Position numbers and translations under genes: made by a program | Notes under the pieces: model-generated | Databases searched by the model: none | Told to the model about the DNA's origin: nothing | The model's input: only the letters and a program-made list of their open reading frames with translations | Assembly: GCA_943354475.1 (NCBI GenBank) | Contig: CALRBT010000004.1 | Location: forward strand, 1 to 56,874 | DNA: 56,874 nucleotides | Direction of reading: 5' to 3' | From: Parcubacteria group bacterium | GTDB taxonomy: Bacteria > Patescibacteriota > Minisyncoccia > Phycocordibacterales > CALRBT01 | In this document: positions 1-56,874 of the stretch, piece after piece | How the letters are laid out: each line of letters begins with the position of its first letter | Position numbering within the stretch: the stretch's first letter is position 1

Positions 1-38
1 AAAATAATTACTTTTTATTCGTTACTACTAACTAATTT

Positions 39-2180
39 ATGAACCGAGACTATCCACTAGAGAAAGTACGAAACTTTGGAATCATCGCGCACATCGACGC
101 TGGGAAAACGACTACTTCCGAGCGAATCCTTTTCTATACCGGAATGTCACACAAAATCGGCGAGGTACACGATGGAGCAACCGTTACTGACTGGATGGAA
201 CAAGAACGAGAACGCGGAATTACGATTACCGCCGCCGCTATTACTTGTTTTTGGAATAAGACTGATCAGGAAAAATCCGAGGCAAACAAATATCGTTTTA
301 ACATTATTGATACCCCAGGACACATCGACTTTACCGTTGAAGTAAAGCGATCTCTTCGTGTGCTCGACGGTGCAGTGGTTGTCTTTGATGGTGTTGCCGG
401 TGTTGAACCTCAATCTGAGACCAATTGGCGCTACGCTGACGACGCGAACGTTCCTCGAATCTGCTTTATCAACAAGCTTGACCGCACCGGCGCATCTTTT
501 GAACGATCATACGCAAGTATTCTTGAGCGATTAAATAAAAATGCAGTACGACTTCAAATCCCAATCGGCTTAGAAGGAGATCATGAAGGCGTCATCGACT
601 TGATGAAGATGAAAGCCTATCGTTTTGAAGGTGAGATGGGGATTAAGGTAATCGAAGGAGAAATCCCAGAGAATCTCAAGACTGAAGCTGATAAATATCG
701 TGCCGAGCTTGTTGAGAAGATTGCCGAGACAGAGGATGGATTGATGAATGACTATCTCGAAGGCAAGACGATTCCAGATGACGTGCTTAAAAGTACATTG
801 CGAAAAGCTGTACTTACGAACAAGATTTTCCCCGTCTTCGCTGGCTCTGCACTCAAAAACAAAGGAGTTCAGCTCGTACTCGACGCTGTGGTTGATTACC
901 TTCCATCTCCACTCGACATCCCACCAATTAAAGGTATTGATCCAAAAACCGGAGAAGAAATTGTTCGTAATGCCTCTGACAGTGAACCTTTCTCAGCCCT
1001 TGCCTTTAAACTCCAGTCAGATCCATTCGTGGGACAATTGACCTTCTTCCGTGTGTATTCAGGAACTATTGAAGCAGGTTCATACATTTACAATTCCTCA
1101 ACAGGGGAGAAGGAGCGTTTGGGCCGAATCGTACGTCTCCAGGCTAATGACCGTGAAGAAGTGAAGAAAGTATTTGCTGGAGAGATTGCCGCAGCTGTTG
1201 GACTCAAGAGTGCTAAGACATCACATACGCTCTGTGATGAGAATAGTCCAATTATTCTCGATAGAATTGTATTTCCAGAGCCAGTGGTATCACTCCGTAT
1301 TGAACCAAAGACAAAAGCTGACCAAGAGAAAATGGGTTTTGCACTCAAACGCCTTTCTGACGAAGACCCAACCTTTAAAATTACTTCAAATGCTGAGACT
1401 GCTGAGACGATTATCTCAGGAATGGGTGAGCTTCACCTTGAAATCCTTGTTGACCGCATGAAGCGTGAGTTCGGTGTCGAAGCAAATGTTGGTGAGCCAC
1501 AGGTGGCGTACAAAGAAACAATCACCAAAGAAGCTGAAGCTGAATGTAAGTACATCAAGCAATCCGGTGGTAAGGGTCAGTACGGCCATGTTCGTATTCG
1601 CATTAAACCACTCGAGAAACGTGACCCAGAAGCTAAGGTTGCTAAGAACGTAAAGATTGAGGATGGATTCGAATTTATCAACAGCATCAAAGGAGGTGTT
1701 ATTCCTCAGGAATTCATCGCTCCAGTTGAAAAGGGAGTAAAAGAAGGGATGGAGCGCGGTGTTACCGCTGGTTACAAGCTCGTTGATATTTCATGTGAGC
1801 TTTACGATGGTTCGTATCACGATGTGGACTCATCTGAAATGGCCTTCAAAATCGCAGGTTCTCAGGCACTTCAAGACGCCGCCAAGCGCGCAGGACCGGT
1901 AATTCTCGAGCCAATTATGAAAGTTGAGGTGATTGTTCCCGAGCAGTACATCGGAGACATTTCAGGAAACATCAATTCAAAGCGTGGACAGATCGAGAGC
2001 ACAGCAGATCGAGGAATGAACAAAGCGATTACCGCCCTCGTACCCCTTCAAGAAATGTTCAAATACGTTACACTCCTCCGCTCAATGACCAATGGTCGCG
2101 GAAGCTCAACGATGGAATTTGATCATTACGAAATCGTGCCACCACAGGTTGCCAAGAAAATTGTGGAAACAAGGAAGTGA
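39..2180 (+). CDS. fusA: Elongation factor G
   Basis: GTPase motifs [14 protein letters not shown] and NKLD; 713 aa; sits upstream of tuf. Confidence 0.98.
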
Positions 2181-2221
2181 TAACGAACACTTGTGCCCTT
2201 TGGGTACTCGCAAATAAACAA

Positions 2222-2263
2222 AAAACAAAAACGTCCTGAATTAATTCAGGACGTTTTTGTTTT
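2222..2263. terminator. Perfect 42-bp palindrome, probable bidirectional terminator after fusA
   Basis: aaaacaaaaacgtcctgaattaattcaggacgtttttgtttt is its own reverse complement, with A/T tracts at both ends. Confidence 0.7.
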
Positions 2264-2343
2264 GCCTTTGACTCAAAACATATCATCTGCAGAGAGCTCG
2301 ACGGACACTTATGCCTGGGCATAAAAGCTGCAACCTGCCCCCG

Positions 2344-2371
2344 TTGACTTCTCCCTTTGATTTGCTACTAT
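2344..2371 (+). promoter_or_regulatory. Sigma70-type promoter for tuf
   Basis: TTGACT, 16-nt spacer ending in TGC, then TACTAT (extended -10). Confidence 0.6.
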
Positions 2372-2602
2372 ATGTCCTATCGCAGTTTTGCGTTTTTCTA
2401 TTTACCGTTTCCGCGCAGTAGGTCAAGCAGGCTCTTTGAATATATAAGAGAAGAAACCCCTAACGTGAGGATGTTGGTAATAGAATTGTCTGTTGTCGAA
2501 AACAGGCAAATTTATAAAAATTTAAGTAATGTATCCTCGAAATCTCTTTGGTTTAGGCACATCTCGCGCCTTAAACTAAGGATGTTTGGGGAGTAAACGC
2601 TT

Positions 2603-3799
2603 ATGGCAGCAGAAGCATTTGACCGTTCAAAGCCACACCTCAATGTGGGAACAATCGGCCACGTTGACCACGGAAAGACTACTCTTACCGCGGCTATTCT
2701 CCATGTCCTCGACATGGCTGGCAACAAAGTAAAGATGCGCGGAGTTGGTGAAATCGACTCAGCGCCTGAAGAGAAGGCTCGCGGTATTACTATCGCCCTT
2801 TCTCACAACGAGTACGAGACAAAGGCTCGTCACTACGCGCACATCGACGCGCCAGGACACGCCGACTACATTAAGAACATGATTACTGGAGCTGCGCAGA
2901 TGGACGGTGCAATCCTCGTGGTTGCAGCAACTGACGGTGCGATGCCACAGACTCGTGAGCACATCCTTCTTGCAAAGCAGGTTGGGGTACCAAAGATTAT
3001 CGTTTTCCTTAACAAGGTTGATATGGTTCCTGATAAGGACATGATCGATCTCGTTGAAGAAGAAATCCGAGAGCTTCTTACAAAGAACGGCTTTGATGGA
3101 GCGAATGCTCCTGTTATCAAGGGCTCAGGTCTTAAGGCACTTGAGGCAAAGTCACTCGATGATGAGTATGCAAAGGGTGTACTTGCTCTCGCTGACGCAC
3201 TCGACAATTACTTCCCAGTACCAGAACGTGATCTCGACAAGCCATTTCTTATGCCAGTTGAAGACATCTTCACTATTGAAGGACGTGGAACCGTGGTTAC
3301 TGGACGCGTTGAGCGTGGACGAATCAAGGTTGGTGAGGAAGTTGAGATTGTTGGTATCAATACAACAGTTAAAACAACCGTTACTGGTATTGAAATGTTC
3401 AACAAACAGCTTACCGAAGGTCAGGCTGGAGACAACGCCGGAGTACTCCTCCGAGGTCTTAAGAAAGACGACATCACACGAGGTCAGGTTCTTGCAAAGC
3501 CAGGTTCAGTAACACCTCATACAGATTTCGAAGCTGAGGTATACGTACTTACCAAAGAAGAAGGAGGACGACACACACCATTCTTCTCAGGATATAAGCC
3601 ACAGTTCTACATTCGAACTACTGACGTTACTGGAGACGTAACCCTAAGCGAAGGTGTTGAAATGGTTATGCCAGGAGATACCGCAAAGTTTAAGGTAAAG
3701 CTTATGGCACCAGTTGCTCTCGAAGACAACACACGATTTGCTATCCGCGAGGGTGGGAAAACCGTGGGCGCCGGCGTTGTTACCAAAATCGTCGCCTAG
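2603..3799 (+). CDS. tuf: Elongation factor Tu
   Basis: [19 protein letters not shown] and NKVD motifs; GGAG Shine-Dalgarno upstream. Confidence 0.98.
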
Positions 3800-3800
3800 G

Positions 3801-3925
3801 TAGAATTCACACAGCTGGCGCACTTCTTTGTCGCTACGTTGTTCATTTCCTCCGCCGTACGTTTAGTACGTCTACAGAAATGAACTTCCTTGCTCCTCGA
3901 ATTGCATCCATCTGAGTAAATTCTA
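3801..3925 (-). repeat. Palindromic repeat family, copy A
   Basis: The reverse strand carries TGGATGCAATTCGAGG ... GACAAAGAAGTGC inside an imperfect outer stem (tagaatt...aattcta); homologous to copies at 5889, 27829, 44740 and 45752. Confidence 0.75.
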
Positions 3926-3977
3926 TAAGTCTTAATGAATCTAAAACTAAGAAATTAATTATTAATAGACACGAATT

Positions 3978-4358
3978 ATGGCAGTAGCAGTAAAAGAAAA
4001 AGCGCCAAAAAAAGCAGCAAAAGCTGTTTCTAAACCGAAGGATAAAGAGGCGGTATCCAAATTGCGCATCAGAGTTCGTGCCTATGAACACAAGATTCTT
4101 GACCAGTCGGTTAAGCAGATTATGGACACAGCACTTCGCTATGACGCAGAGGTAGTTGGTCCGATTCCGCTCCCTACGGAGATTAAGAAATATACCGTCA
4201 ATCGTTCAGCTTTCGTCTTCAAAAATGCGCGAGAACAATTTGAGATGAGAATACATAAACGAGTGATTGATATCTTGAACCCTAATGCCAAAGTGATTGA
4301 AGCGCTAACTAATCTTAGTCTTCCATCAGGTGTGAGTATTGAGGTGAAAATGGGATAA
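3978..4358 (+). CDS. rpsJ: 30S ribosomal protein S10 with Lys/Ala-rich N-terminal extension
   Basis: LRIRVRAYEH, GPIPLPT and HKRVIDI motifs. Confidence 0.97.
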   Translation: MAVAVKEKAPKKAAKAVSKPKDKEAVSKLRIRVRAYEHKILDQSVKQIMDTALRYDAEVVGPIPLPTEIKKYTVNRSAFVFKNAREQFEMRIHKRVIDILNPNAKVIEALTNLSLPSGVSIEVKMG

Positions 4359-4390
4359 GTTAGGGTATAGGGCGTAGACATTAGTAAAAT

Positions 4391-4440
4391 ACCCAACCAC
4401 AACAAAAGCCTCCGCAAGGAGGCTTTTGTTGTGGTTGGGT
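4391..4440. terminator. Long hairpin terminator after rpsJ
   Basis: Perfect 23-bp arms acccaaccacaacaaaagcctcc / ggaggcttttgttgtggttgggt with a GCAA loop. Confidence 0.75.
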
Positions 4441-4457
4441 GTCAGAATTGGGGGGTA

Positions 4458-4485
4458 TTGACACCTTTTTTATATTATGTAATAT
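4458..4485 (+). promoter_or_regulatory. Promoter for the structured RNA candidate
   Basis: TTGACA, 16-nt spacer, TAATAT; lies directly before the first stem at 4491. Confidence 0.6.
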
Positions 4486-4490
4486 ATCAA

Positions 4491-4912
4491 TCGGCGGGGG
4501 ACGAGGCACAACGGCATACTGGAAACAGACACCGAACGCCTCCCCGTCGAAACCTGGACCCGCGGTGGTCTAGGTAAACCCATTGGAGAGAATCCAATGT
4601 CTGCTTATGAAAGCACAGGGATCGAGGCCCTGTAAGCTTCCAGAGGCCAAACTCAAACAGAGGGGAAATCAAAATCCGAAGAGAGCGAAGTACGACCTTG
4701 CCAATCAGCATCTAGTTTTCGCTGATTGGCTGAGGCTGAATCTGTCAAATTTCCCATTATGGGAATGCCCTAACTCCGGACTCAAGGGCGTCTGCAACTA
4801 GTGCTAGCAGATACTTGAGCGCCGCGTGATCATGTGGCAATGGCAAAGTGGGGCGAGTTCGACGGAATGGATTAGTCCATCGGCGAACCGCCCCAAAGCC
4901 ATCAGTTCTTTT
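4491..4912 (+). ncRNA. Unclassified large structured non-coding RNA candidate
   Basis: About ten consecutive stems by eye, e.g. 4491-4499/4542-4550, 4552-4560/4567-4575, 4580-4586/4593-4599, 4700-4709/4721-4730 and a long 4840-4902 hairpin. It has a GAAA tetraloop, sits between a promoter and a T-tract, and contains no convincing ORF. Confidence 0.55.
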
Positions 4913-4947
4913 TAGATAAACACGCAGACTTCCATTGGAAGACCAAC

Positions 4948-4978
4948 CCGCACTCGTATTTTCGAGGGCGGTGTTTTT
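4948..4978 (+). terminator. Hairpin plus T-tract after the RNA candidate
   Basis: ccgcactcg / cgagggcgg stem followed by tgttttt. Confidence 0.5.
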
Positions 4979-4987
4979 GATTTTATA

Positions 4988-5016
4988 TTGACAAGGGTTG
5001 TTTTGCGGTGTAATAA
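4988..5016 (+). promoter_or_regulatory. Promoter for the 5044 ORF
   Basis: TTGACA, 17-nt spacer, TAATAA. Confidence 0.6.
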
Positions 5017-5043
5017 GATGATGGAAAACTATTGAGGTGTGTC

Positions 5044-5718
5044 ATGGAAAACGATTTTTACGAATCTGAAACCGCTGTTTGGGAAACAGTGACAAGGGAG
5101 CAGTTGTTGCACCACAAGAGATTATTCCACAAGCTATTTCCTCTCGGTCATCAGGAGAGCATAAGGAGTCTTATCCAAAATCTTCGGAACCCTTCGTTCC
5201 GTGGGTTACTTATGGCGGAAAATTGGGGGGCATACATAGGAGATATTCACCCCAGAGCATTTGATTTGTTGGCCAAGTACGGACAGGATTATCATCCGCA
5301 TGTGTGGAAACGACCACTTGATTCGTCGCTTGATAGAAAGTGCTATATAAACTCATGGGCTATGGTCGAGAATGACTATCGACACCGTAACCGTCATACC
5401 TCGAAAGTCGTTGAGCCCATAGTCTATGTAGAGGGGGTTGCTTTCGGTGTGCGAGTCTATCCGATGCTTCATGGGTGGAACGCCAGAAACCTAGCTTCTC
5501 GAAGAGCATATGACACCACTCACCATGCTGTGTGTCGGTGGACAAGATATCTTGGTATTCCATTTACCCGGGATGAGTATCGGAAAATACGTGGTTTTGG
5601 ATTTAGTAACCTCTTGGCCGTTGATAAGTTTCCTAGGTTTGAAACAAGGATTACTAGATTGCTTGCCAAGAGGTTTGGAGAGAGGAATATGCCTTTATGC
5701 AGGGTCACCGAAAGGTGA
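5044..5718 (+). CDS. Hypothetical protein with a transglutaminase/papain-like Cys-His-Asp motif set
   Basis: KCYINSW, YVEG, LHGW, YDTT and RYLGIPF motifs in the expected order; GAGGTG SD precedes the ATG at 5044 (the track starts at TTG 5032). Confidence 0.6.
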   Translation: MENDFYESETAVWETVTREQLLHHKRLFHKLFPLGHQESIRSLIQNLRNPSFRGLLMAENWGAYIGDIHPRAFDLLAKYGQDYHPHVWKRPLDSSLDRKCYINSWAMVENDYRHRNRHTSKVVEPIVYVEGVAFGVRVYPMLHGWNARNLASRRAYDTTHHAVCRWTRYLGIPFTRDEYRKIRGFGFSNLLAVDKFPRFETRITRLLAKRFGERNMPLCRVTER

Positions 5719-5725
5719 CCCTTTG
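5701..5725 (+). terminator. GAAA-loop hairpin overlapping the ORF stop
   Basis: agggtcacc-gaaa-ggtgaccct followed by a T-rich tract. Confidence 0.6.
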
Positions 5726-5738
5726 CCTTTGCCACGAT

Positions 5739-5766
5739 TTGCATCTTTTTTATACTCGTGTATACT
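5739..5766 (+). promoter_or_regulatory. Promoter restarting the S10 cluster at rplC
   Basis: TTGCAT, 16-nt spacer, TATACT. Confidence 0.5.
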
Positions 5767-5888
5767 CTCTCCTAACTCGCACACTCGAGTCGTCTACGTT
5801 CCAGCAAGTGGAACCAATGGAAAATTCAATCCGCATGGACTGTTTCTTCCTTTAGCGGTTTTTTTGTTGGAAAAGTACACGTCGTGTC

Positions 5889-6014
5889 TAGAATTTGTGG
5901 ATTTGGATGCAATTCTAGGCGCAAGCGAGGCTTGTGACTAAAATGTAGGTGAATCTACATTACAGGAACAAATGAGCGAAGCAACAACGAAGTGCCTCAA
6001 ATCCACAAATTCTA
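5889..6014 (+). repeat. Palindromic repeat family, copy B
   Basis: Perfect 17-bp outer arms tagaatttgtggatttg / caaatccacaaattcta; core nearly identical to the reverse complements of copies D and E. Confidence 0.85.
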
Positions 6015-6015
6015 C

Positions 6016-6627
6016 ATGAAATTCATACTAGGAACAAAATTAAACATGACCCAGATCTTTGATGAAAAAGGTCTTGTTCACCCTGTTACCATTCTCGAAG
6101 CAAAACCATCAGTCATTACCCAGGTTAAGACTGAGAATACTGATGGGTATACTGCTGTTCAGGTTGGCTACGGCGCTGGTAAAGACAAGAACGTCAATAA
6201 AGCACAAAAAGGTCACATGAAAGAGACTGGCATCTTCCGAACACTTAAGGAGTTCCGACTTGATGGAGATGATATGGCACACAATAAAGGAGATTTAATC
6301 GACCTTTCAAAATTTGCCGTTGGGGACACAGTAACCATTTCTGCTATTTCAAAAGCCAAAGGTTTCCAGGGCGTTATCAAGCGCCATGGATTCAAAGGGG
6401 GTCCTCGTTCTCACGGCCAGAAGCATTCAGAGCACGCCCCGGGATCAATCGGTGCGGTATGGCCACAACGCGTCCTTAAGGGAAAGCGCATGGGTGGACG
6501 CATGGGTGGAGATCGAATTACGGTCAAGAACCTTAAGGTTGCGGCAATTGACCTTGAAAATCACAAAATAATGATTCAAGGCGCTATTCCGGGACGACGA
6601 GGTACACTTGTCGAAGTGCGCGGCTAA
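6016..6627 (+). CDS. rplC: 50S ribosomal protein L3
   Basis: MKFILGTKLNMTQIF and KGFQGVIKRHGF motifs; true start ATG 6016 (the track extends into the repeat). Confidence 0.97.
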   Translation: MKFILGTKLNMTQIFDEKGLVHPVTILEAKPSVITQVKTENTDGYTAVQVGYGAGKDKNVNKAQKGHMKETGIFRTLKEFRLDGDDMAHNKGDLIDLSKFAVGDTVTISAISKAKGFQGVIKRHGFKGGPRSHGQKHSEHAPGSIGAVWPQRVLKGKRMGGRMGGDRITVKNLKVAAIDLENHKIMIQGAIPGRRGTLVEVRG

Positions 6628-6646
6628 TCTTTTGCAAAGACATTTT

Positions 6647-7384
6647 ATGGCAACAACTAAAACACATATTGAAGGAAAGAACAGAACAGTAGAGGCGAAG
6701 AAAGTTCTCGCCCCTATTGAGGCTGTGGTTTACTCACAGGATGGAAAAAAATCTGGCACAGTGTCTCTTCCTGGAAACATCTTCGGGCTTTCTTGGAATG
6801 CTGATCTTGTGCATCAGGTTATTACTTCAATGAAAACAAATGAGCGTTCTCCAATTGCTCATACAAAGGATCGAGGGGAAGTTTCTGGTGGTGGTAAAAA
6901 GCCTTGGCGACAAAAAGGAACTGGCAAGGCTCGTCACGGATCAAGACGTTCTCCAATCTGGGTTGGAGGAGGTGTCACTGGTGGACCAACCAAAGACAAG
7001 AATTTTGAACGCAAGGTTAATAAAAAGATGAAGGCAAAGGCTCTTTTCACGATTCTTTCAAGAAAGGTTAAGGACGGGGAGGTACTCTTTGTTGATCAGT
7101 TCAAGATGACAACTCCAAAGACAAAAGATGCCCTTACCGCCCTCGCCTCCCTGGCAAAGGTTAAAGGTTTTGAGAAGCTCACTACGAAGAAGAAAAACGC
7201 TGCTCATATCGCAATTGATGGAAAGAATAAAGGAATAGAACTTAGTTTCCGAAATATTGGAAATGTTACCGTTGATGAATTGCGAAACCTCAATCCGATT
7301 GACCTTATGTCAAAGACTTACTTGGTAGTAGCTAATCCTGCAAAGGCCGTTGAGGTTTTAGAGTCTAAAATCAATGCTAAATAA
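6647..7384 (+). CDS. rplD: 50S ribosomal protein L4
   Basis: TKDRGEVSGGGKKPWRQKGTGKARHGS motif; start taken at ATG 6647. Confidence 0.96.
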   Translation: MATTKTHIEGKNRTVEAKKVLAPIEAVVYSQDGKKSGTVSLPGNIFGLSWNADLVHQVITSMKTNERSPIAHTKDRGEVSGGGKKPWRQKGTGKARHGSRRSPIWVGGGVTGGPTKDKNFERKVNKKMKAKALFTILSRKVKDGEVLFVDQFKMTTPKTKDALTALASLAKVKGFEKLTTKKKNAAHIAIDGKNKGIELSFRNIGNVTVDELRNLNPIDLMSKTYLVVANPAKAVEVLESKINAK

Positions 7385-7389
7385 TATTT

Positions 7390-7797
7390 ATGGCAATCTT
7401 CTCTAAAAAAACGAATACTGACGAACCAAAAACTCCTAAAGCAAAAGTTGCTGGAGCTAAGGCTGTAGTAAAGAAAGTGACCAAAGAAAAGGTTGCTCTT
7501 GCACCAGTTGTAACCACACTAAACCTTAGTGCGCAGGTACTCAAGAATCCACGAATTACTGAGAAGGCTAGCTACCGAGCAGAGAGTGGCGTATATACAT
7601 TCAACGTATACATAACAGCTAATAAACAAGAAGTTTCCGATGCAATCTTTGAGCTTTACAAAGTAAGACCTGTTAAGGTCAACATGACTGCGATTAAATC
7701 CAAAAGAGTCTTTAGTCGAAATAAGCGAGGCTCCAAAGGCGGTGGTAAGAAAGCTTACGTTTACCTGGCTAAAGGAGATAAAATTGAATTTGTATAA
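7390..7797 (+). CDS. rplW: 50S ribosomal protein L23 with N-terminal extension
   Basis: PRITEKA and KKAYVYL motifs; conserved position. Confidence 0.95.
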   Translation: MAIFSKKTNTDEPKTPKAKVAGAKAVVKKVTKEKVALAPVVTTLNLSAQVLKNPRITEKASYRAESGVYTFNVYITANKQEVSDAIFELYKVRPVKVNMTAIKSKRVFSRNKRGSKGGGKKAYVYLAKGDKIEFV

Positions 7798-7807
7798 TCT
7801 ATAATTT

Positions 7808-8647
7808 ATGAAGACTTATCGACCAACATCTCCATCACGACGTAACATGATCACGGTTCCATACCGAGGAGTCTTGACGACGAATACCCCCGAGAAGTCT
7901 TTGACTCATGGATTTACACGAGCGGTTGGACGAAACAATCAAGGACGAATCACCACGAGACACAAGGGTGGTGGTAACAAGCGACTCTATCGAGAGATTG
8001 ATTTCAAACTTAACAAGAAAGACATCCCCGCTAAGATTCTTACGGTTGAATACGACCCAAACCGATCAAGCTTTATTTCCCTTGTTTCATACAATGATGG
8101 TGAGAAGCGTTATGTTATTTTGCCAAAGTCATTGACCGTCGGCGCAACCTTCATTATTTCAGAGAAGGCGCCTATTTCTGCAGGTAATCGTCTTCCACTT
8201 AAGAATATTCCCGTTGGTACCTTTATCTACAACCTTGAGATTAAACCTCTTGGTGGGGCAAAATTGGTCCGTTCAGCAGGTAACTTTGCTCAGGTTATTG
8301 CTCTCGATGCCGGTTACGCTCAAATCAAAATGCCATCAACAGAAATCAGACGAGTTCCTGACTCTGCCTGGGCTTCAATTGGTGAAGTTTCAAACGGAGA
8401 ACATCATTTTGCCAACTTTGGTAAGGCTGGTCGCTCACGTTGGCGAGGTATCAGACCAACGGTTCGAGGTACTGCCATGAACCCAGTAGATCACCCATAC
8501 GGTGGAGGTGAAGGACGTCAGGGTCGAGGTACAAAACGGCCAAAGACCAAGTGGGGTAAGGTTACTGGTGGAAGAAAGACCAGAACACCGAAGAAGTACT
8601 CAAATCGCTTGGTGGTTACAAGACGCAAGAAGACTAAAAAGAGCTAA
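7808..8647 (+). CDS. rplB: 50S ribosomal protein L2
   Basis: GRNNQGRIT, EYDPNRS and MNPVDHPYGGGEG motifs. Confidence 0.98.
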   Translation: MKTYRPTSPSRRNMITVPYRGVLTTNTPEKSLTHGFTRAVGRNNQGRITTRHKGGGNKRLYREIDFKLNKKDIPAKILTVEYDPNRSSFISLVSYNDGEKRYVILPKSLTVGATFIISEKAPISAGNRLPLKNIPVGTFIYNLEIKPLGGAKLVRSAGNFAQVIALDAGYAQIKMPSTEIRRVPDSAWASIGEVSNGEHHFANFGKAGRSRWRGIRPTVRGTAMNPVDHPYGGGEGRQGRGTKRPKTKWGKVTGGRKTRTPKKYSNRLVVTRRKKTKKS

Positions 8648-8653
8648 TCTTGT

Positions 8654-8682
8654 TTGACTTCGCTTGTTTTTCTCGGTAGTAT
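8654..8682 (+). promoter_or_regulatory. Internal promoter before rpsS
   Basis: TTGACT, 17-nt spacer, TAGTAT. Confidence 0.55.
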
Positions 8683-8718
8683 GCTGGGGACAAGCTCAGG
8701 AAAGGGCTTTTAATTTTT

Positions 8719-9078
8719 ATGACACGATCACTTAAAAAAGGACCATATATCGAGGAAAGACTCTTGAAGAAAATCGAGGGTAAGCATCCGGCAACTGCTG
8801 GGCTTATTAAGACATGGTCAAGACGAAGTCAGATTTCTCCAGAGATGGTTGGCTTTAAGTTTGGTGTCCATAATGGACGAGAGCACATTGAGGTATTGGT
8901 GAACGAGGAGATGGTAGGTCACCGATTGGGTGAATTCTCACCAACTCGTAAATTCATTCGTCACGGAGGTAAAATGCAGAAAGAGCTTGAGCAGAAGAAG
9001 AAAGATGGTGAAATTGCAGCCGCTCAAGCAGCCAAAGCAGCAACTTCAACAACCGCAGCTAAGAAAACTGCTAAGTAA
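8719..9078 (+). CDS. rpsS: 30S ribosomal protein S19 with Ala/Lys-rich tail
   Basis: RSLKKGP, KTWSRRS and [11 protein letters not shown] motifs. Confidence 0.97.
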
Positions 9079-9095
9079 TTTTGTAAATAATTTTT

Positions 9096-9476
9096 ATGGT
9101 AACCGCGCATTTACGATCATATAGACAGTCTCCTCGAAAAGTTCGCTTGGTTGCGGGGCTTCTTGGTGGTAAGTCGGTCACTAATGCACTTCAAGAACTA
9201 ACTTTCCTCGATAAGCGAGCATCTCTTCCAATCAAGAAATTGATTGAATCAGCTGTTGCGAATGCCAAGAATACCCTAGGTGTTGAGGTAACCAACCTTT
9301 TTATAAAGGAATTGCGAGTTGATAAGGCGCCTGTTCTCAAACGATCAATGCCGAGAGCGCGAGGAAGTGCTTTCCCAATTCACAAACACTCAAGTCACAT
9401 CAGCGTTATTCTTGTTGAACAAGCTCCTGTTGTTAAAGCAAAGAAGCTCGTAAAAGCTAAGGCTTCTGAAGCATAA
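9096..9476 (+). CDS. rplV: 50S ribosomal protein L22
   Basis: SPRKVRLVA and PRARGSA motifs. Confidence 0.97.
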   Translation: MVTAHLRSYRQSPRKVRLVAGLLGGKSVTNALQELTFLDKRASLPIKKLIESAVANAKNTLGVEVTNLFIKELRVDKAPVLKRSMPRARGSAFPIHKHSSHISVILVEQAPVVKAKKLVKAKASEA

Positions 9477-9495
9477 TTTAAAAATTTAAATCTAT

Positions 9496-10164
9496 ATGTC
9501 ACACACAGTCCATCCATACGCACATAGAATCGGTATCCTACGAGATTGGAAGTCTCGTTGGTTTGGTGAGCGAGGACAATTCAGTGAATACCTTAGGTGT
9601 GACGTTTTGATTCGTGAATACCTCATCAAACGACTTCGAGGACTCTATGTTGCTGGGGTTGAGATTGAGCGTGGAGCAAAATCATTCCGTATCATTATCA
9701 AGACATCTCGTCCTGGTATGATTATTGGTAGATCAGGAGAAGGTCAGGTAAAGCTCCGAAAGGATATTATGAGAATTATCTCAAAGAATAAGCTTACTGT
9801 TCCTGCAGATTTCAAGCTCGATATTGAAGAAGTGCGATCTCCAGAATCTTCAGCACCAATTGTCGCTCAGATGATTGCCGAAGGTCTTGAGAAGCGTTTG
9901 CCATTTAGACGCGTTATCAAGCAAATGGTTGATAAGGTTATGGCAAACCGCGATGTTAAGGGGGTCAAGGTCATCCTCTCAGGACGCCTTGGTGGTGCTG
10001 AAATGGCACGTGTTGAGAAGCTCCGAAAGGGAAGTGTCCCACTTCAGACAATGCGTGCTGATATCGACTTTGCTCGTGAGAAAGCACATCTTACCTACGG
10101 AGACATCGGTATCAAGACATGGATTTACCGAGGAGAGGTTTTTACCGAAAAACCAAAGAATTAA
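9496..10164 (+). CDS. rpsC: 30S ribosomal protein S3
   Basis: KH-domain RPGMIIGR, SGRLGGAEMAR and PLQTMRADID motifs. Confidence 0.97.
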   Translation: MSHTVHPYAHRIGILRDWKSRWFGERGQFSEYLRCDVLIREYLIKRLRGLYVAGVEIERGAKSFRIIIKTSRPGMIIGRSGEGQVKLRKDIMRIISKNKLTVPADFKLDIEEVRSPESSAPIVAQMIAEGLEKRLPFRRVIKQMVDKVMANRDVKGVKVILSGRLGGAEMARVEKLRKGSVPLQTMRADIDFAREKAHLTYGDIGIKTWIYRGEVFTEKPKN

Positions 10165-10174
10165 TTTAAATTTT

Positions 10175-10594
10175 ATGTTACTCCCTAAGAAAGTAAAACA
10201 TCGAAAATGGCAGACCGCTCGCCGAAACTCAGGTAAAGCTTGGGTTGAGACTCGTGGAACAACGGTCGCCTTCGGCTCTCACGGCCTCAAGGCAGTGAGC
10301 TCAGGGAGGATCAGGTCAAACCAGATTGAAGCGGCTCGTAAGGTGGTAAGTCGCGCGGCATCAAAAGTTGGTAAAATCTGGATTCGTGTGTTTCCTGACA
10401 TGCCTTACACTGGAAAACCTGCAGAGGTTGGAATGGGTAAGGGTAAGGGAGATCCACAGGGCTACCAGGTCCAGGTAAAGCCGGGACGTATGCTCTTTGA
10501 GATTGATGGCGTAACTGACGCTGTTGCAAGGGAAGCCCTCCGTAAGGCGAGTGCCAAACTTCCGCTCAAGACCAAGGTGGTCGCCAGAGACTAG
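10175..10594 (+). CDS. rplP: 50S ribosomal protein L16
   Basis: MLLPKKVKHRK, IEAAR and MGKGKG motifs; true start ATG 10175. Confidence 0.96.
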   Translation: MLLPKKVKHRKWQTARRNSGKAWVETRGTTVAFGSHGLKAVSSGRIRSNQIEAARKVVSRAASKVGKIWIRVFPDMPYTGKPAEVGMGKGKGDPQGYQVQVKPGRMLFEIDGVTDAVAREALRKASAKLPLKTKVVARD

Positions 10595-10609
10595 TGATTG
10601 ACGGTTCGG

Positions 10610-10637
10610 TTGACTTATCGTCAAAAATCCTTAGTAT
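10610..10637 (+). promoter_or_regulatory. Internal promoter before rpmC
   Basis: TTGACT, 16-nt spacer, TAGTAT. Confidence 0.45.
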
Positions 10638-10656
10638 GGGAGCACAACGTACATTT

Positions 10657-10857
10657 ATGAAAGAACTCAAGAATAAAACAAAAGAAGCCCTCGAAACAAT
10701 GCTTATTGAGAAGCGAAAGGTTCTTCGAGATTTTAGATTCAATATGACTTCAACTCAGATTAAGGACGTCAAAATTGGTAGAAATGCCAGAAAGAGTATT
10801 GCTCAGATTTTAACGCTCCTTAATCAGAAGGGTACGACCTCTGTTTCTGCAAAATAA
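10657..10857 (+). CDS. rpmC: 50S ribosomal protein L29
   Basis: MKELKNK...LRDFRF...RKSIAQILTLL; lies between rplP and rpsQ; start could also be ATG 10636. Confidence 0.92.
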   Translation: MKELKNKTKEALETMLIEKRKVLRDFRFNMTSTQIKDVKIGRNARKSIAQILTLLNQKGTTSVSAK

Positions 10858-10862
10858 TTACT

Positions 10863-11147
10863 ATGAAAAAGCCAGTAGAGAATAAAGAAATAACTGTCGA
10901 GAAAAAGGGTAAAATCCTCTCTGGTGTTGTTGTTTCTGACAAGATGACAGATACGATTGTTGTTTCTGTTGAGCGATACGTTAAGCATCCAAAGTACCGA
11001 AAGTTCATCAACCACCGAAAGCGATACAAGGCACATGATGCTGGAAATACCGCCAAAATCGGAGAGAAGGTTATGATCAAAGAGTGCGCCCCAATTTCAA
11101 AAGATAAACACTTCAAATTAGTCCCCACTCTCTCTAAGGCTAGCTAA
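10863..11147 (+). CDS. rpsQ: 30S ribosomal protein S17
   Basis: GVVVSDKM, HPKY and PISKDK motifs. Confidence 0.96.
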   Translation: MKKPVENKEITVEKKGKILSGVVVSDKMTDTIVVSVERYVKHPKYRKFINHRKRYKAHDAGNTAKIGEKVMIKECAPISKDKHFKLVPTLSKAS

Positions 11148-11178
11148 CCGCCTAAGTCAATCACCTAAATTCTAAACC

Positions 11179-11547
11179 ATGATTCAACCACGTACCATTG
11201 TAAAAATAACTGATAACTCCGGAGGAAAAATCGGACGAGTTTTCAAGGTACTCGGTTCATCAAAGAAGCGTTATGCCCGTATCGGAGATCTTGTTGTGCT
11301 TTCAGTACAATCAGCAGAACCTCGAAAGGGAACTAAGAAGAAAGACGTACATACCGCAGTGGTGGTTCGCCAACGACAAGCTTTTCGAAGAAAGGACGGA
11401 TCATACATCCGTTTTGATGAGAACGCAGTCGTATTGGTGGATAAGGAGAAGCGAGAGCCAAAGGCTGGACGTATCTTCGGACCAATTCCACGAGAGCTTG
11501 CTGAGAAATATCAGAAAATTGTTTCACTAGCCCCTGAGGTTGTGTAG
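11179..11547 (+). CDS. rplN: 50S ribosomal protein L14
   Basis: MIQ...DNSG, RFDENA and IVSLAPEV motifs. Confidence 0.97.
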   Translation: MIQPRTIVKITDNSGGKIGRVFKVLGSSKKRYARIGDLVVLSVQSAEPRKGTKKKDVHTAVVVRQRQAFRRKDGSYIRFDENAVVLVDKEKREPKAGRIFGPIPRELAEKYQKIVSLAPEVV

Positions 11548-11562
11548 ACTTATAGAAAATTT

Positions 11563-11868
11563 ATGTATATTAAAAAAGGCGACAATGTAATAGTGCTTTC
11601 CGGTAAGGATAAAGGAAAGAAAGGAAAGGTTATCAAGGCACTCCCTGCTCGCTCTTTGGTGGTGGTTGAAGGAGTTTCTGTGCACAAGAAGCACAAGCGA
11701 GCCACTCGAAGCGATTCAAAGGGACAGATTATCGAAATAGCGATGCCAATCAATGTTTCAAATGTCGCCCTCGTTGATCCAAAGAGTGGTAAGGCGACCC
11801 GAATCGGTAAGAAATTGGTAGGAGAGAAGTTTGTCCGAATCGCCAAGAAAAGTAACCAGACCATCTAA
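11563..11868 (+). CDS. rplX: 50S ribosomal protein L24
   Basis: KOW motif IKKGDNVIVLSGKDKGKKGKV. Confidence 0.97.
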   Translation: MYIKKGDNVIVLSGKDKGKKGKVIKALPARSLVVVEGVSVHKKHKRATRSDSKGQIIEIAMPINVSNVALVDPKSGKATRIGKKLVGEKFVRIAKKSNQTI

Positions 11869-11879
11869 ATTTCAACTTT

Positions 11880-12428
11880 ATGCCAATTACTACTGTTAAA
11901 GAAAAAGAAAAGAATGCTTTCACTGCTCTAAAGAGCGTGTCAGGCTACAAGAACCCTATGCAGGCGCCTCGCCTCACTAAGGTGGTTGTTTCTGCGGGAA
12001 CTGGATCAACCAAAGACAAGAAGAAGGTTGAACTCATCGCTGACCGTCTTGCCAAGATTACTGGTCAAAAGGCCGCTCCTCGTCTTGCTAAGGTATCGAT
12101 TGCAACTTTCAAGAGCCGAAAGGGTGATGCTATTGGTTACCAGATTACTCTAAGAGGCGCACGAATGTACGATTTTCTCGACAGACTTTTCAATATTTCA
12201 ATTCCTCGAACCAAGGACTTCAGAGGTCTTTCTCGAAAGGGAATCGATGATATCGGTAACTACACTATTGGTATCAAAGAGCACACTATTTTTCCAGAGA
12301 CCGCAGACGAAGAACTCAAAGACGTTTTTGGTTTCGCCATTACTCTTGTTACCACTGCAAAGGATAAAAAATCCGCTGAAAGTTTCTTAGAGCATATCGG
12401 TGTCCCGTTTCAGAAGGAAGTGAAATAA
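11880..12428 (+). CDS. rplE: 50S ribosomal protein L5
   Basis: ITGQK, FKSRKG, VTLRG-like and DFRGLS motifs. Confidence 0.97.
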   Translation: MPITTVKEKEKNAFTALKSVSGYKNPMQAPRLTKVVVSAGTGSTKDKKKVELIADRLAKITGQKAAPRLAKVSIATFKSRKGDAIGYQITLRGARMYDFLDRLFNISIPRTKDFRGLSRKGIDDIGNYTIGIKEHTIFPETADEELKDVFGFAITLVTTAKDKKSAESFLEHIGVPFQKEVK

Positions 12429-12472
12429 TAAACCAAAAATGCTCGGCTTAGGCCGAGCATTTTTGGTTTATT
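12427..12472. terminator. Long hairpin terminator after rplE
   Basis: Perfect 21-bp arms aataaaccaaaaatgctcggc / gccgagcatttttggtttatt with a TTAG loop. Confidence 0.75.
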
Positions 12473-12583
12473 GTACAGTTTTTAGAAGGGATTGATACAG
12501 AGACTTTGCATTATAGAAAATAAAGAGTTGACATTACTCTCTTCCGGAGATAATCTCCTCAGAAGAAAGAAGAGGAAAAAACC

Positions 12584-13339
12584 ATGGCAAATCATCAACT
12601 AAACCAAGCCTATACGAAAGCCTTCGAGACATTCCTGAGTCATACAAACGAAAAGCTGATTTTACTAGAATACTTAGGAAAGCTTATTCAAAGTCGAGAG
12701 GTTAGCTCGGTACTGGATATTGGTGCGGGTAATGGCGATTTGGCGATACCTCTTGCCAGAGAAGTTGGTCGTTATGTAGCGGTAGAACAAAAACCAAACT
12801 ATGCCAACACACTCAGAAACAGTAACCTTTTTGTCTACCAAGCAGTATTCCCATGTTTAATCGACGGAAAATTTGATCTTGTACTTGGTTCACATATTAT
12901 TCCTTGGAGAAAGGAAGAATACACCCCACTCATCTTTGCTGCCTGGGATTTGGTAGCAACGTACGGACAGCTGGTCCTCATTACCTATGATGATACAGAA
13001 CATAGTGCATGGAATGAGTTACGAGATGGGTGTAATCTTCCAACTTCACGTAGGTCAGGAAGTCGGATAGATCTCTTCAGGGAAGTTCTTGAAACCTTAG
13101 GGGAGGTTGAGGTTATAGAGCTTGTAACAGCAGTTGAGACAAATACGCTAGATGAGCTGTGCCAAGCACTAGCCTTTGTTTATAGTGATGGAGAAATAGA
13201 GAAGCTTACATTTTTTCTGAAAAACGAAGCGGTAAGGACTTATCTTGAAACCAATCACAAAACCGAAGGGAGATACTCTTTCCCGTTTACGCACTATGTT
13301 CTTCAGGTAAGTAAGTTACCACAAGCAGAGTTTATTTAA
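12584..13339 (+). CDS. Class I SAM-dependent methyltransferase
   Basis: VLDIGAGNG motif I and FDLVL post-II motif; GAGG SD; TTGACA promoter at 12528. Confidence 0.8.
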   Translation: MANHQLNQAYTKAFETFLSHTNEKLILLEYLGKLIQSREVSSVLDIGAGNGDLAIPLAREVGRYVAVEQKPNYANTLRNSNLFVYQAVFPCLIDGKFDLVLGSHIIPWRKEEYTPLIFAAWDLVATYGQLVLITYDDTEHSAWNELRDGCNLPTSRRSGSRIDLFREVLETLGEVEVIELVTAVETNTLDELCQALAFVYSDGEIEKLTFFLKNEAVRTYLETNHKTEGRYSFPFTHYVLQVSKLPQAEFI

Positions 13340-13345
13340 AGCAGT

Positions 13346-13371
13346 GACCCCATGCCAATCGGCATGGGGTC
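13346..13371 (+). terminator. Hairpin after the methyltransferase
   Basis: gaccccatgcc-aatc-ggcatggggtc. Confidence 0.55.
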
Positions 13372-13477
13372 TATGGTAATAAAAAGTGGAGGAGTAAACT
13401 ATTTTTTTCTTAAACTCACTTGACTTACTCAGCTAAAAGTACAAACTACGTTTAGCAAAGGGAAAAGGAGAGGTGGT

Positions 13478-13687
13478 GTGGAAGATTTCGATAAACTCTG
13501 TGGGTGTGGTTGTGGGGAACAACATAACCTTAAGGGCCCGTTCACTCTTGATGTCAATACTTCCAGGGTCTTCCATTTCGTTAATCGAGAACATAAGGAA
13601 CGTGGAATCAGTTCAGAGATGATGACCGGTATCAGACCCGCACCGATTGTTCCAGACTACCAGTTTTCTCGGTTGAAATGGACGTAG
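13478..13687 (+). CDS. Small hypothetical protein with a CGCGCG motif
   Basis: GTG start behind a strong GGAGAGGTG SD; followed by two hairpins (13701-13729, 13749-13776). Confidence 0.55.
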   Translation: MEDFDKLCGCGCGEQHNLKGPFTLDVNTSRVFHFVNREHKERGISSEMMTGIRPAPIVPDYQFSRLKWT

Positions 13688-13791
13688 GTGAGGAAAAGAT
13701 AAACCTAGGACACCTCGTGTCCTAGGTTTGTTGCGTTTAAAACCTCGGAAATCGTGAGACTTAGTCTCACGGTTTTATTATATGCCCAAGA

Positions 13792-13820
13792 TTGACATAT
13801 ATTTAAACTATATATAAACT
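13792..13820 (+). promoter_or_regulatory. Promoter of the toxin-antitoxin operon
   Basis: TTGACA, 17-nt spacer, TAAACT; the spacer is a near-palindrome (tatatttaaactatata), a possible autoregulatory operator. Confidence 0.5.
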
Positions 13821-13829
13821 ATATGGTAT

Positions 13830-14105
13830 ATGAACACACAAATTGTATTCACTATTGATCCAAAGGTTAAGGCAAAAGCCATGAAGCGCGCAAAGGCTGA
13901 GGGTATTCCTTTTGCGGCGTATCTTCGTCATGCCGCGGAAGAGTATGCGGAAGAGAGAACCGGATTTTCCATCACACGTCCAGAAATTCCAAATGCGAAA
14001 ACTGCAAAAATACTTCGTGCCACAGCACGTGATATTAAGGCAGGGAAGAACCTCGTATCTTTTAAGGACATGAAAGGCATGGACGATTATCTTAGATCAC
14101 TGTAA
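13830..14105 (+). CDS. Type II antitoxin, RelB/DinJ-like
   Basis: 91 aa; RHH-like N-terminus and IPNAKT C-terminal motif; upstream of a RelE-like toxin. Confidence 0.7.
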   Translation: MNTQIVFTIDPKVKAKAMKRAKAEGIPFAAYLRHAAEEYAEERTGFSITRPEIPNAKTAKILRATARDIKAGKNLVSFKDMKGMDDYLRSL

Positions 14106-14116
14106 TTCATGCAGAT

Positions 14117-14374
14117 ATGGAGATTGAATTACATCGAACATTCATAAAGCAGTTCAAAAAACTGCCTCGGGAAATTCGAAATAAGTTTATAGAGCGTAAA
14201 AATATTTTCAGACTAGAACCGTTTCATCCGCTAATTCACAATCACGAGCTTTCCGGAGAGTGGATTGGTCATCGAAGTATCAATATTACCGGAGACTACC
14301 GAGCTTTGTTTAGAGAAGAAAAAGGTATTATTATTTTTGTCAGTATCGGCACACATTCCGAGTTATACGACTAA
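14117..14374 (+). CDS. Type II toxin, RelE/YafQ-like mRNA interferase
   Basis: FIKQFKKL, HELSGEW, SINITGDYRALF and IGTHSELY pattern. Confidence 0.85.
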   Translation: MEIELHRTFIKQFKKLPREIRNKFIERKNIFRLEPFHPLIHNHELSGEWIGHRSINITGDYRALFREEKGIIIFVSIGTHSELYD

Positions 14375-14461
14375 AAAAGCAAAAACCGTCCCTCCAAACG
14401 GCTTTGCGTTTGTTGAGACGGTTGACACTGCCGTGCTCCCGGTCGGTGTGTACGTTTCTCC

Positions 14462-15178
14462 TCATTCGTTAAACCTAGAGATCCAGTGATACTTCAGGGC
14501 GAGCTCTGCAACTTTCGTTGCGGCGCGCTTTGAGAGCCCGTCCTCCGAGGTAAGTTTTTCGACGAATTGACGTTTTGTCCCGTCCTGCATGAATGGGCCG
14601 TCCTCGTATGTGAAGCCCAATGTGCAAAGGTATGCACGTGTTTTCAGAAGACTCTGGTGAATCGTGCGACACTCGTATGCATGTTCACCAGTCCACGGAC
14701 TGATCTCAAGTATGTCGTGGACAGTGAGTACTCTCGTTTCATCGTAGTCACGAAAGTTTGCGCCAAGAATCGTTCGAATAGCTATTGCCGAAAGTGTTCC
14801 GAGTCTACGTACGTTAGTTTCGCGAAGAGCTTCTTTCCCTAGCTTCCGCAATTCTGTCAGCGTAGCGGTGTGTATCGGGAGGCATGGAACGTCCAGATAT
14901 GTAAGCCCCTCTGTCACGAGGGCGTCGGCCAGGCGAGGGAGTTTTTCTCCCAGATCACTGTTTGCACGCCCAAGCATATCAGCAAGAGCTTTCAGCGCGT
15001 CTCGCATACGTACTGTACGTGCACGAGCGAGAAGTTTTTTGTGGTTACTATCCCATGCTTCCTTACGACCTATTGCTTCACGTACGAGATCGTTGCGCAC
15101 TTGTGGGCTCAACTCATGTTTCTGGACAAATTCAGCGACCGTCATGTTGAAGACGGGGTGTGTTTGGTTTGTGTGCAT
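14462..15178 (-). CDS. Hypothetical protein; weak resemblance of the C-terminal half to an RNA polymerase alpha-CTD-like helical domain
   Basis: 238-aa ORF with its own minus-strand TTGACA-17-TATTAT promoter (15225-15253). Confidence 0.6.
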   Translation of the reverse strand: MHTNQTHPVFNMTVAEFVQKHELSPQVRNDLVREAIGRKEAWDSNHKKLLARARTVRMRDALKALADMLGRANSDLGEKLPRLADALVTEGLTYLDVPCLPIHTATLTELRKLGKEALRETNVRRLGTLSAIAIRTILGANFRDYDETRVLTVHDILEISPWTGEHAYECRTIHQSLLKTRAYLCTLGFTYEDGPFMQDGTKRQFVEKLTSEDGLSKRAATKVAELALKYHWISRFNE

Positions 15179-15339
15179 CGTCGTTGTGACCTCTGGTCAT
15201 TTGGTTGTGATGATCGTCTGAGATAATAATAGCTTGAAAATGGACTCATGTCAATAGATAGTCACGATTTTAATTCAATAAATATAAGACGGAAAAGCTT
15301 GACAAATATATGTGTTTTGTATAGTATAGTCATATAATT

Positions 15340-16095
15340 ATGACTAATAAAAAAGAACCAACCAAACAGACGTACCTCGAAAGCGCCTTAAAATCAGGAC
15401 TTTCAGCAAAGGCGGCCACCGTATATGTGGCTATGCTCGAAGCTGGAATACCATTGTCACCCAAGGCTATTATTGGTCGGACGAGGTTACATCGGCAGTA
15501 TGTATACGATGCACTAGGGGAACTGCAGGACAGGCGCCTATCTCTGGCGGTAGGTGAGGGTCGGGGAGTAAAGTACCAAGCCGCAAGTCCAGATCGTCTA
15601 TTGCAAGACGCAGAGAAACATCGCATTGATGCGCTTGATGGGGTTTCGCAGCTTATGCGTCTCTATGACCGTTCTCCTGCGGGAGTAGTCGAGGTTATTC
15701 GTGGTAGCCAGAATGTTATAGAAGACGAATTGCGGTTATTGCGAGGTGCAAAAGCGGGCGACTACTTGGATATTGTGGGAGGAGGGGGTAACCGTTGGGT
15801 AGAGCTCTTCGAGGGTCATATCGAAGAATGGGAGGCGCTACGTAAAGAGAAAAAGATTAAACTGCGCTACATCGGCACCGAAGACGATGTCCGTCACAAT
15901 CGCGAGGAAAGTATTATCGAGAATGAGTCCCGCATCATCTCTGGTATCGGCGACCTAGTGACGGTGAGCATCCGCCCAGGCAGCGTGAGCTTTAACTTCT
16001 ATGAACCAGAAGCTGTGATTGTCCGTGTTAAAAACGAAGCGGCGGTCGCGAGCCAACGGGCGTTGTTTGAAGTGCTTTGGAAGGTTGCGAAATAA
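15340..16095 (+). CDS. TrmB-family helix-turn-helix transcriptional regulator
   Basis: GLSAKAATVYVAML...LHRQYVYDALGEL winged HTH followed by an effector-like domain; TTGACA-17-TAGTAT promoter at 15299-15327. Confidence 0.75.
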   Translation: MTNKKEPTKQTYLESALKSGLSAKAATVYVAMLEAGIPLSPKAIIGRTRLHRQYVYDALGELQDRRLSLAVGEGRGVKYQAASPDRLLQDAEKHRIDALDGVSQLMRLYDRSPAGVVEVIRGSQNVIEDELRLLRGAKAGDYLDIVGGGGNRWVELFEGHIEEWEALRKEKKIKLRYIGTEDDVRHNREESIIENESRIISGIGDLVTVSIRPGSVSFNFYEPEAVIVRVKNEAAVASQRALFEVLWKVAK

Positions 16096-16168
16096 GACAT
16101 TTGAGGTTGGATTGGAGTAGTGATGTAGAGGGTGACAGTCAGAATGGTCCAGATGAGACTAGGTTTAA

Positions 16169-16197
16169 TTGACTCTTTATTCTCACTCTGATAGTAT
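16169..16197 (+). promoter_or_regulatory. Promoter restarting the spc cluster at rpsN
   Basis: TTGACT, 17-nt spacer, TAGTAT. Confidence 0.6.
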
Positions 16198-16354
16198 CTA
16201 GCACAAGCTTTTAGAAACCTATCGGATGGCTCCTCGGGGCCTATAAAACCGCTAGAAGTCTAAATCTCAGGTTTGGCTTAGGTCATCCTATGATTTGGAC
16301 TGCTCACATTTACTTGCTGGCAGTTTCTTTCGTTTCTAGGGCAGATATCAAAAT

Positions 16355-16540
16355 ATGGCAAAAAAATCAGTTATCGCAAGAGGAGCAAAAACACCGAAGT
16401 TCAAATCTCGGGTTGTCAGACGTTGTTTCCGATGTGGTAGAAAGAATGGTTTTATGCGAGATTTTGGACTTTGCCGAATCTGTTTCAGAGAGTACGCAAA
16501 CGAAGGCTTAATTCCAGGAATAAAGAAATCATCATGGTAA
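16355..16540 (+). CDS. rpsN: 30S ribosomal protein S14, zinc-binding (type Z)
   Basis: 61 aa; CFRC and CRIC zinc motifs; ends in KSSW. Confidence 0.97.
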
Positions 16541-16926
16541 GAGACCCTATTTCAGACTTTATCATACAGTTAAAGAACGGCTCTACTGCAGGTAAGGAGA
16601 GTGTTACCGTTAGCTTTTCAAAATTAAAATTTGCCATTGCCCAGACCTTGGAGAAGGAAGGTTATCTCTCTACGATTGCAAAGAAAGGTAAGAAGACCAA
16701 GAAGTATCTTGAAGTTACCCTTAAATACGAGGGCAAAGCTCCTCGCATCAGTGGTGTTGAGCGCATCTCACGTCTTTCACAGCGTCTTTATTTCAAAGTG
16801 AAGGATATTCATTCAGTTAAGTACGGACACGGTGCCACTATCCTCACGACTCCAAAAGGAATCATGACGGATCGAGAGGCGCGAAAGAATAATGTCGGAG
16901 GAGAGCCTCTCTTTAAAATCTGGTAA
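16534..16926 (+). CDS. rpsH: 30S ribosomal protein S8
   Basis: [19 protein letters not shown] and TTPKGIMT motifs; true start ATG 16534 overlaps the rpsN stop. Confidence 0.96.
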
Positions 16927-16930
16927 TTAT

Positions 16931-17467
16931 ATGTCACGAATTGGAAAGAAAATTCTGGTCATCCCAGATAACACAGAGGTAACGATTAACGGATCGACAG
17001 TTGTCGTGAAGGGTCCTTTGGGCACCCTAACTCGAACATTCCATCCTGACTTGATTATCTCCCTTGAGAATAAGGAACTCAAAGTCGTTCGCAAGCATGA
17101 GAATTCACTTGAGCTCAATGCACTTTGGGGAACAACCGTTGCTCACCTTAACAATATGATTATCGGTGTTTCAAAGTCATTTGAGAAGAAGTTGATTATC
17201 GACGGCGTTGGATTCAAGTGGGCGATTGTCGGCGATAGCGTCGATATGGCGCTTGGTTTCTCTCATCCAGTAAAGATGAAAATCCCAGAGGGAATCAAAG
17301 CATCAATCGAGAAAGCAACCCTTACCATTTCTGGTTTTGATAAGGAGCTTGTCGGACGGTTTACCGCAAACATCCGCGACAAGAAAAAGCCTGAACCATA
17401 CAAAGGAAAAGGTATTCGCTACAGTGATGAGGTTATTCGCCGAAAGCAGGGTAAGAAAGCATCATAG
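16931..17467 (+). CDS. rplF: 50S ribosomal protein L6
   Basis: MSRIGK, LGFSHP and PEPYKGKGI motifs; true start ATG 16931. Confidence 0.97.
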   Translation: MSRIGKKILVIPDNTEVTINGSTVVVKGPLGTLTRTFHPDLIISLENKELKVVRKHENSLELNALWGTTVAHLNNMIIGVSKSFEKKLIIDGVGFKWAIVGDSVDMALGFSHPVKMKIPEGIKASIEKATLTISGFDKELVGRFTANIRDKKKPEPYKGKGIRYSDEVIRRKQGKKAS

Positions 17468-17479
17468 TAATTTACGTAT

Positions 17480-17824
17480 ATGAAAACGAGCATCAAAGAA
17501 AAAAGAATACGTCGCCACACTCGAATCCGAACTATCATCAGTGGTACGGCAACTCGCCCACGGTTTTCTGTTTTCAAATCAAACAAGTATCTATATGCTC
17601 AGCTTATTAATGATACTGTAGGAAATACACTTCTTGCCGCAAACTCACAGGGTATCAAAAAGGGAACTGCTCTTGAGAAGGCAAAGGAGGTTGGAATAAC
17701 TCTTGCCAAGCTTGCCGTTGAAAAAAAGATTAAAGAAGCAGTCTTTGATCGAGGGGGTTTCAGGTATACTGGAAAGATTAAGGCGATCGCTGATGGAGCG
17801 CGCGAAGGCGGACTAATAATGTAA
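17480..17824 (+). CDS. rplR: 50S ribosomal protein L18
   Basis: VFDRGGFRYTGKIKAIADGAREGGL motif. Confidence 0.97.
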   Translation: MKTSIKEKRIRRHTRIRTIISGTATRPRFSVFKSNKYLYAQLINDTVGNTLLAANSQGIKKGTALEKAKEVGITLAKLAVEKKIKEAVFDRGGFRYTGKIKAIADGAREGGLIM

Positions 17825-17828
17825 ACGT

Positions 17829-18536
17829 ATGGATGAAAAAGAAATTACAACTGAAGAAGTAGTCGTAGATGCCCCAGAGACAGTGGCTAACCCGGTCTCT
17901 GAGGTAGCTGACGGCGCACCTGTTCTCGATGTCGTCACTCCAGAGGAGGCGGCAGGAACTGCACTAAAGCCTGCGGGACGTTTTGTTCGAGGTGCGACCG
18001 ACACTCGTTCACGAAATCCACGAGCAAAGAAATTTAGCGCACCAAGGGAGCGAGTGAAGCCAGAATTTGATCAGAAGATTATTGATATTCGTCGCGTGGC
18101 TCGTGTGGTTGCTGGAGGACGACGATTTAGTTTCTCAGTTTCAATGATTGTCGGTAACCGCAAAGGTCAGGTAGGTGTTGGTCTTGGAAAAGGTTCAGAT
18201 ACACAGCTTGCAATCGATAAGGCAATGCGAGACGCTAAGAAGCACCTCATCAAGATTCCATTTACAAAAACATTTTCTATTCCTCACGATGTTGAGGCAA
18301 AGTATTCAAGTGCGCGCGTTATGATTATGCCAGCTAAAGGTAAGGGTCTTGTAGCAGGAGGTCCTGTACGAACAGTTCTTGAACTCGCTGGTGTAAAGGA
18401 TGTCGGCGCAAAGATTTTTTCGGGAAGTAAGAATCGTCTTAACAATGCACAAGCTGCGATTAAGGCACTCAGTCAGCTCAAGACTAAAAAGGTTACTACC
18501 CCTGCGGTGACTGCGGTTAACCCAGCTACTAACTAA
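17829..18536 (+). CDS. rpsE: 30S ribosomal protein S5 with a long N-terminal extension
   Basis: RVARVVAGGRRFSF and VAGG motifs. Confidence 0.97.
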   Translation: MDEKEITTEEVVVDAPETVANPVSEVADGAPVLDVVTPEEAAGTALKPAGRFVRGATDTRSRNPRAKKFSAPRERVKPEFDQKIIDIRRVARVVAGGRRFSFSVSMIVGNRKGQVGVGLGKGSDTQLAIDKAMRDAKKHLIKIPFTKTFSIPHDVEAKYSSARVMIMPAKGKGLVAGGPVRTVLELAGVKDVGAKIFSGSKNRLNNAQAAIKALSQLKTKKVTTPAVTAVNPATN

Positions 18537-18542
18537 ACGACT

Positions 18543-18986
18543 ATGCAACTTCATCAATTACAAAGAAAAACAAAGCTAGCGAAAAGTAGGCAAGTAGGTC
18601 GCGGTGGAACTCGAGGAAAGACTGCGGGTCGCGGTACCAAGGGTCAGAATGCTCGCGCAGGTCACAAGAAGCGTCCAGAGCTCCGAGATATTATTAAGAA
18701 GCTTCCAAAGCTTCGAGGACGTGGTATCTCACCATTCAAGAGTTTAGCTCCTGCTTCACTCATCATTAATATTGACTCTCTCGAGAAGAACTTTAAGGCA
18801 GGAGATGTTATTTCCTCAAGAGAATTGGTTGCCAAGAAACTCCTTACGATGCCAACCGGTAAGACACTTCCTGTTAAAATTCTTGGTAAGGGTGAAGTGA
18901 CCAAAAAGCTTACCCTCAAAGGATTTACTATTTCAGAGAGTGCTAAGGCGAAAATTGAGAAGGCGGGTGGTACAATAGTAGCCTAA
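18543..18986 (+). CDS. rplO: 50S ribosomal protein L15
   Basis: GRGGTRGKTAGRGTKGQNAR motif; KIEKAGG end. Confidence 0.97.
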   Translation: MQLHQLQRKTKLAKSRQVGRGGTRGKTAGRGTKGQNARAGHKKRPELRDIIKKLPKLRGRGISPFKSLAPASLIINIDSLEKNFKAGDVISSRELVAKKLLTMPTGKTLPVKILGKGEVTKKLTLKGFTISESAKAKIEKAGGTIVA

Positions 18987-19018
18987 GGGAACAGCGCGTT
19001 TCCTAACCTAACCAACGT

Positions 19019-20290
19019 ATGGGAAATTTCCTCACTAAAACAAAATTAATATTCACTGATGGGACGCTTCGAGCACGCATCCTCTTTGTTCTTGGTGCAC
19101 TCGTCTTCTTCAGACTACTTGCAGCTATTCCAATTCCAAGCGTTGACAAGCTTCGCCTTGAGGCATTTTTTGGTGATAATCAGTTTCTCGGACTGCTCAA
19201 CGTCTTTTCAGGAGGCGGACTCTCAAGTCTTTCCATCGTGATGCTCGGTGTTGGTCCGTATATTACCGCATCAATCATTATGCAGCTTTTGACCATGATG
19301 GTGCCAAAGCTCAAGGCGCTTTACCATGAGGAAGGAGAGGCGGGACGAAAACGATTTGCCCAGTACTCAAGGCTCATTACCATTCCGCTCGCTATTATCC
19401 AAGGCATTAGCTTTCTTATCATTCTTGAACGACAAGAGATTGTTCCGCACCTCGGGCTTCTTGCTTTTGGTATCAACGTCCTCATTATTACCGCTGGATC
19501 AGTCCTCTTGATGTGGATTGGAGAGCTGATGACTGAATTTGGTATCGGAAACGGTGTCTCACTCATCATCTTTGCAGGTATCGTCTCACAGCTTCCAACG
19601 ATGCTTGGACAATTACAATACACTTTTGATCCCGCACAGATTCCACTTTACCTCGCATTTCTCGTTGCCTCACTCCTAATCATTGCGGGGGTGGTGGTGG
19701 TGACAGAGGCCGAACGTCCGATCCCAATTACCTACGCCAAGCGCGTTCGTGGGTCAAAGATGTACGGAGGGGTTTCAACCTACTTGCCACTTCGAATCAA
19801 TCAGGCAGGTGTTATTCCAATCATCTTCGCGCTCTCAATACTTCTTTTCCCTCAGCTTATTTTCCAATTTCTTACGACGGTACAGAATCCCTTAGTTGCA
19901 TCAATTGCAAAGCATGGACTTGATTTTCTTGCTAATGGCTGGGCACACTCAATTCTCTACTTTATACTTGTATTCCTCTTTACTTACTTCTACACCGCAG
20001 TACAGTTTGATCCAGACGCACTTGCAACCAACCTCCAGAAGGGGGGAGCGTTCATCCCCGGCGTAAGGCCAGGGGCACCTACCTCAACCTATATTGCCAA
20101 GATCCTTACTCGAATCACCCTCGTTGGTGCAACCTTCCTTGGCTTTATCGCAGTCCTTCCATTTGCGATGCAACAGTTAACCTCAAACCAATCACTCGCT
20201 ATCGGTGGAACAGCTCTCCTTATCGCCGTTTCAGTGGTACTTGATTTGATTAAGAAGATTCAAGCACAGATCTCAATGCGCGAGTATTAA
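19019..20290 (+). CDS. secY: Preprotein translocase subunit SecY
   Basis: Multiple TM segments; LGVGPYITASII, GIGNGVSLII and GGAFIPGVRPG motifs. Confidence 0.98.
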   Translation: MGNFLTKTKLIFTDGTLRARILFVLGALVFFRLLAAIPIPSVDKLRLEAFFGDNQFLGLLNVFSGGGLSSLSIVMLGVGPYITASIIMQLLTMMVPKLKALYHEEGEAGRKRFAQYSRLITIPLAIIQGISFLIILERQEIVPHLGLLAFGINVLIITAGSVLLMWIGELMTEFGIGNGVSLIIFAGIVSQLPTMLGQLQYTFDPAQIPLYLAFLVASLLIIAGVVVVTEAERPIPITYAKRVRGSKMYGGVSTYLPLRINQAGVIPIIFALSILLFPQLIFQFLTTVQNPLVASIAKHGLDFLANGWAHSILYFILVFLFTYFYTAVQFDPDALATNLQKGGAFIPGVRPGAPTSTYIAKILTRITLVGATFLGFIAVLPFAMQQLTSNQSLAIGGTALLIAVSVVLDLIKKIQAQISMREY

Positions 20291-20325
20291 TTTAGGGGAT
20301 AGGTTTTAGGTTATAGGTGTTAGGA

Positions 20326-20370
20326 TAAAGCAACCCCCTCACTCGCAAGGCGAGTGAGGGGGTTGCTTTA
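20326..20370. terminator. Long hairpin terminator after secY
   Basis: Perfect 21-bp arms taaagcaaccccctcactcgc / gcgagtgagggggttgcttta. Confidence 0.75.
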
Positions 20371-20444
20371 TTGACAGTATTGATATAATAGTTTACAGTA
20401 TTAAAGGTGGATTCCCTCCAACCCTTTGTACACAGGAGCTCTCG

Positions 20445-20714
20445 ATGACAAACTCCAACGACACTCATCCCGAAGCAAGGGGTGATGAAGTGCTTCTTGC
20501 GAACATTGTTCCTGAGCGTATCCTTTACAACTTCGACGGCAGCAAAGGGCTCGAGGACTGGGACAGCACAGCTGATTGGAAGACCAGGCGGCTTGGCTTG
20601 GTAGCCTATAATCGGGACGGACAAATTCTCACTACAAGGAGACCTGTTTTTATTCAGTATTCCGAGTTCGCTGAATTCAGAAGGAAATTTGGATGGAAGC
20701 CTGGTCAAGAGTAA
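20445..20714 (+). CDS. Hypothetical protein
   Basis: 89 aa; AGGAG SD; TTGACA promoter at 20371; hairpin at about 20745-20772 downstream. Confidence 0.6.
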   Translation: MTNSNDTHPEARGDEVLLANIVPERILYNFDGSKGLEDWDSTADWKTRRLGLVAYNRDGQILTTRRPVFIQYSEFAEFRRKFGWKPGQE

Positions 20715-20834
20715 TTTGGGTCTTATCCGATTGGTCTCAAACGGAAGCCCTACAGAATTCGCTGTAGGGCTTTGTTGCTTCCAAAAATCCAAGGTCGGAC
20801 CTTGGATTTTATGGTATATAATCGAGGTATCGTG

Positions 20835-21110
20835 TTAGGGAAGATCTTTACTTCCGCTGTAATAAGCGGCGAGCACAGCTATCTGAAATGTAAAGGTAAA
20901 TACAAAAGCAAGGAGGGTACCCATAATAACAACCCATATATACATTCGAGGATTTTTTTGGAAATAGGTTGGTGTCCGCCAAAGAGAAATAAGTACGATT
21001 ATAGAAAAAAATATGCCAAGAATCGAAAACAGGTTGAGTCTTGCGGTTAAACTTGAAACGGCGAATAAGGAACTAACTAAACAAATTATGGTTGGTATTA
21101 GTTTGATCAT
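20835..21110 (-). CDS. Small membrane protein
   Basis: 91 aa with three hydrophobic segments. Confidence 0.6.
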   Translation of the reverse strand: MIKLIPTIICLVSSLFAVSSLTARLNLFSILGIFFSIIVLISLWRTPTYFQKNPRMYIWVVIMGTLLAFVFTFTFQIAVLAAYYSGSKDLP

Positions 21111-21272
21111 ATTTATATCTAAAGATTATCACAAATTATAATATGGAAGAAGTATAAGAGGAAACAGACCATTTTTGCTTTTTTAGCGCTTTACCTATAA
21201 GCTAAAATTATTATAGTCTCAACTTGCAAATCTGTGGAGTGTAAAATTAATTAGATAGAAAAAAATCATACC

Positions 21273-22028
21273 ATGAAACAACAAACCATAATCATCATAA
21301 TTCTCGCCTTAATAATTGTGGTTGGGAGTATGTTTTTATATACAAGTAAACAACGAAATGATAACAATGGGCTAAATAGTCAAAATCAAAAAATAGAAGA
21401 GTATAATCCTCAGATCAATCCCGCAGATTTCAGTACCACTATCACCAACAAATATTTCTCACTTCCTGTTGGTAAAAAAATGATCTACGAAGCCGAAACA
21501 AAAGATGGACTGGAAAAAATTGTAATAGAGGTAACATCGGAAACTAAAGTTATTGAAGGGGTCACGACGGTTGTGTATTTGGACACCGTTTATCTAAATG
21601 GTCAGCTACATGAAATTACTCGAGATTATCTTGCTCAGCACAGAAATGGTGACGTTTGGTATTTTGGAGAAGAGGTTGATAATTATGAAAATGGAAAGCT
21701 TAAAGATCATGCAGGAACATTTATCCATGGAAAGGATGGTGCAAAAGCAGGTATTTGGATGAAAGCTGAGCAGAAGGTTGGTGAATCGTATCGACAAGAA
21801 TACTTTAAAGGTGAAGCTGAAGATATGCGAGATGTTGTGGCTGCAGGCCTTACGGTTACTACCAAACTTGCAACGTATACTGACTGTGTAAAAGTCTATG
21901 ATTGGACCCCTCTTGATGTAAAATCAAGAGAGCATAAAACTTATTGTCCAAGTGTTGGATCACTTGTACTCAATGAACACCTTGAAACAGGTAAGAGGTC
22001 TGAACTCGTAGAAATAGTGAACCCCTAG
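21273..22028 (+). CDS. Secreted or membrane-anchored hypothetical protein
   Basis: N-terminal hydrophobic anchor, then a beta-rich domain (VWYFGEE, YCPSVG). Confidence 0.75.
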   Translation: MKQQTIIIIILALIIVVGSMFLYTSKQRNDNNGLNSQNQKIEEYNPQINPADFSTTITNKYFSLPVGKKMIYEAETKDGLEKIVIEVTSETKVIEGVTTVVYLDTVYLNGQLHEITRDYLAQHRNGDVWYFGEEVDNYENGKLKDHAGTFIHGKDGAKAGIWMKAEQKVGESYRQEYFKGEAEDMRDVVAAGLTVTTKLATYTDCVKVYDWTPLDVKSREHKTYCPSVGSLVLNEHLETGKRSELVEIVNP

Positions 22029-22075
22029 TTGCCGAAATCTGTCTTTGTGAGATAAGTGGAATGAATGTGAAGGCA

Positions 22076-22102
22076 AAAACCCAAGGTTCTACCTTGGGTT
22101 TT
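22076..22102. terminator. Hairpin, near-identical to the one at 22551
   Basis: aaaacccaaggt-tct-accttgggtttt. Confidence 0.65.
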
Positions 22103-22188
22103 GTTCTCAACCCCTATGATTAACGTTAGGGAGACTAATCCACAGTTGTACTTGATTTGCTAGAGTGGGGGGGGGTAAAATTCATCGT

Positions 22189-22530
22189 ATGAAAAAATCA
22201 TTTTATATTCTTCTTCTTGTTACTATTATCGTAATAATTATTTTTACGACGTACGTTATCCTACTTATAGGATCTATAGGTGGAGGGTCATCATCCGATC
22301 CATCTTGGTTATTACCCGCAGTAGCATCATTGCCAACTTTACTGCTAGCTTATCCAATCGCGAAGCTTTTTAAGAAAATTCGTAATCCTAATGATGGAGT
22401 TGATCAAATTAAGTCTGGAAACTCGTATGGTTGGGTTATCTCCACAATTTTAATCGGTCTTTTACTTGTTGCCTTACTCTGCTTCATATGCTTCTTATAC
22501 CTTTTTATGTTTGCGGTACCACGGGCTTAA
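22189..22530 (+). CDS. Membrane protein
   Basis: Three hydrophobic segments; ATG 22189 preferred over the track's GTG 22165. Confidence 0.6.
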   Translation: MKKSFYILLLVTIIVIIIFTTYVILLIGSIGGGSSSDPSWLLPAVASLPTLLLAYPIAKLFKKIRNPNDGVDQIKSGNSYGWVISTILIGLLLVALLCFICFLYLFMFAVPRA

Positions 22531-22550
22531 TTATCTTCAAGAAAAAAACG

Positions 22551-22587
22551 AAAGCAAAATCCAAGGTATAACCTTGGATTTTGCTTT
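22551..22587. terminator. Hairpin before adk
   Basis: aaagcaaaatccaaggt-ata-accttggattttgcttt. Confidence 0.65.
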
Positions 22588-22670
22588 TTTACCTGTTTAC
22601 CTATAAGCTAAAAGCTATAACCTAAGGGAGTGTAACGAACACTTATACCCTTTGGGTATAAAACTAACCA

Positions 22671-23267
22671 ATGTCCTCACTTCAAACATTTATTTTCATG
22701 GGACGTTCTGGCTGTGGTAAGGGGACACAGGGTAAGTTGCTTGAAACTGCACTCCGAGCAAGTGATTCCGAGCACGACATCCTCTATTTAGAGAGTGGAG
22801 ACATCTTTCGAAATTTTATTAAAGGAAATAATTATTCACAAAAACTCTCACGTGAAGTATATGAATCGGGGGCGCTCCAGCCAGAGTTTCTCGCGGTTTG
22901 GGCCTGGGCAAGTCTTTTGGTTGATAATATGGGTGGCAAGGAGCACCTGATTCTCGATGGCGTGCCTCGAAAACTTCGTGAGGCGCATGTACTCGATTCA
23001 GCATTTACATTCTATAAACGTGAGAAAATCAACATCGTCTATATCAACGTCAGTAGGGAATGGTCAAAGGAGCGACTGATGGCTCGTGGGAGAGTGGATG
23101 ACAACCATGATGATGTTGAAGTGAGACTCAACTGGTTTGATGTGGATGTAATGCCAGCGCTTAATTACTTTAAAGAAAATCCTGAGTACGTTTTCCACGA
23201 CATTAACGGTGAGCAGACGATTGAACAGGTTCACGCAGAGGTGCTGAAGAGCTTAGAGCTAAATTAA
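22671..23267 (+). CDS. adk: Adenylate kinase family protein
   Basis: P-loop GRSGCGKGTQ, LDGVPR and RGRVDD motifs; secY-adk-map context. Confidence 0.88.
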   Translation: MSSLQTFIFMGRSGCGKGTQGKLLETALRASDSEHDILYLESGDIFRNFIKGNNYSQKLSREVYESGALQPEFLAVWAWASLLVDNMGGKEHLILDGVPRKLREAHVLDSAFTFYKREKINIVYINVSREWSKERLMARGRVDDNHDDVEVRLNWFDVDVMPALNYFKENPEYVFHDINGEQTIEQVHAEVLKSLELN

Positions 23268-23277
23268 TTTTAAATTT

Positions 23278-24048
23278 ATGGGTGGCCTTATTAAAACAGC
23301 AGAGGAAATAGAGATACTGCGTGAGAGTGGAAGAAGATTGGCGGTGGTACTTGATACTTTAGCTCGTGCAGTAAAACCAGGAGTATCAACCTTTGATCTC
23401 GACGCATTGGCTTACAGACTCATCACCGAGGGTGGCGACAAGCCCGCATTTTTAAACTACAAACCAAAGGGGGCAATAAGACCTTTTCCAAATACTCTTT
23501 GCATTTCAGTTAATGCTGAGGTGGTTCATGGAATTCCACGGACAGATCACATTCTTAAAGAGGGGGATACGGTTGGACTCGATCTCGGATTATCTCATGA
23601 AGGGATGTTTACCGATCATGCTATTAGGGTGGCAGTGGGGGAAATCAGCAAGGAAGACAGGAAGCTCCTTGAAGCGACAAAAGAGGCGCTCTACCTTGGA
23701 ATCAAGGCTGCCAAGCACGGTAATCGAATTGGGGATATTGGTCACGCTATTTCTTTTTCAATAGAAAAGGCTGGTTTTAGTGTCGTAGAAGAGCTTGGAG
23801 GACACGGCTTGGGGTACAATGCTCATGAACCACCCGAAGTACCAAATACCGGCACCGCAGGGACGGGACGTAAATTAGAGCCTGGAATGGTTCTGGCCAT
23901 CGAACCAATTGTAAATGCTGGTAAACCTGACATCATTATCGATAGTGATAAGTGGACGATTAGAACAAGGGATGGTTCCCGTAGTTGTCAATTTGAACAT
24001 ACCATTTTGATTACCGAAGGAGAGGCGGAAATACTAACGAAACTTTAG
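23278..24048 (+). CDS. map: Type I methionine aminopeptidase
   Basis: CISVNAEVVHGIP, GHGLG, AIEP and FEHT metal-site motifs. Confidence 0.96.
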   Translation: MGGLIKTAEEIEILRESGRRLAVVLDTLARAVKPGVSTFDLDALAYRLITEGGDKPAFLNYKPKGAIRPFPNTLCISVNAEVVHGIPRTDHILKEGDTVGLDLGLSHEGMFTDHAIRVAVGEISKEDRKLLEATKEALYLGIKAAKHGNRIGDIGHAISFSIEKAGFSVVEELGGHGLGYNAHEPPEVPNTGTAGTGRKLEPGMVLAIEPIVNAGKPDIIIDSDKWTIRTRDGSRSCQFEHTILITEGEAEILTKL

Positions 24049-24081
24049 TTTTTAACTCAAAAACGATATACTTCTAGTATT

Positions 24082-26817
24082 ATGGAAGGTCCTGGTATAG
24101 CGCAAAAGAAATTTTCTTCACTTGAAGAAGAGGTTACGTATTTGCGAGGGCGTGTTGAAGAGAAGGAGCGGCTGATTCAGCATGAGGGGGGGACACTAGA
24201 TCACTCTGAGGTTGTTGTAGACGAGATAAGATCATATAGTAAGGAAAATGCAGCTGATGCTCTACATCCTGATTTTGCACTGGCTAAATCAGAGCAAGAC
24301 GCAATCGTCCTCGAGCTGAAACCAAAAGAGACTGATGCACAAATCAGCGAGCTTCTGGATATGCTTACCGGAAAAGGACTTCTTAATACTCTCAGTATCG
24401 TTGAGGGGCTTAATAATCCGCTCTTAGAGGATGATTTTCACCGATTTTTGGTCCAATATATCAAGACTGGCCACTCGCTACCTGGAATTAAGGAAAAGGA
24501 CCCACGTTTTAAGGCGCTCAAAATGACACTTTTCGAGATTGCCCTTCCTGAAAATGAAAAAGAGGACAATGAGCGAAGGGGATTCAAGGAGTTGGTTGCT
24601 TCAATGGAGCAGTTTTATCTCGGTATGCTCTCGGTTGGCAACGCGACTGATAATGATATTTATACGCTTGAGGTCGCTGTACCAAATCAAACACAAGAAG
24701 TGATTTTCTTTGCATCCGTTCCGGAAAGTCAGGGATCTCTTTTTGAAAAACAAATTCTCTCTATCTTTCCAAAGGCGAAAATCAACGAACTTAAAGAAGA
24801 TTACAACATCTTTGCTGATGGGGGCGCCTCTGCCGGCTCGAGTGTGACTTATGCCAAGAATCCAATTTTCCCCATCAAAATGGCTGATCAGTTTGAGTAC
24901 GATCCCCTCAACGTCGTATTAAACGCTTTTTCTCGAATTGCTCGTGAAGGTGAAGGTGCTGCTATGCAGATTGTTATTAGTCCAAAAGAGCGAGGGTTTA
25001 CTGACAAATATAAAGAGGCGCTCAATGAGATCAGTCGTGGAATGAAAGTTAAAGATGCAATCGACATTCGCATGTCTGGATTTGGAATTTTTACAAAAGA
25101 AGTAGGGCGATTTTTTAAAGATGGAGGAAAAAAGAAAGAGGAAGGGCAAAAAGAGAGTGAAAAGGATAGAGAGGCGGTTGAGAATATAAAGAAGAAAATT
25201 CTTTCACCAACTATCCAGACGAACATACGTTTAGTAACCTCAGCGACAAGTGAATCGAGAGCAGAAGGGATTCTCTCAGAGATTGAAGCAGCGTTTAACC
25301 AGTTTGAAGATTCTCAAGCTAATGCGTTCAAGTTTAACCGACAAAAGCGAGGGGCACTCAAGAAATTCATTACCAATTTCTCATTTCGTCTCTTTAGCCC
25401 TCAAGAAATGTTGCCAGTATCACTGAAGGAACTCATGGCAGTCTTTCACTTTCCTTCAATTGGTGTTATTGCAACCCCTGATCTCAAGCAGTCAAAAGCA
25501 GCGACTGCTCCAGCACCGGCATCCTTTGATACCAAGGGTATTCTTCTGGGCACTAATCTTCATCGCAACAACGAGGCTAATATTTACATGTCCCCATCTG
25601 ATCGAATGAGGCACTTCTATGTTATCGGACAAACAGGAACTGGTAAGTCGAACTTCTTGAAGAATATGGTTATTCAGGACATTCAAAGAGGGGATGGGGT
25701 CTGTATGATTGATCCGCATGGCTCCGATATTGTTGACGTTTTGGCGACGATTCCAAAAGAGCGCTATGAAGATGTGATTTACTTTGACCCATCCTATACC
25801 GCAAGACCAATGGGACTCAATATGCTTGAGTTCGATCAGAACTTCCCTGAGCAGAAAACATTTGTAGTAAATGAGTTGATGAGTATTTTCCGCAAACTCT
25901 TTGGTGCTGTACCAGAGTCAATGGGACCTGCCTTTGAACAATACTTCCGTAACAGTGCGCTTCTAGTGATGGCTGACCCTGAGTCGGGCTGTACTCTGAT
26001 CGAGGTTGGTCGGGTGATTTCTGACAAAGCCTTTAGAGATCTCAAGCTCTCCAAGTGTAAGGATCCAATCATTGCTCAATTTTGGAGAAATGCTGAAGAT
26101 ACCAAAGGGGAGCAGGACTTGGCAAACTTTGCGCAATACGTAACGAATAAGTTTGACGTGTTTACAACCAATGACATCATGCGACCAATCATTGCTCAGG
26201 CAAAGTCGAGTTTCAATTTTCGTGAAATTATGGATAACAAGAAGATTCTCTTGGTTAATCTATCCAAAGGACGACTGGGTGATATCAATGCCAACCTGAT
26301 CGGACTCGTTATTGTCGGTAAAATCCTGATGGCAGCACTCTCTCGTGTTGATAGCCTTGGAAAGGACTTGGCGCCGTTTTATCTCTATATTGATGAGTTC
26401 CAAAATATCACGACCGACTCGATCGCCACGATCCTCTCTGAAGCCCGTAAGTACAAACTCTCATTAACGGTGGCGCACCAATTTATTGCACAGCTCGAGG
26501 ATAAGATTAAGGATGCAGTCTTTGGTAACGTTGGATCAATCGCTGCTTTCCGGGTAGGTGCTGACGATGCTGAGTATCTGGAGAAACAATTCTCCCCAGT
26601 CTTTACCGCAAAGGATATTATGAATATTGAAAACTATAACGCTTACTTAAAAATTCTAGTTAACGGTACTCCAGAAAAGCCATTTAACGTTAAGACTCTA
26701 GCGTCGCCAAAAGGGGACAGTGGCATCGTTGATTCACTTCGTGAACTCTCGTATCTGCGCTTCGGCCGTGACCGAGAAGAGGTTGAGGCCGACATTATGA
26801 GGCGTTACGGTAAGTAA
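24082..26817 (+). CDS. Type IV coupling-protein-like (TraD/VirD4/HerA) ATPase
   Basis: Walker A GQTGTGKS, Walker B LYIDEFQ and SEARKY...AHQ motif; long N-terminal region. Confidence 0.8.
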   Translation: MEGPGIAQKKFSSLEEEVTYLRGRVEEKERLIQHEGGTLDHSEVVVDEIRSYSKENAADALHPDFALAKSEQDAIVLELKPKETDAQISELLDMLTGKGLLNTLSIVEGLNNPLLEDDFHRFLVQYIKTGHSLPGIKEKDPRFKALKMTLFEIALPENEKEDNERRGFKELVASMEQFYLGMLSVGNATDNDIYTLEVAVPNQTQEVIFFASVPESQGSLFEKQILSIFPKAKINELKEDYNIFADGGASAGSSVTYAKNPIFPIKMADQFEYDPLNVVLNAFSRIAREGEGAAMQIVISPKERGFTDKYKEALNEISRGMKVKDAIDIRMSGFGIFTKEVGRFFKDGGKKKEEGQKESEKDREAVENIKKKILSPTIQTNIRLVTSATSESRAEGILSEIEAAFNQFEDSQANAFKFNRQKRGALKKFITNFSFRLFSPQEMLPVSLKELMAVFHFPSIGVIATPDLKQSKAATAPAPASFDTKGILLGTNLHRNNEANIYMSPSDRMRHFYVIGQTGTGKSNFLKNMVIQDIQRGDGVCMIDPHGSDIVDVLATIPKERYEDVIYFDPSYTARPMGLNMLEFDQNFPEQKTFVVNELMSIFRKLFGAVPESMGPAFEQYFRNSALLVMADPESGCTLIEVGRVISDKAFRDLKLSKCKDPIIAQFWRNAEDTKGEQDLANFAQYVTNKFDVFTTNDIMRPIIAQAKSSFNFREIMDNKKILLVNLSKGRLGDINANLIGLVIVGKILMAALSRVDSLGKDLAPFYLYIDEFQNITTDSIATILSEARKYKLSLTVAHQFIAQLEDKIKDAVFGNVGSIAAFRVGADDAEYLEKQFSPVFTAKDIMNIENYNAYLKILVNGTPEKPFNVKTLASPKGDSGIVDSLRELSYLRFGRDREEVEADIMRRYGK

Positions 26818-26888
26818 TCTTAAGTTTTACAAATTTCTAAAAAAGGCTTATACTGCAACCTATTATTCTCATTTAAATACTCGTTTTT

Positions 26889-27494
26889 ATGGCTCATCAC
26901 AAAGAAGAAAGGACATTCGTAATCATTAAACCGGACGGCGTTCAGCGGACACTCATTGGCGAAATAATTGGCCGCTACGAGCGATTGGGATTAAAACTCG
27001 TGGCAATGAAGATGCTCGTGACCAACGAGGACCACGTTGAAGCGCACTATACCCTTGACCCTACCTGGCGAACTGTTACTGGAGAGAAAACAATCAAGAG
27101 CTACAAGGATAAAGGACTCACGCCCCCTTCTGAAGATCCACTTGAAATCACCGCCAAAATTCTTCTCGGTCTCAAGAAATACATGACCTCAGGCCCAATT
27201 GTTGCTATGGTTTGGCAGGGAGCGCATGCGGTAAAGATCGTTCGCAAAGTGACTGGAAGTACCGAACCTCTCTCATCTGATGTCGGCTCTATCAGAGGAG
27301 ACTTTGTGCTCGATTCCTACCAGATGTCTGATACTGACAGTCGTGCAATTCGAAACCTCGTACATGCGTCAGGTTCTCCCGAAGAGGCTGAAATGGAAAT
27401 TAAGCACTGGTTTAAACCAGAAGAGCTTACAAAGTATCGACTCATTGCCGACGAGATGCTCTATGATGTTAATATTGACGGGATTCTAGAATAG
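26889..27494 (+). CDS. ndk: Nucleoside diphosphate kinase
   Basis: TFVIIKPDGVQR and catalytic NLVHASGS motifs; TTTACA-17-TATACT promoter upstream. Confidence 0.93.
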   Translation: MAHHKEERTFVIIKPDGVQRTLIGEIIGRYERLGLKLVAMKMLVTNEDHVEAHYTLDPTWRTVTGEKTIKSYKDKGLTPPSEDPLEITAKILLGLKKYMTSGPIVAMVWQGAHAVKIVRKVTGSTEPLSSDVGSIRGDFVLDSYQMSDTDSRAIRNLVHASGSPEEAEMEIKHWFKPEELTKYRLIADEMLYDVNIDGILE

Positions 27495-27504
27495 GGAGTG
27501 TTAA

Positions 27505-27556
27505 GAGCGACACAAAACAAAAAACGCTGGAAGGCGTTTTTTGTTTTGTGTCGCTC
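27505..27556. terminator. Long hairpin terminator after ndk
   Basis: Perfect 23-bp arms gagcgacacaaaacaaaaaacgc / gcgttttttgttttgtgtcgctc. Confidence 0.75.
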
Positions 27557-27634
27557 GGTCTACCTCTCCTCCTTATAGGAAACGAGGCACTACTTCATTT
27601 CTTGATTCTTAATTTTTCTACGATATACTTGAGA

Positions 27635-27762
27635 TAGGGTCATTTGTTATATTTTTAGATTAAATATTTCGTCGGGAGGTTGATATTGTGGCAGGCCTTG
27701 GCTTTACCACTAAGACCACCCACTTGGGTAGTAATCTCAAGTCAATATCTCAAATGATCCTA
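27635..27762 (+). ncRNA. 6S-like rod-shaped RNA candidate
   Basis: The 5' end tagggtcatttg pairs with the 3' end caaatgatccta. An inner agatta/taatct stem, a central bubble and a terminal hairpin follow. TTGATT-16-TATACT promoter upstream; hairpin plus T-tract at 27767-27800. Confidence 0.55.
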
Positions 27763-27828
27763 ACGAAAGACTCTCTCTATAATTTTGGAGAGGGTTTTTG
27801 GTTTTAGTGTGAACAGTTTGATATACTG

Positions 27829-27953
27829 TTAGAGCTTTAGATTTAGATGCAGTTCTAGGAACAAGGAAGACGGTTTCTGGAGGCGTACTAAGTCGTACGA
27901 CGTAAGAAACTGACGACGTAGTGACAACGAAATGCACTAAATATAAACTCTAA
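27829..27953 (+). repeat. Palindromic repeat family, copy C
   Basis: TAGATGCAGTTCTAGG ... GACAACGAAATGC core homologous to copy A; imperfect outer stem ttagagctttagattta / taaatataaactctaa. Confidence 0.75.
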
Positions 27954-27957
27954 TCAA

Positions 27958-29316
27958 ATGAAAATATCTTTTTATGGTGGAGCAGGAATGGTTACAGGGT
28001 CAAATTTTTTACTTGAGAGTGAAACCAAGAAGTTTATAGTTGACTGCGGATTGTTTCAAGGTCTCGGTGAAAATACAACGCAGGCTAATAGCAAACTGTT
28101 CGCGTATGACCCAAGCATGGTTGATGTTGTGCTCGTGACTCATGCTCATATGGATCATATTGGCAGGATTCCCAAACTAGTTAAAGACGGGTTTGTGGGG
28201 GTGATTTACTCAACCAAAGAAACACGTGAACTAGCAGAATTGATGCTAAATGACAGCGTTGGTCTGATGGATAAGGATGCAAAGCTTCATAATCTGGTAC
28301 CAATTTATGACGAGAGTCATGTCAGAGCCACACTTGGACTCTGGAAGGGGGTTGAGTACCACCAGAGTGTTGATATCGGAGATGGTGTCAGTGCCTTATT
28401 TAAAGACGCTGGACACGTACTTGGATCATCAATGATTGAGCTAACCCACAAAGACAAGAAAATGGTTTTCTCGGGGGACTTGGGTAGCTCACCATCAATT
28501 CTTTTGCGAGATACCGAAGCTTTAGATAAGCCAGATTACCTGGTAATTGAGAGTACGTATGGTGCATCAAACCACGAACCAAAAGAAAAACGATTAGAGG
28601 ATTTACGAGTAATCATTAACGACACCTTTATGCGCAAAGGGGCGCTGATTATCCCAGCATTTTCACTCGAACGAACGCAGGAAATTCTTTATGACCTTAA
28701 TGAACTAGTAGAATCAAGTGAGGTTAAGCAGATTCCCGTATTCCTAGATTCACCTCTGGCAATCAAAATTACGGAGATATATAAACATGGTACAAAGCAC
28801 TTCAACGATACGGTCAAATCGAGGATATCTAAAGGGGATAACATCCTTGAGTTTCCTAAGCTCAAATTAACGCTGTGGAGCGGTGAATCACATAAGATTG
28901 CGGATACTCCTAACCCAAAAATCATTATCGCTGGCGGCGGAATGTCGACGGGAGGCAGGATTCTTTTTCACGAACAAATATATCTCCCTGACCCTAATAA
29001 CACACTACTCATTGTTGGTTATCAAGCCGTGGGGAGTCTTGGTAGGGCGATTGAAGAAGGGGCGAAAGAACTTACTATTCATGGCGAAGAGGTGCCTGTA
29101 CGGGCCAAAATTTCCAAAATTAAGAGTTATTCTGGACACAAGGACATGGACGAGATACTTTCTTTTGTTGAACCATCAGCAGAACACTTGAAAAAAACTT
29201 TTTTGGTTCATGGTGAAATGAAACAAGCACTCTTTTTGGCACAACGATTAAAGGATTACTTGGGAGTTAGTGCGACAGTTCCAAAGATAGGGGACTCATT
29301 TGAAATTGATTTTTAA
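27958..29316 (+). CDS. Metallo-beta-lactamase/beta-CASP RNA-processing nuclease
   Basis: THAHMDHIG, AGHVLG, FSGDLG, ESTYG, SGHKD and VHGE motifs. Confidence 0.9.
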   Translation: MKISFYGGAGMVTGSNFLLESETKKFIVDCGLFQGLGENTTQANSKLFAYDPSMVDVVLVTHAHMDHIGRIPKLVKDGFVGVIYSTKETRELAELMLNDSVGLMDKDAKLHNLVPIYDESHVRATLGLWKGVEYHQSVDIGDGVSALFKDAGHVLGSSMIELTHKDKKMVFSGDLGSSPSILLRDTEALDKPDYLVIESTYGASNHEPKEKRLEDLRVIINDTFMRKGALIIPAFSLERTQEILYDLNELVESSEVKQIPVFLDSPLAIKITEIYKHGTKHFNDTVKSRISKGDNILEFPKLKLTLWSGESHKIADTPNPKIIIAGGGMSTGGRILFHEQIYLPDPNNTLLIVGYQAVGSLGRAIEEGAKELTIHGEEVPVRAKISKIKSYSGHKDMDEILSFVEPSAEHLKKTFLVHGEMKQALFLAQRLKDYLGVSATVPKIGDSFEIDF

Positions 29317-29358
29317 ATGAAATAATAAAATAAATTTTTGTGTTACTATAAATGTTCT

Positions 29359-29967
29359 ATGGAAAAAGATTTACCAGTAAATTTAAGAAAATATAAATTG
29401 TGTGTCTCAGGGGCCGCTGAGACAGGACACTGTGGTGTTGATGCTTTTGAACAAGCAAAAGAGCTTGGGCGAGAGGTTGTTCGTCAGGGTTGTATCCTTA
29501 CTACAGGGGCAACAACGGGCTTTCCTTTTTGGGCAGCAGTTGGAGCAAAAGAAGCCAAAGGTATCTCCATCGGTTTCTCTCCTGCAACTTCTGAGCGGGA
29601 ACATCGTGATGTTTACCGACTTCCAATAGAGAATATGGACATGATTGTGTATACCGGTTTTGGATATCCTGGACGAGATCTACTACTGACTCGTTCATCT
29701 GATGCGGTGTTTATTGGGTGTGGGCGTATCGGTACCATACATGAGTTTACGATTGCTTACGAGGACGGCAAGCCCATTGGAATATTGCAGGGTGGTTGGG
29801 AAACTGATGAAGTAATCAAGAATATTATTAAAAACAGTCATCGGGTTAATAATAAGATTGTTTATGATAGTGATCCAAAAATTTTAGTAGAAAAAGTGGT
29901 TGAGTTGGTAAAAAAAGATAAAAATGAAAAGAGTGTCCGCATCGGATTTCCTCAGGAGTGGGTTTGA
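29359..29967 (+). CDS. LOG-family (Rossmann-fold nucleotide-binding) protein
   Basis: TGATTG, IGFSP and GRIGTIHEF motifs; start taken at ATG 29359. Confidence 0.75.
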   Translation: MEKDLPVNLRKYKLCVSGAAETGHCGVDAFEQAKELGREVVRQGCILTTGATTGFPFWAAVGAKEAKGISIGFSPATSEREHRDVYRLPIENMDMIVYTGFGYPGRDLLLTRSSDAVFIGCGRIGTIHEFTIAYEDGKPIGILQGGWETDEVIKNIIKNSHRVNNKIVYDSDPKILVEKVVELVKKDKNEKSVRIGFPQEWV

Positions 29968-29994
29968 TTATAAAAAATATCAAACTTTTTATAC

Positions 29995-32655
29995 ATGAAA
30001 TTATCGAAAATATCACCACTCCTTGTTTTATTTTTAGCAATAATTATCGGTGGGGCTGCTCTCTCAACTCCACTATTCACCTTTGCACAGGTTGTCGCTA
30101 CACAATCGAATAGTCAAAAGACTCCATCTGAAAGCAACAAGGTTATTTTACTAGTCGAGCAGAATGTTGCTGATGCCTTGAAATCAGAATTAGACACATA
30201 CAGTGCTGACATTCAGAGAGAATATGGTTTTCGTACTACAATCCGTCGTGTACTACCCTCTGACACAGTCGCTGTACTCAAAAACTATGTTGTCGGAGAG
30301 TATCAAAAGAATGGACTAGCAGGAGTCTTGATTGTGGGTAATGTGCCAACTGGTAACTTTTATGATCCTACTATTGACCCTTCTTCTGTTTTTAACAGCC
30401 AGGGTGATATTAAGAGCGACTCAATTTACAGAGACATCCTGGATGCTTGCACGTATCATGCTGATACCAATGCTTATTCATATGAAAACGCCAACTGTAC
30501 CCTTTCGTCAATTCCCACGGAAGCATATTGGATAGGTCGTATAACACCAAACTCATCTACGCAAAGTTCCATCACTCTCTTGAAAGATTATTTTAATCGA
30601 AATCATTCGTATCGAACGGGTACATTTTCTTATCAGAAAAAAGTCTTAGTATATGTACCATTACCTGAAGCTGATAGTGCAACTATAAATAGACTAAAGG
30701 ACTTCTCTCTATTTAATGCCTATTCTTCAAATCAGGTAAACATAGTCGATCAAACAAGTAAAACTTCCGATCAAACATATTTATCCGAATTAAAAAAAGT
30801 GCACGGCTATGAGCTCGTGTATTTTAATGGACACGGGGCTCCAAAGTTTCATGAAAAAGACATAAATTCGGGGCCAGTCGGGACTGAAGGTGAAAGGGAC
30901 CCCGCTTCACTGAGGATTAGTGGCGCAAGTGCATTTTTAGAGTTTTTCGGCTCATGCTCTGTTGGTCGTTTTACAACACCAGATTATATGGCTGGTAAGT
31001 ATCTTTTTAGCGACAGTTTGGTTGCGATTGCTCCATCAGTTCCAGTTTTCGCCGCTACTCAGGCACCACAAGCACTCAGTTACTTACTTGTATCCGGTAA
31101 ACCTGTATTTGAAGCGCTCAAGATGCTACCGCTAGGTGGTTCAAATTTACTTGGGGATCCGACACTTCGCATGAGATACCAACAAACTCCAATTGCATCA
31201 AATAAACCAGTAATTACTGTCGATAAAAAAGAGATCATCCTTAATGATTTAATTCAAAGTATACCACTGACTATACGTAATAAGGGTAATTCAAAGTTAC
31301 TCTTTGATGCCGCTCATTGGGCGTTTAGTCCAAAAGAAGATGTAAGCGTACGTCCAGATCTTTCTTTCTCTTCATCGGAAACCATTAGCGGAGGTATTGA
31401 ACCAGGCTCATCAGGGGTTCTAACGTTTACAAGTTTTCCTTGGGAGAATCTTCGCGTAGGTATATATACAGGCACTCTCTCGGTTTTATCGAATGATCCG
31501 ATTAGTCCGATTTTAAAAATACCGCTTACTGTTAAAAAAGGTGCAGTCCCGCAAGTTTGTTTAAATGGTCTTGATGTCAAAACATATCCAAAATGCATCT
31601 GTCCTATCGGAAAAGTGCAATCAGGGAACACGTGTCTTTTTAAATCATCCCCGACGGTGTCTTTGGCCCCTCTCCCAAATGATGGTTTAGATGATGGTCG
31701 TTTGATACGTTTTAAAGTTACCGCTGATTCTCGTGGTGATATTGGTATTGCAAAATTCAACTTTCGAGTATCTAGAAGTAATGCGATCTTGTCTGCATAT
31801 CAACTCTCGGTATACTCTGATTTGGAGTACTCGGTTGCTGTGCCGGTGCCAGGAAACACATCAGGAAGGAACTCTATCGGGAGTGTTACCTATAATGAGA
31901 GAGGTGGCGTTCGTGTGACTACGAGCTTTGAGGGAAAGCCACTACAGATTCCTGCAGGCCAATCTCGCTACTTTGAACTACGTGCGAAGGTTACACCGAG
32001 CGGTGATGCTTCGGCCACCACGACACTTCTCAGTGATTCTACTAGTTACACTGATATGTTGACGTATGTACCCGGTAAAGCAAGTAAATTATTCACAGAC
32101 TATTTCGTCTGGTCGCCCAATACCACGACCACATCGCAGTTTACAAACACTGATTGGACTAATGGATTTAATGTTACAGGTCTTTCGATGGATAGTGTCT
32201 CACAATTAAGGACGTGGAGTATGAATCCATCTGGTTCCATTTCCGCTACCTCCTGTATCGCAGGGTCAGGAAGCACTCTGCAACCAAAGGCAACCAATGT
32301 CTGCGACGCTACTGTTAGCTGGTCAACAACTGGAGCGAAAAGCGCTTATGTAACTATCAAAGGAGATTCACCTTATACTGTCAAGAATTATCCATACGAA
32401 TATACCGCACCTCGTCTTAACCTATTGAAAGGAGATAACGTTCCATTTTGGACGAGGGTTGGGACCTATACCGTAAGTTTGTATGTGAATGGCACAAAGC
32501 CGATAGGAACAACCACTCCTGGAACTGGTATCAAAGTAGGCGAAACAACTATCACAGTGTCTGACCCACTATCAAGAATTGATCAGAAAAGCCTTGAGCA
32601 ACTTGCTTCAATACTTGCTGGATTACAAAAAGTACTTAATGGTTTTATCAAGTAA
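29995..32655 (+). CDS. Large secreted surface protein with a gingipain/peptidase C25-like domain
   Basis: Signal or anchor peptide; GVLIVGNVP, WIGRI, FNGHG and GSCSVG motifs; then Ig-like and Cys-rich segments. Confidence 0.65.
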   Translation: MKLSKISPLLVLFLAIIIGGAALSTPLFTFAQVVATQSNSQKTPSESNKVILLVEQNVADALKSELDTYSADIQREYGFRTTIRRVLPSDTVAVLKNYVVGEYQKNGLAGVLIVGNVPTGNFYDPTIDPSSVFNSQGDIKSDSIYRDILDACTYHADTNAYSYENANCTLSSIPTEAYWIGRITPNSSTQSSITLLKDYFNRNHSYRTGTFSYQKKVLVYVPLPEADSATINRLKDFSLFNAYSSNQVNIVDQTSKTSDQTYLSELKKVHGYELVYFNGHGAPKFHEKDINSGPVGTEGERDPASLRISGASAFLEFFGSCSVGRFTTPDYMAGKYLFSDSLVAIAPSVPVFAATQAPQALSYLLVSGKPVFEALKMLPLGGSNLLGDPTLRMRYQQTPIASNKPVITVDKKEIILNDLIQSIPLTIRNKGNSKLLFDAAHWAFSPKEDVSVRPDLSFSSSETISGGIEPGSSGVLTFTSFPWENLRVGIYTGTLSVLSNDPISPILKIPLTVKKGAVPQVCLNGLDVKTYPKCICPIGKVQSGNTCLFKSSPTVSLAPLPNDGLDDGRLIRFKVTADSRGDIGIAKFNFRVSRSNAILSAYQLSVYSDLEYSVAVPVPGNTSGRNSIGSVTYNERGGVRVTTSFEGKPLQIPAGQSRYFELRAKVTPSGDASATTTLLSDSTSYTDMLTYVPGKASKLFTDYFVWSPNTTTTSQFTNTDWTNGFNVTGLSMDSVSQLRTWSMNPSGSISATSCIAGSGSTLQPKATNVCDATVSWSTTGAKSAYVTIKGDSPYTVKNYPYEYTAPRLNLLKGDNVPFWTRVGTYTVSLYVNGTKPIGTTTPGTGIKVGETTITVSDPLSRIDQKSLEQLASILAGLQKVLNGFIK

Positions 32656-32680
32656 GAAGGTTTATATAACTTTAAAAATA

Positions 32681-32717
32681 AAGAACCCCCCGCAAGCGAA
32701 GTTTGCGGGGGGTTCTT
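32681..32717. terminator. Bidirectional terminator between convergent genes
   Basis: aagaaccccccgcaa / ttgcggggggttctt arms. Confidence 0.75.
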
Positions 32718-32741
32718 AATTTAGGGCCTTAGTTTCTTAAT

Positions 32742-33086
32742 TTATGCTACAAACTTGACTACTCGCTCAAAGGTCTTAGGTCTCTCAGCGGCGAGAGAAG
32801 AGAGGATCTTTCGATCAATGAGTACATTCTTCTTGATGGCGGTTCCAATCCATTTGCTGTATGTCTGTCCAAGAGGGCGAAGTGCTGCGTTGATGCGAAC
32901 ATTCCAAAGCTTTCGGTAATCGTTTTTCTTGTCCCTTCGGTGAGCAAACGCGTAGGTACCAGCGTGGTAGATCGCTTCGTATGCCTGCTTTTCTTTGGTT
33001 CGGCGTCCCAAAAGGTAGCCCTTGGTCTTCTTCAAGACATTCTTTCGCGTTTTCAACGCATTCATTCCTTTCTTAACTCGAGTCAT
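32742..33086 (-). CDS. rplT: 50S ribosomal protein L20
   Basis: MTRVKKG, YRKLWNVRINAA and IDRKILS motifs. Confidence 0.96.
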   Translation of the reverse strand: MTRVKKGMNALKTRKNVLKKTKGYLLGRRTKEKQAYEAIYHAGTYAFAHRRDKKNDYRKLWNVRINAALRPLGQTYSKWIGTAIKKNVLIDRKILSSLAAERPKTFERVVKFVA

Positions 33087-33118
33087 ATATTTAGATTTAT
33101 TGGTTTTTTATAGGTAAC

Positions 33119-33301
33119 TTAAAAAGGGAGGAAGCGACCGAGTGGCTTATTTTTGATCACAAAAACGTTCATTTGTTTCCCAGCAAGCTGTGAGCTTCGA
33201 GACTCCTTGGCGTTGAAGTGGTTTTTACCCGGCTTTCGAGCAAGTAACTTACCATTTTTGGTTTGTTTCAAGCGTTTACTAAAAGATTTATTGGTTTTCA
33301 T
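33119..33301 (-). CDS. rpmI: 50S ribosomal protein L35
   Basis: KTNKSFSKR and HFNAK motifs; lies between infC and rplT. Confidence 0.92.
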   Translation of the reverse strand: MKTNKSFSKRLKQTKNGKLLARKPGKNHFNAKESRSSQLAGKQMNVFVIKNKPLGRFLPF

Positions 33302-33326
33302 ACAAAGTGATTATATTGTTTCTGTT

Positions 33327-33839
33327 TTATTTATCTCGCTCAATAATCATTGAAAGTCCTTTCGGCCCTTTTTTGACAGGATCTGCAATCTTATACGGCT
33401 CACTAATGAGGTGGAGAATGCGTTCCAGACGTCCCTTAAGGAAGTTATACTCCATGTACTTAGATCTTCCCGAAAGAAAGAGGTCAATCTTGATTCGATG
33501 CCCTTCCTTGAGCCACTCAGAGGTTTTTTTGGCTTTCAGGGTAAGGTCGTGCTCTCCGGTGCCAATCTTTATCTGGATACTTTTGACCTCGGTTGAATGA
33601 GACTTACTCTTTGCCTGCTTCTGTTTCTTGTTCGCTTCGTACTGGAATTTACCATAATCCATGATTTTTGCAACGGGTGGGGTCGCAGTAGGGGAGATCT
33701 CAATAAGATCACTGCCGTACTGCGCAGCCTTTGCTAGAGCCTCTGCAAGGGAGAGAACCCCCAAGCTTTCACCTTCGGGTCCAATGACCCTTAATTCTGG
33801 GGCTTTTATCTGATGATTGGCTCTAGTTGTTGTTTTCAA
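33327..33839 (-). CDS. infC: Translation initiation factor IF-3
   Basis: ELRVIG, PPVAKIMDYGKFQYE and EVKSIQ motifs; the start codon is non-ATG (TTG), as expected for infC. Confidence 0.95.
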   Translation of the reverse strand: MKTTTRANHQIKAPELRVIGPEGESLGVLSLAEALAKAAQYGSDLIEISPTATPPVAKIMDYGKFQYEANKKQKQAKSKSHSTEVKSIQIKIGTGEHDLTLKAKKTSEWLKEGHRIKIDLFLSGRSKYMEYNFLKGRLERILHLISEPYKIADPVKKGPKGLSMIIERDK

Positions 33840-33883
33840 GTGTGGAAAATATAGTCAAAACTTAGCAAGTGACTGCTCTGGTA

Positions 33884-33912
33884 TTTATAGCATATTTTAA
33901 AGGCTAGGTAAA
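33884..33912 (-). promoter_or_regulatory. Promoter for infC-rpmI-rplT
   Basis: Minus-strand TTTACC, 17-nt spacer, TATAAA. Confidence 0.5.
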
Positions 33913-34399
33913 GCCCTATCTGGGACATTGCTCACAAGGTGGTTGCTTTTACATAATCTTTTGCCATAATCAAGGAGGAAACGCAATTTTGGTGAAAAAC
34001 CATGAATGGTAGCGGAGAAGCTAAAAGTCCACCCGGGTCAGTCTCGCGGGAGAGGCTCTATACACCAAGGAAGGAAATTGATGAACTCTGGGCTAACGTC
34101 TACAAGAGAGCAAGAGAGAAAGTCTCAAATGGAATATCCCGTCACTAGTATATCCTCTGAGGATAATTCTAGTTTATCCAATCAATGGGTCAAACCACGA
34201 GGTTCTCGTTTACGAAAGTTGGGATACGCTTTATGCCCAAAGAATGAACAATAAAGATTGTGAGGAGACGTACCGACCTCTGACCGACGATGAGTACGAA
34301 CAATTCTCTCGAACGATTAGAGAAATAGAAAAATTAAAGAGAGGGAAGTTTAATTTGAGATGTTGGGGTTCACCAAAATAACGGTGAACCCCTAGTTGG

Positions 34400-35362
34400 T
34401 TAGATAGCACCCTCTACTTTTGTAGGCACCGTTGATTCTCTGAGGTTGATATAGACAATCAGAAGCGTGATTATGCTAAATACAAACGGAGGTAGGAATA
34501 ATGCAAGGGGAACAAATGACGTTATCAGATTCATCCCGAAGACGATGAGAATACCCAACGTCATGCTATGAAGCGTTGCTGCGTATGATTGCCGATAGGT
34601 AAGTCCCCACTTGAATATCTTTCCAAGAAGTTGAACGAAGATAGCGAGTAGGAATGCAAAGAGTAAATTGAGGTTGAAATAAATCAAGAAGGCAAGGAAA
34701 ATAAAGGGGATACCGATAGGAACAATAAACTTAAGTAGAGGGCGTATTTTGTTCGCGAACTCTCTGAATTTGTCCTGGTTAATGGAGGTGTTAGGGAAGT
34801 TAGAGAGGCTCTGGACGGTTATCTTACCATTACTATCTCTACTGATAATATCGGTTGCTGTAACCAAAATATGTGATTTATAGGTCGTTAATATTTGGTC
34901 AATGGCGCTAATATTTGGGTCAGCCTGAGTTGCAATAACAACGAGGTTTTCAACAGTGTTTGAAGCGTTTTTTTGGTTTAGTGTAATCGCAGGATTTCCA
35001 ATGGGGCTTTTTTCCAGTTCACTCATTTCCTTAGAGCTTGTTGCTGTAATGAATTTAGATCCAAATATATCGGGTAGTTTGATGACGTACGGTTCTGGAA
35101 CATTTGTGGAGAGATGTCCTGCTTGGATGGTGAGGGTCAGTTCTTTTGGGAAAGTCTCAATTATAGAATCGATCGATTCCTGGTCAGTCGCTTTTATGAA
35201 GACTGGGATTGATATAATTGAGAAGACAAAAGTAGAGAGGAGTGCAAGAAGACAACTCAATTTAAAGAAATAACCAACTGAGCTTTTGGTCGAGTTATTT
35301 TTTAAATCCTGATAAAACGCCGGTCCGTAGATGCTTTTTTTAATTTCTTCTATAAAATTCAT
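34400..35362 (-). CDS. Integral membrane protein (DUF1189-like)
   Basis: N-terminal TM helix, extracellular domain and a C-terminal TM cluster with the YRQSY...HSMT pattern; family assignment is from memory only. Confidence 0.6.
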   Translation of the reverse strand: MNFIEEIKKSIYGPAFYQDLKNNSTKSSVGYFFKLSCLLALLSTFVFSIISIPVFIKATDQESIDSIIETFPKELTLTIQAGHLSTNVPEPYVIKLPDIFGSKFITATSSKEMSELEKSPIGNPAITLNQKNASNTVENLVVIATQADPNISAIDQILTTYKSHILVTATDIISRDSNGKITVQSLSNFPNTSINQDKFREFANKIRPLLKFIVPIGIPFIFLAFLIYFNLNLLFAFLLAIFVQLLGKIFKWGLTYRQSYAATLHSMTLGILIVFGMNLITSFVPLALFLPPFVFSIITLLIVYINLRESTVPTKVEGAI

Positions 35363-35513
35363 ATGTTTTATATTATGAAATAACTTTACAGTACTTGCTT
35401 ATTAAACACAAGCGTGGTGTTGTGGTAAAAACTTGAGACGTTAGAAACTATTACCAAAGGTAAAAGCCGCCATTCGCTTTCGCTATGTGGCGGCTCTTGG
35501 CAACTGGAAGCAC

Positions 35514-35966
35514 TTATTTGAAGCAATTGCGTAGCTCAATCATAAATCGCATTAGGGCGGCTTCTTCTTCGATGTTTAGAGCGGGGTTATTGTAGGTTGC
35601 ACCACCGATGCGCTGAAGGCACGTGATCTTGTCGTTGAGAAGGATGAAGATCATTCCTAACTTGCCTTTGTAGGCAATGTCTACAGTTTCAGCGACACTA
35701 CCATCGGCATGCGCGGTTACATGATAGATGATACTAATTTTCCCTCCGTACACCCGGACACTTCTATCTGCCTCAAGCATTCTTTTTGCGGGATTATGTT
35801 CAGTCTGGAGATACTCATTTCCATTGAATATGTCAGGCAATTCTTCAATTTGAAGATTTGGTCGTTCCACGAGTAGATTATAGAGGACACTTCTGAATCC
35901 AGGGCTCAAAAACCATAGAGCCACGATACAAAGTATGATAGCAAAGACAATGTAGAACTGACTCAC
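35514..35966 (-). CDS. Hypothetical membrane-anchored protein
   Basis: GTG start with AAGGAG SD; N-terminal hydrophobic helix. Confidence 0.6.
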   Translation of the reverse strand: MSQFYIVFAIILCIVALWFLSPGFRSVLYNLLVERPNLQIEELPDIFNGNEYLQTEHNPAKRMLEADRSVRVYGGKISIIYHVTAHADGSVAETVDIAYKGKLGMIFILLNDKITCLQRIGGATYNNPALNIEEEAALMRFMIELRNCFK

Positions 35967-36341
35967 GAGAGATCTCCTTGGTTTGATTGCTGTCCTTGTG
36001 AACGGGACTGGCGATACTTTGCCACAAAGCTATTGAAAAATCAAAAATCTAGCATGAAATACTGATTTAATCCAAGCTTTTTGATTACAATTGTGGTTTT
36101 GAGAGTGTCACTTCACATGGTTCGACGATACCTTATAAAAAAGTGCTCCCAGCATTTCTTCATTTCCACATAATAAAACAGGTTTTCTGTCTATTCCTCG
36201 CGGCAGAGCCGACGAGGTATTAAGCATAAAACACCATGGCTGTTTTTTTGGAATAGGAATGGTCCTCCGACCACTCTGTACACAACACGTGTTTTCACCC
36301 TCGGGGCAAGACAGCGAGGTATTCAAACATCGTACTCCAAT

Positions 36342-36372
36342 AAAAATTGCCCGCAAAAAGCGGGCTGATTTT
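36342..36372 (-). terminator. Hairpin, probably the original tmRNA terminator displaced by island integration
   Basis: gcccgc-N5-gcgggc stem with a minus-strand T-tract, directly outside the ATGTGGA core at 36378. Confidence 0.55.
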
Positions 36373-36630
36373 TAAAAATGTGGACATATCTAGTAAAACA
36401 TTGAACCACTTTAAAACCTATATTACTCGGTTTTGGGAGTTCCATAAATCAAGCCCCGCTCTGCAAAATGCCCTTGAGGGTGTTGGTTAAAGCTTTCAGC
36501 AAGGGTCACAATCCTAGTATAGAACTAAGTATTAGTAGCGAGCAGTGCGCAGGTTTACGTTTACTCGCGCTCAACCCACCTTGCCAATCTTTGACAATAC
36601 TTGCCACAGTACGTTACTCTTCTCTTAACT

Positions 36631-36819
36631 ATGAGTGAAAATACATATCGCGTTGGAGAAGTCGCCAAAAAGCTCAACGTGAGTGTCCGTTCGGTGTTTC
36701 GGTATATTCACGATGAAAAGTTGAGAGCGACTAAAATTGGTTACTGGCGTGTTGATGAAAATGACCTCAAATCCTTTGTTATTGGAAGAACCAACGTAGG
36801 AAAGCCAATGAAAAAATGA
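36631..36819 (+). CDS. Small helix-turn-helix DNA-binding protein (excisionase/MerR-like)
   Basis: YRVGEVAKKLNVSVRSVFRYIHDEKLRATKIG-WRV pattern; ATG 36631; overlaps the hsdM start. Confidence 0.75.
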   Translation: MSENTYRVGEVAKKLNVSVRSVFRYIHDEKLRATKIGYWRVDENDLKSFVIGRTNVGKPMKK

Positions 36820-38270
36820 AAACTAAAGCTAAACCACAACCAACGAAAGATGCGCTCACCAAATCAGACATCAAGCGTGTCTGCGATATATTGCGTCGTG
36901 ATGATGGGGTCGGGGCAAAGGACTACATTGAGCAGTTTTCTTGGCTTCTTTTCTTGAAGGTCTTTGAGGGTGTAGAGGGTCAACTCAAGGAACTTGAAGA
37001 AGCGGAGGGAAGGAAGTACAAAGCCGTCATTGATACGGAATACCAATGGTCATCGTGGGCTAAAAAGGATTGGAAAGACAAAGACGAACTGGTTCACTTC
37101 ATAAATCAAAAGCTATTCCCTTATCTCAAGGCACTCAAAGGAACACGCGAGAGGGATAAAATCGGGGAGATTTTCCGTGAGCTTTCTGGCAACCGTATCC
37201 GTTCGCCCCACAACCTCCTTGATGTCATCGGCATTTTGGACAAGATAGAGAAACATCACTTTCAAGACACAAACTTACTCTCACAGGTCTACGAAGAAAT
37301 ACTACAAGCTATGGGTAGTGAGGGTGGTTGGTCGGGAGAGTTCTACACCCCACGCCCCATCATTCGTTTGATGGTCAAAATCGTTGACCCTAAACTCGGA
37401 GAAACTATCTTTGACCCGTTCGTCGGTTCAGGCGGTTTTTTGGTGGAAAGTTTCAATCAACTGTACGAAAAGTCAGCAAAAGATGTGAAAGCGTGGCGTA
37501 CACTTCAAACAAAAACATTTTTCGGACAGGAAAAGAAACCACTACCTTTTCTTATCGGTACAATGAACCTCATCTTGCACCATATTCTCGTCCCAAACAT
37601 CGTACGCTCTAATACGTTTATGGAAGACGTACACAATATGCCAGAGAGTGCCAAAATGGACGTGATTTTGACCAACCCACCTTTTGGAGCAGAAGAAAGT
37701 AAAGACGTTCAGAACAACTACCCTATACAAATAGGAGCTACTGAAGGTCTTGCACTTCAGTACATTATGAAGCGTCTCAAAAATGGTGGGCGCTGTGCCG
37801 TTATTCTTCCAGAAGGAAACGTACTTTTTGGTGGTGGAGCTATGGCTCGTATCCGACAGGAACTTTTGGAAAAGTTCAATGTGCATACAATCATTTCACT
37901 TCCACAAGGAGCATTCGCACAAATGGGTGCTGGTGTAAAAACAAATCTCATCTTTTTTGATAAGACGGGCTCAACAAAAGAAATCTGGTACGGTGAAGTA
38001 AGGGGAAAGTTTACAAAAAAGAAAACAATGCAGGACGGTAGCTTTGACGCGATTTTTGATAAGTGGAAGAAACGAGAGGTATCTGATAGTTCTTGGGTAG
38101 TTCCCGTGGAAACTATCAAACAACGTGGCTACGATATTTCTCCCAAAAATCCCACACTGGCTGATGCTGACGTGCTTCTTTCGCCAGACGCAATACTAGG
38201 AGAAATAGAGAAAAATCAACACGAGATTGATAACGTACTTCTATCATTGAAAGAGATACTCAAAAAATGA
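36816..38270 (+). CDS. hsdM: Type I restriction-modification methyltransferase subunit M
   Basis: GEFYTPR, FDPFVGSGGFL (motif I) and NPPF (motif IV, m6A). Confidence 0.93.
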   Translation: MKTKAKPQPTKDALTKSDIKRVCDILRRDDGVGAKDYIEQFSWLLFLKVFEGVEGQLKELEEAEGRKYKAVIDTEYQWSSWAKKDWKDKDELVHFINQKLFPYLKALKGTRERDKIGEIFRELSGNRIRSPHNLLDVIGILDKIEKHHFQDTNLLSQVYEEILQAMGSEGGWSGEFYTPRPIIRLMVKIVDPKLGETIFDPFVGSGGFLVESFNQLYEKSAKDVKAWRTLQTKTFFGQEKKPLPFLIGTMNLILHHILVPNIVRSNTFMEDVHNMPESAKMDVILTNPPFGAEESKDVQNNYPIQIGATEGLALQYIMKRLKNGGRCAVILPEGNVLFGGGAMARIRQELLEKFNVHTIISLPQGAFAQMGAGVKTNLIFFDKTGSTKEIWYGEVRGKFTKKKTMQDGSFDAIFDKWKKREVSDSSWVVPVETIKQRGYDISPKNPTLADADVLLSPDAILGEIEKNQHEIDNVLLSLKEILKK

Positions 38271-39487
38271 TTATGGAATTGAAAAAACTACAACTAGGCG
38301 AAATCTGCAACATCTCTGGTGGTTTTGGCTTCCCTCATTCACATCAAGGACGCAAAAATGAGAAATACCCATTTTACAAAGTAGGTGATATGAACACAGG
38401 CGGAAATGAAACGTATATGATTACGCACAATCATTCTGTTTCCGAAGGTGATATCAAAGCACTCAAGGCAAAAATCTTTCCTGCTGGTACAATCATTTTT
38501 CCAAAGATTGGAGCGGCTATTGCAACAAATAAGAAACGTATTTTGAGCACCCCATCAACAGTTGATAATAACGTAATGGTTCTCATTCCCAACGAGGAAA
38601 TGGTAACCACTAAATACCTTTTTTATTTCCTTCAGGACTTTGACCTAAAGGATTGGTCAAATAAATCCGCGTTACCATCAATCAGAAAAAGTGATGTTGA
38701 GAAAACAGAAATACGGTTACCGTTTACAGATGGAAAACCAGACCTTGCCGAGCAAAAACGTATTACTGACAAGTTGGATAAGGTTTTTATGGAGATTGAA
38801 AAGAGTATTGATAAAATCAGACAGAACAGAAAGTATGCAGGTAAAACTACCTATTCAGAGCTTCTGACTACTTTTAGCGATGAAAACTTGAAAACATACT
38901 CCCTTGAAGAAGTTTGCGATACAACAAGTGGAGGCACTCCATCTCGTTCTAACAGTGCTTATTATGACGGCGACATTTCGTGGTTGAAATCTGGTGAACT
39001 GAACGACAATCGCTCAATATCATCTTCAGAGGAGCATATTTCGGAGGACGCAATAAAAAAATCTAATGCAAAAGTATTCCCATCGGGTACGGTTCTTTTG
39101 GCTATGTACGGTGCGACTGTCGGCAAGTTAGGTATTTTGAGTGCAAGTGCTTCTACCAATCAAGCTGTTTGTGCAATAACTCCCCACAAAAACATTTTGA
39201 ATGAGTATATGTTTTGGTACTTATTTTTCTATCGTGATGAGTTAGTCAAAAAAGCGTTTGGTGGTGCACAGCCAAACATCAGTCAAACGCTCATTCGCAA
39301 ACTTCCAGTAAAAATACCCCTAAAAGATAAACAGCCAGACCTAGCCAAACAAAAAGAGATTGTTGCAAAAGTAAGTTCTATTCAAGAGAAGCAGGAAATG
39401 CTAACGGACTTGTTTTCCCGACAAGAAAAGTTATTTACATCACTTCGCTCGTCAGTATTGAGCCAATCGTTCCAAATGCAAACATAA
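38267..39487 (+). CDS. hsdS: Type I restriction-modification specificity subunit S
   Basis: Two TRD-like halves, each followed by a helical P...Q..I spacer (LAEQKRI, LAKQKEI). Confidence 0.9.
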   Translation: MIMELKKLQLGEICNISGGFGFPHSHQGRKNEKYPFYKVGDMNTGGNETYMITHNHSVSEGDIKALKAKIFPAGTIIFPKIGAAIATNKKRILSTPSTVDNNVMVLIPNEEMVTTKYLFYFLQDFDLKDWSNKSALPSIRKSDVEKTEIRLPFTDGKPDLAEQKRITDKLDKVFMEIEKSIDKIRQNRKYAGKTTYSELLTTFSDENLKTYSLEEVCDTTSGGTPSRSNSAYYDGDISWLKSGELNDNRSISSSEEHISEDAIKKSNAKVFPSGTVLLAMYGATVGKLGILSASASTNQAVCAITPHKNILNEYMFWYLFFYRDELVKKAFGGAQPNISQTLIRKLPVKIPLKDKQPDLAKQKEIVAKVSSIQEKQEMLTDLFSRQEKLFTSLRSSVLSQSFQMQT

Positions 39488-39492
39488 AATAT

Positions 39493-41949
39493 ATGCCATA
39501 TTCAGAAGACGATACAAGGGTCAAAATCATAGACCCACAAATACACGAGAGCGGTTGGAAAGAGGAACAAATCCTCCGACAATATGCTATTGCCGATGAC
39601 CGCTTCTTTGTAGAGGGCGAGGACTTCAAGCGTCTTCCTACTGCAAAGTTTGCTGATTATGTTTTGCTGTACAACAACGTTTCTATTGCCGTACTTGAAG
39701 CAAAGGCAGAAGACGAAGACCCTCTCAAACATTTGAGCCAAGCACAGGACTACGCAAAGCGTCTTGATGTGCCTTTTGCCTATATCTCAAACGGCAAAAC
39801 AACTTATCTTTACGACCGCCGAACATTGAAGACGGAAGAAGTATCAAGCTACCTTTCACCTGAAGAAATGTACGAGGCGTACAAAGAGTGGAAAGGATTG
39901 AGCGAGCAGAAACTAGACGCTCTCACATATCCGCTTTATGTTGCAGGTACAAAGCGTCCGCGTGCGTATCAAGAAACAGCAATAAAAAATACTGTTGAGA
40001 ACGTCGTCAAAGGAAAGAAGACCACCCTCCTTACGATGGCGACTGGTACAGGTAAAACATTCACGGCATTTCAGATTGTTTGGAAACTTGTGAAGTCAAA
40101 GCATATACATCGCGTGCTTTTCCTCTGCGACCGCATCATTCTCCGCGATGACGCATACAGCAGAGATTTTGAACCATTTGGTGAGGCGCGTTGCAAAATT
40201 GAGGGCGGTGAGTTCAATGCCAACCGCGATATCTACTTTGCAACATATCAAACCCTTTTCACTAATGACTTATACAAACAAATACCAGCCGATTTCTTTG
40301 ACCTGATTATTATTGATGAGTGTCATCGTTCTCGCTATGGCGACTGGGGTGAGGTATTGGAACATTTCCAATCTGCACAGCAACTCGGAATGACCGCTAC
40401 GCCAAAGCGTGAGGACAACATTGATGTATACGAATACTTTGGCGAGCCAGTATTTGAGTATTCTCTCGGACAAGCGATTGAAGACGGCTATCTCGTGCCG
40501 TACAAAATCTTCAAAATATCAACCAACCTCTATAAAGAAGGGCTAGACATCTCTTCGGCTGAAGAAGTTATTTACGATGACGAGATAGAGCCAGAAAAAA
40601 TAAAGGATTTCTATGAGCCATCAGAGTATGAGCGAGCCGTTACTATCCCTGAACAAATAGACCTACTGTCAAAGAAAGTGATTGAGGTGCTAGATAAAAC
40701 GAACCAATACGGCAAAACGATTATCTTCTGCGTGGATATGGCACACGCACAAGCAGTCAAAGACAAACTCAACGAGTTGAAAGGAAACGAGGATTATGCC
40801 TCACGTGTCGTAGCCGAAGACAAAGACGACCTTACAAAGTTCCGAGACAAAGAACGTGTGATGCCTGTTGTTGCTACAACCGTAGACCTTCTCTCAACTG
40901 GCGTAGATATTCCACACATTGAAAATATCGTCTTTATGCGCCCCATCGCCTCACGAGTATTGTTCAAGCAAATTATCGGGCGTGGCTCTCGTCTCTTTGA
41001 GGGTAAGGGCTTCTTTAGGATTGTTGACTTCACCAATGCAACACGCCTTATTGATGAATGGGATATTCCTACTGAAAAACCAGAACCGCCAGAGCCACCC
41101 GAAGAACCAATCGCACCGTACGACAAACTTGTTATGGGTATTGTGGTGGACAACAAAATGGAAGCCCCTGTCGTAAGTGCAATCGTAAAAGCGAAACTGG
41201 GACGCTGGGAAAAAATGGGCAAAACCGATGAAAACGGAATGTTCAAGCTCTTTGGCTTGCCATCAAACGACAAGGTAAGTATCAGCATTGAACACGCGGA
41301 GTATAAGAAGTTGAACAAGAAACTTGCGCCACATAAAACTGAAGACGAGACCCCGTACGAGTTTCGCTTGAAAGCGTGGAAGTCCGCACCGAAGAAAATC
41401 ACCGTCAAAGGTATTGTCGTTACGATTGATGAGGAAGTGGAGGTTGAGTTTGACGGTATGAAGCTATCGTATGCAGAGTACCGAAAATACTCAAAAGATA
41501 AGATTGCCGAAACAATCCATTCTTCGGATGAGCTTCGCGCTATCTGGCTAGACCCAGAAAAAAGAGAGAAGTTTATCGCTGACCTTGAAGCGATGAAAGT
41601 AAACATCACACTCATCAAGTCCATTGAGAACCTTGAAGACGTGGACGCTTTTGACATCGTGGCTCACATTGCTTTTGACGCTCCGCTACTAACTCGTGAA
41701 GACCGCGTAAAGCACTTTATGAGGCACAACGCGAAGAACATAGACCAGTACGGCAAGGAGATTGGCGAGGCAATCCGCGAGATTATGGAGAAGTACAAGA
41801 ACAGTGGCGAGGAAAATCTCTCCGCGCAGGCGTTTCTACTTCCGAATATGAATGCAAAGAAGGAGGCAATCCAGCAGAAATACCCAGAAGGTCTATATGG
41901 CTTCATGCACTCGCTTAAATCAAAGATTTACGCCGTTATGGCCTCATAA
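39493..41949 (+). CDS. hsdR: Type I restriction endonuclease subunit R (EcoEI-like) with an extra inserted domain
   Basis: ADY...VLEAK nuclease motif; MATGTGKT, IIDECHR, MTATP and QIIGRGSR helicase motifs. Confidence 0.92.
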   Translation: MPYSEDDTRVKIIDPQIHESGWKEEQILRQYAIADDRFFVEGEDFKRLPTAKFADYVLLYNNVSIAVLEAKAEDEDPLKHLSQAQDYAKRLDVPFAYISNGKTTYLYDRRTLKTEEVSSYLSPEEMYEAYKEWKGLSEQKLDALTYPLYVAGTKRPRAYQETAIKNTVENVVKGKKTTLLTMATGTGKTFTAFQIVWKLVKSKHIHRVLFLCDRIILRDDAYSRDFEPFGEARCKIEGGEFNANRDIYFATYQTLFTNDLYKQIPADFFDLIIIDECHRSRYGDWGEVLEHFQSAQQLGMTATPKREDNIDVYEYFGEPVFEYSLGQAIEDGYLVPYKIFKISTNLYKEGLDISSAEEVIYDDEIEPEKIKDFYEPSEYERAVTIPEQIDLLSKKVIEVLDKTNQYGKTIIFCVDMAHAQAVKDKLNELKGNEDYASRVVAEDKDDLTKFRDKERVMPVVATTVDLLSTGVDIPHIENIVFMRPIASRVLFKQIIGRGSRLFEGKGFFRIVDFTNATRLIDEWDIPTEKPEPPEPPEEPIAPYDKLVMGIVVDNKMEAPVVSAIVKAKLGRWEKMGKTDENGMFKLFGLPSNDKVSISIEHAEYKKLNKKLAPHKTEDETPYEFRLKAWKSAPKKITVKGIVVTIDEEVEVEFDGMKLSYAEYRKYSKDKIAETIHSSDELRAIWLDPEKREKFIADLEAMKVNITLIKSIENLEDVDAFDIVAHIAFDAPLLTREDRVKHFMRHNAKNIDQYGKEIGEAIREIMEKYKNSGEENLSAQAFLLPNMNAKKEAIQQKYPEGLYGFMHSLKSKIYAVMAS

Positions 41950-41969
41950 TAGGCCTTCCGTAGAAATAT

Positions 41970-42863
41970 TTGTCGGGAATTTTGAGCGGAAGAAGAGGTA
42001 AAAATGGGGATAACCACATTGTCCCAAAGCTTACATGCATGTATACTTTACGCATGCCTAATGCGCCCAAATTTGTACCCAATCTGTTCAGGAGCGATGC
42101 TTTCTTTATCGGGCTCTCAAAGTATGAAGAACCATTGCTCAAGCCATTTCACGATATGGTGAGAAGCCGTATCCACACCGTAGGCGATACTGCCATTACC
42201 TACCGAGTTATTAACCACTGGGCACAGAAAAATCTTCTGCCAGAGGGTTGTAAAAACTCAAATGGTACGTGGCACAAATTCACTACCGTGGAGCTTGCTT
42301 GGTTGCGTGTAGTTGTTCGCTTGAGGAAGTTGGGTCTATCGCTAGAAAAAATTGCCTCAGCAACAGAGCAGGTAATGCGTTGGGATAATAGGAGCCAATC
42401 CTACCCAATCTTTGAATACTGTCTTGCCTTGGCATTGGCAAGCTCCAATGACCCCTATGTAATTTTTCTATCAGACGGAACTGCCGATGTAGCGACTTCA
42501 AAAGATATTGAGGGTGCAAAAATTATTGCTGGGTCGCGAGACATGTCGCTGGTTTCTCTAAAATCAATCTTGTCTGAGCTGGGCTTTACTCCTGTTAATC
42601 CCGCTCCGCTCATCTCCCTTGAGCGAAATGAGGCTGTCCTTATCAGCAAGGCAAGGAGCGGTGTTAATAGTGAAATTACGGCTCACATAAAGGAGGGCAG
42701 GGTCGGTAATATTAGGAGAACAGTTTCCTACAGAGAGAACCCCTCGCTGGATGACATAAAGAAGGGCTTCAAGGAAAATGGCGGCTTTGGAGAAATCTTA
42801 CTCAAAGTGTCAGGGGGCGTAGTGCAATCTGCCGTTGTAAACCACCATGAACGCCTTTCTTAA
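41970..42863 (+). CDS. MerR-family helix-turn-helix protein
   Basis: TYRVINHWAQKNLLP...FTTVEL...LRKLGLSLEKI; true start uncertain (ATG 42039 or 42057 possible). Confidence 0.65.
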   Translation: MSGILSGRRGKNGDNHIVPKLTCMYTLRMPNAPKFVPNLFRSDAFFIGLSKYEEPLLKPFHDMVRSRIHTVGDTAITYRVINHWAQKNLLPEGCKNSNGTWHKFTTVELAWLRVVVRLRKLGLSLEKIASATEQVMRWDNRSQSYPIFEYCLALALASSNDPYVIFLSDGTADVATSKDIEGAKIIAGSRDMSLVSLKSILSELGFTPVNPAPLISLERNEAVLISKARSGVNSEITAHIKEGRVGNIRRTVSYRENPSLDDIKKGFKENGGFGEILLKVSGGVVQSAVVNHHERLS

Positions 42864-42955
42864 CCCTGCTATCAGCCTTAATGGCTGGGGCATTTATGAA
42901 TACGTCATTGCTATCAGAAAAGCATCTGGGGCACATCACACAGCTATGAAATACA

Positions 42956-43114
42956 ATGATTTCAGTTTCAGAGTACCGAAAGGTACTCAAAGACGACGAG
43001 AGCCCAGACGAGATTATACAGCGTCGTATAGCCTATTTAGAGGCCTTCTGCCGCAGTGTGGCGCGTATTGAACTACAAGCGTATGTCAAAGTCATCAAAA
43101 ATGAAACAGCATAG
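42956..43114 (+). CDS. 52-aa ORF overlapping the recombinase start (below the ORF-track cut-off)
   Basis: Translates as MISVSEYRKVLKDDESPDEIIQRRIAYLEAFCRSVARIELQAYVKVIKNETA; protein-like helical composition. Confidence 0.5.
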   Translation: MISVSEYRKVLKDDESPDEIIQRRIAYLEAFCRSVARIELQAYVKVIKNETA

Positions 43115-44741
43115 TCCGCCACAGTCACTTCAAGAGCTGAAAAGCTCGGGCGTTACGATTTACGGCCTTATTTATTGCAGAGTTTCGTCCGATAGACAGG
43201 CCACCGAGGGTCACGGCTTGGAAAGTCAGGAGCAACGTTGCCGTGAATACGCAAAACTAAACGGGTTCATCGTTGATAAAGTTTTTGCCGATAGCGCCTC
43301 AGGGGGTGGAGAATACACTTCACGAAAAAAACAGGTGGCACTACTTGAGTATGTAAAAGCGCACCCCAACAAAGTTTTCGTGGTCATAATTGACGATATT
43401 TCTCGTTTTGCGAGAGATGTGCAAGGTCACACACAGTTCAAGCTGCTTCTAAGGGAGCAGGGCGTAGAACTTACTTCTCCAAATTTTAATTTTGAAAATA
43501 GTCCCGAGGGGCAACTGATTGAAACCGTGATGGCTTCGGTAAGCCAGTATCATCGTACAGGAAATGCTCGCCAAGTTATCCAAAAACAGCTTGCTCGCAT
43601 GAACCTTGGCTGTTGGCCGTTTGCCTCAGTGCGCCCATTTAAAATGATGAAAGATGCAAACTATGGAAAAATTCTTACAGCGCAGTATCCCGACGTTGAA
43701 TATGCTAAAGAAGCCTTGGAGCGGTTCGCTAATGGCGAATTTCTTACGAAGGCTGATGCGTGCAGATTTCTCGCGGGAAAAGGCTATTGGAGGGACAACA
43801 GGCGCCCTGAAAAACATATTGATGCATTTACCTACTTGGCTAAGAGTATTCTAAACGCAGGGTGGGTAGAGTATACAAAGTGGGGTTTCAAGCCAATTGA
43901 GGGAAAGCACAAGGGCTTTATCTCTATGGAAACTTACGAAAAGGTTCAGAAGCGCCTAAAACGTGAGGGGTTAAGTAATCGTATACGTAAAGATATTCAC
44001 CCTGATTTCTTCGCTCGCGGTCTAGTTCTGTGCGATGGTTGCTCGTACCCATTCAGGGGAGCGTACTCAAGGGGTAGGACAAAACGCTATCCGTACTATG
44101 TCTGCCAAACACACGGGTGCCAATTTTATGGAAAATCAATTCGTAAAGATATTCTTGAAGGCCAATTCAAACAGCTACTTTCTGAAACCGCGTTGAAGGA
44201 AGATGTCGGCGACCTCGTTAGTATAATGTTTGACCGCGTTTGGAAAGATGAGGTTATCAATGTGAAAACTAATGAAGCCATTGTTGCTTCGCACAAATCA
44301 TCGCTTGAACATAAGCTAGAACAGCTTACAGAGGCCGTGTTTGGTGCAAAATCGCCTGCACTGAAAAAGATATATGAAAGCCAAATGGAAAGACTTGCAA
44401 AGGAGCTTGATAGCCCCGACCTTGCAAGCGTCGGGGAAATAGACTTCTCTGTACCTTATAGAACCGCTCTAGATAAAGCCAAGGGATTGCTAAAAAGCCC
44501 TTTAGAATATTGGGAAAAACTAGATGTACGTGAACAACATCGTCTTTTTTACTTCATCTTTGATGAGAAATTACCCTACACACCGAACGTTGGGTATAGA
44601 ACCGACAAAATACGAACAGCCATAAGGCTTTTTGAGAGCTTTGTGGCTGTAAGTTCTACTGATGTGGAGATGGGCGGAGTCGAACCGCCGTGCGGGAAAG
44701 TAGCTAGAATGCATCTACCGTGTGTAGCAGATTTGATTTAG
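43083..44741 (+). CDS. Large serine recombinase (integrase)
   Basis: Catalytic YCRVSS and DDISRFAR motifs; recombinase domain; zinc ribbon CDGC...YYVC...GC; coiled coil. Start is ATG 43083 or 43101. The last 24 codons are read from antisense tmRNA. Confidence 0.9.
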   Translation: MSKSSKMKQHSPPQSLQELKSSGVTIYGLIYCRVSSDRQATEGHGLESQEQRCREYAKLNGFIVDKVFADSASGGGEYTSRKKQVALLEYVKAHPNKVFVVIIDDISRFARDVQGHTQFKLLLREQGVELTSPNFNFENSPEGQLIETVMASVSQYHRTGNARQVIQKQLARMNLGCWPFASVRPFKMMKDANYGKILTAQYPDVEYAKEALERFANGEFLTKADACRFLAGKGYWRDNRRPEKHIDAFTYLAKSILNAGWVEYTKWGFKPIEGKHKGFISMETYEKVQKRLKREGLSNRIRKDIHPDFFARGLVLCDGCSYPFRGAYSRGRTKRYPYYVCQTHGCQFYGKSIRKDILEGQFKQLLSETALKEDVGDLVSIMFDRVWKDEVINVKTNEAIVASHKSSLEHKLEQLTEAVFGAKSPALKKIYESQMERLAKELDSPDLASVGEIDFSVPYRTALDKAKGLLKSPLEYWEKLDVREQHRLFYFIFDEKLPYTPNVGYRTDKIRTAIRLFESFVAVSSTDVEMGGVEPPCGKVARMHLPCVADLI

Positions 44742-45181
44742 GACTTGCGAATTTGACACATTTCGTCGTTGCTTCGCTCATTTGCTCCCGCAGAGTAGAT
44801 TCACCTACACTTTGGTCACAAGCCTCACTCGCGCCTAGAACTGTATCCAAATTCGCAAGTCCTGTTTAGAAATATTACGTAGAGAATATGCAAAACCGTA
44901 ATATGTCGATTCTCTTTATTTTGAATTACTCGCGAGAAACTGAGTAATTCTAGTTCCATTTTATTACACCCGATTCAACCTATGAAACTTCAGTTGATCG
45001 AACGCCACTTAGGCTAAAGCGTAAGTGGAAGCAAAGGTATTTCCCGTAAAGTACGGAGAAGCTACCGATTTTGCTTTTGAAAGTACGTTTGCACGTAGCT
45101 TGTTAAGCGTTTTTTAGGAAGGACGCTCACTTCCACACGGCACATAAAAGACTAATTTTCCTGTCGATGCCTGGCATCCCC
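44665..45181 (-). ncRNA. ssrA: tmRNA (about 517 nt, containing a palindromic insertion)
   Basis: 5' GGGGAUG pairs with 3' CAUCUCC-A giving G3:U70; T-arm GGCGG-UUCGACU-CCGCC; pk1 ggaag/cttcc and agcgt/acgct; tag ORF 45092-45009 = ANVLSKAKSVASPYFTGNTFASTYALA; next to smpB. Confidence 0.92.
44740..44863 (-). repeat. Palindromic repeat family, copy D (inside tmRNA)
   Basis: Perfect 16-bp arms aggacttgcgaatttg / caaattcgcaagtcct; core shared with copies B and E. Confidence 0.85.
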
Positions 45182-45182
45182 A

Positions 45183-45629
45183 TTATCTAGTTTTCAACGT
45201 TCGCTCAATTTCACGCTTGGAATCTCGTTTCTTAATCACTTCGCGTTTATCGTACTTTTTACGGCCGCGGGCAATTCCAATCTCAAGCTTCAATTTTGCC
45301 CCCTTATTATACACCGAAATTGGCACAATTGTCAATCCTCTCTGTTGCTCAGTTCCAGCCAATACTGCTAGTTCTTTGCGATTAAGAAGTAGTCTTCTGT
45401 TTCGGAGCGGATCGTAGCCCTTTGGAGCATTTGCTTGCTGGTAGGGAGGAATATTGGCGTTGATTAAGTAAGCTTCGCCCCCTCGTATGGTGACGTGGGA
45501 GCCATCGAGTGACCCAAGGTGGTTTCGCAAGGATTTTACTTCAAACCCAAAAAGCTCCATTCCGGCTTCAAACCGTTCCAGAATTTCATAGTTTAAATTT
45601 GCTTTCTTGTAGCTAACTAAGGCTTGCAT
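45183..45629 (-). CDS. smpB: SsrA-binding protein
   Basis: EAGMELFGFEVKSLR, PLRNRRLLL and RGRKKYDKR motifs; true start ATG 45629. Confidence 0.96.
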   Translation of the reverse strand: MQALVSYKKANLNYEILERFEAGMELFGFEVKSLRNHLGSLDGSHVTIRGGEAYLINANIPPYQQANAPKGYDPLRNRRLLLNRKELAVLAGTEQQRGLTIVPISVYNKGAKLKLEIGIARGRKKYDKREVIKKRDSKREIERTLKTR

Positions 45630-45751
45630 AATATGGTCAGTGTAGCATTTTTGAGCTTTAATTTGCATCCTTTTGATCTTATTTTTTCTTTAGAAAACGA
45701 GGTTCAAATTACCTAGCCATATTCCTAGCTTTGTGTATAATGTGCCTACTT

Positions 45752-45877
45752 CAGGACTTTCATAGGTAGCGCATTTCTTTGTTGCAAGCTCCGTTTGCTC
45801 CCGCAGAGTAGATTCACCTACACTTTGGTCGCAAGCCTCGCTCGCGCCTCGAACTGCATCCACTTATGAAAGTCCTG
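45752..45877 (-). repeat. Palindromic repeat family, copy E (ftsH leader)
   Basis: Arms caggactttcataggt / acttatgaaagtcctg (one mismatch); core tttgctcccgcagagtagattcacctacactttggtc identical to copy D. Confidence 0.85.
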
Positions 45878-45892
45878 TGAAATTAGAAAAAT

Positions 45893-47839
45893 ATGGCCTT
45901 ATTTAACAACGACAAAAAGGAAGATAACAACAAAAAAGCTCCCGTCACTAAGGCGGGGAAGAGCCTCATGCCTGGTGGCAACTTTTTCGGCAATCTGATT
46001 ACTGCCCTTTTGGTCTTCATGGTCATCATCGGGGTTTACATGTTGATAGCCGAGAATCAGACTAAATCTCAAGAAATTTCACTCTCAGAACTCTCAACGG
46101 ATATCAATAAGGGATTAGTAGATGAAATCAGTGTTCGTGGAGACGATTTACAAATTATTTACATTGGCACTGCAAAGATAGAGAAGATTGCCAAAAAAGA
46201 AGCTGGAACTGCGCTCACCTCAACCCTTTCAAACTACGGTGTGGACAAAGTAAAACTTGAAGGAGTAAAAATCAATATTAGAAACCAATCAGGTCTCGGG
46301 TATTGGATTCTCACCCTTTTGCCTTACTTATTCCCATTTATATTTATTGCATTTTTCCTTTGGTATATGACCCGTCAGGTAAAAGGGGCTGGAATGCAGG
46401 CATTTACTTTCGGCCAATCAAAGGCACGTATCACTGATCCTGATGATAACAATCAGCGTGTTCTTTTTAAGGATGTTGCTGGGGCAAAAGAAGCAAAAGA
46501 AGAGTTGGTTGAAGTCGTCGATTTTTTGAAGAATCCAAAGAAGTTTCTTGATATTGGTGCTCGGATTCCAAAGGGAATTCTAATGATGGGTGCGCCAGGA
46601 ACAGGAAAGACACTCCTAGCACGTGCCGTAGCAGGGGAGGCGGGTGTCCCATTCTTCTCAATTTCAGGATCAGAATTTGTTGAGATGTTTGTGGGTGTCG
46701 GTGCTTCACGTGTTCGAGATTTATTTAAAATGGCAAAGAAAGCGGCTCCCTCGATTATCTTTGTGGACGAGATTGATGCTGTTGGACGTGTGCGAGGAAC
46801 AGGGGTTGGTGGGGGAAATGACGAGCGTGAACAAACACTCAACCAAATCCTCGTTGAAATGGATGGTTTTGAGCCAAATGAGAAAGTAATCGTAATGGCT
46901 GCAACCAACAGGCCAGACGTTCTTGACCCAGCCCTTCTTCGCCCTGGCCGATTTGATCGTCGGGTAACACTCGATCTCCCTGATCGTTCTGATCGTGAAG
47001 AGATACTAAAGATTCATGCCAGAGGCAAGCCGCTTGGCGAAGACATTAAACTTGCCGTAATTGCAGAGCGAACCCCAGGTTTCTCTGGTGCCGATCTCTA
47101 CTCGTTGATGAATGAAGGAGCGATTCTCGCTGCAAGGGAAGATCGCAAGAAGGTTACTCAATATGATCTTATCCGAGCAATCGAAAAGGTGATGCTTGGT
47201 CCTGAGCGCCGTAGCCACCTCCTCTCTAAGGCAGAAAAGAAAATTACTGCATACCACGAAGCAGGTCACGCCCTCGTTGCGTCCCTTCTTCAATACTCAG
47301 ATCCTGTGCACAAGATCTCAATTATTTCTCGTGGACGTGCTGCGGGGTATACTTTGAAGCTTCCGCTTGATGATCACAAGATGCAATCCAAAAAGGAGTT
47401 CCTCGATGACATCGCAGTCTCTCTCGGAGGATACGTTACCGAAAAGTTGATCTTCGATGACCTCACGACTGGTCCATCAAATGATTTACAAGTAGCGACA
47501 GCCTTAGCGAGAGATATGGTTACCAAGTATGGAATGTCAGATAAATTGGGACCAGTTGCACTTGAAGGTTCAGGTGGTGCAGCACTCTTTGGACGTGGAG
47601 TCGATGAGAAAGAGTACTCAGATCGAGTGGGAGCAGTGATTGACCTTGAGGTTTCAGGGATTATGAACGAGGCGCATCGTCGGGCAGAGGAGGTGATTGT
47701 CGCCAATCGCAAATTACTCGACGCTATTGCTGCAACTCTTATTGATGTTGAAACGATTGAGCGAGACGATTTTGAAAAGATTTTGGTTGCCCACGGCGTT
47801 ACCCCAAAGAAGAAACAGGATATTGAACATCAGGTGTAA
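45893..47839 (+). CDS. ftsH: ATP-dependent zinc metalloprotease FtsH
   Basis: Two TM segments; [21 protein letters not shown] and HEAGH motifs. Confidence 0.97.
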
Positions 47840-47911
47840 GAAAATTTTCAGAAATGTCCCTACCCAGGGATGTTTTTGATTAGGGTTACTTTAAGGTATA
47901 CTAAAATAAAT

Positions 47912-49468
47912 ATGAAATTTATATATTTAAAATACAAAAAGTATTTATGGTATGGGGTTATTGCACTCGTCTTGTTAGTTGGTGGTTATTTATACTTTGG
48001 TTCAAAAAATTCCAGTGACTACAAAACATTTACTGTTACCAAGACTTCAGTTGAAGATAAGATTATATTTTCAGGGAATGTTATTCCCGCTGAGAAAGTA
48101 GTGCTTTCCTTTGAAAAGACTGGACGAATTGTGTCACTACCTGCTTATGTCGGTAAGATGGTCTACGCAGGGGAAGTGCTCGCATCCCTCTCTTCTGGTG
48201 AAAGCCAGGCGCTCCTCGACCAAGCACGAGCAAGTCTATTGTCAGAAGAAGCGACACTTGCTGAATTAAAACGAGGAACAAGACCAGAGTCAATTGAGGT
48301 TGCAAAGACCAAAGTCTCAACTGCTCAGATCGCACTTGCAAACAGTTTGCAAGGTTTGCGCGATGCGCTCACCGACGCTTATACAAAAGCAGATGATGCG
48401 GTCCATAACACACTTGACCCACTCTATAGTAATGACACAAGTGATGCCCCGACACTTATAGTACAGACACCAAACTCTCAACTTCAAATTAACCTTGAAA
48501 CATTGCGAGCGAAACAAGAGAAGACACTCGTCTCATGGAGGGTACTTAATAATACAAATTACATCGACCTCAATAACACGTTACTTTTGTCACTAAAATC
48601 AAACCTCACTGAAACGAAAAACTTACTTGATATGGCAGCTTCTGCATTGGGAACGGCTCAAACCAGTGGATCTGTTACACAATCAAATCTTGATACATGG
48701 CGCGCAGCTGTTGGTGTTGCTAGAACAACCATTTCAGCATCAATCAATAAATTAAATACTGCCGAACAAAGTTTTGCCACAAGCGGATCAGCTCTCACAC
48801 TTGCTCAGCAGGATTTAGCGGTTCTACAGGCTGGATCTTCTGCAGAAGCAATCGCTAGTCAGGAGGCTAGGGTTGCCTCAGCTCAGGGTAAGGTCTCACA
48901 ATATCAAGCTGAGGTAAACAAGTCTGTCCTCATATCACCAATTACCGGGGTTGTTTCAACCAGAGACACTGAGCTTGGACAGATTGTTTCTCCAAATCAG
49001 CAAATCGTTTCTGTTATTTCCAACAAAAAATTCCAGATTGAGTCAAATGTCTCTGAGCTCGACATTGGCAAAGTAATGCTTGGAATGCAGGCGACGACAA
49101 CGCTCGATGCCTACGGGACAGATGCTATTTTTCCTGCAAAAATTATTCGTGTTGACCCAGCAGAGACAACTGTAGAGAACTCACCCGCTTATGGCGTTAG
49201 ACTGGAATTCACTTCTGAAGATGCTCGTATTAAATCAGGTATGACAGCGAATATTACTATTGTTATTGCACGTAAGGATGGTGTTCTGGCGGTTCCTATC
49301 CGAACCATTAAGAAAGAGGGAAGTAGTAAATCAGTAAGTATTTTAACTGGAAATAATTTGATTGAGTCTAGAGAAGTAACGACAGGGCTCACCAGTTTAT
49401 CAGGTATGGTTGAGATTCTCTCAGGACTCAGTGAAAATGATCGTGTAGTGTTACCACAAGGACTCTAA
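47912..49468 (+). CDS. MacA/RND-type periplasmic adaptor (membrane fusion protein)
   Basis: N-terminal anchor, long coiled-coil hairpin, lipoyl motif SPITGVV; C-terminal TGLTSLSGMVEILSGL; ATG 47912. Confidence 0.85.
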   Translation: MKFIYLKYKKYLWYGVIALVLLVGGYLYFGSKNSSDYKTFTVTKTSVEDKIIFSGNVIPAEKVVLSFEKTGRIVSLPAYVGKMVYAGEVLASLSSGESQALLDQARASLLSEEATLAELKRGTRPESIEVAKTKVSTAQIALANSLQGLRDALTDAYTKADDAVHNTLDPLYSNDTSDAPTLIVQTPNSQLQINLETLRAKQEKTLVSWRVLNNTNYIDLNNTLLLSLKSNLTETKNLLDMAASALGTAQTSGSVTQSNLDTWRAAVGVARTTISASINKLNTAEQSFATSGSALTLAQQDLAVLQAGSSAEAIASQEARVASAQGKVSQYQAEVNKSVLISPITGVVSTRDTELGQIVSPNQQIVSVISNKKFQIESNVSELDIGKVMLGMQATTTLDAYGTDAIFPAKIIRVDPAETTVENSPAYGVRLEFTSEDARIKSGMTANITIVIARKDGVLAVPIRTIKKEGSSKSVSILTGNNLIESREVTTGLTSLSGMVEILSGLSENDRVVLPQGL

Positions 49469-49494
49469 TACCCTAAAGCTTGGATAAATCTGAC

Positions 49495-50775
49495 ATGTTC
49501 AATCCTGCTACATATATTTCAAGTTTTTTAATCACGGTACCGGTCGCCTTTTTCTTGGCAGTTCGTTATGTGAGGCGTACGAGCCTTTGGACTACCTCCC
49601 TTATTGTCTTTGTGATGACCTTGACGTTCCTTAATCTTGTCATGGTCTCCGGTATCTTGGTCGGTTTGATCCAAGGATCATATGATGCATTTAAGTATCA
49701 ATATTCAGGAGATGTCTTCATTTCTAAACTTGTTGGTAAGAATTACATTGAGCGTAGTACTGAGATCATTGAAACAATCAAGACACTTCCTGGTGTTTCC
49801 GGATACGCAGCTCGCTACATAGAAGGTGGTCGAATTGAAGCAAACTACTTAACCAGAGTTAACGATGTTACTCAGGCGGCTGATACCGTGGGTTCAGAAT
49901 TTACTGGCATTGATCCGGAAGCGGAAGATAAAACAACAGGGTTGTCAGCTAAAATAATTGCAGGGGAATACCTTAATAAAACGGATAGCAACTCAATTCT
50001 TATCGGTAGTCAGCTTCTCGAACAATACTCAACAGTGAGCTTTGCGGGACTTGATACAATCTCAAACGTTGTTCCTGGAAGTAAGGTGCGAGTGAGTATT
50101 AATGGAACGGTCAAAGAATTTACCGTTAAGGGTGTAGTAAAGAGCAAGGTCAATAATGTTGGGTTAAGAGTTTTCTTTGTTGATAGTGAACTGCGAAAAT
50201 TGCTTGGTAGGACTGACTACAACGTAGATGAAATTGCTGTTAAATTAAAGCCAGGAGTTGATTCTACGCAAATTACTGCAACACTAAAGGCGTCGGGACT
50301 GGGGGAGTATGCACTTATTCGTACTTCTGAGGAATCCCAAGGAACATTTCTTGAGCAGATTAAAACAACTTTTGGAATGCTCGGTAATGTTATCGGCTCT
50401 ATTAGTCTTGTGGTCGCCTCGATTACAGTATTTATCGTTATCTTTATTACCGCAATCACACGAAGAAAATTTATCGGAATTCTCAAAGGTATCGGTATTT
50501 CAGGATCAGCAATCGAGCTCTCCTACATCCTCCTCTCTCTATTTTATGCAATCATTGGTATTTCAATCGGAGCATTTATCCTTTATGTTGTGGTAAGGCC
50601 TTTCATCGATGTCCATCCAATTGATTTTCCATTTAGTGACGGAATTTTAGTGGCTGAGTATGGGAGCACCGCATTTCGTAGTCTTTTGATTTTGATTGCA
50701 ACAATTATTGCAGGTTATATCCCTGCGAGAATTATTGTTAAAAAGAATACACTCGACGCAATTCTCGGAAGATAA
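49495..50775 (+). CDS. ABC transporter permease (MacB/FtsX family)
   Basis: One TM, a large extracellular domain, then three TMs; IGILKGIG and GYIPARII motifs; ATG 49495. Confidence 0.85.
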   Translation: MFNPATYISSFLITVPVAFFLAVRYVRRTSLWTTSLIVFVMTLTFLNLVMVSGILVGLIQGSYDAFKYQYSGDVFISKLVGKNYIERSTEIIETIKTLPGVSGYAARYIEGGRIEANYLTRVNDVTQAADTVGSEFTGIDPEAEDKTTGLSAKIIAGEYLNKTDSNSILIGSQLLEQYSTVSFAGLDTISNVVPGSKVRVSINGTVKEFTVKGVVKSKVNNVGLRVFFVDSELRKLLGRTDYNVDEIAVKLKPGVDSTQITATLKASGLGEYALIRTSEESQGTFLEQIKTTFGMLGNVIGSISLVVASITVFIVIFITAITRRKFIGILKGIGISGSAIELSYILLSLFYAIIGISIGAFILYVVVRPFIDVHPIDFPFSDGILVAEYGSTAFRSLLILIATIIAGYIPARIIVKKNTLDAILGR

Positions 50776-50777
50776 AT

Positions 50778-51470
50778 ATGATTAAGGTAAATAATATTAC
50801 AAAAACATTTCAAAGCGGAGGAATTGAAACTACCGTTCTTCATGGTGTCACCCTTGAGATTCCTAAAGGACAATTTCTGGCAATTATGGGTCGCTCAGGG
50901 GCGGGCAAGAGTACTTTGATGTATCAGATTTCACTTCTTGACCGTCCATCATCTGGAACTATTTTTGTTGCAGGGGAGAATGCTACAGACTTCTCTATCA
51001 AACAAGCAACACAATTTAGACTGAATAATTTCGGCTACATTTTTCAAGACTACGCACTCCTCCCAGAGCTTACTGCAGTTGAGAATGTTGCTCTGCCACT
51101 TTTAATGCTCGGGATTCCACTGAAGATTGCTAAGATGCGTGCAACTAACGTGTTGGTTAAGGTTAAGATGGATCATCGTTTGGGAAATTTACCGAGTCAA
51201 CTCTCTGGTGGGGAACAACAGCGTGTCTCTGTCGCTCGTGCAATTGTTAATGAACCATCAGTTATTTTTGCCGACGAACCAACGGCAAACCTTGATGTTG
51301 ATAACTCAATTCGAGTTATGGACTTACTCACCGAACTCCATAATGAAGGGCAAACCATTGTGATGGTGACACATGAAGAAGAGTACAGTAAGCGTGCAGA
51401 GCGCATCATTAAACTATCTGACGGAGTAATTATTTCTGATCTTTTACTTAATCATACCCAAGGGGCATAA
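50778..51470 (+). CDS. ABC transporter ATP-binding protein (LolD/MacB-like)
   Basis: GRSGAGKST, LSGGEQQRV, ADEPT and VTHE motifs. Confidence 0.93.
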   Translation: MIKVNNITKTFQSGGIETTVLHGVTLEIPKGQFLAIMGRSGAGKSTLMYQISLLDRPSSGTIFVAGENATDFSIKQATQFRLNNFGYIFQDYALLPELTAVENVALPLLMLGIPLKIAKMRATNVLVKVKMDHRLGNLPSQLSGGEQQRVSVARAIVNEPSVIFADEPTANLDVDNSIRVMDLLTELHNEGQTIVMVTHEEEYSKRAERIIKLSDGVIISDLLLNHTQGA

Positions 51471-51511
51471 ATATACCCTTAAAAAAATAAAGAGCTCAGT
51501 AAACACCGGCT

Positions 51512-51540
51512 TTGCCTTGGTCTTGTTTTTAGGCTACTAT
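51512..51540 (+). promoter_or_regulatory. Promoter for the tRNA
   Basis: TTGCCT, 17-nt spacer, TACTAT. Confidence 0.55.
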
Positions 51541-51561
51541 TCGGAAAGTTCGCAGTAACTT

Positions 51562-51635
51562 CCACCCTTAGCTCAGTTGGTTAGAGCACAGAGCTTATAC
51601 CTCTGCGGTCCTTGGTTCGAGTCCAAGAGGGTGGA
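51562..51635 (+). tRNA. tRNA-Ile, anticodon UAU
   Basis: Acceptor CCACCCT/AGGGTGG plus discriminator A; D-arm GCTC/GAGC; anticodon stem CAGAG/CTCTG with loop CT-TAT-AC; T-arm CTTGG-TTCGAGT-CCAAG; CCA not encoded. Confidence 0.92.
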
Positions 51636-51659
51636 CTAAAATGTTTAAGTAGCGGAAGG

Positions 51660-53915
51660 TTATTCAAAATGGATATTCTTGTCGATTCGTGAGAGGCGAT
51701 GATTGAGGAGGGGGTAGTTAGAGAGCGTCAGGTCCTCGGCTATTAGTTTGGCGGCTTCAGAGCGTGCGGCTTCAACCATTTTAATATTCTTGATCGCTTC
51801 CATACCGAGGTCAGAGAGACCCCATTGTTTTTTGCCGGCGAGTCCTCCTTCACCACGTTGCTGAAGGTCGAGCTCTGCTAATTCAAAACCATTCTTGGCG
51901 TTTTTGATTGCTTTAAGTCTATCAACACTTTTTTTGCTCTTACTTTCGTTCACGATAAAGCAATAAGCTTGATGGTTACTGCGGATGACTCGTCCACGAA
52001 GTTGGTGGAGCTGGGCTAGTCCAAATCGCTCACCGCCTTCAATTAAAATCACTGTGGCATTTGGCACATTCACCCCAACTTCAATAACTGAGGTTGCCAC
52101 CAGGATATCGATTCTGTGTTCGGTGAATTCAGTCATGACCTCATCTTTTTCCGCTGGTTTTAATTTGCCGTGAATGAGCGCAACGCGATATTCAGGAAAG
52201 ATTTTCTCTTGTAATTGTTTTGCAGTTTCAACGACCGACTTTGCGTTGAGCGCTTGTTCTTTGAGTGGGTCAGGTTCGTCGATGCGTGGGCAAATGACAT
52301 AGGCTTGCCTGCCGAGCTTTAGTTGCTCTCGTATCTTACTGTAGACATTCTCCATTTCTGCCGAGACAACGACTTCAGTAATAACTGGTTTGCGTCCTGC
52401 TGGCATTTCATCCAGGAGCGTGAGATCAAGGTCACCATAAACAGTAAGCGCGAGCGTTCGAGGGATTGGTGTTGCGGTCATTGAAAGGAAGTGGGGAACA
52501 ATTGGTTTTTTTGTCACTACAGGGACTGGGTAGGCTTTGAGCGTCCCTTTTTTGATTGGTTTTGTTACTGGTTCACTGTTAACTTTGCGAGCAAGTTTTT
52601 GTCGCTGGGCTGTCCCAAAGCGATGTTGCTCGTCGATGATTATGTAAGCGAGGTTTTTAAATGAGACACTTTTTTGAATTAGTGCATGGGTACCGATGAG
52701 GATTGAGATTTCGCCCGAGGCAACCCATTTTAATAATTGGGTCCGTGAGATGTCAGTCCATCCATCAGGATTTACTTTGGAGGGGAATTTGCGACAACCA
52801 CTTCCGGTAATGAGCGCAATCGAGATAGGGAGGTGTGAGAAATATTTAATGAATGATTCAAAATGTTGTCCTGCCAAAATTTCGGTTGGTGCCATATAAG
52901 CAATTTGGAGCGTACCAAAGTCTTGGTCTTTAGGACGGGTTGCAACGACGGCGTAAGCCGTCGTCGCTGCTACCGCAGTCTTACCCGAGCCAACATCTCC
53001 TTCGAGTAATCGCGACATAGGATGCCCACTTTTAAAATCAGAGAGAATTGTTTCTATGGCGGATTTCTGCGCCCTCGTTGCATCAAAAGGGAAACGTTTG
53101 AAGAATGCTTCGATATCACCTTTATCTTTTTCAATAGTGAAAGCGCCATTGGCTTCGTACTCGCGTCGCTCTCGTTGTTTTTGTAGTTGAATAAAAAATA
53201 CTTCCTCGAAAGCAAACCGCTTTCGAGCACTGACGCTGTCTTCCTCGCGCTGAGGTGTATGGATCCATATCAGTGACGTGCGCAAAGAGGGAAGTGAATA
53301 CCTCTTGAGCATTTCATCCGGAATTGGATCAATTAACTTGTCGATAACTCCTGACTTAAAAACACGTTGGAGTGCGTAGTAAAACCAACGTGAGGTAATT
53401 CCCCGGCTCTCAGGATAGATTGGAAAAGAAAACAGTTCATTGTCACCCTCAACTCCTTCATTGAGCGCACTGGCATTAAAAAGCATTCCCTTGTTATCAA
53501 TCGGCAACTGATCAATATTTTCAATCTCAGGATTAGCAAGATAGCTCTCTCCTTTGCGCTCGGCCACCTTACCAACCACACGCACCAGAGATCCTTCCCT
53601 GAGCATCTTTGCGATGTAGGGTTGGTTAAACCATACTGCTTTGATCTTGCCTGTTCCATCTTCTATGGTCGCTTCAGCCATTGGGATTTTCTTGATGAAT
53701 GCTTTACTGAGTTTGAGTCCCGAGACTTTGCCGTAAAGTGTTACTTCCTGTCCTGCCACCAGTGTATTAATCGTCTTTGATTGCGAAGCAAATTCGTAAC
53801 GAAGTGGAAAATGAAAGAGCATGTCTTCGATCGTTTTGATGCCAAGCTTGGCGAGCGCTTGTTTCTGGGGAAGGAGAAGGCGAAATTCTCGCTCAATAGG
53901 GCTTTGGAGTTCCAT
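51660..53915 (-). CDS. recG: ATP-dependent DNA helicase RecG
   Basis: GDVGSGKT, IIDEQHRFG, MTATPIPRT, VIEVGVNVP and LHQLRGR motifs. Confidence 0.96.
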   Translation of the reverse strand: MELQSPIEREFRLLLPQKQALAKLGIKTIEDMLFHFPLRYEFASQSKTINTLVAGQEVTLYGKVSGLKLSKAFIKKIPMAEATIEDGTGKIKAVWFNQPYIAKMLREGSLVRVVGKVAERKGESYLANPEIENIDQLPIDNKGMLFNASALNEGVEGDNELFSFPIYPESRGITSRWFYYALQRVFKSGVIDKLIDPIPDEMLKRYSLPSLRTSLIWIHTPQREEDSVSARKRFAFEEVFFIQLQKQRERREYEANGAFTIEKDKGDIEAFFKRFPFDATRAQKSAIETILSDFKSGHPMSRLLEGDVGSGKTAVAATTAYAVVATRPKDQDFGTLQIAYMAPTEILAGQHFESFIKYFSHLPISIALITGSGCRKFPSKVNPDGWTDISRTQLLKWVASGEISILIGTHALIQKSVSFKNLAYIIIDEQHRFGTAQRQKLARKVNSEPVTKPIKKGTLKAYPVPVVTKKPIVPHFLSMTATPIPRTLALTVYGDLDLTLLDEMPAGRKPVITEVVVSAEMENVYSKIREQLKLGRQAYVICPRIDEPDPLKEQALNAKSVVETAKQLQEKIFPEYRVALIHGKLKPAEKDEVMTEFTEHRIDILVATSVIEVGVNVPNATVILIEGGERFGLAQLHQLRGRVIRSNHQAYCFIVNESKSKKSVDRLKAIKNAKNGFELAELDLQQRGEGGLAGKKQWGLSDLGMEAIKNIKMVEAARSEAAKLIAEDLTLSNYPLLNHRLSRIDKNIHFE

Positions 53916-53964
53916 GAGTTGAATTATACCAAATAAGGAAACACTCGTAAGAGAGCCTCAACTT

Positions 53965-54600
53965 TTAAGTCCTAAAGAGTGAGACCATCTCTGATATGTT
54001 TTTTTCCTCAAACACGAAAATGATTTCGGTGTGGGTCGTTATGGTTTCTGCTAGCAAAATTCGCTTTTGAGCTATGCGTCGAATTAGTGAAAAGGTTATG
54101 TTTGGCATACTGTAGTATTTTGAATCGAGTGAGAGGCCAATCGAGGCAAGTCCAGAGACAGTCATACGGGGTTTTTCTCTAAAATGTTTAAGTACCGATT
54201 CCTTTATTCTATCTGAACAAATGACGGTGATCTCGCTCGTACTCAAGGTCATCGTAAGAAAGTCATCATTCGTCGTTTTTACTTTTTCGTAAAGGGACGA
54301 GAGTTTTGCCAGAAGTGTGGGCGTTTTTTCGAAGACAATTTCTGAAAGGGGAGATTTGGTGGTGACATTATTTATCTTCACTTCTTGAATGAGCGAGTCC
54401 GTTTTCTTTACCCCACTCTTTACTCTGGAGAGAGCAACCACAATACCAGCGACACCAACATTTTTCCTGGTTTTTTGTTCCACTGTTTTTACAATTTGCT
54501 TGGCGTAAGCAGAAAGGTTCATGTACCCTTGAGAAAGGGCGAAGAGAGCATCTTCGTCTGAGCAAAGTATTTCTCGTACAATATCTTGAGTCTTTATCAT
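53965..54600 (-). CDS. Hypothetical protein, probably an N-terminal HTH plus ACT-like regulatory domains
   Basis: 211-aa ORF; beta-alpha ACT-like segments ending in SEITV and TEIIF; extended -10 box 6 nt upstream. Confidence 0.6.
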   Translation of the reverse strand: MIKTQDIVREILCSDEDALFALSQGYMNLSAYAKQIVKTVEQKTRKNVGVAGIVVALSRVKSGVKKTDSLIQEVKINNVTTKSPLSEIVFEKTPTLLAKLSSLYEKVKTTNDDFLTMTLSTSEITVICSDRIKESVLKHFREKPRMTVSGLASIGLSLDSKYYSMPNITFSLIRRIAQKRILLAETITTHTEIIFVFEEKNISEMVSLFRT

Positions 54601-54694
54601 GAAGACACTGTATCAAATATAACAAAAAGATACAAATACGATATATTTACAATAAAACTTGTTATGTCAATCGTCCTTTCTCTATACTCATGAT

Positions 54695-55420
54695 ATGCAA
54701 ACAAAACTTATATATTTAGAGTCTATGGATCAATACGTTGATGAAGCGCGAGTAGTCCAGGTAATGAATGAAGAAGGAAAAATAGTGGTTACTCTCGATC
54801 AAACAATTTTTTATCCTCAAGGTGGCGGTCAACCATTTGATACAGGGATTATCTCAAATCAAGATAAAAAGTTTCTTGTCGAGGAAGTTCGGTTTGTGGA
54901 AGGTATTGTCAAACATATTGGGAAGTTTGAAGGGGGAGAGTTCGAGTCGGGGGATAGGGTGACTTGTTTTATTGATGTTCAGTGTAGGGAGTTACACACA
55001 CGCCTGCATTCAGGTGGACACTTGATAGATATGGGACTTAAACAACTAGGTGTTACGTGGAAACCAGGCAGAGGTTACCATTTTCCTAACGGGCCTTATG
55101 TTGAGTACAACGGGTCACTTGAGAGTGTTGATGTAGAAAAACTAAAGGGTGATTTGGAAACTATCTGCAATCAAATCATTCAAAAAGGAATCAAAACGAG
55201 TATATTGTTTATGCCAAAAGAAGAGATGAATTCAGTATGTGCTTTTGTACCGGAGTATATTCCAGAAAATAAACCTGCTCGTGTCGTCATGTATGGGGAT
55301 TTTGGTATTCCGTGCGGTGGAACTCATGTGAACAATCTCAGTGATATTGGTGGAGTTTCCATTCGAAAAATAAAACAAGATGGAGAGAATATCCGAGTCT
55401 CTTATACACTTATTGGCTAG
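54695..55420 (+). CDS. alaX: Free-standing alanyl-tRNA editing protein (AlaX family)
   Basis: DQTIFYPQGGGQP, RLHSGGHL (HxxxH) and CGGTH motifs; ATG 54695. Confidence 0.88.
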   Translation: MQTKLIYLESMDQYVDEARVVQVMNEEGKIVVTLDQTIFYPQGGGQPFDTGIISNQDKKFLVEEVRFVEGIVKHIGKFEGGEFESGDRVTCFIDVQCRELHTRLHSGGHLIDMGLKQLGVTWKPGRGYHFPNGPYVEYNGSLESVDVEKLKGDLETICNQIIQKGIKTSILFMPKEEMNSVCAFVPEYIPENKPARVVMYGDFGIPCGGTHVNNLSDIGGVSIRKIKQDGENIRVSYTLIG

Positions 55421-55487
55421 AAGGAAACGCCCTGTATTTTTGGGAAAAACAAAGTTTTGATAAATAAGGATTTGCTATAATACTTAC

Positions 55488-55874
55488 ATGTGGCTCACTA
55501 ACCCCAAAACATACCTCTGTGGCTATGTTACCTTGATATTTTTTATTGTGGTGATTTTTAGTCCGTTTGTGATGGTGGGAGGGGGTCATCATCATGACCT
55601 TGCTCGTACAAATGACTGTCCTTTCATGGTTGGTGGAATAGGATTATGTGACATGACACTTCTCGATCATATCGTTTCATGGCAGAGAATATTCACGGTA
55701 CTCCCCACGGAACTCTTCATACTCGCTTTCTTGTTGCTGGCGGCACTTATATATCAGTACTTCAAACCATTAGGTAGTCCCCCGCGCCTACATCTTTTGT
55801 CTTTGAGAAGACTAAAGACACTTCTTTTGTTCCAATTTTTTATTGGAAGCACTATAAGTCCACGTGCGCCATAA
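55488..55874 (+). CDS. Small membrane protein with His/Cys cluster
   Basis: TM helix, GGGHHH...CPFM...C segment, second TM helix; ends in SPRAP. Confidence 0.55.
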   Translation: MWLTNPKTYLCGYVTLIFFIVVIFSPFVMVGGGHHHDLARTNDCPFMVGGIGLCDMTLLDHIVSWQRIFTVLPTELFILAFLLLAALIYQYFKPLGSPPRLHLLSLRRLKTLLLFQFFIGSTISPRAP

Positions 55875-55927
55875 GCATAGTTATCGTTTGTTTGTTCAGT
55901 AGATAACTAAAAGTTAAATAAAAAATT

Positions 55928-56293
55928 ATGGAAAATAAAAACAACATTCTCGTTATTGGTGCCGTGATGTTACTCCTTGGTCTCGTTTCCGGTTACTTTA
56001 TCGGCACAAACCGATCTGTATATCAACAACTTCCCGTTTCAGCACCTTCTGGTATGCACGGAGCAATGAATGGAATGATGATGAGCCTTGAGGGGAAAAC
56101 AGGGGATGCGCTCGATGTCGCATTTCTTGATGAGATGATCGTCCATCACGAAGGCGCAATCGAGATGGCACAAACCCTTCTTCGTGGAACAAAGAGGCCA
56201 GAACTCATCAAACTTGGTAATGATATTATTACCGCGCAAACAGCAGAGATAGAGATGATGAAAGGATGGCGCACGACCTGGTTTGGTCGATAG
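55928..56293 (+). CDS. DUF305-like (ferritin-like four-helix) protein
   Basis: FLDEMIVHHEGAIEMA...IITAQTAEIEMMKGW motif; Met-rich linker. Confidence 0.85.
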   Translation: MENKNNILVIGAVMLLLGLVSGYFIGTNRSVYQQLPVSAPSGMHGAMNGMMMSLEGKTGDALDVAFLDEMIVHHEGAIEMAQTLLRGTKRPELIKLGNDIITAQTAEIEMMKGWRTTWFGR

Positions 56294-56310
56294 TTACATA
56301 GAGATAATCA

Positions 56311-56348
56311 AAACCACAAAGAGCGATTCACGTCGCTCTTTGTGGTTT
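56311..56348. terminator. Bidirectional terminator
   Basis: aaaccacaaagagcga / tcgctctttgtggttt arms between convergent genes. Confidence 0.75.
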
Positions 56349-56874
56349 ACATTGTGATCAAAAAATCTTTCAATGCTGCAAATGGTTTGATTTGCAAATA
56401 CGTTTTCTGGTCGTCTTCTTCGCTCAGCTGCGCCCGAGTGACCTTGTATCCATCTGGAATAAAGAGCCTATCCCAGCCGTAGCCTTTTTCGCCAGCGGGA
56501 GTTTCTGCAATCTCACCACCAAGACTTCCTTCAAATAATTTCAGAATCTTACCGTCGTAATACCCAAAAACACACCTTGCGGTCGCTCGACGAGTTTTTC
56601 CATGTAGCATCGAGCAAATTGTCTCAAACGGTACTTTGTCGACAAAGAACTTGATGAATGGACCAGGTAGACTATTTAGAGCTTCAAACTCTAGAGAGAC
56701 ATCCTCAACAATCACTGGGGTTTTAATTTTGTCGTATGCTTGGCGAACCTTGTGCCCCACTATTTCTTTGAGGTCTAAAGACTGGATCTCATCCAGATCG
56801 AGCTTCAGGTGTTTTACAGGCAACCCCAAATATTTGGCCAAGTAGTCAGCCTTGTTCTGGTTGCCGGTTATGAA
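56347..56874 (-). CDS. Ham1/ITPase-family non-canonical purine NTP pyrophosphatase (5' end outside the window)
   Basis: FITGNQNK at the window edge; EIQS, VIVEDVSL, LPGPFIK and YGWD motifs. Confidence 0.88.
   Translation of the reverse strand, partial: FITGNQNKADYLAKYLGLPVKHLKLDLDEIQSLDLKEIVGHKVRQAYDKIKTPVIVEDVSLEFEALNSLPGPFIKFFVDKVPFETICSMLHGKTRRATARCVFGYYDGKILKLFEGSLGGEIAETPAGEKGYGWDRLFIPDGYKVTRAQLSEEDDQKTYLQIKPFAALKDFLITM

What the first reader, a model, noticed from the sequence alone, without database searches (positions are those of the whole stretch)
44740..44863. Palindromic element inserted inside the tmRNA gene
Seen: tmRNA spans about 517 nt. Copy D lies between a pk4-like pseudoknot (agagaat/attctct, atattacg/cgtaatat on the minus strand) and the 3' strand of helix 2, closed by a perfect 16-bp stem. 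Removing it leaves about 390 nt, close to a normal size. Established: Rickettsia palindromic elements are known inside structural RNA genes. Inference: the self-closing stem lets the element sit in an essential RNA as a neutral extra arm, or it is excised to give a split tmRNA.
Basis: partly seen in the sequence, partly recalled or inferred. Interest (0 to 1): 0.65.

Follow-up and report, generated by a model that had tools for sequence, protein, structure and literature searches.

The report
Mobile hairpin element inside tmRNA gene
The ribosome-rescue RNA (tmRNA) gene of this tiny-genome Patescibacteria bacterium is about 125 bases too long because one copy of a dispersed, self-folding hairpin repeat has landed in a tolerant linker, a situation known from Rickettsia and here seen with an unrelated, apparently undescribed element.

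Summary
Rfam finds one tmRNA gene on the minus strand (44662-45181, 520 nt). It has an intact tRNA-like domain, tag frame and pk4, and smpB lies directly upstream.

Between pk4 and the 3' strand of helix 2 lies a 125-nt block (44740-44864) closed by a perfect 16-bp stem. An alignment with 50 tmRNAs of the same order (370-482 nt) shows it as one clean gap block. It is a full-length member (123 bits) of a ~125-nt rod-shaped hairpin family:
- 37 copies in this 786-kb genome;
- strong covariation (28 of 35 pairs with compensatory changes);
- no Rfam match;
- present in about a third of the genomes sampled from the order.

The element pairs only with itself in the predicted tmRNA fold. About 210 related smpB/ssrA loci lack it inside the gene.

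The host is a Patescibacteria bacterium, not Rickettsia, so Rickettsia palindromic elements are an analogue, not the family. The transposition mechanism is unknown; a Y1 transposase is absent.

A second tmRNA of the order (548 nt) carries a different hairpin repeat in pk3.

The parts
44662..45181 (-). tmRNA (ssrA) gene, 520 nt, standard (not permuted) order
   Evidence: Rfam RF00023, 86.4 bits, model 1-374. Acceptor stem GGGGAUG/CAUCUCC has G3.U. The T arm GGCGGUUCGACUCCGCC occurs once in the window. It is the only tmRNA in the genome.
44740..44864 (-). Inserted hairpin element (copy D), RNA positions 318-442, in the same sense as the tmRNA
   Evidence: Model R1 gives 123.1 bits, full length 1-125. 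It forms a single gap block against 14 displayed relatives. It pairs only with itself in the MFE fold.
44848..44863 (-). 5' arm of the perfect 16-bp closing stem (AGGACUUGCGAAUUUG)
   Evidence: Exact match. Pair probabilities are 0.90-1.0 for 15 of the 16 pairs.
44740..44755 (-). 3' arm of the closing stem (CAAAUUCGCAAGUCCU)
   Evidence: Exact reverse complement of the 5' arm.
44872..44915 (-). pk4, an intact H-type pseudoknot just 5' of the insertion
   Evidence: Read from the sequence. It is conserved in position and pairing in relatives.
44718..44739 (-). A-rich linker (AAAUCAAAUCUG) and start of the 3' strand of helix 2 (CUACACACGG)
   Evidence: cmscan structure line. It aligns with AAA..CTAC..GTAGA of relatives.
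45009..45092 (-). Tag reading frame: resume codon GCA, ANVLSKAKSVASPYFTGNTFASTYALA, stop UAA
   Evidence: Read at the position cmscan aligns to the resume codon. The relative L031 reads ANALSKAKGILSPYAPAFALA.
45183..45668 (-). smpB, 161 aa, ends 2 nt before the tmRNA 5' end
   Evidence: ORF. It is 55-71% identical to SmpB of Patescibacteria MAGs.
45753..45877 (-). Second copy of the element, upstream of smpB, same subfamily and orientation
   Evidence: R1 114.8 bits. 85% identical to copy D.
43056..44741 (+). Large serine recombinase gene, convergent with the tmRNA. Its last 80 nt overlap the tmRNA 3' end antisense, and its TAG stop (44739-44741) spans the flank/element boundary: T flank, A the element's last base, G the next.
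   Evidence: Pfam Resolvase 1.8e-20 and Zn_ribbon_recom 6.9e-07. Translation ends ...VEMGGVEPPCGKVARMHLPCVADLI*.

Best explanation
One copy of a mobile, non-coding, roughly 125-nt hairpin element inserted into the single-stranded linker between pk4 and the 3' strand of helix 2. The tmRNA gene is otherwise normal and still in use.

Shown:
- The block is an insertion relative to every related tmRNA examined.
- It is a bona fide full-length family member.
- It lies in the tmRNA sense, so the transcript carries the better-folding strand.
- It pairs only with itself in the predicted fold.
- All other tmRNA features, and smpB, are intact.

Inferred:
- The element is transcribed as part of the tmRNA.
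- Its 16-bp closing stem and rod-like body make it an insulated extra arm pointing away from the pseudoknot ring.
- Trans-translation therefore continues, and the insertion is neutral or nearly so.
- It survived because this linker is a permissive spot. Several relatives carry a small optional hairpin at the same place, and pk2-pk4 are dispensable in vitro in E. coli.

How the family moves is not known.
For: Insertion:
- The alignment of our tmRNA with 50 relatives shows pk4, then YTAAA, then one 125-nt gap block, then AAA..CUAC.
- Lengths are 370-482 nt in relatives against 520 here.
- R1 finds nothing inside the tmRNA gene at 51 tmRNA loci, 80 genome smpB loci and 80 metagenome smpB loci. 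Near-gene hits at the 80 genome loci are one copy in the smpB-ssrA spacer and one upstream of smpB.
- A pattern scan of 185,579 species genomes for the element's 3' motif followed by a T arm finds nothing.

Family membership:
- 123.1 bits, full length.
- 37 copies in the genome.
- 92% of cells paired against about 40% when the partners are slid; 28 of 35 pairs have double changes.

Strand:
- G.U 101 against A.C 28.
- The forward strand is more stable in 30 of 33 copies; copy D gives -49.5 against -38.2 kcal/mol.

Insulation:
- No pair from the element to the outside in the MFE fold.
- The rest of the fold is unchanged without it.

Functional gene:
- Single tmRNA gene, G3.U, conserved tag, smpB intact.
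- The genome is 98% complete.

Permissive site:
- Small hairpins at the same spot in L012, L014, L018, L022, L024, L026, L134 and L006.
- pk2-4 are dispensable in vitro (PMC3985003).

Precedent:
- RPE in Rickettsia tmRNA (PMC2229807, PMC1458961).
- A second case in this order: the G066 tmRNA of 548 nt.
Against: - There are no RNA data, so I cannot show that the arm is kept in the mature tmRNA or that the tmRNA works.
- No close relative exists in the collections (best SmpB identity 62-71%), so the empty site is inferred from order-level homologues only.
- Copy D differs by 13% from its nearest paralogue yet keeps a perfect 16-bp stem. This could mean selection on this copy rather than neutrality.
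- The genome encodes RNase III, and a quasi-continuous helix of about 24 bp is a plausible substrate.
- No transposase, target duplication or donor copy was identified, so 'mobile' rests on distribution alone.
Confidence: 0.6

Rival explanations
1. The hairpin is transcribed but then cut at its long stem by RNase III or another double-strand-specific nuclease, without re-ligation. The result is a two-piece tmRNA made from a colinear gene. The pieces (about 320 nt for the coding part, about 75 nt for the acceptor part) stay together through helix 2 and the acceptor stem.
For: - RNase III is encoded at C1:110181-110567, 120 bits.
- The stem has 16 perfect bp and continues coaxially through 5-bp and 3-bp helices.
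- Natural two-piece tmRNAs consist of a coding piece ending after the pseudoknots and an acceptor piece held by base pairing, so a break at this site matches a form known to work (PMC3985003).
- RNase III has been proposed to act on Correia/NEMIS hairpin transcripts (PMC2229807).
- From my own knowledge, not checked here: 23S rRNA intervening sequences are removed by RNase III without re-ligation.
Against: - There are no RNA data.
- No processing has been reported for the RPE-bearing Rickettsia tmRNA in the papers I could read.
- Bulges and internal loops can act as antideterminants for RNase III.
Confidence: 0.2
2. The inserted module has been put to use. Its conserved, asymmetric internal loops bind a protein or RNA partner and give this tmRNA an added property, or the highly expressed tmRNA serves the element as a vehicle for expression.
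For: - The core motifs GUUC(G/U)AGGCG and GCAACAA(A/C)GAAAU are nearly invariant, while the stems change with compensation.
- The fold is strand-specific.
- The family is conserved across classes of the phylum.
- Copy D lies in the structured sense and is the second-best match in the genome.
Against: - The insertion is unique among about 210 related loci and 185,579 species genomes, as expected for an accident rather than a selected feature.
- Most other copies are antisense to neighbouring genes (20 against 6), so the structured strand is usually not in an mRNA.
- No partner is known.
Confidence: 0.08
3. The insertion has inactivated the gene, and the tmRNA is a recent pseudogene.
For: - The Rfam score (86 bits; 52.7 with strict filters) is at the low end for the order.
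- ARAGORN does not recognise the gene.
Against: - There is no second tmRNA gene in a 98%-complete genome.
- smpB is intact.
- The acceptor stem with G3.U, the T arm, pk4 and a conserved tag frame ending in YALA are all intact.
- The low score is explained by the insertion penalty.
Confidence: 0.07
4. The arm is an assembly artefact, or a native lineage-specific expansion of tmRNA rather than an insertion.
For: - The genome is a metagenome-assembled draft of 16 contigs.
- No close relative is available.
Against: - Both flanks continue the tmRNA in register.
- Copies are at most 87% identical to each other, so a repeat-induced chimaera is unlikely to be this precise.
- The arm scores 123 bits against a model of the dispersed family, so it is not a private expansion.
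Confidence: 0.03

Closest known systems
Rickettsia palindromic elements (RPE) inside the tmRNA and RNase P RNA genes (Ogata et al. 2002, as cited in PMC2229807; R. bellii, PMC1458961)
   Same: Both are dispersed palindromic repeats of 100-150 bp that fold into a long hairpin. Both occur in a reduced genome, with one copy inside the tmRNA gene that is presumed to be tolerated.
   Different: The phylum differs (Patescibacteria). Homology to RPE was not tested and none is apparent. Here no copy lies in frame inside a protein gene, the core rather than the ends is conserved, and the fold is strand-asymmetric. The position of the RPE within Rickettsia tmRNA could not be checked because the paper is not held.
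Hairpin-forming bacterial MITEs: Correia/NEMIS, ERIC/IRU, RUP (review PMC2229807)
   Same: Size of 100-200 bp, a long stem-loop transcript, TA at many termini, location in intergenic spacers, and co-transcription with neighbouring genes.
   Different: The terminal stem is not a conserved TIR; it differs between copies with compensatory changes. No clear target duplication and no parent IS were found. Many copies supply the TAG stop codon of the upstream gene.
Two-piece (permuted) tmRNA of alpha- and beta-proteobacteria and cyanobacteria (PMC3985003, PMC11915505)
   Same: If the hairpin were cut out, the break would fall between the pseudoknot region and the acceptor piece. That is the topology of natural two-piece tmRNAs.
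   Different: The gene here is colinear (model 1-374 in order). No processing has been shown.
Group I introns in the tmRNA T-loop (PMC11915505)
   Same: Both are extra sequences inside a tmRNA gene that lengthen it beyond 500 nt.
   Different: The site differs (pk4/helix 2 linker rather than the T-loop). The element has only 125 nt, no group I core and no Rfam intron match.
Intervening sequences of 23S rRNA removed by RNase III (own knowledge, not checked here)
   Same: Both are extended hairpins inserted in a stable RNA at a surface-exposed, permissive helix.
   Different: Those are excised and leave a fragmented but functional rRNA. Excision is untested here.
REP/REPIN elements mobilised by RAYT (HUH Y1 transposases)
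   Same: Both are palindromic and strand-asymmetric, and both are abundant in intergenic DNA.
   Different: No Y1 transposase is found in this genome, and there is only a weak association across the order (66/99 against 109/201). The conserved part is the core, not the ends.

Membership tests
tmRNA (Rfam RF00023, standard one-piece form) | Covariance-model match above the gathering score over the whole model, in colinear order | tested here: met
   86.4 bits against 47, model positions 1-374.
tmRNA (Rfam RF00023, standard one-piece form) | tRNA-like domain with a G3.U70 acceptor pair and a T arm | tested here: met
   GGGGAUG/CAUCUCC with G3.U, and GGCGGUUCGACUCCGCC.
tmRNA (Rfam RF00023, standard one-piece form) | Tag reading frame with an alanine resume codon and a hydrophobic C-terminus, conserved with relatives | tested here: met
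   GCA ... ANVLSKAKSVASPYFTGNTFASTYALA*; L031 reads ANALSKAKGILSPYAPAFALA*.
tmRNA (Rfam RF00023, standard one-piece form) | Partner gene smpB present | tested here: met
   45183-45668 (-), 161 aa, adjacent to the tmRNA.
tmRNA (Rfam RF00023, standard one-piece form) | Transcribed, aminoacylated and active in tagging | not testable with these tools
Dispersed ~125-nt hairpin family of this genome (model R1) | Full-length match to the covariance model built from the dispersed copies | tested here: met
   123.1 bits, positions 1-125, second best of 37. Copy D was itself in the seed, but it is 77-87% identical to six other copies by blastn.
Dispersed ~125-nt hairpin family of this genome (model R1) | Conserved core motifs with a covarying closing stem | tested here: met
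   GUUCUAGGCG and GCAACGACGAAAU are present; the stem sequence is unique to this copy and is paired 16/16.
Rickettsia palindromic elements (RPE) | Sequence homology to an RPE family | not tested
   No RPE sequences or models were at hand.
Rickettsia palindromic elements (RPE) | Host in Rickettsia (or Rickettsiales) | tested here: not met
   The best SmpB relatives are all Patescibacteria/Paceibacteria-type MAGs.
Rickettsia palindromic elements (RPE) | Copies inserted in frame in protein-coding genes | tested here: not met
   All other 34 full copies lie between ORFs or at their ends (ORF calling was crude).
MITE in the strict sense | Conserved terminal inverted repeats | tested here: inconclusive
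   The ends pair, but their sequence varies between copies with compensation; only a loose TAGRAY...RTYCTA pattern is seen.
MITE in the strict sense | Target-site duplication | tested here: inconclusive
   TA is found at both ends of many copies, but it is also part of the palindrome. Copy D has CA...TA.
MITE in the strict sense | A related autonomous IS or transposase | tested here: inconclusive
   Only the Y1 (HUH) transposase was tested. It is absent in G000 and weakly associated across the order. Other transposase families were not tested.
Group I intron form of tmRNA | Intron in the T-loop with a group I core | tested here: not met
   The insertion lies 5' of helix 2. There is no intron match even at E<=10.
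Permuted two-piece tmRNA | Circularly permuted gene order | tested here: not met
   The standard model matches in order 1-374.

The most novel reading that the evidence does not exclude
The hairpin is removed from the precursor by RNase III, or by a nuclease that recognises the element's conserved core. This bacterium would then make a functional two-piece tmRNA from a colinear gene. That would be a second evolutionary route to split tmRNA, starting from a mobile hairpin rather than from gene permutation. By extension, the structured strand of this widespread Patescibacteria element family would be an RNA-level processing signal.
Probability: 0.15. Interest if true: 0.75.

Novelty: new member of a known kind. 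Interest (0 to 1): 0.45.

Why it matters
1. **Known phenomenon in a new setting.** Tolerance of a selfish hairpin inside tmRNA, so far described for Rickettsia, recurs in an unrelated reduced-genome phylum. It has happened at least twice in one order, at different sites.
2. **Limits of the mobile unit.** The tmRNA copy is the one place where the empty site can be inferred by homology. It shows that the mobile unit includes its own closing stem. This is useful for working out how this apparently undescribed, widespread family moves.
3. **Annotation.** Such insertions make standard tmRNA finders fail or score low, so some 'missing' tmRNAs in Patescibacteria may be annotation artefacts.
4. **A testable question.** The insertion sits exactly where natural two-piece tmRNAs are broken. 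This gives a simple test of whether a hairpin insertion can start the evolution of a split tmRNA.

Tried and rejected
- **ARAGORN** found no tmRNA, so Rfam was needed.
- **Rfam** has no family for the element, even at E<=10.
- **Native arm shared with relatives:** rejected by the alignment and by the tmRNA lengths.
- **Close relatives with an empty site:** the best SmpB identity is 62% in species genomes, 69% in metagenome contigs and 71% within the order, so none is close enough.
- **Same insertion elsewhere:** R1 on 211 smpB/ssrA loci and a junction pattern scan of genome contigs found no copy inside another tmRNA gene.
- **Y1/HUH transposase as mobiliser:** absent from this genome, and 33 element-bearing genomes lack it. 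Rejected as a required partner.
- **Target-site duplication:** the flanks of 35 copies give no consistent direct repeat beyond a possible TA.
- **Group I intron or permuted gene:** rejected.
- **Ogata et al. 2002:** the paper is not held, so the RPE's position within Rickettsia tmRNA could not be compared.
- **The 86-nt expansion in the G348 tmRNA (L131):** it is a cluster of small hairpins in pk2, not a rod element.
Full report
**1. The observation**

Rfam finds a single tmRNA on the minus strand of the window at 44662-45181. It scores 86.4 bits against a gathering score of 47, at E 3.5e-32, with model positions 1-374 in order. To do so it has to skip 125 nt. ARAGORN does not call the gene at all.

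- an acceptor stem GGGGAUG/CAUCUCC with G3.U;
- a resume codon GCA followed by ANVLSKAKSVASPYFTGNTFASTYALA and a stop;
- an H-type pseudoknot AGAGAAU-CGAC-AUAUUACG-GUUUUGCAU-AUUCUCU-A-CGUAAUAU;
- the linker UUCUAAA, then C, then the block closed by AGGACUUGCGAAUUUG ... CAAAUUCGCAAGUCCU;
- AAAUCAAAUCUG followed by CUACACACGG, the 3' strand of helix 2.

The 16-mer occurs exactly once on each strand, at 44740-44755 and 44848-44863. smpB (161 aa) ends 2 nt before the tmRNA.

**2. The host**

The best SmpB relatives (55-71% identity) are all Patescibacteria MAGs of the Paceibacteria, Nomurabacteria and related groups. The genome has 786 kb in 16 contigs and is 98% complete. It is the only representative of its family among the species genomes. 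The host is therefore not Rickettsia.

**3. The block is an insertion**

Fifty tmRNAs of the same order are 370-482 nt long; ours is 520 nt, or 395 nt without the block.

In a MAFFT alignment pk4 aligns column for column with relatives. It is followed by YTAAA, a short variable linker and AAA..CUAC..GUAGA. Our extra 125 nt form one uninterrupted gap block. With the block removed, our sequence UUUCUAAA|AAAUCAAAUCUGCUACA matches, for example, L032 (UCUCUAAA-AACCAAAAAAUAUCCUACA).

Several relatives (L012, L014, L018, L022, L024, L026, L134, L006) carry a small 12-16-nt hairpin at exactly this place. The site therefore naturally accepts a helix.

Searches for the same insertion elsewhere gave the following:
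- Model R1 finds no copy at 51 tmRNA loci of relatives or at 80 metagenomic smpB loci.
- Among 80 smpB loci from species genomes, R1 finds only neighbours of the gene. In L038 a copy fills the smpB-ssrA spacer and ends 3 nt before the tmRNA. In L039 a copy lies just upstream of smpB, as our second copy at 45753-45877 does.
- A pattern scan of 185,579 species genomes for the element's 3' motif 55-85 nt before a T arm found nothing.

**4. What the element is**

blastn, nhmmer and a covariance model find 13, 35 and 37 copies respectively in the genome. Five of them lie in the window.

Each copy folds into a rod:
- a closing stem of about 16 bp whose sequence differs from copy to copy;
- two short helices;
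- conserved asymmetric internal loops (GUUC[G/U]AGGCG ... GCAACAA[A/C]GAAAU);
- a variable 8-10-bp helix;
- an apical hairpin.

On 29 full copies, 92% of cells are paired against about 40% when the partners are slid. The covariation score is 0.59 against 0.09-0.14, and 28 of 35 pairs show changes on both sides.

The structure is strand-specific. There are 101 G.U cells against 28 A.C cells. The forward strand is more stable in 30 of 33 copies, with means of -48.1 and -40.8 kcal/mol and p 6e-6.

Rfam has no match for the element even at E<=10. The model hits 100 of 301 genomes sampled from the order (68 of 190 genera) with scores up to 122 bits. It also hits 28 of 401 genomes sampled across the phylum, including other classes. 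The papers I searched describe no such element or tmRNA insertion in this phylum.

**5. Genomic behaviour of the family**

All other copies lie between ORFs or at their very ends. The tmRNA copy is the only one inside a gene.

Where both neighbours run the same way, 20 copies are antisense to them and 6 are sense (p 0.009). In the antisense copies the element begins within -3 to +4 nt of the upstream gene's stop codon. In many cases the gene's stop codon is the element's terminal TAG.

The same holds at the tmRNA. The convergent ORF 43056-44741 runs antisense through the last 80 nt of the tmRNA and stops at the TAG at 44739-44741.

No consistent target duplication is seen. A Y1/HUH transposase is absent from this genome and only weakly associated with the element across the order (66/99 against 109/201, OR 1.7, p 0.046). 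The way the element moves remains unknown. 'Mobile' is inferred from its dispersed, clean insertions and its patchy distribution.

**6. What the insertion does to the tmRNA**

In the MFE fold of the 520-nt RNA, no base of the element pairs outside it. The closing stem has pair probabilities near 1, and the rest of the fold is identical with and without the element. The element lies in the tmRNA sense, so the transcript carries the better-folding strand (-49.5 against -38.2 kcal/mol).

The gene is the only tmRNA in a nearly complete genome. Its tag resembles those of relatives (ANALSKAK...ALA in L031). It is therefore most likely still functional.

Two published points bear on this. [quoted passage not shown] Natural two-piece tmRNAs are split between the pseudoknot region and the acceptor piece (PMC3985003). 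A bulky arm, or even a break, at this position is therefore compatible with what is known.

The genome encodes RNase III, so excision is possible.

**7. Comparison with what is known**

RPEs inside the tmRNA and RNase P RNA genes of Rickettsia are the direct precedent (PMC2229807, citing Ogata et al. 2002; PMC1458961 for R. bellii). The 2025 tmRNA database paper lists three gene forms (standard, group I intron in the T-loop, permuted) and mentions no palindromic insertions (PMC11915505). The present case is the same kind of event with a different element in a different phylum.

It is not isolated. The tmRNA of G066, from another family of the order, is 548 nt long. It has a ~156-nt AT-rich rod hairpin (z -8.6) in the pk3 loop, and parts of that hairpin recur at four other loci of that genome. 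Earlier notes of this scan report similar cases. I treat those as leads only.

**8. Verdict**

- Shown: an insertion of a dispersed hairpin repeat that forms a self-closed arm.
- Analogy only: the Rickettsia label.
- Open: whether the arm is neutral or excised.

This is a new member of a known kind and of moderate interest.

Noticed in passing
window 51562-51636 (+): tRNA-Ile with anticodon UAU (ARAGORN; Rfam tRNA 68 bits). No TilS-type PP-loop ATPase (PF01171) is found anywhere in the genome, so AUA is probably read without lysidine.
   Followed up: partly
window 36816-44741 (+): hsdM, hsdS and hsdR (type I restriction-modification), a MerR-like HTH protein and a large serine recombinase abut the tmRNA 3' end. 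The recombinase gene overlaps the tmRNA by 80 nt antisense. This looks like a defence island integrated at ssrA. No duplicate of the tmRNA 3' end lies in the window.
   Followed up: partly
L243:893-1440 (-), insertion about 1040-1200: The tmRNA of another family of the order (G066) is 548 nt long. It has a ~156-nt AT-rich rod hairpin in the pk3 loop, and partial copies of that hairpin occur at four other loci of that genome. This is a second, independent hairpin insertion in a tmRNA.
   Followed up: partly
L038:3454-3577, L039:2894-3016, window 45753-45877: Copies of the same element recur around smpB-ssrA in other genomes: one exactly fills the smpB-ssrA spacer, and one lies at the smpB start. 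In this window a copy lies 85 nt upstream of smpB.
   Followed up: partly
genome C1:110824-110948 and 19 other copies: The element's terminal TAG serves as the stop codon of the upstream gene in many copies, including the RNase III gene. Orientation is biased: 20 copies are antisense and 6 sense to co-directional neighbours (p 0.009). This bias is unexplained.
   Followed up: partly
genome C1:62277-62425, C1:74989-75142, C2:9838-9997, C2:35795-35967, C5:28269-28395, C3:47914-48027: Some copies carry an extra 25-50-nt hairpin module (ACCCAGUAGGUC...GAGG) at a fixed position after GUUC. This may be a second small element nested in the first.
   Followed up: no
window 44662-45181: ARAGORN misses this tmRNA, and Infernal with strict filters gives only 52.7 bits. 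Forty of 401 genomes of the order had no tmRNA hit at E<=1e-14, so some 'missing' tmRNAs may be interrupted or fragmented genes.
   Followed up: partly
L117:1427-1498 and 1501-1623: In another genome a copy of the element starts 2 nt from a tRNA gene.
   Followed up: no
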